This document shows, one piece after another, positions 1 through 64,000 of a stretch of 64,000 bases of DNA (its first letter is position 1; the number at the start of each line of letters is the position of its first letter). The DNA is taken from assembly GCF_006345805.1 (NCBI RefSeq), contig NC_043011.1:65422464-65486463 (forward strand). Reading direction: 5' to 3'. Origin of the DNA: Octopus sinensis. Its lineage: Eukaryota. The notes beneath the pieces were generated by a model. It saw only the letters and a list, made by a program, of their open reading frames with translations, was not told where the DNA came from and did no database searches. Made by a program: the position numbers and the translations under genes.

Positions 1-13548: not shown

Positions 13549-14205
13549 GTTAAATTATACGAGAAACTGACATATAATATATTCTACCATTCATTAACAA
13601 ATATGAGATTTACTAGGATCTTGCTGATGATGATTCAGTTTAAATTACAGAAAAAATTAGGCCGGTACCAGTGTGTCACAGAATAGTCAGTTCAATGTGG
13701 TGCACTTTGCAGAAGAGAAATAAGGTTCAGACCTTCTCTGGGGGAGGGCTATCTTATCTCTTGCTGTTTCTTTCAGGCGATGTGTGTTGGTTATGAGCCG
13801 AGGCAATCGTGTTGTTATAGCTGTTCACTATAGAGGACCAATACAATATATTCTGTTCTACTCTGGGCACAAGGCCGGTAATATTATCATTATTATTATT
13901 GTGCGGGAACGGGACATTCGATTTGATCGACCTCAGTAAGCAACTGGTATTTAATTTATCAACCACGAAACGACGAAAGGAAGCCTCCGCAGAATTTGAA
14001 TAGAAATATTGCAACAACTTCCTTCATCTTAACGTGAATGTGTATGACATTCATTAGTAATTTCAGCCTGAAATTATATAGCAAAAGGTACTATGAGTTT
14101 CACCTCTGCATATCAATGTGATTTCTAACTCCTTATTGTAGAGGTATCTTAAATAATTATATAATAATATCAAAAAAATTATGCAATTAGTAATGAATGT
14201 ATTTA
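13549..14205. repeat. AT-rich segment with an inverted, diverged copy at 41378-42014 (contains a SINE remnant)
   Basis: ORF-track peptides 13754-14017(-) and 41570-41833(+) differ at only a few residues. Flanks align by eye. Confidence 0.88.
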
Positions 14206-14366
14206 AAACTTGAGATTACATAGCAAGTATTTTGTGTAGGATATGATCAGTTCCCATGAGAACTATCAGTTGAATTGCCGCCATTTTTGGGTTTCCTGAT
14301 TTCTGAGTTAGATAGCAATCAGCCCCTTTTGCTATCATCCCCAGGGTACCTATGACAACAAGATTT
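14203..14366 (-). mobile_element. Short R4/Dong family 3 fragment (C-terminal codons only, no 3' UTR)
   Basis: Duplicates 14595-14750: VVIGTLGMIAKGADCYLTQ...LHKILAM*. Confidence 0.85.
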
Positions 14367-14373
14367 GTTGTTG

Positions 14374-14407
<34 letters not shown>

Positions 14408-14435
14408 CATTATTATTATTATTATTATTATTATT

Positions 14436-17400
14436 CTATGTTTGACTTTTGCTTTATATTTGTAGAAGTTGGCTCCAAGTCTCACCCGGAGACCTCAAGA
14501 GAAAACAGATTTGAAGATCGCGTTGTTGTTATGCCTAGTGTGTCATATATTTGTTTTGTGTTGTATTGGTGGATGTTTAAAAAAAATGTTTGTTTTAAAC
14601 CTTGAGATTACATAGAAAGAATTTTGCGTAGGATATGATCAGTTCCCATGAGCACTATCTTTTGGATTTCTGCCATTTTGGGGTTTCCTGGTATCTGAGT
14701 TAGGTAGCAATCATCCCCTTTTGTTATCATTCCCAGGGCACCTATGACAACAGGTATTGATTTAGTCTTCAGCTTCCACATTTTGCTGATTTCTATTTCA
14801 AGATCTTTATATTTGCTCAGTTTTTGGTAGGTCTTGACAGATACGTTTATATCGATTGGGACAGTCATATCGACGAGGAGGCATGTTCTTTGTTTGAAGT
14901 CTTTCAATATGATGTCTGGCCAATTTGCATATCTTTCTGTCAGTTTGAATGGTGAAGTTCCAGAGGAGTGAGATGTGGTCATTTTCAAGCACTGGGGGTG
15001 GTTTGTGTTCCCACCATTTTTTTCATGGGGCAAATCCAGGTTTTTGCAAATTACCCAGTGAATATATTGTGCAGCTCTATCATGCCTGTTGAGGTACTCT
15101 GTAGGCGCTAGAAGACTGCACCTGGAGACCACATGGTCAATGGTTTCATTTTGTTGCTGGCATACACGACACGTTGGACTGCTGTTGATCTTTAATATGT
15201 TTGCCTGGTAGTTCCTTGTAGGTAGGCATTGTTCTTGAGCTGCTATGATAAACCCCACTGTTTCAGATTTTAAGCCAGAGGCCATTAGCCATTGATGGGT
15301 CAGGGCTTTGTCAATATCTGCATTATTCGCTCTCTTTGAACATAGACAGGTTTTCCTTGCCATTTATGTTTCAGAATATCTAAGGCCGCAGATTTAGCAC
15401 GGGTTTTCATGCGCTTAGCTTTTTCTGAGCCTGTTTCTTGTATGTCTATCTCTAATTCCGAAATTCGTTGTATTCGGAATTCACTTAGATATTCCTTTGC
15501 CTGTTTTGTTACTGAGTATGGTGCTTTCTTGTTTTCAGATGTTGAGACAAATTTTAACATCCAGTCCTGAGAGTTTTTCAGGTAGGTGTGTAGGCCAGTT
15601 GTAGCAATCTTCATTGTTATTGCCAGTTGTACAAGTACACGACACCTCTCTTTTCTTGGCAGATAGAGTCGTTCTGTATCTGCCTTAGGGTGGTGCATTC
15701 TATGCATTGTCAACAGTTTTCGTATTTTTCTGTCAAGATCATATATTTCAGTAATTGACCAGTTAACGATATTGAAACTGTAAGTCACGACTGGTATGGC
15801 TAATGCATTGATCGCTTCGATTCTGTTTCTTGCATTCAGCTCTGTCTTGAGTATTGCTCTTACTCTGCGATAACATTCTCTCCTGATCCTTTCCTTCATC
15901 TCTGAAAGCCTTATTACGTCTCCTTCAAATACCACTATATACTTGTAGTTCCCCGCTGGGTCTAATTATTTTATGACATTCTGCTGGTCAAGGTTAACGT
16001 TAGATGTTTGTCATTTTATCCCTTGACAAAGGTAGCTTTTGCACACTTATCGAGGCCAAATTTCATTCTGATGTCGTCACTGAATTGTTTGACAATCGCT
16101 AGTAAGCCCTTGAGTTGTTGGTCATTTTTTGCAAAGAGCTTTAAATCATCCATGTAAATGAGATGATTTATATTTTTATCAAACATTTTATATCAGTACT
16201 GCGCGTCATTGAGCAGTTTTGTTAGAGATGTTAAGGCTAAACAGAAGAGGGGTGATGATAATGAGTCATCCGTGAAAATGCCACATGACATTTTTACATC
16301 ACCAGTATTTAGAGATTCATTGTCGCTGTTCACATTTAGTGTGGTTCTCCATGATCTCATACTTACAGACAATATGTTTCGCAGAGTAGGTGCTATCTTA
16401 TACAACTCCAGGCATTTCCTAATCAAGCTATGTGGTAGTCTATCAAAAGCCTTTTTATAGTCTACCCAGGCTATTGATAAGTTTTTGTGTCGTTTGTAAC
16501 AATCTTCTAAGATCATCTTATTGATGAGTAGTCGACCTTTACAACCGTAGGATCCACGTTTACATCCTTTCTGTTCATTAGGGAATATGCTGCTGTCTGT
16601 CAAAAAACTATAGGTATAGTCCTTCAGGACAGATGTAAGTGTTTTATACATAGTTGTTAAGCAGGTTATGGGTCTATAGTTTTTTGGTTCATTTGTTTCT
16701 TCACTTTTGGAAGCAGGAATGTTGACCCATTAACTAGCCAAGAGGGCATCCTACTAGGGTGCTGCAAAACATCATTGTAAAGTTCTGTTAGCAGTTCATG
16801 GCTTTCTGGGAAGTCATTCAACCAGAAGTTAGGAATTTTATCCTTTCCTGGAGACTTCCATATGCTTGACCGCCTGAGAGCAGATCTTATATCTTCTTCC
16901 TTGACATCCTCCCTATTTTACTCTTCTAAGGTAGATATTCTATCAATCCAGGGGGCATTTCCGCTGTGTGTTTTTTTCTTCTGCCCAAATTATTTTATTC
17001 CCAAATCCCTGCACTTCTTCTTTTGATGGTACAGACTTTACAGTAACTGGTGTTTTTCCTATCTTCCTGTAAAAATTTTTGGGGTTATTTTTGAACATGT
17101 TGTTGTCCCTGAAGAATCTAACACGCTTTTCATACCTCGCTATGCGGGCAGCTTTAGCGGATACCTTGTGATTGATGGTTTCTATGGTGGCATCAATATC
17201 AAGAAAAGTTTTCATATTATATTTTTTCATTGGTTTTTGTGTTTGTGTAGGTTTGGTAGACTTATGAAACTTAAGGTTTTTCAAATATTGAATTTCAGAT
17301 CTAAATAGTTTAATTTGTTGTTGCAAACGCTCTTTCCAAGAAGTCTTTTTATTGAAAAGGTGGTTGAGAACTGTGATATCAACATCATTAGCTGAAATTA

Positions 17401-18260
17401 TATCCCTATGTGCAAGCCGAGTTTTACCAATTATTTTCATGTTTTGGTTTGTATCACGTTCATCCATACTGGTTTCTTTAACTTACAGCCATTCAATCAT
17501 GATTTGACATTTTAGCTCATGTAGTTCTTTCGGGTCAATTCGTGTGATTTTTTTAATCTATTTGATGCTCATCTGTCATAGTGTTTATATTTGGTTCAGG
17601 GAGTATTTCACTTTGCCAATCACTTATACTATCTCTTTCAATCCTTACTTCGTTTGTATTAGCTCTGAGCTGGTCTATAATTATTTTCTCTGTATTATCT
17701 TCTTTAGCTGCAGCTTCGTTCATTTTATCCGTTACTGCTTGTCTAACTTGACCAATCTCTACTTCAGTCAGTAATTTTTTTTTTTATAATGTTTCTTCTG
17801 ACGTTGGCAAGTTTGTTACTGTCTATGTAGGGTCTTACTTCAGGGTGTTTCTGTCTCCAGTTTATGTAGGTTTGTATAGTGTTAGATTTATCTGTGGGGA
17901 AATATATGGCATCGTAGAAGGCCGCAAGAACTTCTTTATTTTCTTCCCTAGTCCATTTTTCTATCTTTTTCTTTTGAGTGTTTGGTGACGAGCATGGATG
18001 TCCATCTGTTGGAATATTTCAGGTGTAGGGGTAAGTCCAGCACCTGTGTGTCGGGACGATTTGATCCGGTAGCTGATTTTTCAATCAGACTTTGGTTCAA
18101 TTTTCGGGTACGTGGTCTTTTGTAGTCCGCTCGATGACCATCGCGGATTGTAGGTTGTTTTGTTTACATTGAAGCATGACGAGCTTCCACTCTTACATTA
18201 AGAGACGGATCTGTCAGTTTAGGATTCTCTGCACGTAAGAATTGTTCGTAGCGCATCTTC
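14436..18260 (-). mobile_element. R4/Dong family 3, copy C, near full length, decayed (5' end may extend to 19089)
   Basis: Myb-like KWTREENKEVLAAFYDA, RT KGCKRGSYGC and WVDYKKAFD, HHPKADTERLYLPR, CCHC CRVCQQQNETIDHVVSRC, RLE PDIILKD..LLVDMTVP..KLSKYKDLEIE. The 3' UTR ends CATAGAATAA in (TAA)n 14379-14435. Confidence 0.93.
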
Positions 18261-19089
18261 TTAAGGCTAGCAGATCTGTATTCGTCTGTAGTTTTTTGTT
18301 GATAGATTTATCTCCGGGCATAGTTTTCCCTTTTTTTCTAAAAACTTATGAAGGGTTCACACTGCCAGTTTTAGTTCGAAAAAATGAGAATAAAATACGA
18401 GAAAAAAAAAAAAATTATCATCATCACTATCATCACCGTCATCATCATCATCAATGACATTGTTTTATGTGTAGTCACAGCGTTTACGTGTATATGTATA
18501 TATTCACACACGCATATTTTCCGATATTCACTCGATTTTTTTTTTAATTTCTGAGTTCAATCGTGTTGTTGCAATAAAAGTTTACGTGTTTGGGTAATAT
18601 ATTAAAGTTTTTAAGTATTCTTGAGATGTCCATTTGGAAAATACATTAAGATATTTGCAAAGGGAAGAATGTTTACATTTTCGAATGCTCAGAAAAGAAA
18701 ATGCTCAGAAATGTTTCTTTATTTTTAATAGTTATGCTGTGGTTTACAGTTTCTGTAGTTGTACAGGTTATATATATTGGCATACGCTTCAATAGTTTGT
18801 TTATCGTGCATTTAATTGTGTTGCTCTAATAAAAGGCAAAGAAGGCACGGCAGGCTGTTCACGCAAATTTGGAGATACTTCAGAATCTAAATTCTTTGTT
18901 ATGTGTTCGCTTGTGTGTGCAAAGCTGTAGATATGTAAGTTCCTTAACTTATTTTGTGGGAAATTCAAATTACTCACAGAAAACGGTAGATCTTCCAGTT
19001 TTCACAGATGTTTTATTTTCAGTTGATACGCTGGGTTGGTCAGAGCAGCGAAAAACACGTCGAGCTACTATCACGTCCATCCGCCTATC

Positions 19090-19109
19090 TTATTATTATT
19101 ATCATTTTT

Positions 19110-19140
<31 letters not shown>

Positions 19141-19144
19141 TTAC

Positions 19145-19241
<97 letters not shown>

Positions 19242-19299
19242 GTTGTTATTATTAATATTATTATTATTATAATAATTGTTATTTATACTAATATTATTA

Positions 19300-19334
<35 letters not shown>

Positions 19335-19346
19335 ATTATTATTATT

Positions 19347-19381
<35 letters not shown>

Positions 19382-19414
19382 TATTAATATTATTATAATT
19401 ATTATTATTATTAT

Positions 19415-19462
<48 letters not shown>

Positions 19463-19529
19463 AATTATTATTATTATTGTTATTATTATTATTATTATTA
19501 ATATTATAATAATTATTATTAATATTATA

Positions 19530-19563
<34 letters not shown>

Positions 19564-19928
19564 GATTATTATTTTCATTATTGTTGATATTATTATTATT
19601 ATTATCATTAATATTATTATTACTATTATTATTATTATTAATTTTGTTATTATTATAATTAATATTAGTATTATTATTATTATTATTAGTATTAATAATA
19701 ATATAATTATTATTATTATCATTATTATTATTATTAATATTATTATTATAATTAACATTATCATTAGTATTATTATTAATATTATTGTTATTATTATTAA
19801 TATTATCATTAATATTATTAATATAATGATTATTATTTTTTTTTGTTATTGATATTATTATTATTATTATTATTATTATTATGATTATTATTATTATTAT
19901 TATTATTACTATTAGTATTATTATTATT
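19090..19928. repeat. ~840-bp imperfect (TTA)n tract
   Basis: Seen directly. Confidence 0.98.
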
Positions 19929-22388
19929 CAGTAGTTTTATTTTTATAGCGTGCTTTCACTTCACTACCGAGCGCAGCTCTGTGTGCCTTGGGTATGTGCT
20001 GTGATTTGTTGTGATGCTCTGATGGTTATTGTATGGAAAGTGTTCTGCGTAGGATGTGTGCAGTGCCTAGTAGTGCAATTTTCTGTATGTTATATGTGTT
20101 TGTAAGTCCTGGTGTTTTTGTTATGTAATTGTCTGAATATGTGTTATCATTCCTAATGCACCTACTATGATAGGAATTGTTTCTGTTTGCAGGTTCCACA
20201 TTCTAGTTATCTCTATTTCCAGGTCTTTGTATTTTGAGAGTGTCTCCATTTCTTTTAGAGACACATTGTCATCTGCCGGTATTGGTACATCAATTAGAAG
20301 GCATTTTTTCCTTCATGATATCTGACAACTATATCTGGTCTGTGGGCTTTAATTTCTCTATCTGTGTGTATCGGCATATCCCAGAGTATGGTTGCTTTCC
20401 CGTTTTCTATGACCTTTTCTGGTGTGCCCTGTACCATTTTTTAAAATTTTTATTCCATAACGTTGGCATAGCATTCAGTGTATATAGGTCCCAACTCTGT
20501 CGTGTCTGTGAATATATTCCTTCTTAGCCAGGACTGGGCAGCCAGAGATAATATGTTTTATTGTTTCTTGTCCATCTCCACATATTCTGCAGTTACTTGT
20601 TATCTTTCTTTTCATTACATGATTTTGGTAATTTCTGGTGGGGAGGTTTTAGTCTTCTGCTGCAATTAAAATTCCTTCTGTCTCTCCTTTGAGTCCTGGG
20701 TTTCTGAACCATTGTTGGGATTTTTCTTTGTCTATTTCTTTTGCGTTTAGTTTAGTCCAGTATTGCCCATGAAGGAGCTTTTCTTACCATCGTTTTCTCA
20801 ATGGTTATTTTCTGTTCTAGTTTTAGTTTTGATTTCATTTGTTTTATAGCTTTTGTTGTTTCTTCTGCTTCCTCTTCTTCTTCTTCTTCTTCTTCTTCTT
20901 CTTCTTCTTCTTCTTCTTCTTCTTCTTCTTCTTCTTCTTCTTCTTCTTCTTCTTCTTCTTCTTGCTCTTGTTCTTGTTCTTGTTCTTGTTCTTTTTCTTG
21001 TTCTTGATCTTTTTCTTCTCCTTCTTCTTCTTCTTCATATTTGTTAGGTGGTATTATTTCTTGTATTTGTCAGCTTCCTTTAATACTGAGAACAATGTTT
21101 TGTTTTGCTCTTGTTTTACAGCTATTTTTATCAGTTCTCCTTCCTTCTGAAATAGATATTTTTGCAGTCCTTTGGTGGTTATTTTATAGTAGTTTTCCAG
21201 CTGTATACGGCCTCTACCCCCATCTATACGTTGTATATATAGCCTTTTTATGTTAGATTTTGGGTGATGCATCCTAGATCCTCTCATTATTTTTCTTGTT
21301 TTCCTATCTATTTTGGTCAGTTCATTTAGTGTCCACTTAAGGATATTGTAGCTGCAACTTATAACTGGGACAGCTAAAGTGTTAATACCTATTATCTTGT
21401 TTTTAGCATTGGGCTCTCTTTTTCAGTATTGATCTAACTCGTGTATAATATTCTTTTTTTAATTGTGTCTTATCTAGTTCATGGATTCCTAAGTATTTGT
21501 AAGTTTGGCTTTGGTCTAATTCTTTTATTTCATTGGTTTTATCTAGTGTGATGTTGCTATTCTTAATTAGTTATCCTCTTTTCAGGGTTACTTCGGTGCA
21601 GTTTTCTAATCCAAATTTCATATCTATTTCTTTGGTAAATCCATGAACTGTCTTTAGTAGTGTTTCCAGCTGTTTGTCATTTGCAGCGTATAGTATTAGG
21701 TCATCCATATATAAAAGGTAGCTGATCGTTTTGCCATTACGTTTATATCCGCATCCAGTTCTATTTAGCATATCAGATAGGGGTGACAGTGCCAAGCAGA
21801 AAAGGATTGGAGAGAGTGTATTTCCCTGGAATATACCTCTTCTAATGGGGATGGTTTTGGTTTTCATGAGTCCCTCTTTTGTTTGGAGCTGTAGCACTGT
21901 TTGCCATTTATTCATAGACTGTCCTATGTAATATATTATTGTTGGTGCTACTTTGTTCATGGCTAGTGTTTCGAGAAACCATGTGTTGTGGATGCTATCA
22001 AACGCCGTTTTGTAGTCGATCCAGACCATACTGAGGCCTTTCTTCTTTCTGTGGGTGTCTTCAGTTATAGCTTTATTGATCATTAGTTGATCTTTTCAGA
22101 TATATGAGCCGTTGCGGCATCCTTTGTGCTCTTCTGCAAACTGGTTGTTTTAGTCCAGGTGTTTGCGATATAACTGCAGTAAATGCTTTGTACATTCTAG
22201 TGAGACAAGTTATATGTCTGTAGTTTTCTGGATTTCCTGCGAATTTGATTTGGGAATTAAGATGGTTTTCGCCTTCGTGAGCCATTCAGGCAATATCTCG
22301 AGCTCTGCCAATATGTTGTAAAAATTTTCAGCCAGCTTTTTGTGCATTCCTGTTAGATATTTAAACCAGAAGTCGGGGATCTTGTCAT
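19929..22388 (-). mobile_element. R4/Dong family 2, copy D, 5'-truncated (~2.46 kb), with expanded internal (GAA)n
   Basis: 3' terminus CAGTAGTTTT at 19929. RT ORF 21571-22083. Truncated at CTTGTCAT and followed by (TTA)n 22389-22470. Confidence 0.95.
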
Positions 22389-22391
22389 TAA

Positions 22392-22470
<79 letters not shown>

Positions 22471-22473
<3 letters not shown>

Positions 22474-23623
22474 TAGTTTTATTTTTATAGCGTGCTTTCA
22501 CTTCACTACCGAGCGCAGCTCTGTGTGCCTTGGGTATGTGCTGTGATTTGTTGTGATGCTCTGATTGTTATTGTATGGAAAGTGCTCTGCGTAGGATGTG
22601 TGCAGTGCCTAGTAGTGCAATTTTCTGTATGTTATATGTGTTTGTAAGTCCTGGTGTTTTTCTTATGTATTTGTCTGAATATTTTTTTATCATGCCTAAT
22701 GCACCTACTATGATAGGAATTGTTTCTGTTTTCAGGTTCCACATTCTAGTTACCTCTATTTCCTGGTCTTTGTATTTTGAGAGTTTCTCCATTTCTTTTA
22801 GAGACACGTTGTTATCTGCCGGTATTGATACATCAATTAGAATGCATTTTTATTCTTCATGATCTCTGACAACTATATCTGGTCTGTTGGCCTTAATTTC
22901 TCTATCTGTGTGTATCGGCATATCCCAGAGTATTGTTGCTTTCTCGTTTTCTGTAACCTTTTCTGGTGTGTGCCTATACCATCTTTTTTCTGTTGTTATT
23001 CCATAATGTTGGCATATCTTCCAGTGTATGTAGGTTCCAACTCTGTCATGTCTGTGAATATATTCCTTCTTAGCCAGGACTGGGCAGCTAGAGATAATAT
23101 GATTTATTGTTTCTTGTCCATCTCCACATATTCTGCAGTTACTTGTAATATTTCTTTTCATTACATGTTTTTGGTAATTTCTGGTGGGGAGGCTTTGGTC
23201 TTGTGCTGCAATTAAAAATCCCTCTGTTTCTGCTTTGAGTCCTGAGCTTCTCAACCATTGCTGGGATCTTTCTTTGTCTATTTCTTTTGCGTTTAGTTTA
23301 GTGCAGTATTTACCATGAAGGGGCTTTTCTTGCCATCGTTTTATCATGGTTCGTTGCTGTTCTATTTTTAGTTTGGATTTCATTTGTTTTATAGCTTTTG
23401 TTGTTTCTTCATCATCTTCTTCTTCTTCTTCGTGTTTATTAGGTGGTATGATTTCTTGTTTGTATTTGTCAGCTTCCTTAAATACTGAGAACATTTTTTT
23501 TGTTTTTCTCGTGTTTTGCTGCTATCTGGATCAGTTTTCCTTCCTTCTGAAGTAGGTATTTTTGCAGTCCTATGGTGGTTATTTTATAGTAGTTTTCCAG
23601 CTGTATAAGGCCTCTACCACCTT
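22471..23623 (-). mobile_element. R4/Dong family 2, copy E, 5'-truncated (~1.15 kb)
   Basis: ORF 22850-23494 with CCHC CRICGDGQETINHIISSC and RPDIVVRD, RLE end, 3' UTR. Confidence 0.95.
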
Positions 23624-23670
23624 ATTCTTTTTTTATTATAATTTTTATTATTATTACTACCGTTATTATT

Positions 23671-23710
<40 letters not shown>

Positions 23711-23807
23711 CCGTCACCACCACCACTCACAACAACAACACCATTACCATCATCATCATCATCATCATCACCTTTATCATCATCATCATCATCACCACCA
23801 TCATCAT

Positions 23808-23877
<70 letters not shown>
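23624..23877. repeat. Compound (TAT)/(CAT)n/(TTA)n microsatellite
   Basis: Seen directly. Confidence 0.97.
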
Positions 23878-23880
<3 letters not shown>

Positions 23881-24132
23881 TAGTTTAATTTTTATAGCGT
23901 GCTTTCACTTCACTACCGAGCGCAGCTCTGTGTGCCTTGGGTATGTGCTGTGATTTGTTGTGATGCTCTGATGGTTATTGTATGGAAAATGTTCTGCGTA
24001 GGATGTGTGCAGTCAGAACACTTTCCATACAATAACCATCAGAGCATCACAACAAATCACAGCACATACCCAAGGCACACAGAGCTGCGCTCGGTAGTGA
24101 AGTGAAAGCACGCTATAAAAATTAAACTACTG
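23878..24132. repeat. Fold-back palindrome of the family 2 3' end (copy F): 119-bp arms 23878-23996 and 24014-24132, 17-nt loop
   Basis: Arms are reverse complements with one mismatch seen (GGAAAATG vs CACTTTCC). Confidence 0.96.
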
Positions 24133-24173
24133 AATAATAATAATAAAAATAATGATGATTATGATGATGACGA

Positions 24174-27100
24174 TGTATTTGTCAGCTTCCTTAAATACTG
24201 AGAACAGTTTTTTGTTTTGCTCGTGTTTTGCCACTATCTGGATCAGTTTTCCTTCCTTCTAGAGTAGATATTTTTGCAGTCCTATGGTGGTTATTTTATA
24301 GTAGTTTTCCAGATGTATAAGTCCTCTACCACCTTCTATACGTTGTATATATAGTCTTTCTATGTCAGATTTTGTGTGATGCATCCTAGATCCTGTCAGT
24401 ATTTTTCGTGTTTTCCTATCTATTTTGGTCAGTTCATTTCGTGTACAGTTAAGGATATTGTAGCTGTAACTCATAACTGGTACAGCTATGGTGTTGATAC
24501 CTATTATCTTGTTTTTAGAATTGAGCTCTGTGTTTAGTATTAATCTAACTCGTGTATAATATTCTTTTTTTTTATTTTCTCTTTCACTTGTGTGTGTTGT
24601 GTCTTATCTAGTTCATGGATTCTTAAGTATTTGTAAGTTTGGCTTTGGTCTAATTCTTTTATTTCATTGGTTTTATCTAGTGTGATGTTGTTACTCTTAA
24701 CTAATTTTCCTCTTTTCATGGTTACTTTGGCGCATTTTTCTAATCCAAATTTCATATCTATTTCTTTGGTAAATCCATGAACTGTCTATAATAGTGTTTC
24801 CAGCTGTTTGTCATTTGCAGCGTATAGTTTTAGGTCATCCATATATAAAAGGTGGCTGATCGTTTTGCCGTAACATTTATATCCGCATCCAGTTCTATTT
24901 AGCATATCAGATAGAGGTGACAGTGCTAGGCAGAAAAGGAGTGGAGAGGGCGTGTCTCCCTGGAATATTCCTCTTCTAATGGGGATGTCTTTGGTTTTCA
25001 TGAGTCCCTCTTTTTTCTTGGTGGTGTAGGGCTGTTTGCCATTTATTCATAGAGTGCTCTATGAATTTTATGATTGTTGGTGCTACTTTGTTAATTGCTT
25101 GTGTTTCGAGGATCCATGTGTGGGGTAGGCTATCAAACGCCTTTTTGTAGTCAATCCAGGCCATACTGAGGCCTTTCTTCTTTCTGTGGCTGTCTTCAGT
25201 TATGGCTTTAGTAATCATTTGTTGATATTTACAGCCATATGAGCCCTTGCGGCATCCTTTCTGCTCTTCTGGGAACAGTTTGTTTTCGTCCAGGTGCTTG
25301 TTCAGCATTTGCGATATCACTGCACTAAATGCCTTGAACATAGTAGGGAGTCAGGTTATTGGTCTGTAATTTCCTGATTTTTCTGTTTCATTTGATTTGG
25401 GAATTATGATGGTTTTCCCCTTCGTGAGCCATTCAGGCATTGTCTCTGGCTCTGCTAGTACGTTGTTAAAGTTTTCAGCCAGCTTTTTGTGCATTCCTGT
25501 TAGATATTTCAACCAGAAGTTGGGGATCTTGTCATGCCCAGGTGCCTTCCAGTTGCTTAGTCTTTGCAGTGCCTGGATGACCTCTTCAGTGTTATGGGGG
25601 TCCAAAGTTGTTCAGATGCCGAGTTTGTTATTTTGATACTCCTTTTTTTTTGGTGATTCGTTCGCCGACCATATTTCTCTCCAGAATTCTTCCAATTCTT
25701 CTGCCGTTGGTGCTGCAGTGACTTCTATTTTATTTTTGCCAAGTTCTTGGTAGAACTTTTTGGGGTTGGAGTTGAACTTTTTGATTTGTTCAAAGAAGCG
25801 TTGGCGTTTCTCGTACCGGCAGATCCTTTGTGCTTTGGCAAGGATATCTTGCTTCAGCTTTTCTTTTATTTCAGGCAAATCTTTCTCTGTGATGTTATAT
25901 TTGCGGAGTATTTTTGTTCTCTTTTTGTTGCTCAGTAGCGTTGATTGTTTGCTGATATCATTAAGAATCGCCAGGACTTTTTCTAATTTTTTTTATTTTG
26001 TTTTGGATGTTATTTATCCACAGGGTGTGTTTGGGTGGTGGTACTCCTGTTTGTGCGGGTTTGGGTGAGTATCCAGCTTCTTTTGTGGCTGCAGTGGCTG
26101 CTGCGTATATTAGGTCATTCAGCTCAGTGATATCACTGTTTTTTGATTCAGTGTCTATCAGTTCAGTGACGGTTAGGTTTATGATGTTTATAATAGGTGT
26201 TGTTATTTCGTTTATTTTGATTCTTGGGAGGTATGGTCAGTGGTCCATTTTGAGCTCTGTGCTTTTCAGTTCTTTGATTATTTTATTTTTTCTATTATCA
26301 TAATCATTAGGCTCCCCTTTGTTGTTTACATCGTGTTTGTTGGGAATGTTGCGTTTGTCTTCGTGTTTTACAGTTTCAGTGTTTATATTATTGGGCATTG
26401 TTGTGTGGCTTCTATCTACATTTTCCTGGTGTATGTTTTCTTTTAGGTGTTCTATTTCTATTTGTGATATTTTTGTTTGTGTTGAGAATGTATCTTCGTA
26501 CGTTAGCTAATTTATTAGGGTTCATTGCTGTATCCAAGTCTATATCTCTATTATTTTCCTTCCATATTTTATATGTATGTGTTGTTGTATTTTCATTTTT
26601 AGGGTAGACTACTGCTGTGAAGTATGCGTGTAAGATAGAAATGTATTCCTCACGTGTCCATTTACGCCTTTTGGGTTTTATTTGCGGGACATGAGGTACA
26701 ACGTCCGGCCCATTATTTTGACGGTCGTCATATTCGTAGGGTACCGGTCCGTTTATTTCTGTTGTCACATTATTTCGCACGTGTAGTTTTTCGTACGTTA
26801 TTTGTTGTAAGTTTAATGTACGTACCGCTCGATTGTTATTCTTGGGTTGAATAGTATCGGTGGCATTTAATTTCTTCGTAGTTCCTTTTTACATGGTGTT
26901 TGGGGTCGGGGATGATCGTGATGTTCCACGCATGTTTACATGTGTTGCGTTACAGGCGGAGATGATATCGAGTCAAAATACATCATTTCGTTTCGAAAAT
27001 AGTAATAAATTTCAATTTGTATTACTTACTCGGATACAGTCCAATTCTTTGTTAGTAAAACTTTGGCTCCATAGGATGTCCTTGTTTTCGATGTTTGTGG

Positions 27101-27252
27101 ATAGATTTCGGAGCTCTGAATTTTCCTTCTTACATCTTAAACGTCCGCCGGTGTTCTCTTTTAATCGTCCCTCGGTGTTCTCTCTTAAACGTCCCCCGGT
27201 GTTCTCTCTTAAACGTCCCACGGTGTTCTCCTCTTAAACGTCCCCCGGTGTT
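24174..27252 (-). mobile_element. R4/Dong family 2, copy G; 5' end present, ~1 kb of the 3' end missing
   Basis: Colinear with copy B from ~9828 to the 5' end. RT motifs GIFQGDTPSP, YMDDLKLY, WIDYKKAFD. Myb-like KWTREEY. Confidence 0.95.
27136..27252. repeat. Five tandem ~24-bp units (CTTAAACGTCCNCCGGTGTTCTCT) at the 5' terminus of copy G
   Basis: Units 27136-59, 27160-83, 27184-207, 27208-32 and 27233-52 (partial). Copies A and B carry one unit. Confidence 0.95.
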
Positions 27253-27258
27253 ATTATT

Positions 27259-28064
27259 ATTAGAATTCCTGGCAAAATGGTAAGTGGTATTTCGTCTGCC
27301 GAAGGCGGCGGGCTGGCAGAAATGTTAGCACGCCGGGCAAAATGCGAAGCCGTATTTCGTCTGACGTTACATTCTGAGTCCAAATCCCGCCGAGATCGAC
27401 TTTGCCTTTCCTCCTTTTGTCTGTCTTTGTTTGTCCCCTCTGTGTTTAGCCCCTTGTGGGCAGTAAAGAAATATGTATTTCGTCTGCCGCTACGTTCTGT
27501 GTACGAATTCCGCCGATGTCGAATTTACTAAACTTTGACCTTTGTAACTAATATGCATTATCCATGACAACTCCTTTTTGGTTCGCTTGTAATGTAACTC
27601 TTCAGAGATAAGCTATGAAAAGGAATATACGCAGGTGTGCTTTCTTTGGATATATTTTATTTTATTTGTCATGTTCTTAGAATTATTCAAACAAGAGTCA
27701 GAGACCAGCCTCTGCATCTCGTGCACGCAGTCATTGAAAGCTTCAATTCCATTGATACATCGTTGAGTTTCTAAGGAGTCAGTATCTGACACCATTTGTT
27801 ATTCCTGCTAATTATGTAGTGCTACCACACTACATCTGATCAGGAGCATAGATGCACGCATCTTCAACCACTAAGAGACAAGCTTAACTGGTTATGCTGA
27901 AGCAACTGACAAGCAAATTTGTGGTATTGAGCAAAATATTTGCAGTAGCCCATGTTTTATATCATGACAAAACAATGTACATGATAACACTTCCAATAAG
28001 ATTAGATCAGAAGCCATGGGAGCCATTGCATGGTACTACATCAGGGTTATTATTATTATTATTA

Positions 28065-28135
<71 letters not shown>
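27259..28135. repeat. Right arm of the long inverted repeat (reverse complement of 4075-4953)
   Basis: Contains the inverted SINE (27301-27522), a unique spacer, the old repeat and (TTA)n. Confidence 0.95.
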
Positions 28136-28136
<1 letters not shown>

Positions 28137-28164
28137 TATGTATGACTTTTGCTTTATATTTGTA
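28136..28164 (-). mobile_element. ~30-bp 3'-terminal fragment of family 3
   Basis: CTATGTATGACTTTTGCTTTATATTTGTA vs 14436 CTATGTTTGACTTTTGCTTTATATTTGTA, directly on (TTA)n. Confidence 0.8.
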
Positions 28165-28289
28165 CGAGTTGTATCGTAAACCACTGAGAGACATGCTGAA
28201 TTGGTTCTCCTGAAGCAACTGAAAAAAAATTTGTGGTATTGATCAGAATAGGGGAGAATAATATTACATCCGGTTTCTACTTTCTCTTC

Positions 28290-28309
28290 CTCTTCTTCTT
28301 CTTCTTCTT

Positions 28310-28396
<87 letters not shown>

Positions 28397-28427
28397 ATTA
28401 TATTATTATTATTATTATTATTCTTAC

Positions 28428-28506
<79 letters not shown>
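28290..28506. repeat. (TTC)n followed by (TTA)n
   Basis: Seen directly. Confidence 0.97.
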
Positions 28507-28509
<3 letters not shown>

Positions 28510-28940
28510 TAGTTTTATTTTTATAGCGTGCTTTCACTTCACTACCGAGCGCAGCTCTGTGTGCCTTGGGTATGTGCTGTGATTTGTTGTGATGCTCTGA
28601 TGGTTATTGTATGGAAAGTGTTCTGCGTAGGATGTGTGCAGTGCCTAGTAGTGCAATTTTCTGTATGTTATATGTGTTTGTAAGTCCTGGTGATTTTGTT
28701 ATGTATTTGTCTGAATAATTTTTTATCATGCCTAATGCACCTACTATGATAGGAATTGTTTCTGTTTTCAGATTCCACATTCTAGTTACCTCTATTTCCA
28801 GGTCTTTGTATTTTGAGAGTGTCTCCATTTCTTTAGAGACACGTTGTCATCTGCCGGTATTGATACCGTTGTCATCTGCCGGTATTGATACCGTTGTCAT
28901 CTGCCGGTATTGATACCGTTGTCATCTGCCGGTTTGATAC
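28507..28940 (-). mobile_element. R4/Dong family 2, copy H, 5'-truncated (~360 bp) plus junction repeats
   Basis: 3' UTR and C-terminal codons (KYKDLEIEVTRMWNLKT...LSIQ*). Confidence 0.95.
28842..28940. repeat. Four tandem 25-bp units (CGTTGTCATCTGCCGGTATTGATAC) at the truncation point of copy H
   Basis: Units 28842-66, 28867-91, 28892-916 and 28917-40 (last has a 1-nt deletion), then (TTA)n. Single copy in B, D and E. Confidence 0.97.
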
Positions 28941-29003
<63 letters not shown>

Positions 29004-31016
29004 TTTTTCTTCTTCTTCTTCATATTTTTCTTCTTCTTCATCGTCATCATCCTAGCTGTCGTCGTCGTCGTGGACATCATCTTCATCATAATCATCATCA
29101 TCATCATCCTCATCAACAATAATGTGCACTAAGTAACGTCGGTTTGGTCCTATCTGTTTATAGAATTGGATGGAATTTAACGTATATATTTATGAAGTTC
29201 CGTGTATCTCAGCTAAAATCGACTGTGATATTGCTAAATCCTTCTTTTTGATAGGTACATCCCCGAAAATTCTTTCCAATGTGCGTTTAGCGTTAGGGCT
29301 AAAAAGTGTATATACGGTGGTTGAAATATATCATTCCACATACATAAAACTTGTCGGACATAAAAATGCGAATCGTCAGATAATGAAAACAAAGGCAGTG
29401 AAAAAATCATAAGTGAAATTTATACGTTGTGCCATTCTAGGAGAAGCACCTGTTACATCAAATACGAATGATGTTATATGTGACGTATTCACCTACGCAG
29501 GAGATAAGACGTGGAATATGAGAGGCAACAAAACCATGATAGCATTCTACATATACCTTTTGCTTCCTAACCTTGGTAAGTGTTTTGAAAATTACATAAC
29601 GTAAATGGTTATCTATGAATTTACATAGAATTCTAAGCTGATATTTGTCATTTTTCATTTTTTCATTTTCATCTAGTTTCAGCTCCCAAGCTGTGGCCAA
29701 GCTGGGGCACCGCCATGCGGTGTTGCTACACGATTTTACTTCATGAATGCTTTTTAGCAATTGACATTTGGTGCATGAGAGAGTTTGATGCAGCTTCCCT
29801 CATTTGCACCTCCTGTCTTGAAGTTGGTTCCTCTGGGACACCTTATAGTAAGAGGTCCAACTTTATTTTAAAGGCATCCTCATCCACCCCATGCTTGTCT
29901 TTCAGGTCGTCCGAGAGGTAATTGAAGATCAGTGGACCTCTGAAACCAAGGCTATCACAGTATCTTGTCCTACATCTTGAGGGAAAATTTGGAGTCCTTG
30001 GCACTATTCAGCGGCGCCCAGTTCTAGCATTTGTGTAACTCTCGATGCCAAAGTTTGGGACAATTCCTTCTAGGATATTCCAGATGTATATTATGGCATA
30101 TCTTTCTCGCCTACGCTGTAAGGTATAGAGTCTTAATCTCTTGAGTCTTTCCCAATAACTTATATGCTGCACAGAGGCTATCTTCTTCGTGTAGCTTCGT
30201 TGGATCTCCTCAAGTTCTGTGATGAATTTGACACTAGATGGTGACCATAGCTGAGGCCAATAGTCAAAGAGGCTTAGGACAAGCGTCCTCCAGAGGACCA
30301 TTATGGTTTATTGGTCTCTTGTTCTAAAGCTCTAAGAATCCATCCGGTAAGCCGCCTATATTTCTTGCCCAACTTAGAAATGTGCACATGAAAGGTTGCA
30401 TCATCACTCATGTAAATACCCAGGTCTCGCACTGATTGTTCCACTGGGATTGCAGTCCATCCAGGTCCAGTGTATTTATTGGGTATTGCATTTATTTTTG
30501 CGTGCTGATAGCATAAATCTTGAAACTTTTCAGCATTGAACTGCATGATATTCTTTTCAGCCCAATTGTATATTTTGTCCAGCTCACATTGCATGTGCTT
30601 AGTGTCTTCAGGGTTCTGAATTCTCTTTACTGTTTTACTCTTTTACTTGTTTCAGTTATTTGACTGCGGCCATACTGGAGCACCGCCTTTATTCGAGCAA
30701 ATCGACCACGGGACTTATTCTTTGTAAGCCCAGTACTTATTCTATCGTTCTCTTTTGCCGAACTGCTAAGTGACGGGGACGTAAACACACCAGCATCGGT
30801 TGTCAAACAATGCTAGGGGGACAAACACAGACACACAAACACACAAACATACATATATATATATACACATATATACGGCAGGCTTCGTTCAGTTTCCGTC
30901 TACTAAATCCACTCACAAGCATTTTGGTCGGCCCGGGGCTATAGCAGAAACACTTGCCCAAGACGCCACGCAGTGGGACTGAACCTGGAACCATGTGGTT
31001 GGATAGCAAGCTACTT

Positions 31017-33108
31017 TATTTTATAACATTTTCCATAAAGGCAGTACATAGAGTAAGTTAGCTTTGCGGGCTGGACGAGGACATTAAGGAAGAGAGTGAT
31101 AATGAAAGAAAAATGACGGGGATGGGAGAAGACAAAAAGCGCCCGCCGACTTCTGCTTCTATAAAACATTGTTCTTTTAAAAACAAACACAAAACGAGGT
31201 ATTAAACCTCTTACAATTTTTTCAATTTTTGGACTTAACAGTCCATTACTAATAACAACATGGTTCAATAATTACATATATAAATACAATACACAAATCC
31301 CCTCCTCCCAGACCTGGCTTACACTTCCCTTAGGAATGCGCAATTGGACTCGTCCTCGAAATAACTTGTATCCGCGCCCTCCACCATCCACCACGTCTCC
31401 CTTAGAACGTAATCGAGTTCCGAGTTAGCGTCGCCCGGGACCAAGCTATAATCCTCATTGAGCTCCTTCAGCCCAAGCGTCACGTCGAAGGCCAAGGCCT
31501 CCACAGCTACCTGCGGAGGCCATTCGGGGTCCTGTGTGAAGGCTAAAGGTGCTCACTTGTGGTGCTTTTCCATCACCTTTTTAATCTCTCCGTCTCTATA
31601 GAAGAGGATCAATACCTTGTTTTTGCTCGGGTGCGGGATATTCAATTCTTTCGTTGGCGGCACAGTTCCCGCCAATGGTATTTCTTCTCCTGTTGGTGGC
31701 ACAACCCCAACCAACGTAGTTCCGGGACATTCCGCTGCTATGCCACCGATAGCCGGTAATGTCCCGTTTCTCTTCCTCTTTTTAATTTTTTTCTTTTCAA
31801 CAGAGGGAGAGTGCGTCTCCTCCGTGGCCGGAAGATTCGCCTTTCCCTCCTCATCCCTAGTATCTTTTGGTGAGCACCCATTGTTGCTCACCTTCCTCTT
31901 TCGGCCTCTGTTTGAGGAGTCCTCTGCTTCCTCGGCCGTTATCATTCCCTCTTCTACAGGGGTTTCACTTAACTGTTCCGGGATCCTATTTTGTTCCCGG
32001 GGACAGTTCTTCTTTATATGGCCGGACTCCAAGCACCGATGACACTTAGGGGGGCGACCCTCAAGCATCACCGGGTACCTGCACCCGGCCATTTAAAAAA
32101 AAATCTGGAAGAACCAGATTGGCTGATTGGGTCCAAAGGGTCAAAATTGCTTTCGACCCAACCCAAGCAGCCGCAGGAAGAACTTTTACATTAAGGAGCT
32201 TAGTTTCGCTGCTACCCAGACTCCGGCGGAGAGTCTCCTCTATTCACTCGGGTTCTATCCCGGGTGGCAGCCCGCAAATCCAAGCTTTCGTCAGTCTCTT
32301 TTTTTGGTACGTGGGCAGGAATAAAATTTCCTTACCCTCCAGAGGTTTACTAGCAAATTTGGAAGCCTCTTCAGGGGTGTCAAATAGCAACCACACCGTT
32401 GCATATTTGACACCCCTGGAAATGAATTTAATTGTTGGCAAATACTCTGCCAACTCCTTTTCAATTGCCGTCTTTTCGATGGTGTCGAGTGCCTTGGAGT
32501 AGGTTCTCAACACCACCGTCCTATCTTCACGGTCTTTTAACCACTTTTTAGGCGGTATGATCTCCCATTCCAAAATTTGTTATTTTTCATTGCCATGAAA
32601 GTCAATAACACAGCAAAAACCTTCTGGCCATTCGGTACTCCCGGCCTCAATTGAACCCAGAACTCCGCAACTGGAACACAACTTCCACAAAAATTGGTGT
32701 AAAATTGGTAAAAATTGTTCAAGCTTCGGAGGCAAAACACTCCCCTATATAACAGTTTTCACAATTCTTAAAGTACCTCACAGCACAATACAATTCTCAT
32801 AATTAGGTGAGAAAAATATTCACTCAATTATCGAAGACGAATACGCCCCCCCAAAAAAAATTCTCACAATTCAGCGAGAAAAATATATTTGCCCCATGTT
32901 GGCAGAATCAGAATTCTTAATCCAGTAGGATTTCCTGCCTGTAAAAAACAATTTTCAACAAAAACTCCCACTGGACCCAGAAAACAGAATCTTACCTTAC
33001 ATGGGGCTTCCAAAGTTTTCAATTCAATGAGGCTTCAAAAGCACGTCTTCACCGCTTCAGTGCCAAACACAACACTGACTCGCACATGCGCAGAAGCAAC
33101 CTGTTAGA
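31017..33108 (-). mobile_element. Non-autonomous ORF1-only retroelement (HAL1-like, L1/Tx1 ORF1 type), 2.09 kb, 9-bp TSD
   Basis: TSD AAGCTACTT at 31008-31016 and 33109-33117. A-rich 3' end GTTATAAAATA(AA). ~510-nt 5' UTR, ~300-nt 3' UTR. No RT or endonuclease sequence. Confidence 0.85.
31319..32596 (-). pseudogene. ORF1/gag-like nucleic-acid-binding protein (~425 aa reconstructed): RRM-like region + CCHC knuckle CHRCLESGHIKKNC + basic/acidic tail
   Basis: Track ORFs 32244-32573, 31553-32092 and 31319-31504 join through two in-frame TGA and two frameshifts at T homopolymers. The RRM-like call rests on pattern recall. Confidence 0.75.
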
Positions 33109-33619
33109 AAGCTACTTACCACACAGCCACGCCTGCGCCTTTGAAACTGCGTGTGAAACTTTTGTATCATCTGCATAACTTGTGATCGTGGCTCTCTTCA
33201 TGGCTGAGAAGGCAATTATGATCAGTAGTGGTCCCAAAACAGTGCCTTGCGGAACACCACTCACTATTTGTGTGTTAATGGAAGTGGCCCCATTTGCTAC
33301 TACCACCTGACTTCTATCATTCAGAAAGTCATGAAGGCATTCTCCCAATTTTCCTACTATGCCAAGATCACGCAGTTTGTGACATATAATTCCATGATCG
33401 ACTTAATCAAATGTCTTTTCGAAGTCGAGATATATGACTTCCGCATTTGAGTTGATGAGCAGTCGTTTCAGCACCCAGCCATAGTTTTGTAGGAGCTGAG
33501 TTAAGCAGCTAACTTGGAGAAGAGAAACGACGCGTTCGTTTGGTCATATGATAATATTATAATAAATAAATAAAATATATGCATATATACATATATGTAC
33601 ATACTTACATCTGCAGGTA

Positions 33620-34075
33620 TATATACAAGCAATTAGTCCAGAAGCTGGCTACCCGCATGGTTCTTGGTCTCAAGAATTTGTCTTATGAAGAAAGGCTGAA
33701 GACGCTCGACCTTTATTCTCTAGAAAAACGACGACGCCGTGGTGATCTCATTCTTGCTCACAACATCATAAGCGGAAAGTGTAACCTCTCGAAGGAGCTG
33801 TTCTTCACTCCTGCTCCAGAGCGTCGGCTGCGGGGTCATTCCGTAAAGCTCTATCTGCGACGATTTCATCTCAATCGAAGGAGAGGGTCTTTCTCCGTCC
33901 GGGTTGCGGATCCGTGGATTAAGCTGCAGGACGTGATGGTGAAGATGCCCACGACCGCTCAGTTCAAAGTCTCCCTTGACCACAAGTGGCCTTAACTGTT
34001 TACATGAACACCACCCTATACATAACATGTCCCCCTACATGGCCTTGCTTTTTTGCTTTTTGAGCAACAAATTAA
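33620..34075 (+). mobile_element. 3' end of a CR1-type LINE
   Basis: QKLATRMVLGLKNLSYEERLKTLDLYSLEKRRRRGDLI...RGHSVKL...SFSVRV..PW.KL. Confidence 0.9.
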
Positions 34076-34089
34076 CTATATAACTAACA

Positions 34090-34460
34090 TATCAGTACAG
34101 GACACCACAAATAAACGTAGAGCACAACGAGAAACGAAAACATAAAATCAAACACGGAAACGGACTTTTTTGAACAACGAAAAACCAGAGTACAGGAAAA
34201 GCAATACAAGGAACATTCCCGTTCATCAGCTCCCCTGGTGCGACTCAAAGCGTGTTTAGAAGGTAAGGGCAGAACACGGCCAGGCCTAGACAGTCCTTCC
34301 TGCAAAAGGAATTAAATAAAATTATTTTGATGTAGGGTAAAACAAGTGACAAAAACAGGACGAAAAAGCAATACAAATGAAGAAAAAACAGTACAAATAA
34401 TGAATAACAGGACATGGAACCAGCAAAAAGTGCTTTCTTTAGGCCTAGACGGTGGAGACG
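34090..34460 (-). repeat. Probable Penelope-like terminal-repeat (pLTR) remnant
   Basis: Resembles, from recall only, PLE terminal sequences. Contains GCTGATGAACGGGAAT. Confidence 0.3.
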
Positions 34461-34579
34461 CTCACTCTTACCCTTTACTTCACCTTTCCTCCCTGACTGT
34501 CTGTCTTCACATATATATATTCGGATATATTCCTTCTATATTTTATGTTTAAATATTATTTTTTGCAGTCATTATATTG

Positions 34580-34805
34580 TGGGCATGTTGGTGTAGCACA
34601 CATAAGGTTTTAATCAAACGGCTACGCCTGGGAAATTCTTATCTGTGTTCCATCTGCGGATACGTTCTGAGTTCAGATGTCGCCGATGGCACCTTTGCAC
34701 TTCATCCATTCGGGGTCTATAAAATAAGTAACAGTTACGCTCTAAATCGATGTCTGTCCTTGTTTGTCCCTTACATGTTTAGCTCCCCGTGAGCAATAAA
34801 TAAAT
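34580..34805 (+). mobile_element. Diverged tRNA-derived SINE
   Basis: CTGAGTTCAGAT B-box-like, TTGCACTTCATCCATTCGGGGTC, tail TGTCTGTCCTTGTTTGTCCC. Confidence 0.75.
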
Positions 34806-34825
34806 AATATCATTTTATTCTGTAA

Positions 34826-35208
34826 CTAGCAGTATCGCCCGGCGTTGCTCGGGTTGTAAGGGAAATAACTATATAAGCATTTTTAGAGAGTTATAGCCAA
34901 AAAATATCAAAAAAATGCATTAAAAATTGAAAAAAAATTAAGGTAATTTTTTTTTTAAATCGTTAACACATCGTAGATATTTTTAGAGAGTTAATTCCCT
35001 TATATAAAAGCGAAAAAAATGCATCATGATGGTAAATTTTTTTTAAATCGTAGACTCATCGTAGACGCGCGCTAATACCCAGAAGGGCTCGATATGAATC
35101 ACGACTATAAGATACACGCTTTTGGTTAAACTGCACCGCAAAATGTGAGAGTAGTTACGAATCTAAATCGTAAGAAGACAGACACACAACTTCACTCTTA
35201 TATAAAGA
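34826..35208 (-). mobile_element. Small non-autonomous Helitron (383 bp)
   Basis: Minus strand begins TC (35208), ends CTAG (34826), has a subterminal CCCG...CGGG hairpin (34838-34853) and is inserted between A and T. Confidence 0.85.
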
Positions 35209-35209
35209 T

Positions 35210-35987
35210 GCTTTTTTTTTTCAGTCATAGTGTTAAATTTATGAAGGTCTTCAGTAGAAAATCCTTCGAATTCTGACTCGCTGCTTGATATAATGAAATT
35301 CGTATCCATTTTTTGTCAGAATTACAAATTTTGAAAACACAATAGGAACAAATTTCGGAAAAAAATCTCCCATAATTCACGGAATTAAAATTACACTTCG
35401 ATTGTTGTAGAAAACTGTATTTGAAGTGTTTACGAAGTATAATACGTGTTTTCACGAATGTACTAAAGAGATTTACTCTGATATTCTCATTTAAATATGA
35501 ATAGGTAAATTCGGGCGGTTTGGTAACGAAAGGGTTTATATAAGTGTCGTCTGTTTATACACAAACACTGTTTCATACTTTCAGTTTAGTCTTCCTCAAA
35601 TCACTCTGTCGCTATTTACTCTCTTCCAAGAACATTTTCACTCACTCTTATCTGTTAGCTTGCCATACATTTTACTCATGTATCTATCAGCGTGATAGAC
35701 AGAAACAAATATTACATCTAGTTTCACTTTATTCGTTGCACACTGTGTGTGTGCGTTTGCGTGTGCTGTAAACCAGACTAAGAAAAGCATTTGACATACA
35801 CACCAGAATGTGAGTTTTCTGTAAATTTTGCTTAATTGGAGTTAAATTTTAACAACTGGACCTGGCAAAACCCGATGCATTCTACTCTTAAAAATGCTAG
35901 GTAAATTGTAATTAAAGAAATCCTATATTGTAGATTTCTATAACTGACAAAGGGAGGCAGATAAAATCTGCCTTTTATAATAAGAGA
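35210..35987 (-). repeat. Possible second Helitron-like remnant
   Basis: A^TC-like end (TAAGAGAT at 35981-88) with the hairpin GGCAGATAAAATCTGCC beside it. No 3' CTAG end identified. Confidence 0.35.
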
Positions 35988-36009
35988 TATAACAACATAT
36001 CAAAATTAC

Positions 36010-36480
36010 ATATAAGGAACGATTTTAGGAAATTTTGAATGAAACCGAATGGATCTGCTTCAAATATTGTGATATTTTCTTGTGATGTGATCAGTCAGAT
36101 GTGCTTTTGTTTACGTGTGAGAGGACGTGGTATCCATCGAGCAAAATCCCAAATAACGCCAGATTCATTGCCCATAATACCTGTAATTGTCTCACTGGAT
36201 ATGCTAGTACCGTTGGTAATTTAATTTTGAAAAAAGTCTCATGTTATCTGTCACCATCTGGGGAAGACCAGTAATGTCTTCCACTATAGTGGCAGTTGCA
36301 GGACGTCCAGGCATCGCATTATTTTCAAGTCAATCCATTCCACACCTAAATTCATCTGACAAACTTTTCCACTGTTTCTATTGCTCTAACATCACCCCTG
36401 ATGTAGCAACCATGCCCGCATGTGTACCTATGCAGATTAAACCATTTATCTGTCGTTTTGCAGTAAAGTATTTTGTCCAG
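36010..36480 (-). pseudogene. Tc1/mariner transposase relic (N-terminal HTH region)
   Basis: Manual minus-strand translation: KYF..GL...HAGMVAT.G / WKSLSDEFRCG..LE..AMPGRPATAT..EDI...QMV.DNMRL / ISSETITGIMGNE..ARWIPRPLTRKQK...SQENITIFEADP. This resembles mariner ARWVPRLLT-type sequences. Confidence 0.75.
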
Positions 36481-37489
36481 AATTCGCTACTAACTATTTA
36501 CGTTGTTTTTGAAGAGGCATTTATGAGTTTATCGGAAAGATGGCAGCTATTTATTAAGAGCTGCTTCAATGCATACACAATTTGAAAGCTCGTAAATAGC
36601 CCATGTTATTTGACAATTCAAAATTCTCATTCATTTATTGTCGTGCTATGAACCTTTCAGACTTCACTCTTTGTAACTATATAAACTTATGTATATGATC
36701 ACAGAAACTTATATGCGTTGGTGAGAATCTGGGTGGTGCGTGTGTGTCCATGTATGTATGTTAGTGAGTTTGTGCGTTTGTAAGTGTGTGTGTGTGCGTG
36801 TAGAATAGAGAAGTTATAAATCCATGAGCCCTTACACATATATAAATGTATATGGACTTGCATAAGAATAGAAAATAACTAAAATCATTTTATTTCGTCC
36901 AAGTTGTAATTAACAATGTCATATTTCCCTATTTTAAATTAGGAATATTTCTCGTTTCAGTTATTGTAACAGACATATGGGACACAGCATGCGAAGGCGT
37001 AGCACAAACCGTGTGCCCCAAAGAGTTTGATGTCTATAAAAGAAACAGAATCAACTGCATGTATGTTCCGTATTAATAATATTATTTACGTAACAACTAA
37101 ATTTATCAACTTTTAAACAAAATTTTGTCTATATAATTCATTATACAGAATCGAATGGTATTTTCTCGAAATCGTTTTCTTGCTTTTCATTGAACCACTT
37201 CTCACGGACCACAAACATCTTGATCCTTCGGGGAATACTGTATTTGCTTATTTGCGCAGTTATGTTACCCAACGCTTCCGATACATCTCCGAATGTTGCA
37301 AAATCGATGATCTCGGGAATGATACTTGAGTTTCCAGTAGACGCAATTGATGTAGAGAGCGAGATCTTGATTGTATATAGTGATTCGAGAAGGGAAACAC
37401 TCTTACCCCAAGATAGAAAATTGAGCTCAGACTTCCATTACGGAACATATGCCATGCGAAAGCTGAAGCAGTGCAGCTAAGCTAAGAAA

Positions 37490-37525
<36 letters not shown>

Positions 37526-37534
37526 TTATATATT

Positions 37535-39065
37535 TTTTTCTTCTTGTTTGATCTCAGAGTTGTGGCCATGCTGATGCATCGCCGTTTTGTGCTACACTGT
37601 TATTACGAAGGACCTCCTCTAATATGTGGTAGTTGGTGGAGAATGTAGTTTGACATAGCTACTCTAATTTGCACCTCTTACCGTGAGATAGGTTCATCTG
37701 GGACTCTCGACAAGAAAATGTCCAGCTTTGATTTAAAAACCGCTCCATCTACATTGTGCAAGTTCCTCAGACTCTTTGGGAGAATATTAAACAGCTGTGG
37801 GCCCTTGAAACCCAGGCTGTTGCAGAAGCTGGTCCTGAAGCGTGATTTCATTGCTGGGATTTTGGCACTATGCAGTGTCGTCCCGTTCTAGCATTGGTGT
37901 AGCATAAAATGCCAAAATTTGGCACAATTCTTTCCAGGATCTTCCAGATATATATCACTGCATATGGCTCCCGCCTTCTCTCCAGGAAGTAGTGTCTTAG
38001 CTGTTTTAACCAATCCCAGTAGCTGAGCTGTTGCAAAGAGACGATCTTCCTTGTGAATCTTCACTGGATTACTTGAAGATCCGCTGTTAATTTCACACTG
38101 GTGGGTGACCATAGCTGTGAACAGTAATCCAGGCGGCTTAGGACAAATGTCCGCCAGAGGACCATCATGGTTTCCTTATCTCTGGTTCTGAATGTTATTA
38201 GGATCCATCCAGCCAGTCGTCTGCACATTGTCCCCATCCTGGTAATGTGTACTTGGAAAGAGGTATCATCACCCATGTCGAATCCTGGGTCCCTCACAGA
38301 CTTAGGCTCTGGGATTGAAATTCCCTCTGGACCGGTGTATCCTGTAAGTTTAATATTCAGTTTGGGATGCTGGCAGCGCAGGGCCTGCTATTTTTCAGCA
38401 TTAAACTGCATATTATTATCCCCAGCCTATCTGTAGATTGAGTCCAGGTGTGCAACATCGCTGGGGTTCTGTATTTACTGCGAGACTTTCGTATCGTCTG
38501 CATAGCTTGCCAGAGTGGCTATCCGGGCATTAGAGGGCATATCTGGGAGGGCTACTATAAAAAGTAGTTGTCCCAAGACAGTACTCAGTTGAACACCGCT
38601 CACTATTTGTGTGTTCATAGAGGTGGCACCATTAACCACTACTGCCTCATTCCTATCTTTCAGGAAGTCATGTAACCACACAAGTTTTCCAGCTATGCCG
38701 TGGTCAAGCAGTTTGTGACAGAACATTCCATGATCCAACTTGTCAAAATCAAGGTAGATTACGTCCACATTTGATTTGTTGAGTAACTGCCTCAACGCCC
38801 AGTCATGATGTTGTAAGAGCTGAATCAGGCAGCTCCAACCTAGTAAAAAAACATGCTGGGTATTACTCAGCAAGTTATTTTCCTCAAGGAATGCGATTAA
38901 TTTCTTTCTGACTATCCGTTCCATGACTTTGATGATGTGTGAAGTCAGAGAGATAGGCCTATAGTTTTTGGCATCTGCTCTACTTCCACCTTTATGTATT
39001 GGGCATATTATTCTCTCCTTCAGTTTGAGTGGCAGCTTGTCATTCGCCAGAAAGCCCCGGAAGGG
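37535..39065 (-). mobile_element. CR1/L2-group LINE fragment (RT to 3' end), same family as 29648-33545
   Basis: [74 protein letters not shown]. Confidence 0.92.
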
Positions 39066-39082
39066 AATCTTGATGGGTTTTA

Positions 39083-39539
<457 letters not shown>

Positions 39540-40699
39540 ATCCATCTAATTGCGTGTGCGTTTGTGTGCGCGAATCCGTGTTGTGCATATTTCGGTGGCT
39601 AATTTGTAAATGAGTTTTCCTCATTAACTTTTTTTTCAAGGGGTTACAAAAAATTTCTGGAATGCTTTTATCGTTACGTCACACCTTATTGCTATAGACT
39701 GTTTAAAGAACATCACAGATGCGGCGTAAGTTAATTTCCCATTACAAAATTCATAGAATTTCTTGAAATACTTTTCCGTTCTGTCTTCGAATTCCCCTTG
39801 AAATATCTATAAATTTTGAGCAATGATTACTCTTGACTTTTCTATTCGTAATATATTTTTAATTTGTTTGCGAGGTATGGGTAGGAAAAATGAATAGTCT
39901 GTACTATCTAATTGATTTTTGCAGCACTGACATTCTTTTGCATTGCTATTAACTTTTCAATATAGAAACAATATACCATAAATGTTTTCGAAACTATTGC
40001 TGATGTTGATAGCAGAAAACACTTGAGAATGTTTTCTGTCATCATGAGACGGGTCGATACATTTAGATGCGAATTAAATTTCGTGAACAGACAATAACTG
40101 CTTTGAAGTATATAAGTGAGCTTTATTAAACACGGAAACCAGATTATTTACTACACTTAATTCCTTAAGTCGAACGAGAAGCTTCAATCCAAGCCCCAGA
40201 TGTCATTACAAAACGCTTCCTTATTTGGTGTTGTATTAAGTTGTGACTGGTGTAGTGTATATTTTAAACGCCACCAGAAGGATTCCATTTTTTATAAAGC
40301 TCATGTATCACTAGTAAAGTCAGTGAAGTTCATTGTTTTACTAACTACATAGAAAACATTTTGTAAACTCGCTCCTGACAAATTCTCTGTCAAGAGAAAC
40401 AGACTATTCAAAATTAAACAAAAAATTAAATATTAGCAAATATAAGTCTCTAGTATTAGTGTCATTCATGAGAATCGATCTTGAAGGTATAGTGTTCTAA
40501 AAACCAGCGCCGCATTTGTTTTCATGCTTTCGTATTGAATCTACAATACAATTTAAATTGGGAGCAAGAATGACAGGTAGTATAAGAGATAATATAATTG
40601 CATACATCGCTTAAGATATCTAGAATGATAACCTTTATACCCCCCTCATTAGGATATACATACACACATACATAAATATACATGCATATACATACATAA

Positions 40700-40808
<109 letters not shown>

Positions 40809-41377
40809 TGTGTGTTTTTGTGTAGATAAATTAAATCCAGATTTGCAAAATTCTTTGTCTTTCAACATATATGTTATTTCTTTGCAGAACCTAGGCAATC
40901 CTTCTAGCGTTAAGGTAAGTGATTTCATTCTAACAAGTCCCCCAGCAACCTGTTTATACTGCAATATCTTTGACCGAATCCCATTTCACTTGAGAACTTT
41001 CTTCAGGAATATTAGTATAAATTACGGAGATGTACTTGCATAGCAAATGACCTGATTTGAATCGTGTGCTGGAACGAAAACACTCGCAGTGTGGAAGATG
41101 TTTATATGCCATTTAAGAAACTCAGAAAAAACGTCAGATTCAATTTAACATCAAAATTTAATTTGCCAAAATATTTTCGTCGCTTTGAGACCGCGACCTG
41201 TTCCCTCACAAAATTCATTGCTGCGTCTGTGATAATTGTAAGTATAATTACGGATTGCTTTATGCATTACAATAGTAACATCATAGCAACAAATATTCAA
41301 GCATTTTCTACATTTATTATTAGATAGCGGTCAAATAACATGAGATATTTACGAGTTGACAACTGCGTGAATATTAC

Positions 41378-42014
41378 AATATCAAAACATTCATTACTGA
41401 TTGCATAATTGTTTTGATATTATTATATAAATATTTAAGATACATCTACAATAAGGAGTTAGAAATCTCATTAATATGCAGAGGTGAAACTCATAGTACC
41501 TTTTGCTATATAATTTCAGGGTGAAACTACTAATGAAGGTCATACACATTCACGTTAAGGTGAAGGAAGTTGTTGCAATATTTCTATTCAAATTCTGCGG
41601 AGGTTGCCTTTCGTCGTTTCGGGGTTGATAAATTAAATACCAGTTGCTTACTGAGGTCGATCAAATCAAATGTCCCGCTCCCGCACAATAATAATAATGA
41701 TAATATTACCTGCCTTGTGCCCAGAGTAGAACAGAATATATTGTATTGGTCCTCTATAGTGAACAGCTATAACAACACGATTGCCTCGGCTCATAACCAA
41801 CACACATCGCCTGAAAGAAACAGCAAGAAATAAGTTAGCCCTCCCCCAGAGAAGGTTTGAACCCGGTTTTTCTCTTCTGCAAAGTGCACCACATTGAACT
41901 CACAAGTATGTGGCACCCTGGTACCGGCCTAATTTTTTCTGTAATTTAAACTGAATCATCATCATTTGTTAATGACTGGAAGAATATAATATGTCAGTTC
42001 CTTGTATAATTAAC
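41378..42014. repeat. Inverted partner of 13549-14205
   Basis: Reverse-complement alignment by eye. Lacks a ~24-bp block present at ~13603-13627. Confidence 0.85.
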
Positions 42015-42469
42015 GTTGAACTAATTTGAACATACGTGGATTCCAGATTTATGTATATATATATCCTTTTCTCCAATTCTCGTTCCAGATCTCCTTACAA
42101 AGAATATTCCTTGCTTCATTCGCGGTTCAATTATTAAAGCAAAAATAAGGGCAGTGGTGAAATAATGATGTGCATGAGTTATTCCGTAATTCACAGTTGT
42201 AGTACAAACTTAAATATTTGAAATGTGTTGTAATGGGAACAGATTAACGAATAAGAATTTTTCCTTCATATAAGGGTCACAGGTTCTGAAATTCTGTATA
42301 ACCAATATCTAGAGGTGACTCTTTTGAAAATAATCAGAAAAAAATAAAGAAGAAAATGTTCACATATTGTTAGTGTTAATATTATTAGTAGATAAACGCG
42401 TTGTTATACCAATTGCAATATATTTAATGTGTGCGTGGCTGTATTTATATATATGTGCGTAGATATAAT

Positions 42470-42501
<32 letters not shown>

Positions 42502-42534
42502 CATATATATATATATATATATAAATATATATAC

Positions 42535-42589
<55 letters not shown>

Positions 42590-45563
42590 TGTGTGGAAAA
42601 GCAAGATACACATAAAGGATGAAATGAGAGAAGTGTACGAAAGATTTTACATGGGATGAGAAGAAAGAAAGCCTGAAGTAATATATTTCGGGGAATCGCC
42701 TCGAAGTTTAGAACGAATAATCAAAGAAACCCGGTATATATTATAAGAATGCGTTCATTGGTACTATATAACTGGAGAAATACAATTCCGTTCGATAGAA
42801 AATAATGATACACACACATATATTAGCTTGCGATATACAGACGGAATCAAATTCAAAATCAAATTAGTCACGTGTCTCAATATGATGTGTTTAATCAAGC
42901 TTTCAATTAATATGTAAGATTAGACCAGGAACAGCAATTTCGCTATAGTTACTGCGGCGGATTATTATTGGACGCTACTTTATGAGAGGCATGATAAATC
43001 ACAAAGAGTGATAATGTCAGAAATGAAAGACACCACAATGTACCACACAGATACACACACAACAAAACCGTAAAAGTATAACAAAAGTATAACAGTGAGA
43101 AGATTAAAACTGTTTGCACGTCTTACACATTCGCAAGTTCAAAGACATTCACCCAGATTGCTAAGTTAACCCCAAGATATACATATACACGGGCATGCAT
43201 ACTTTACCCATGTATTTAAATGGAATGTTTTATCACAGGATAGGAGGTGTAAACGTGTAACACAGGATGAGAAGTGGTAAGGAAGTGTACAGATTCGGAG
43301 ATAGTTCACACAATGTGAAGAAATTATATATAGTTGTTCATCGATTGAGCAATTTATTAGTTGTCTAATGATAGAAGATTAATCATAAATGTTGCGGCTG
43401 GAGATCCACCATCTATTACAAGTGTATCAATTTGAAATAACTTTTTTCTCATGAAGGTTTTTACAGCAATTACTAAACCTAAAATATTAATGGTACATGA
43501 TCAGTCCCTAACACACACACACATAATCACAGGCATATTCACCCTCTCACTCGCTAGCATCTAATAACTGAGTTTCGTATTTATAGTTGCAATGGTGAAA
43601 GCCTGGATAATAATAACAATGGGAGAATTTCAAATAAACAGAACAAAATACACCAATATTTAGTACCACCTTCTCATAGACCCTACCAATAAAATCTGCA
43701 ATGTTTGTCCCAAACAAAACAATTTCATCAACAATGTCGTACTACAATCTTTTTGAAAGCATATCCGCCATCGCCGCTGATCAAACCACGCAGCGTGTAG
43801 TAAGCGTGACGGGATAGAAGTTAATTAGATCAAAGTTACAAAGCCATTAAAAAGAGAAACAAGAAAGAGCAGATCGAACCGCTGTTAGATACCAACAGAT
43901 AGATGCCTCCTAACGACCATGCACCACCACCAAGGAGAACAGCGTCTACATTATGAATATACACTCCATCATCTCCACCCACAACTCCACTATCGGCACT
44001 ATCACAGGTATATGCACAATCAAATTTATAAGCAAATCTCATTACATCACACAACATAAACAACAGTAAGAAATTGCAAGATGCACACCCAGAAACACAG
44101 ACAATTATAATCTGATTAATTATATACAGAAACATATAAACAGCGCAATAAACACCCCGAATAATTTAAAGCCTATGAGTTAAAACTAAACGAAATATGT
44201 ACGGAACTGCTCGGGAAATACCCACAGTTTGCATCAAAGACAAACGACCCACCTATCTGCAGAAACAAAATAAGCGGCTGTTTTATGCCACTTTTCAAAA
44301 ATGCATTTCACCACAATATACGTACATGAGGCTAGAGTCGACCTGGAAGGACAGCTGTCTACTCCAAAAGGTCAGGCTACTAAATTTAGCTTAGACGAGA
44401 CCTCATTTTCTGATCAGGTAGGAGTTTCGTCGTTGATACAATAATTAGTTCTATATATTGCTTTCTATAGAGGTTTGGTTCGTGCGGTGTGTTATGCCCA
44501 TTGAAGGCTTTGAAGAAATGGTGATTTTATCAATGCCGCTTCTGGGCGAGGTGGGATCCCATTGCTGTTGTATGTATTCAGATTTGTAGTAGCGGAATAA
44601 TCATTAGTATTCGTATTACTGAACCGGTTTTGGTTTCTAGGTGTTGTATTATATATTAACAGGAAGGTTTTTATCCATTATAGGAAGCAAATGTGGATCC
44701 TGTATAAGATGTGGTGGAAGAAGAGAATTGAGGTTTTATTAGAAATAGGGTAACGTTCATAATTTAGTGGAAAATATTAGCTAAGGGTGAAAGGCGATGT
44801 AAACCATGAGGTCTCCCGCTTTCAGTACCCCGTAGGGCATAGGGCGCAAAGGTATGATGGATAGCTCTAGTTCAGAATGTTTGAAGTTAGCATGCTTGGA
44901 GATGGTCGGAGAGAAGGGTGAATAAAGCGCATTGCGGGATTGCGTTAGGCCTGCCTGGTCTGCGATGTTTATTGGGAAAGCGAATTGCGTGTTACAACTT
45001 TACTCCAGTGTTTGGGATCTTGGAGATTTTGCCGTAACCACTTTTGGTTATAATATCACTCAAGATTATAAAAGATGTCCTCAGTTGCTGATATGTTAGA
45101 TATTTTAATGGAAACATCGGTGACGATGCTTTTACAGGCAAGTTCAAGATGATTGGTTTAGTCTCTTATATATTGCAGCAATATATTCATGGGGTTAATG
45201 TAAATTCTGCATCTAAGTCGAGAGAAACACATCTAAGAAGTGAGCTATTTGGATGTTATTTCCATAGGATTTAATAATGTAATAATTTTCAAAGATACGT
45301 CGGTGGAGATCCAAGTGTATTCCCCGAACGTTCGAGATAAAGTAGTGGCATTGAAAAGTGAACTATGTACGTTATGGACCAAGGAAATTGTTTAGAAATT
45401 GTTGGTTAATCTTGGAATAAAAGAATAGATGAACTAGGTCAGTACCCGGTGATATACCACACATCAAATACACACTCACTGATACACTTACACATACACG
45501 CACACACACACACACATACACATACATACACACGTTCAGACACCAACACACATACACGTATAC

Positions 45564-45611
<48 letters not shown>

Positions 45612-45673
45612 TAGCTGAAGGTGACCCGCTCTACGCGCGGGTAAGAGTGTGGTATATATATATAAATGTATAC

Positions 45674-45729
<56 letters not shown>

Positions 45730-46599
45730 CAGATATATGCACTTTGTATATATAAAAATTATTATATATACATATTTATACATAGATACACACACACATA
45801 TATAAATTAACCCAATAAATATCTGATTCATAATATTTGTTGTCATGATTGAGTGGCTGTGGTGGCGATGATAATTCTCTCTATGAATGCAGACAGACGT
45901 AGAGAATGAGAGTGTGTGAAAGTGCTGTGGAAGGCAGGGAGGGGGGATAACGTACGCTGTGAAACGACGTTATAAAGAGAAAGTGAATGTAAGGTAGTTA
46001 GACGCTGTGAAACGACGTTATAGATAGAATGTGAAAGGAAGGGAGAAAAGTGAGTGAGTGGTGGAGGAAGACATACATAAAAGAATGAGAGTGTTGGATG
46101 TTTTGTTTGTTGGACCAACGTATGAAGGTAGTATTGTTTTATTGTTTTCAAACGAAAGAGGTAATGTGTTTGTTTCAGAAATTAAAACATCTGTAATAGT
46201 GAATGAAATTAGAATTCACACCCAGCTCAGTTTTGTAGAAAGAGTATCACGATGTGAACTAATGAGTTGGGAGTTTGACTGAGAGAGTTTATATGGTGAC
46301 ACATGCCAGTCCTTTCGACACCACCTAAACAATGGAATAGTGTATAAAATGTAATTAACAACTCATTCACTTTAAGAATGTCTTATGTTAGCGAAGAAAC
46401 AATAACTTGACAAAACCGTTTAATGGAGACGTAGAAGGAATCGGAAAATGAAGAATAAAGAGAATGAGTTGGATCAAATGTTTGCAAACATCTAAACCCA
46501 CCGTTTTTTATGAACCATGTTCTTTTTAATGTCTTTATTTTCAAGAATGAAGAGATAATGAAGAGGTGCAACATAAAAAATCAAGCAAAATTTCATGAC

Positions 46600-48035
46600 T
46601 TACAATAAGTTTTCTTTTGTCAGAGCCTCCTGATAAACCACGTTCCTTGTGCGCTCATGATTGCCAAGAATGGAGAGTTTATGTGGATTTCCAACTCGGG
46701 AACAGGCTACGTACAATTGACCATGACTGAAAACCGGTTGTGACAGGTTAATGCCTACAATGTCCAGTGATTGTCCCTGTGACCTGTTGATTGTCATTGC
46801 GAAGCATAGTTTTATCGGAAATTGAAATCGTTTAAACTGAATGGGAATATCAGAGGGTGAAATACGCATTTCATGTATCATTTTGATTGTTCCTACAAAT
46901 GATCCACTCAAAATTTCAGCAGTTATAACATGGCTTTGAATCCTCCTAATAACCATTCGGGTTCCATTGCATATTTCAGGCGTTTCCATATTTCTGAGCA
47001 CCATGATTGGAGCACCAACTTTCAAACATAAATGATGAGGTGGAAGTCCCGGAGGTGTTAGCTTGTTGATTAGCTCGGGTGGATATTTGACTGCATCATT
47101 CTCATCTTTATTTGTATCGATGGACATGAAAGAAACTATCTCACCAGGATTCATATCAAGTACTTGTTTATTTGTAGCATGAGCTGTTGTATTATGACGC
47201 GATAGAATAGCTCTTGCTCTTAGCCAATCGAAATCCTGGAAGTTGGTTTCGACGTCAGGTAAAACGGCTCTTATAAGTTCTTCTACATTTGGAACGAAAT
47301 TCCCAAAAGGCAGCCGAATATGCTCATCATCAACAAAAGGCAAAACTCCATCACCAAGATCTAATAGGTGTTTTGCGAAAGCCTCAGACTCCACATCACC
47401 ATGTAGGTGGACTCTCAGTTTGTTTGAAGATGGCCACTGATAACACTGTGCCACACATAAGAATGCTTTATACATGCATTAACCTCATCGGCTTTAGTGC
47501 CTGCTCGGACAACAGGAAGAGTTTGTCGAAAATCTCCTGCCATGAGAAACGTAGCTCCACCCATTATTTTTGTATTTTGACGCAAATCTTGGAGAGTTCT
47601 GTCAAGAGCCTCAAACATGGCCTTATTACTCATTGTAGCCTCATCCCCAATAAAAAGACTGCATTCACGAAGAAGTCTTGCTCTTGAGGAACTACGGTCT
47701 ATATTACATTTAGGATGATCTTTCTTTACAATGTCCATGGGCAATTTGAATGCACTATGTGCCGTACGGCTGCCTTGAAGCAGTGTCGCTGCAATACCAC
47801 TTGAGGCACATGCAATGGCAATTCGACGTTCAGCGAGCAGCTTTGCGAGAATCAAATTGATAACGAAAGTTTTACCAGTACCACCTGGAGCATTCAAAAA
47901 GAAAAGCTTTCCTTGGTTCAATCTAACGCTGTCAATAATTTCATTATAAATCTCTCTTTGTTCAGGCAAAAGTCTTGGTTCATCTCGCGTACTTGTTTCC
48001 GTCAATTCGGCAATGTTGTAGTTTTTTTCTGACAT
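46600..48035 (-). pseudogene. Pif1-family (SF1B) helicase domain of Helitron RepHel, one frameshift near 47420
   Basis: Walker A LNAPGGTGKTF, IGDEATM, GDFRQTLPV, NGTRMVI, QFPIKLCFAMTINRSQGQSL, HGQLYVACSRV. Confidence 0.95.
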
Positions 48036-49060
48036 TCATTCAACATCCAAAGGCGCTTCATGATGGACAGGTGTTGGCAGATGGAACTCACTTAAACCGC
48101 GTATAACATATCGTCTGATGTGTCTGTCCATGTCGATTAATGTCTCATTATAAACATCGTCGTTGCCATCACGTAGCGTTAAATTAGCCTGCATGTCCTT
48201 TGATAGGCTCTGTCTGAACGATTCCCAAAGGTTAAAAGGGTTGCTGGGATTACAGTGGATTAATTTGCTGCAAAACGATCGACGCATTTGCCATGGCAGT
48301 TTACAATTTGAGGCCTCTGCTAATGTCCTGTGTAAGTGGTCGTCATTGAGAAGAAGTCCGCACCTCAAACATGCTTCCCTGTAAGTGGCGCAGATGATAC
48401 CATCATCCGTGCGAAGATCAGCAAAAGACTTCGGTCCAGTAACTACATGAAGTAGCATTCTCAAAGAGACTTCCTGTTTGGTAGGATGAATATTATACAC
48501 ACGCCCAATGACGTTCTTCCTAGAAACACCTGGCCAATTGTCAAGTTCTGTTCCATGTGACCTGCGCTTCCAATTATTATTGCTGTATGTGTAATATTCC
48601 GGTACTTCAGGGTAAATGAGAGTAGCAGCAAACTCAGCAACTGAACACAATTTAAAAAATGCTGTAAGCGTAGTCCCTTTTGGATTTTCAATGACTTGAC
48701 GTGCATTTTTCTCTGTGAAGTAAACCAGCTGTCTCTTCTGTAAATGAACATTCAGGTGGAAAACTGATGGTGAGCTTAGATGAATCTCGTATCCAAAAAT
48801 GCGCCACGCTGCATACTTGGAGGATACATACCTACCGAAAATTTAATTTCGTCATGTCTAAGGTCTTCATCGCTGAACACAAACACGGCCATATCATCGC
48901 CCTTATTAATGTACTTGCAGAGGTATTGTATGCATCTCACCGAACTGCAGTACTCAACATTAATTTGTGCATTAAATGTTTTGGAAAGCAAAGGGTTGAA
49001 TGGATCAACATCGAATGTTTTTAGCCGTTGTCTAATTGTAGTTGTGCGGCCACCCAAACC
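48036..49060 (-). pseudogene. C-terminal part of the Helitron Rep (HUH) domain and linker
   Basis: PFNPLLSKTFNAQINVEYCSSVRCIQYLCKYINKG (catalytic-Tyr motif), YPEVPEYYT, LRMLLHVVTGPKSFADLRT..TYREAC...GLL. Confidence 0.9.
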
Positions 49061-49693
49061 TGGGTCACATATATGAAAGAGAGGACGGGAAATTGAAATA
49101 TTTTGCAATGTAAACATGATTTGTTTTAAGAGAAAGATTGTCATGATTGTGTGTTGGTGGTGGCGATGATAATTATCATTAGGAAAAACATAAGTTGTGG
49201 CGATGATAATTCTAGACCCCTTTTCACATTTTGATGAAGAGAACCCGATTTCATTCGGGTCTACTGGGGCCACATATAGGTGTGTGTGTGTGTGCACGCT
49301 GTAGAAGTTGACAGGTAGACAATAGAATGCGATGGCGATGGGGATGGCGATGTAATATTTGTTTCTGTCTATGATCACTAATAGATACATGAGTAAAATG
49401 TATAGGAAGGTAAGAGATAGAGTGAGTGAAAATGTTCTTGGAAGAGTGTAAATAGCGAGAGAGTGATTTGCGGAAGACTTTACATTAAATAACGGTATTT
49501 GCATTGTCAAATGAAGAGGAGTGAGAGGGTACTGGAGGAAATAGGGTGAGTGAGGAAGATGGCCCCTAGCAACCACACCTTCTAAGGTAGCCCATGAGCA
49601 TCGTCACCTCATTCTACATGTCCCTGTAAATTTTGGAGCGAATCGGACGGGATGTAGTGGCATTGAAAGCGATCCAAGCGGTAAAAACGCATT

Positions 49694-49853
<160 letters not shown>

Positions 49854-50123
49854 TGACTTTATATCATGAGGAAAAATGCATCTAAGATATTTATATATTT
49901 ATATAAAATTCGAACGAAACAGCTGATGGAAGGTGTTAATGCCATTTGCACTTGCATTTTATACCTACACCTCCCCAAGGAACCGCTCGAATTCAGTTTT
50001 TGAAAACTGGATTTGATACTTACGTATGAAAGCTATGCTTCATATACATTGGAATATTCAAGATATTGATGAACTCCGAGTGAGAATATGTAAATGACTA
50101 TAAACACATATTCACTTATTTAA

Positions 50124-50228
<105 letters not shown>

Positions 50229-51113
50229 TTATAAAAAAGAAGTTTGAAAACGCCACTATATTAGATAAATTCTAATTTTCTTATGAATTTTACATGTTTC
50301 GGTTCTTGAAAAAACGAGCCTTATCAAAAATATTATAAAAAGTGAAAATTGAAAAGTTCATAATCGTTTCTTACTGTTCTCAATAGAATCCATGTGGTGG
50401 TGTTTTGTTGGTAGTTGGTATAATCGCTATATTCCTGTTGAGTGTATTGAAGAAGTCCATTTTTGTTTCTTGCTGGTATTAAAAGGAACCGCTTTTTTGT
50501 TACCTTGTGTTCCAATGGTAGCAACAGTAGTGATTGTTGGTCGTAGTAGATGGTTGTAATTTTGGCAACCTTGGTGGTGGTTAGGGTTAATAGTAGAGGA
50601 CTGTTGATCGTAGCAGCAAAAGTGGTGGGTTCACTGGCACTGTTCACCGACGTCACATAATTCCAAACCAATCAAAACCAAACTTCAACGAATACAAGGT
50701 AAAGACACACAACTGTATCCGGTAAGGAAACCAACCAAGTAGAACGACAGGCTTGACCACGGAAGAAAAACCTCATCAATTTTTTAACGAATCAAAATCA
50801 GATCTGCTCGCAGAAAAAAATTTGTTTATAAATTCATTTTTCCCTAAAACATACCACTGCAAGCGGGAGTGACTGTTTAAAGATCTGAGAAATTGTAATT
50901 CCACAATTGTAATTGTGGTAGAATTTCATTTTTTTTTTCGGAAAACCAATGTTTTGTTCTAATATTCCTGGCCCAGGGTGTTCAAACTTGGTCAACATTT
51001 TTTGATGAAATAAAGTTCTTTAGTTTGGCGTTGGGTGAAGGTTACGCTGTCACTGAATTTGTAAAGTGGGTAAGTTGTAAATTTCGGATTTTCATTTGTA
51101 GCACATCTATCTA

Positions 51114-51735
51114 TGTGTCAGCTGACCGTAATGTTCCGGTATTCAGGATTTCTAATTTGGGATTTATGCACCGCCATCCTTTTACGTAAGCTATTTTTTG
51201 TATGGCCTATATACTGCCTGTTGCAGCCTGCGCATGTTAAGACGTAAATTAAGTTTTCTGATGCACAGGTGAAGTTTGTTCTAATGGTGAACTGATGGCC
51301 TTGTTTTAGTATAAATTCTGAACCTTCTACCAAGATGACACAGATTCCGCAGTTGGGCCTTCCACATTTTCTAACTGCTGGTTTTGTGGTTGATGTTGAG
51401 TGCAGTTTAGCTTGGGTTAAAATGCTCTTCAAGGATTTTGGTTGCCGTTTACTTTTAATGATGGTGTGTGTTTCCAGGATCTGGTTCATCTTTGGGTCTC
51501 CCTTTAGTAGTGCTGTGCTTTGTAGTATGACGCTGAAGGCCTCATTGTTTAGTGGGTTGTGTGTAGAGATGTAGGGAAGGGTTTTTAATTTTTCTTTCTT
51601 TTTAGGTTTTGTTTGTCTCAGGTCTTCTATACTTAATGTAAGTGCCCGTTTGATTGCACTGTCTATTAGGGGCTGTGGATAATTTATGTTTATGAGTGTA
51701 GTTCTAAGTTCCTGGAGACGTCTGTGTCGGGTGTT
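51114..51735 (-). mobile_element. Penelope-like element fragment: RT C-terminus, CxxxxCxxC linker and GIY-YIG endonuclease
   Basis: Open frame: NYPQPLIDSAI, LPYISTHNP, CGRPNCGIC, TCASENLIYVLTCAGCNRQYIGHT, RKRMAVHKSQI. Confidence 0.93.
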
Positions 51736-51750
51736 TGTATATATATATAT

Positions 51751-51788
<38 letters not shown>

Positions 51789-52370
51789 GCGCACACACAC
51801 ACTATAGATGATATGGTTTCCTGATGCGGTCCCTTTTTAGAGAATGTGCATAAATTTTAAGGGTTTTGACAGGATCTTAGCGTAAAATTTGCAGGTTGAT
51901 AAAAATAGATTAAAGTTCATATACGTATATATTTGCGTTTCGCAAAATATTCGATCGAATTCTTTGGCATGTATTAGTTAAAGAATGCGGAATATAATTC
52001 TAGATATATAACTATTATTCATAGTGTGCATATAAGCGATGTTGAAGAATTTGCCAATGGTGGAGAGGTGGCCATGAGGATGTGTGAACATGCTTTATCT
52101 TTTGAATGTCGTTTTGTTTATTGCACAATCACTCGGGGAAATTCATTTCACTAATATTCAAACGGTTCTGTATTGATATCAGATGGTATTACGTCGATCT
52201 ATTCAACGTTACACCGTTCCTGCATGAAATCGTCTGTTAGATAATCATTAAGAGACATGTTAAATATGAAACTGAAATATGACGTATTACCTTTAATGTA
52301 ACTCGGAAAGGATTACCTTCTCTTCTACAATATTACTGTTTGTAACCTATATTGTAGTTTAGAGGATATA

Positions 52371-52563
52371 AGGCGGCGAGCTGGCAGATACGATAGCACG
52401 CCGGGCGAAATGTGTAGCCGTATTTCGTCTGCCGTTACGTTCTGGGTTCAAATTCCGCCGAGGTCCACTTTGCCTTTCACACTTTCAGGGTCGAGAAGTT
52501 AAGTACCTGTTTTTTGCACTGGGGTCGATGTTCTCGACTTAATCCCTTTGTCTGTCCTTGTTT
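52371..52563 (+). mobile_element. tRNA-derived SINE
   Basis: GGCGGCGAGCTGGCAG head, GGGTTCAAATTCC B-box. Confidence 0.9.
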
Positions 52564-55500
52564 AGAGGATATCTATGTAATTCTAAACTCTAGAGATTGT
52601 CATATATCAAAGATAGATTTGTACTTGAGACAAAATGTGCCAATCTATAAAATAATGAATAGAAAAAGCTAAACGGTTAAGTAAATATATATTCCACTAA
52701 GTACATTTCAAGGTAATATAATTAAACATAATCCGATTGATATTAAAATCTTTATTTTCAATTATTAGTTAGCATTTGGTATTAAAAATTAAAATTATGA
52801 GAAACTTGTAAAACAAAGATATACGTTTAAGTTTCAGATGTTTCCTTATTCTAGGTATTGATATATTTCAAACGTTCAAGATCGAATCATCGAAAAGATT
52901 TATTTGATAATGCATGCTGATTATGATTGCAACCATGTACCTATATTCAATAAATAAACCACAAATGCAGAAAGAAGAACCGGTATGTAAAAAGTCACCT
53001 GTAAAATAAATAGGAATGAATGTTAGACATAAACATTGAAAGTAGTGTCATGTGAATTACAGAATTATGTCGATGTGTATATATTTCTATTTATTAAACG
53101 TTGTTGTGTTACACGGCATATCACCGCAGATATTTCAGGTTTGTTGTAGAAATGAGCGACGGACATAAATTTCTAAAGAGACCACCAGAAAGAGAGCGAT
53201 GGTGTCAATGACGAGTTTGCACCGATTTATAATTAAAGAAAAACAGAAAGAGAATTATTGCGTAGGTAAAAATTGAGTCCTTGCTACTCGCCCCATGAAA
53301 AGATAGGGACTATATTGTTTAGCCCTTTTTGGCTGCTGAATATAAATGAAGGTTAACAAAATTGCGATGAATGAAATCACATTCATGAAACCTTTTTTCG
53401 TTTATTTTTCTAACCTTATAGAGTACCAGATGCTTTTATTAGGGGTCAAAATATTTTAATAATTATTTCATCTTCTTTCTATATGCATAAATGTGTTAAC
53501 ATTATTAACGTATTTTTATCGCAGTGATATTCAAATTCTCATATTCAAATTAGTTTAGCAGAACTGCCATCATTCCATCAATTACAAATGGATATATTAC
53601 AATAAATTATATTACTACAGAAGTCCCTCACCATATCGCGGTTCACCTATCAGAGTATATTTTTTTAAAGATCACGTCGATTTCTCCCTGGTGTTGTTTT
53701 GTATTTATAATAATAACAAATATGTACAGATTATTAAAGAAAATAAAAATCAATATACAGTACGGCACAGTTTTTATCTATCTCCTGGTTTTGGAACATA
53801 AATCCGCGATAGTCGAGGGATTACTCTACTCCAATTATTGACAAATCTGTAACACGGTGATGTCACTACTGGAGAATATGTGAGAGGTCTCCATTATAGT
53901 GAGTATTGATAAACGGTATTGTAATTAAGATTGTAATGTATTGTTTTATATGCGAGTCCTGGAGTAGATTTGAAATGGAATCAAAGAAATACAATAATTA
54001 TAAATTTCTTAACATGAAATCACATACCTTGTCTGAACTTCCGCGATACTGAAAGCAAAAAGTGTCGTGATTTTGAGAGTGCCACAACAGGGAATTCAAT
54101 TTATCTGTACAGATATATCTTAATTACGATGATATGTTTTCGAATCTTATAACAATCGTGATATAAAATATCATCATTATATACGTGAGTGATCAGTGAT
54201 AACTGAAGAGAAGAGCTAATCTTTGGCGTTACCTGTGTGCTTTAATAATAGGAGTTGATTAAATGCGATGGAATAAAAGTATCGCAGATTATTTGCATTA
54301 CGTTACCGATTTGCTGACCATTATTTCGAAGCACTCAAATAGTTCGAGTAATGCTAAAATGAATTATTCAGTTATTTTCTGATCGTCAGTTGATATTGAA
54401 ACTAAAGTGCAGCGAGATGCTGTCTTTGAGTTTTATTTAGTAAAGCCAATCAAATATATATTTTTGATTCAGACTCGGTGCTCCCAATAATATAACAATT
54501 ATAAAACTTTATCTTATAGCTAGGAGAGTATGGTAGTTTGCTTGAAGCATTGTTTATTTTTTATAAAGAATAAGTTTTCAATGGTACAACAATGCACTAT
54601 AATCTTTAGAAAAAGGCATGGACTATATACCTGTTGAAATGTAGTTATCCATAGTCCGATGGATATTTCGGAATACATATTTCGGAATGCAATTCCTTCT
54701 TCAGATATTCTTAGATGGATTAGCTGCTATACACTTATTGTGGTTGTAATTACGTTACAAACCACATAAAGATTGGACACACCCTAACAACTATTTAATT
54801 AATTTTTAAATGCTGCAGTATAGTATACTACAATATAATTGAATGAAAAATGGTAATAAGAAATGCTTTTGAATTGTTATGACTATATATATTTGACGCG
54901 GTAACATTTTTGTTGAACCTGTGGCATCTTTTCTCCTAGTGTATAAACTATGCAAATGATATCGAAACTTTGACTGTATATTTATGATGTTTTTATTCTC
55001 ATCGACATCTGTCGGTTGCAATCGTTCTCCGTATCAAACTAAATTTACATCTTTCGTAACAACAGCATACATGCGGAAGCTATACATTAGATATTACTGC
55101 AATATAAAACGCAATTACAATAGTATCCTGTTAATGCGTGCGACCGCCATATTTTCCAATTAAACACTAAGCTCCTTGCTTCCAATGTGGTTTCAGAGAC
55201 ATTTTTTTAAGTCTGATGGAAAAGTATATTTTTCCGAAAGAAATCTTTACTTCGAGGGAGGGCAAATTTAATTGAAAGTAGTATCAAATACAAGTACAGT
55301 AAGAGTTACAAATAACTTACGTGGCACGTGTGAATACTATCAAACAGATTGTAACACATCCAGTTAACGTTATTCTCGAATCTTTTTTTATCCAAACATT
55401 TCATTAAGTTATCGAAGATCCTGGAAAAACCAAATATCTTTGGAAACATAATTTAAAACGCGAAAATTATATTTCTACGTGGAAACTAAAGGAACTACGT

Positions 55501-55699
55501 AGAAACTAAATTCTATTCGTTATTTATGAATTATAAGACGTGAATATCTCTACTCATGTCATACCACGCATAGACACACACATTCTCTCTTTCTCTCTCT
55601 CTGTCTCTCTGTCTCTCTTTCTCTCTCTCTCTTTCATCTACTCACACACAATTGCACACGCACCACATATTTATACGTATGTAAGCATATATATATATG

Positions 55700-55890
55700 G
55701 GGGAGAATTCACAAAAAATAAAAGACGAAGACAGGTAGTGTAGCCAAATAACAGATGTATTAGTATAACGCTAGGGAAGTGAAAAATTCTTTAACGTTTC
55801 GAGCCAACGCTCTTCCAAAAATAGGAACACAGAAAAAAACAAGGAGAGAAAATAAAAAATGTGTAGTGTCTAGAAATCGAACGTGACCTC
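55700..55890 (-). repeat. Probable Penelope-like terminal-repeat remnant
   Basis: GAAGAGCGTTGGCTCGAAACGTT block, lying next to PLE coding fragments. Family assignment is from recall. Confidence 0.5.
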
Positions 55891-56199
55891 GAGATTCTCA
55901 AACACAAAAAAATCTTAGTAGCCATCTTATATAATTTGAAATTGAACACCGAAATATTTACCGAATAACAAGCCTACAGATTAAAGAGTGTATGTATAGG
56001 GAATCCAGGTGGACACATATGAAGGCAATAATTTAAATAAGCAAATGAAACTTCATGTGTTTGGTATACAATAATGACACTGCAATTTAAAGGGTATAGA
56101 CAGTCAACAGATGAGATACACAGATAGTGAATAGAAAAGCTTTGTTGTGGTGAAGTTATTTAAAATTACACCTCGAAACATTTACTGAGGACAAAGACT

Positions 56200-56715
56200 G
56201 CGGAGTAAGAAGTGTCTATCATAGGTATCGAGGTGAACCTCTCTCTCCCTAACAGGTTGTTCCTGTTATTAGATAGAGAATGCTTTACTTTTAGGCGCTG
56301 GGCTACTTTTCTTTGTTTCTGTTCTTTTGGATTTTGATTGTTTGATCTAGGGGGATGTGTATTTATTTGTGTAGATGTATTTGTTCTAGTTTGTTTTATG
56401 AAGGGGTTATCTGAAGTGTAGTCTCTTTTAAATTGAACTTCATAATTGAGGAAAAAGTTAATACTGTTTTCCCTTCGTTGCAGGGAAATTATTTCTTCCG
56501 TCTCACAGCTGTCTTTCCATAATTTTAAAGCACTTTCCAAAAGTTCTTCATCAGCATATTTGGTGAGTTCTATGTGTATTTCCTCATCGATCTTATTGTA
56601 TCTTTGTTCGGTATTTGATGCTCTGAGTTTGAATAACACAATCTCTACTTTTATTTTTTCTAATACTAATTTCTCCCTAAGTTTCCTTTGTTGTTCTGGT
56701 TCTTCTGGGATTGGT
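56200..56715 (-). mobile_element. Probable N-terminal ORF fragment of a Penelope-like element
   Basis: Open frame 56166-56639 (KYADEELLESALKLWKDSCETEE...DNPFIK), abutting the GIY-YIG fragment. Confidence 0.5.
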
Positions 56716-56719
56716 TTAA

Positions 56720-57150
56720 TTTGAAATTACGAAGCTTTACAAAACAACCACGAAACCAATGGTTGAAAATGTGGACACCCAGACTGGAACCTGCCCCAAT
56801 CTGCTTCAAGGCTCGGATTTCCTTTTCAAAAAAGGACAGAGGTTCACAATTAAAACTAGTTTCAATTGTGCCACTGAGAACCTAATTTATGTCACAACCT
56901 GCTCGGGTTGCGGACACCACTATATTGGACAAACCAGTATACACTCGAGAAAGAGAAGCATTCTACATAAAGAGCAAATCTGCTTCCCGCAATACAGACA
57001 CATTTTTCTCAGTGAACGTAATAAAATGTGCAGGTAATATCAAACACATTTTCAGTCTTCCCTTTCTACGAGTGCAAAGATGCAATCTCTCAACTAGAAC
57101 GTTTAAATAAAGAAACTTTTTCATTGAAAAATACAAAACACGTCTTAATA
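56720..57150 (+). mobile_element. Penelope-like GIY-YIG fragment
   Basis: KGQRFTIKTSFNCATENLIYVTTCSGCGHHYIGQT..RKRSILHKEQI. Homologous to 51118-51400. Confidence 0.9.
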
Positions 57151-58021
57151 TGCACGCATAATCAACTTTTATCTTTTTACATATTTCAATTCACGATTAT
57201 AGCACTGTACATAAATCCCCTACTAAACAAGGTTTTTCAGACTTGTCTCTGCCTGTACACATATAAAATGCCCAACCATTACCGAAAGCTGAACAGTTAT
57301 CTCTCTTACCCACAACAATAACAATAGTAACGACAACCAATTACCTCCCTTTATTTATCTACTTCTGAAGTCATGCACTTATGAATTTCATCACACGCGA
57401 CACGGACAAAATATCTTCTTAAGCAAAAATATATATTCAAATAAGTAAAACACAATATCATTAATAACGATAGCGAAACCGGTCGATATATTAAAAATTA
57501 CATTAAAACTATGTAAGTGTGCGTATTTTCCTTTTTCTTTTCTTATATACATTACAACTCACCACATTGGGACAATCGAAATTCCTCTTTTCTCTTACTA
57601 CTACTATATATATGTAATTATGTTTGTATAATTTTGCGAATATCATATATAATATCTATCATAGTTTCATTATACAATACACACGTGCAGTCATCGTTTT
57701 CCACATACAAATTTAATTCCTTATCGCAATCTCTGCTTGCTAGAGATGTACACATCTTCCAATGGGACGCAGTCACTCTATCTGTAATGTAAAAAGAAAA
57801 TCAATTTTATTTTGGTCTATGGCTCTGAACATTTCCATAACCGTAGTAAACTATTTGAAAGATTAAGTTCATTTCTTTAACCGTTATACACACAAAAATG
57901 TCGATATCGTGAAAACTGATGGTGTATCACAAAGCAAGAACCTCGTGAAGTAGAATGGGGTGAAATGATGATTTGTTTTTGCTTTTTTGAAAATAGGAGT
58001 TATATTTTTCTTGCTCGTTCC

Positions 58022-58441
58022 AATACCTATTTCTTTACTACCCACGAGGGGCTAAATGCAGAGTGGACAAAGAAGGACAGTCAAACGGATTAAGTCGGTT
58101 ATATCGACAACAGTGCGTAACTGGTACTTATTTAATCGACTCCGAAAGGATGAAAGGCAAAGTCGACCACGGCGGAATTTGAACTCAGACCGTAGTGGCA
58201 GACGAAATACCTATTTCTTTACTATCCAAAAGGGTCCAAACACAGAGGGGACAAACAAAGACAGACAAATGTATTAAGTCGATTATATCGACCCCAGTGT
58301 GCGACTGGTACTTATTTAATCGACCCCGAAAAGATGAAAGGCAAAGTCGACCTCGGCGGGATTTGAACTCAGAACGTAACGACAGACGAAATACTGCTAA
58401 GCATTTCGCCCGGCGTGCTAACGATTCTGCCAGATCGCCGC
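58022..58441 (-). mobile_element. Tandem-dimer tRNA-derived SINE (~185-bp unit twice)
   Basis: Two copies of GAAAGGCAAAGTCGACC(A/T)CGGCGG(A/G)ATTTGAACTCAG. One complete head at 58441. Confidence 0.9.
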
Positions 58442-60084
58442 ATTGCTCGTTCAAGTACTTTGTACAAAATCGTCAGTGTTTTCATCCAGTCGGATATCCT
58501 TCGTATTATAACTAAACAGGTTGTTTTATCAATGACACGCTGTTAATGACATCTAGGACACACCTCTGTTAAAGTTGTTTACAATTACGTTTCAATAATC
58601 AACAGGAATTTTCTATACTATCGCTTCTGTTTCATAATCTGACGCAAATGAACGAAACAATTGCATTGTTAGAATTTATAGCTATACATTTTGCATATCA
58701 GATGTCTCGTAACGAATTGAAGTTTCGGTCTTTCTTGAGGGTAGTGAGAGATTATTCTTAATGCGCTTGTACAATTTTGAGATGTTTATGCACAATGTGT
58801 GTTGTTTGAAAAGCATTCTCAGCACCGCATTTCGGTGTACAACTAAAACTATGCATTGTGAATATATTATGATAATCTGAAATCTTGATAAACCGAAATT
58901 ATTATATATCGAAGCTAATCCTATTGGTTACCTACTAAAGTTCCACCGTTGTGTTTACTGGAATAGCGACATCGTGTGTCCGAAATGAAATCACATTCTC
59001 AAGCACAAATTTTATCAACGTAACTTATGTTGCATTCTGTTGCAGAGATCAAGTGGATACATTTGGGCAGTTGGTAATTAGTATAAGAAGGTTGAGAGTG
59101 AATTAGATGGAAAGCAGATGACATAGAAAAAAATAGAAACAGAATAGGTGGAGATGAATAAGAATAATAATAATATGGGAGGAAAGAATTATAATTAAAT
59201 ACAGATCGAATGAGGAAACAGAGCCCCCCTCCAAAAAAACCCCCAGCGAAACCAATTATATACTATACTGAAAGGAAACATATGTAACTAAAAAGAAGTG
59301 AATAAGAGATGAAAAAGAATAAATAAATACAACCTTAACATCGGAAGAGATATAAAAAGAAGAAAGCGGTTGAACAATTCGGGTAATATTTTTCGCGAGT
59401 CAGGAACCCTCAAAACATTATGTTAATATATGCCGGCGCGTGTGTGTGTGTGTTTAAGAGCCAAGCATTATTGACAGTTTTATTTCATTTGCGTTTCTTC
59501 TAGAATGATTAAGCAGAATGCCATTACATTTTACTCTGTCGATGAAACCCATACTGATACTCATTCAATGCAGCAAGTAATTTTCTGTTTTTCTTAAGGG
59601 CTTGAGGCATGACACTAATCGTGAGGAAATTACAGCACTTATTTGCATTACATTTCTAAAATTTATTCTTCGCAGGAGCGTCGATATTTAGAGACTCTTC
59701 AGTGTACTACTCAGCATTATAGATTCTGTTGACAATGTCTGTGAATTTCTTAATACCACATGAGTCAAACATCTCATACGTTATTGTATCAGGCACTTGG
59801 ACTTTACCGTTTGTTAATTAATTATTTTTATTTATTTATTTACTTAATGCTTAAACATGCAGAGGGTCTACAATCTCAAATGCATTTAGATAGATCGTGA
59901 GGAGATTCTGTCGTGGCTTTAATCTTCAAGGTGTTCTCTCACGTTTTCAGCCACATATGTTAATGACCATAGTTTCATTAGGCAGTTTCCTACTTTTTTT
60001 TGTATAAAAGAATCCCATTATCATTTGAACATTATCATTTACTCCCTTGAATTTTCGACATATGTTTATTTATTGTACTGTAAT

Positions 60085-60341
60085 GGAGGCGCGTGGCTTA
60101 GTGGTTAGGGTGTCAGCACCATGATCGTAGGATTGTGGTTTCGATTCATGGACCGGGTGAGGCGGGGTGTTCTTGAGCAAAACACTTCCTTTCACGTTGC
60201 TCAAGTCTACTCAGCTGGCGAAAATGAGTAACGCCGCGATGGACAGGCGTTTCGTCCAGCTGGGGAACATATACGCCATAGAAACCGGGAAACAGGGCCC
60301 ATGAGCCGGGCTAGGCTTTAAAAGGGCGCATTTATTATTTT
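60085..60341 (+). mobile_element. tRNA-derived SINE of a third family, with a conserved-core-like central block
   Basis: A-box TGGCTTAGTGG, B-box GGTTTCGATTC, TTGAGCAAAACACTT..GTTGCTC..CAGCT block, ATTTATTATT tail. Confidence 0.85.
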
Positions 60342-61861
60342 TAATTGCCCGTGTCGAGATTCTCCATTTCAACATCCTGTGTGTATTTTGAAAAAAGTCT
60401 TGCTTTGTTTATAATTATTAGGACAATGGTCATTGTATTTAGTGTTACAACTTGAATTGTGTGTTTTTGCCAACATTTGACGTCAGCTTTTCTTTTTTAT
60501 GTTTCAAAGAAAATGTCATAAAAACATTTGACGGAGTATGTTATAGAGAGTTCATAACCTCCTTAGAAATATCCGGCTTAGATGAAAAGTCTATCATAAT
60601 TTTTTGTGTAATATTGGATCCAATATGTAGACATGTAAAATGGACCAGGATTTGCCGAAACCAATAGATATAAGACATCTAAAGGAATGATGAGTGTTAT
60701 TGACGTGCCTAAATAATATCTATGGCGATCGTATATTCATAAACTATAACACGCTCAAATTAAGCGCAGGAACATCAGGAATATGAATTATGCTTATGAG
60801 ATGTATCTATTTGCAAATAGGTTGGAACATTTCTTATAGAAGATCAAAATGATAAGAAATAATGATATTAATTCTAAATATAGATATTGAAATTTCTAAG
60901 ATATATATTAGAAATAAAAAGAGAAATGAACAAGACAGGGAAACATCATCAGGTAAATTGACAGAAGATTGAAGAAGTACAGAAATGTTGAATTTAAAAG
61001 GAAAATATATTAAGATGAATGCTATAAAATAAATGGAAATGTTAAATGGACATGGATAATAATGCAAGACATATTCACAATAAACCGGTTTACACTGTAT
61101 CTAAATCTGGTTGCAGAAATCTCAATTAAATCAGCTGGTTTAAAGCAAAATGACAGAAAATACGTAAATATCTGTTAAATCACAACTCAATCTGGAAGGC
61201 GTGCGTCCGTTCTTCTACAAAAAAAAAATGTGTCCATATGATGTCCGCACTCACTAAAATATATAAGATCTGGATTTAAGCAGTGTGTTCGAAGACTTGG
61301 ATCAGATAAATATATGGTGTTATTCTCCCCCGGAGATGTTGCGTTACAATGGCTTCGATTTCTCACGATACTTGATTGTATCTGTTGTTTAGATGGTCTT
61401 AAAACTGAATACGTGACTAGTCAACATAGTTGCATTACATTTGTGGATGTACCGGACTATAGATAGGGAATGTGTATAACATATTTTGAATTCGCATTTA
61501 TATTCCCCGATGTACTTGGTCTATTCAATCCTATTTTGAATGGTTGCTGTTATGTCTGACTGCTGTAAGACGAATTTTATAATACACACCTGGCGAAGTG
61601 GGGGAAGCTTCAGGGACCCGAAAGATATTAGAACCGGAATAGAAGACACCGAAATGAATGTATTATGTTTCCACATACGCATTGGTCAGACAATGATACG
61701 CTTCGACTATAGGAAGAGATGACGACATTTAAAATTTGTGAGAGAAAAAGCAAGAACTTATTACACTTTCACGGCATACGTACGTATTCTTATCTCTGTC
61801 TCTCGTTATCTTTCTCCTTATGAAGAGCGAATAAGATAGATAATCTTATAGGGATGTATGC

Positions 61862-61921
<60 letters not shown>

Positions 61922-62500
61922 TGTATGTATATATATAGTATGTATGTATAAATAATGGGAGAAAGGATAGAGAGAGTGAGAAAATGATTAATGATATTTA
62001 GATAAATATTTAAGGTGATAAAAAGGAGGACACAAATAAATTTTGATGCATGTATTATGATAATTCTACAGTTGAAATGCTACAAAGATAGATTTCCAGA
62101 TACATATAATCATTGGTATTTTAGATGTTACGAACGAAACTAATGGAATAATTAAGATACATACTTACTAACAAGAAGTAAAAAAATGAATAGGTAAAAC
62201 TTGCTCATCCCGTTGTCTCTCTATTAATAAATGCGACCAGTTAGAAGTCATCTGCAAATAGTTTCATCTTAAATAACTACGTATCATGTAACACATGTTT
62301 TGCATTAAATATAAGTACACGTTAACAGTAATTATATTTTTTCTCCTGCAGTAATATATTTGACATGGACACATTTATATGTGATATTTAAAAGAATTTA
62401 TCTACATATCCTGCTTTTGTTGTGCACAACTACTTATTAAAAAGAATTGTTGGGTCAACATCATCATTTTCAGACGTACCATGTGCCACATCCCACTATC

Positions 62501-62745
62501 CACATTTACCTATTTCTTTACTACACACAAGGGGCTAAACACAGTGAGGACAAACAAAGACTGACAAACGGATTAAGTCGATTATATCGCCCCCAGTGCG
62601 TAACTGGTACTTATTTAATCGAACCCGAAAGGATGAAAGGTTAAGTCGACCTCAGTGGAATTTGAACTCAGAATGCAGCGACAGACGAAAATACTGCAAC
62701 GCATTTCGCCCGACGTGCTAACGTTTCTGCCAGCTCGCCGCCTTC
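62501..62745 (-). mobile_element. tRNA-derived SINE
   Basis: GAAGGCGGCGAGCTGGCAGAAACGTTAGCACG head, GAGTTCAAATTCC B-box. Confidence 0.92.
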
Positions 62746-63101
62746 TTTTGACATTTATCATTCGAGTTAGTTTTTATAGAATTTGATAAAGAGACCGTCA
62801 GACGTTTGTGGTTGATAGTATCTCCGAATCAGAAATTCCCGATTTCTTTCGTCTTTTCGTAAGATGGACATGAACGCCATTCCTCTATTTGGCCGGCTTC
62901 AAAAATTGTTAAAATCTTAAAATATTTTACTTTAGTTCGACATGACATGTGCTTTGTGTCTGAAGAATATGTCTGAGTTCTCTGAACACAAGAAAATATT
63001 GGTAGCGCTTTAATACATACAACATGATCTTAAATATTATTTCTCTATCACCAGATGGAGAACTTTATTTGTTGAATTTTCTTCACAGATCACTGAATTT
63101 T

Positions 63102-63255
<154 letters not shown>

Positions 63256-63726
63256 GCGTGCATTTTTCCCTTGTTAACAGTTGACACGGAAAAAAAAGAT
63301 AAATAGTTACCAGGTTAGCAAAAAAATCACACAAGTAAAAAGGTTGTAACGCCTTGTTTTTAAATGTAGAAACTTCGGGTTTATGTGTAATATTTTGTAT
63401 AATATATAAAAATAAATAAATGGATTTAAACGCAGGTGTTATTCAAATTCTTTTAATTGCCACACCTGTTTCGAAGATAGTATTGAGAAAAGGTCGTCAG
63501 AATTTTGTAAAGAACCTTTTTAATTTTTTAAAATGATATCTTCATTTTCATATAGCGCTTTCGTTCGTATTTCGAATTTGTCAAATATAATGCTGTGAAT
63601 ATACAGATATATCGCTGATTTATATAAATCAGATGTTTTGGGGATATTTATTTATAAGAGAACATTGTTTTTTTTGGCTTTTTGGGGTGAGGCTTTGAAG
63701 ACAATAGAAGATGGATAGATAGATAA

Positions 63727-63789
<63 letters not shown>

Positions 63790-64000
63790 GATAGATAGAC
63801 AGATAGACAGATAGATAGATCGATCGATCGGAATATAGATAGATAGATAGTCAGACAGAGAGAAAGGAGGGTAGGGTAAAAGAGGGAGAGAAGGGCTATT
63901 CACTTTCCTATCCACCACAGGTTACTTCGGGGAACAGATTGCTTATGCTTTGAAATTACGTGTGCTGCCCTTCGCAATATAGCCATTTTGCAAGATCTAC

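What the first reader, a model, noticed from the sequence alone, without database searches (positions are those of the whole stretch)
28842..28940. Four-fold repetition of the last 25 nt at a 5'-truncation point: same signature, different sequence
Seen: the 25-mer is single-copy coding sequence in B, D and E, but is repeated four times exactly where copy H is truncated and then joins (TTA)n. Three units are identical. Only weak microhomology is present (GATAC vs GACAC). Together with 27136-27252, two independent 5' junctions of one family show the same 24-25-nt period from unrelated sequence. Inference: this points to an enzyme-set step size, with the RT realigning ~25 nt back at the template end in a telomerase-like way before second-strand joining. 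I know of no description of this for R4/Dong elements but cannot search.
Basis: partly seen in the sequence, partly recalled or inferred. Interest (0 to 1): 0.82.

Follow-up and report, generated by a model that had tools for sequence, protein, structure and literature searches.

The report
Repeated end-piece at retrotransposon 5' junction
Where one copy of a (TAA)n-targeting LINE retrotransposon, probably in an octopus genome, breaks off at its 5' end, the last 25 bases are written four times in a row, and a neighbouring full-length copy repeats its first 24 bases five times; this is most likely a rare stutter made while the element was being copied into the genome, but it rests on only two cases.

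Summary
28842-28940 is four head-to-tail copies of a 25-mer. Three are identical and the outermost lacks one A. The 25-mer is single-copy coding sequence in copies B, D and E. The array starts and ends exactly on unit boundaries and abuts (TTA)n at the 5' truncation point of copy H. Copy G repeats the first 24 nt of the full-length element 4.8 times at 27135-27252.

The family is a minus-strand LINE with an R2-like reverse transcriptase (RT), a CCHC finger and a restriction-like endonuclease. It inserts in (TAA)n, so it is Dong/R4-like.

These are the only two real minisatellites in the 64 kb, and both sit on 5' junctions (chance about 6e-7). They were therefore probably made at the junction.

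Unit boundaries show no microhomology, which argues against telomerase-style realignment and against microhomology-dependent host repair. I favour serial homology-independent template jumps by the RT at the RNA 5' end (confidence 0.45).

The "enzyme-set 25-nt step" rests on n=2. About 34 5' junctions of relatives showed no such array. Relatives carry internal UTR arrays with periods of 16-38. G could be an inherited 5' VNTR.

Moderately interesting; a new variant of known aberrant 5' junctions.

The parts
28842..28940 (-). Array H: four tandem copies of the 25-nt 5'-terminal sequence of truncated copy H. In element sense the unit is GTATCAATACCGGCAGATGACAACG. The outermost (last-synthesised) unit, 28917-28940, lacks one A.
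28507..28841 (-). Body of copy H, equal to B positions 1-336: the 3' UTR and the C-terminal endonuclease coding region. It is 97.5% identical to B.
28819..28842 (-). A 9-bp hairpin in the sense RNA of H (GUGUCUCUA..UGGAGACAC). Its first paired base is the last base of the 25-nt unit. The hairpin is weaker in B.
   Evidence: MFE -17 kcal/mol, z -2.2; DNA form
28941..29002 (.). (TTA)n, which is (TAA)n in element sense, upstream of H: the target microsatellite to which the array is joined.
28338..28506 (.). (TTA)n abutting the 3' end of H: the element tail or target.
27135..27252 (-). Array G: four full units and one partial unit (19 nt) of the first 24 nt of the full-length element (sense GAGAACACCGGCGGACGTTTAAGA). 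The units have diverged. One internal boundary carries an extra G. The outermost unit joins (TAA)n at an AA/TAA overlap.
24174..27134 (-). Body of copy G, equal to B positions 992-3945, 92% identical to B. It lacks the 3' 991 nt.
8837..12806 (-). Copy B, the most complete family member and my reference. It has an RT domain, a CCHC finger and an endonuclease motif, with broken frames. It carries one 25-mer at 9173-9197 and one 24-mer at its 5' end (12782-12805, followed by an extra C).
5427..8588 (-). Copy A, with a full-length 5' end and a single diverged 24-mer. Its 5' end starts at the same CAC as the outermost unit of G.
19929..22386 (-). Copy D, 5'-truncated at B position 2351. It has a plain junction to (ATT)n and no repeat.
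22471..23635 (-). Copy E, 5'-truncated near B position 1177. It has a plain junction and no repeat.
23878..24132 (.). Copy F: the 3' 136 nt of the element followed by an inverted copy of nt 119-1. This is a snap-back palindrome with a 17-nt loop and no terminal microhomology. It is a third aberrant 5' end in the same cluster.

Best explanation
Both arrays were made during retrotransposition, at the end of first-strand cDNA synthesis and before the cDNA was joined to the upstream (TAA)n. The + strand of the window has the polarity of the cDNA, so the arrays lie at its 3' end, the last part made. I propose the following. When the element's R2-like RT reached the 5' end of its RNA (the true 5' end for G, a broken or prematurely ended template for H), it did not stop. 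It copied the last 24-25 nt again three or four more times by homology-independent template jumps. The 3' end was then captured by the (TAA)n target. Jumps by R2-type RTs need an acceptor with a free 3' end. The simplest way to get a fixed, sequence-independent unit is that the RNA behind the enzyme had already been removed or cut, for example by a cellular RNase H. That would leave only the enzyme-protected terminal fragment of about 24-25 nt as the reusable template. For H, the hairpin that begins at nt 25 may instead have set the boundary. Shown: the anatomy, the junction specificity, the blunt boundaries and the R2-like nature of the RT. Inferred: that the RT is the polymerase, that all units arose in one event, and what sets the unit length.
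For: 1. Position: both arrays end on a 5' junction with (TTA)n. They are the only real minisatellites in 64 kb, and there are none inside the 14.6 kb of family copies. Chance colocalisation is about 6e-7.
2. Polarity: the imperfect units are the outermost, last-synthesised ones. H's last unit has a 1-nt deletion and G's last unit is partial.
3. G's full inner units contain GAGAA, which the partial outer unit lacks. The array therefore cannot have grown by duplicating a resident 5-nt-truncated end. It predates joining to (TAA)n.
4. Unit boundaries have no microhomology on either side. This fits R2-type RTs, which prime from unannealed ends, add non-templated nucleotides at run-off and jump templates without homology (PMC2718515; PMC8857657; PMC11371274).
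5. One internal boundary in G carries the same extra G that caps B's 5' end, as expected if each boundary was a run-off at the RNA 5' terminus.
6. The RT is R2-like: Pfam RVT_1 at 2e-29 and zf-RVT, and the best solved relatives are R2 proteins at 4e-29.
7. Copy F in the same cluster is a blunt snap-back, a 5'-junction class documented for R2 proteins in cells. Extra synthesis at cDNA 3' ends therefore did occur in this lineage.
8. The extra units per junction are 0 at eight junctions and 3 and 4 at the other two. This is overdispersed (index 3.2, Poisson P about 0.04), which favours a processive burst.
9. Unit divergence tracks copy age. G is 92% identical to B and its units are 89% matched. 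H is 97.5% identical to B and its units are 98% matched.
Against: There are only two cases, in a window selected for looking unusual. None of about 34 independent 5' junctions of relatives at 30-59% identity carries such an array. Most of those come from short-read metagenome contigs, and ten come from long-read or chromosome-scale assemblies. Nothing identifies the polymerase directly. The RNase-H fragment idea is pure inference. The hairpin explanation works for H only; the G fold has z -0.4. G lies in a 5' UTR, where VNTRs ascribed to slippage are known (PMC12857005), so it could have been inherited from its source copy. H's unit junction creates the quasi-palindrome CGGTATTGATACCG and the array folds strongly (z -4.2), so growth from 2 to 4 units could be later replication slippage. 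I found no paper describing this junction type, so there is no precedent to lean on.
Confidence: 0.45

Rival explanations
1. Later minisatellite growth. At most one duplication, or none, arose at insertion. Replication slippage or unequal exchange next to the unstable (TTA)n then expanded it to 4-5 units.
For: The H unit junction forms the quasi-palindrome CGGTATTGATACCG and the array has strong fold potential (z -4.2). Small tandem duplications and UTR VNTRs occur inside relatives (L047 41x2 perfect; L008, L009, L011, L085). 5' VNTRs of FoTeR/MoTeR are ascribed to slippage (PMC12857005). The overdispersion of unit counts also fits positive feedback once two units exist.
Against: There are no flanking direct repeats to seed slippage. 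The arrays are exactly flush with the truncation point. G's inner units carry 5 nt that the outer unit lacks, so the array is older than the join to (TAA)n. The 14.6 kb of family sequence in the window has no internal array. None of the 3' junctions next to the same microsatellites has an array.
Confidence: 0.2
2. A host end-joining polymerase, of the Pol theta / alternative end-joining type, made templated insertions while joining the cDNA 3' end to the upstream break.
For: Alternative end joining leaves templated insertions, described as synthesis footprints, from flanking sequence in both direct and inverted orientation (PMC2895639). The cluster shows both kinds: G and H are direct and F is inverted. 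G's final join to (TAA)n uses a 2-3 nt overlap.
Against: That pathway anneals at microhomologies, and none exists at the unit boundaries or at F's turn-around. Making direct copies of the cDNA's own end needs a complementary template, which at that stage is the element RNA. Three or four perfect 25-nt rounds are unusual for such footprints (my knowledge).
Confidence: 0.12
3. Two unrelated things. G inherited a 5' UTR VNTR that already existed in its source element, as in L1 monomers or MoTeR/FoTeR VNTRs. H is a one-off accident, and the 24/25 match is coincidence.
For: G's array is at the full-length 5' end. 5'-concentrated VNTRs are known in endonuclease-bearing LINEs (PMC12857005), and relative L008 has a 16-nt x15 array in its 5' region. 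Units 2-5 of G share a C at the position where unit 1 and B have G, which hints at unit-to-unit copying. The period match has a chance of about 6% (my estimate).
Against: The other two full-length family ends in the window, A and B, have one unit each. The array still had to arise at a 5' terminus in some ancestor. H shows the same architecture at a position that cannot be a UTR.
Confidence: 0.1
4. Abortive endonuclease cycles. The element's endonuclease nicks the two strands about 24-25 bp apart at the edge of the (TAA)n run. Fill-in without insertion then leaves a target-site-duplication-like tandem copy, and this happens several times.
For: It would give a fixed, sequence-independent period, blunt boundaries and restriction to one side of (TAA)n. 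All of these are observed.
Against: It needs three or four independent events at each of two sites and none at eight others (Poisson P about 0.04). No insertion in the window is flanked by a 24-25-bp duplicate of its neighbour's 5' end. The non-element flanks downstream of (TAA)n, at 4167 and 28046, have no array. It does not explain G's partial outer unit.
Confidence: 0.06
5. Assembly or consensus artefact that inflates the unit count.
For: H has three identical units, and tandem counts can be mis-called. An 877-bp inverted repeat at 99.8% identity brackets the cluster, which shows this is a hard region to assemble.
Against: G's units differ from each other, so that array is real. H's fourth unit differs by one base. 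An artefact would not land exactly on two 5' junctions.
Confidence: 0.03

Closest known systems
End-to-end template jumping and non-templated addition by R2-type RTs (Bibillo & Eickbush 2004, cited in PMC2881922 and PMC11194090; Pimentel et al. 2022, PMC8857657)
   Same: A non-LTR RT with a restriction-like endonuclease continues cDNA synthesis after running off a template end. It does so without sequence homology and sometimes adds extra bases. This would give blunt unit boundaries and the stray G.
   Different: Known jumps go to the 3' end of another RNA molecule and yield whole-template concatemers. Re-copying only the last 24-25 nt of the same template has not been described in what I could find.
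Snap-back, extra-template and head-to-tail 5' junctions of R2-protein-mediated insertions in human cells (PRINT, PMC11371274)
   Same: These are aberrant extra synthesis at the cDNA 3' end before 5' joining. Copy F in this cluster matches the snap-back class.
   Different: The PRINT classes are inverted copies, foreign RNAs or whole-template tandems. None is a short direct terminal reiteration.
R1/R2 5' junction variation in Drosophila (Stage & Eickbush 2009, PMC2718515)
   Same: 5'-truncated copies join with microhomology, non-templated bases or small duplications. The variation is explained by RT properties at second-strand priming.
   Different: The duplications there are of target 28S sequence (16-27 nt insertion-site rearrangements), not of the element's own end, and they are not multi-copy.
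5' VNTRs and monomers of LINEs (FoTeR/MoTeR, PMC12857005; mouse L1 monomers and SLACS 185-bp repeats, from my knowledge)
   Same: Tandem repeats are concentrated at the 5' end of full-length elements, as in G.
   Different: Those are shared, heritable UTR features ascribed to slippage or recombination. H's array is in coding sequence at a truncation point.
Telomerase repeat addition
   Same: A short RNA segment is copied repeatedly onto a DNA 3' end with a constant unit.
   Different: Telomerase realigns by base-pairing to an alignment region that duplicates the template end. No such redundancy exists here, so the resemblance is in outcome only.
3'-end repeat generation by LINE RTs (I factor (TAA)n and CR1-type 3' microsatellites; from my knowledge)
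   Same: An RT reiterates a short terminal template. This family also carries long (TAA)n tails, up to 839 bp at 19090-19928.
   Different: That happens at the RNA 3' end, with 3-8-nt units and base-pairing to the primer.
DRT2 bacterial defence RT (PMC12039810; only its abstract was seen)
   Same: An RT repeatedly copies a defined template region of an RNA to make a repetitive cDNA (its title calls the product a repetitive gene).
   Different: It is a prokaryotic system that uses a dedicated pseudoknotted non-coding RNA, and its repetitive product is a toxic gene.
Pol theta templated insertions (PMC2895639)
   Same: Short copies of flanking sequence are inserted at a repaired junction.
   Different: That process depends on microhomology, its products are usually shorter and more complex, and it does not make clean 25-nt x4 arrays.

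Membership tests
Dong/R4-clade non-LTR retrotransposon | Insertion into (TAA)n with a (TAA)n 3' tail | tested here: met
   Six family copies (B, D, E, F, H and family-1 copy C) end at the same 3' nucleotide against (TTA)n on the + strand. In 80 loci of relatives, the sense-strand microsatellites are overwhelmingly in TAA phases.
Dong/R4-clade non-LTR retrotransposon | RT followed by a CCHC finger and a C-terminal restriction-like endonuclease, with no N-terminal AP endonuclease | tested here: met
   RVT_1 at 2e-29 and a weak zf-RVT match. The CRICRNGQETINHIISSC and RPDIIV..IDVSIP..K motifs are invariant across 17 homologues. The best solved relatives are R2 proteins. No dedicated endonuclease Pfam model matched.
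Dong/R4-clade non-LTR retrotransposon | Phylogenetic placement with reference Dong/R4/Rex6 RT sequences | not tested
   No reference sequences were on hand and database names were uninformative. O. vulgaris is reported to hold 1129 recent Dong-R4 insertions (PMC13282606).
Dong/R4-clade non-LTR retrotransposon | A single long intact ORF | tested here: inconclusive
   All family-2 copies have broken frames; the longest ORF is 214 aa. Family-1 copy C keeps ORFs of 251, 221 and 179 aa.
Telomerase-like repeat addition | Realignment through homology between the product 3' end and a template alignment region | tested here: not met
   There is no shared base at either boundary of either unit. The GACAC/GATAC similarity is offset by 24 nt, not 25.
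Telomerase-like repeat addition | A constant unit added repeatedly to a DNA 3' end | tested here: met
   The arrays are 4.0 x 25 nt and 4.8 x 24 nt, and they lie at the cDNA-3' side of the copies.
R2-type homology-independent template jump | Seamless or non-templated junctions with no need for homology | tested here: met
   The boundaries are blunt and one has an extra G. The property itself comes from PMC2718515 and PMC8857657.
R2-type homology-independent template jump | An acceptor template with a free 3' end at the restart point | not testable with these tools
   This needs biochemistry. The RNase-H-fragment idea is inference only.
Pol theta / alternative end-joining templated insertion | Microhomology at each priming step | tested here: not met
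   There are 0 nt at unit boundaries and at F's turn-around. Only G's final join has 2-3 nt.
Heritable 5' UTR VNTR / monomer array | Array lies in the 5' UTR and is shared by other full-length copies | tested here: not met
   G is in the 5' UTR, but A and B carry one unit each. H's array is in endonuclease coding sequence. Only three full-length ends could be examined.
HDV-like 5' ribozyme of R2-type LINEs | A covariance-model match at the element 5' end | tested here: not met
   No ribozyme family matched up to E=10 at the 5' ends of B or C.

The most novel reading that the evidence does not exclude
The RT of this Dong-like lineage has an intrinsic repeat-addition mode at RNA 5' ends. Its step of about 24-25 nt is set by the enzyme's footprint on the terminal RNA:cDNA duplex, not by sequence. 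That would be a LINE RT showing telomerase-like repeat-addition processivity without an alignment region. It would also offer a direct mechanism for how LINE 5' monomer and VNTR arrays are born.
Probability: 0.12. Interest if true: 0.8.

Novelty: new variant of a known kind. Interest (0 to 1): 0.45.

Why it matters
How the 5' end of a LINE insertion is finished is the least understood step of TPRT. The known aberrant outcomes are microhomology joins, non-templated bases, snap-backs and jumps to other RNAs. A clean, blunt, multi-copy reiteration of the last 24-25 nt would add a new outcome. It would report directly on what the RT does when it runs out of template. If the unit length proved to be enzyme-set, it would link LINE RTs functionally to telomerase and would explain the origin of 5' UTR tandem repeats. 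It is also cheap to test. Octopus genomes are reported to hold more than a thousand recent Dong-R4 insertions (PMC13282606), so one genome-wide junction survey would settle frequency, period distribution and junction specificity.

Tried and rejected
1. More copies from the same species. The closest database proteins were a Logan contig (L002, 88-92% nt identity to window copies) and a 1.1-kb NCBI contig (L001, 78-80%). Both cover only the 3' end.
   - The N-terminal query hit only one O. bimaculoides fragment, which is not on record as a contig.
   - A window ORF is not on record.
   - Exact-pattern scans of prokaryotic genome contigs and viral contigs found nothing.
   - The family-1 ORF query gave only octopus hits at 63-66% identity, without contigs.
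   - The decisive same-genome survey therefore could not be done.
2. Relatives. About 34 5' junctions were examined: 22 truncated and 2 full-length in metagenome contigs, plus 10 in long-read or chromosome-scale loci. No terminal array was found. L085-L090 turned out to be one orthologous locus.
3. Base-pair-guided realignment was rejected because there is no homology at the boundaries.
4. Snap-back followed by re-copying as a source of H was rejected. The predicted sequence after GATAC would be CCGGCAG..., not CGTTG... (worked out).
5. A hairpin as a general boundary-setter was rejected. It is present for H only.
6. A 5' ribozyme was not found.
7. A search for snap-back palindromes in relatives returned only microsatellite-like self-matches.
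8. Literature searches found no description of this junction type.

Full report
WHAT IS THERE. Tandem Repeats Finder reports a period-25 array of 4.0 copies (98% matches) at 28842-28940 and a period-24 array of 4.9 copies (89%) at 27135-27252. The first array consists of three identical units (28842-28866, 28867-28891, 28892-28916) and a fourth (28917-28940) that lacks one A. The periodicity begins exactly at 28842 and ends at 28940, and (TTA)n starts at 28941. The same 25-mer is present once in three other copies of the repeat family: 9173-9197, 20264-20288 and 22807-22831. There it runs on into further element sequence.

THE ELEMENT.
- A self-comparison of the window shows a nest of related elements on the minus strand between about 5.4 and 29 kb. 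Each ends at its 3' side against a (TTA)n run, which is (TAA)n in element sense.
- I use the most complete copy, B (8837-12806), as reference. The others are:
  - A: 5427-8588, with a full 5' end.
  - D: 19929-22386, truncated at B position 2351.
  - E: 22471-23635, truncated near B position 1177.
  - F: 23878-24132.
  - G: 24174-27252, with a full 5' end plus the 24-nt array.
  - H: 28507-28940, equal to B positions 1-361.
- A second, related family is represented by C (14436-19089) and by fragments.
- Conceptual translation of B gives an RT domain (Pfam RVT_1, 2e-29), a CCHC finger (weak zf-RVT match) and a C-terminal RPDIIV...IDVSIP...K motif. These residues are invariant in 17 homologues.
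- The nearest solved structures are R2 retrotransposon proteins (4e-29).
- Relatives at about 50% identity occur in corals, shrimp, starfish and fish. In 80 loci of such relatives, the sense-strand microsatellites are almost all in TAA phases.
- The family is therefore a (TAA)n-specific LINE with a restriction-like endonuclease, that is, Dong/R4-like. I did not test its phylogenetic placement.
- The only named hits to its poorly conserved N-terminus and to family 1 are Octopus bimaculoides proteins. A sequencing-run contig is 88-92% identical at the DNA level. The window is probably from an octopod.
- All family-2 reading frames are broken.
- The 25-mer encodes part of the endonuclease domain (VSIPADDN), so in H it marks a truncation point, not a UTR.

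IS THE POSITION MEANINGFUL? Apart from low-complexity runs, the two arrays are the only minisatellites in 64 kb with period >=10 and >=3 copies. Both end on one of about ten Dong-like 5' junctions. A rough chance estimate is 6e-7. The 14.6 kb of family sequence has no internal array, and no 3' junction against the same microsatellites has one. Within this window the arrays are junction-specific.

ANATOMY THAT BEARS ON MECHANISM.
- Polarity. The + strand has the polarity of the first-strand cDNA, so both arrays lie at the cDNA 3' end and the outermost unit was the last one made. In H that unit carries the only defect. In G it is partial (19 of 24 nt) and joins (TAA)n through an AA/TAA overlap, at the same CAC where copy A begins.
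- Timing. G's inner units contain GAGAA, which the outer unit lacks. They therefore cannot be copies of a resident truncated end, and the array existed before the join to (TAA)n.
- Boundaries. Neither unit shares a single base with the sequence that follows or precedes the array.
- Extra base. One internal boundary of G carries an extra G, the same extra G that precedes B's 5' end.
- Hairpin. In H's sense RNA, a 9-bp hairpin starts exactly at nt 25 (28819-28842; -17 kcal/mol, z -2.2). G has nothing comparable (z -0.4).
- Quasi-palindrome. H's unit junction creates CGGTATTGATACCG, and the array folds strongly as DNA (z -4.2).
- Age. Unit divergence tracks copy age. G is 92% identical to B with 89% unit matches. 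H is 97.5% identical to B with 98% unit matches.
- Copy F. It is a blunt snap-back: 136 nt of 3' end followed by an inverted copy of nt 119-1.

BEST EXPLANATION (confidence 0.45). R2-type enzymes are documented to do several relevant things.
- They extend unannealed primers and add non-templated bases at run-off (PMC2718515).
- They jump between templates, and jumping requires that non-templated addition (PMC8857657).
- In cells they produce snap-back, extra-template and head-to-tail 5' junctions (PMC11371274).

Serial homology-independent jumps back onto the terminal 24-25 nt would give blunt, constant units, an occasional stray base and an imperfect last round. Because such jumps need an acceptor 3' end, I suggest the reusable template is a terminal RNA fragment left once the RNA behind the enzyme has been degraded. 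For H it could instead be a boundary set by the hairpin. This last step is inference only. The distribution of extra units (none at eight junctions, three and four at the other two) is overdispersed (index 3.2; Poisson P about 0.04), which fits a processive burst.

WHY NOT "TELOMERASE-LIKE", AND WHY THE STEP SIZE IS UNPROVEN.
- Telomerase-type translocation needs an alignment region, and there is none here.
- The 24/25 agreement is two data points. Two random periods between 10 and 60 would fall within 1 nt about 6% of the time (my estimate).
- In relatives I examined about 34 independent 5' junctions: 22 truncated and 2 full-length in metagenome contigs, 8 in a long-read contig and 2 in a coral chromosome. 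None has a terminal array.
- Relatives do carry arrays inside their UTRs, with varied periods: 16 nt x15 in a 5' region, 19 nt x5.5 and 26-28 nt x3.5 in 3' UTRs, and 24/38 nt in another 3' UTR. One has a perfect 41-bp internal duplication.
- Family-wide, then, tandem repeats are neither confined to junctions nor of one period.
- The window was flagged because it looked odd, so 2 of 10 is an inflated rate.

RIVALS.
- Later slippage or unequal exchange (0.20). It is helped by H's quasi-palindrome and by precedent for 5' VNTRs in FoTeR/MoTeR (PMC12857005). It is hurt by the absence of seeding repeats, by the flush boundaries and by G's partial outer unit.
- Host alternative end joining with templated insertions (0.12; PMC2895639). 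It accounts for direct and inverted products together. It needs microhomology that is absent, and it needs a complementary template that at that stage is the RNA.
- G as an inherited 5' VNTR, with H an unrelated accident (0.10).
- Repeated abortive staggered nicking by the element endonuclease, leaving duplications like target-site duplications (0.06). It explains a fixed period. It needs many independent events at two sites and none elsewhere, and the two unique flanks downstream of (TAA)n have no array.
- Assembly artefact (0.03). It is unlikely for G, whose units differ.

COMPARISON AND NOVELTY. The thing works like an R2-type template-jump product and belongs with the known aberrant 5'-junction classes of non-LTR elements. 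I found no description of a short direct reiteration of the element's own terminal 24-25 nt at a truncated 5' end. The library lacks most subscription papers, so this absence is weak evidence. I rate it a new variant of a known kind. It is of moderate interest because the evidence is two cases, and it is easy to test because Octopus vulgaris alone is reported to have 1129 recent Dong-R4 insertions (PMC13282606).

WHAT COULD NOT BE DONE. No tool gave access to further copies from the same genome. No reads were available. The polymerase cannot be identified from sequence alone. No Rfam ribozyme or other RNA family matched the element 5' ends.

Noticed in passing
window 23842-24175: Copy F is a palindrome. 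The element's 3' 136 nt are followed by an inverted copy of nt 119-1, with a 17-nt loop and no microhomology. The arms extend into the flanks: (ATT)n/(AAT)n, and (ATC)n mirrored by (ATG)n. It looks like a cDNA snap-back that ran on into the target DNA.
   Followed up: partly
window 23461-23635 and 24174-24335: E (B positions 1-1177) and G (B positions 992-3969) overlap by about 185 bp at 93.9% identity, on either side of the microsatellite-plus-F block. They may be one element split by an insertion or rearrangement that duplicated 185 bp.
   Followed up: no
window 5427-5539 and 24152-24175: Copies A and G both lack the 3' 930-990 nt. A ends in a 113-bp (TTC)n, an expanded version of the element's internal poly-Glu-coding (GAA)n (29 bp in B, 177 bp in D at 20860-21036). 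This could be internal priming on a (TTC)n target, or a deletion at the microsatellite.
   Followed up: no
window 4078-4953 and 27259-28135: An 877-bp inverted repeat at 99.8% identity, each copy made of (TAA)n plus 787 bp of SINE-rich sequence. The pair brackets the whole 23-kb nest of elements. It is either a recent inverted duplication or an assembly problem.
   Followed up: no
window 14436-19089; also 14192-14376, 28136-28171, 1806-2834 (+ strand): A second Dong-like family at about 65% nt identity. Copy C is 4.65 kb with (TTA)n on both sides and keeps ORFs of 251, 221 and 179 aa. Its 5' junction and that of a truncated fragment are plain.
   Followed up: partly
window 28862-28868 and each later unit boundary: Joining two H units creates the quasi-palindrome CGGTAT-TG-ATACCG. 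The parent sequence has only GTAT..ATAC. The whole array folds at z -4.2 as DNA.
   Followed up: partly
window 19090-19928: An 839-bp (TTA)n tract between C and D, far longer than the other tails (21-248 bp). The cause could be RT reiteration on the (UAA)n tail or microsatellite growth.
   Followed up: no
L047 1980-2060; L008 192-429; L009 3757-3871; L011 1966-2069; L085 10611-10766: Relatives carry a perfect 41-bp tandem duplication about 440 nt upstream of the C-terminal match, in coding sequence, and VNTRs in their 5' regions and 3' UTRs, with periods of 16, 26-28, 19 and 24/38.
   Followed up: partly
window 58022-58394, 62507-62745, 5072-5303, 52370-52563: A 184-bp SINE-like unit present as a tandem dimer and as scattered copies at 81-87% identity. 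The same motif (..GGGGACAAACAAAGACAGACAAA..) recurs inside the 877-bp inverted repeat.
   Followed up: no
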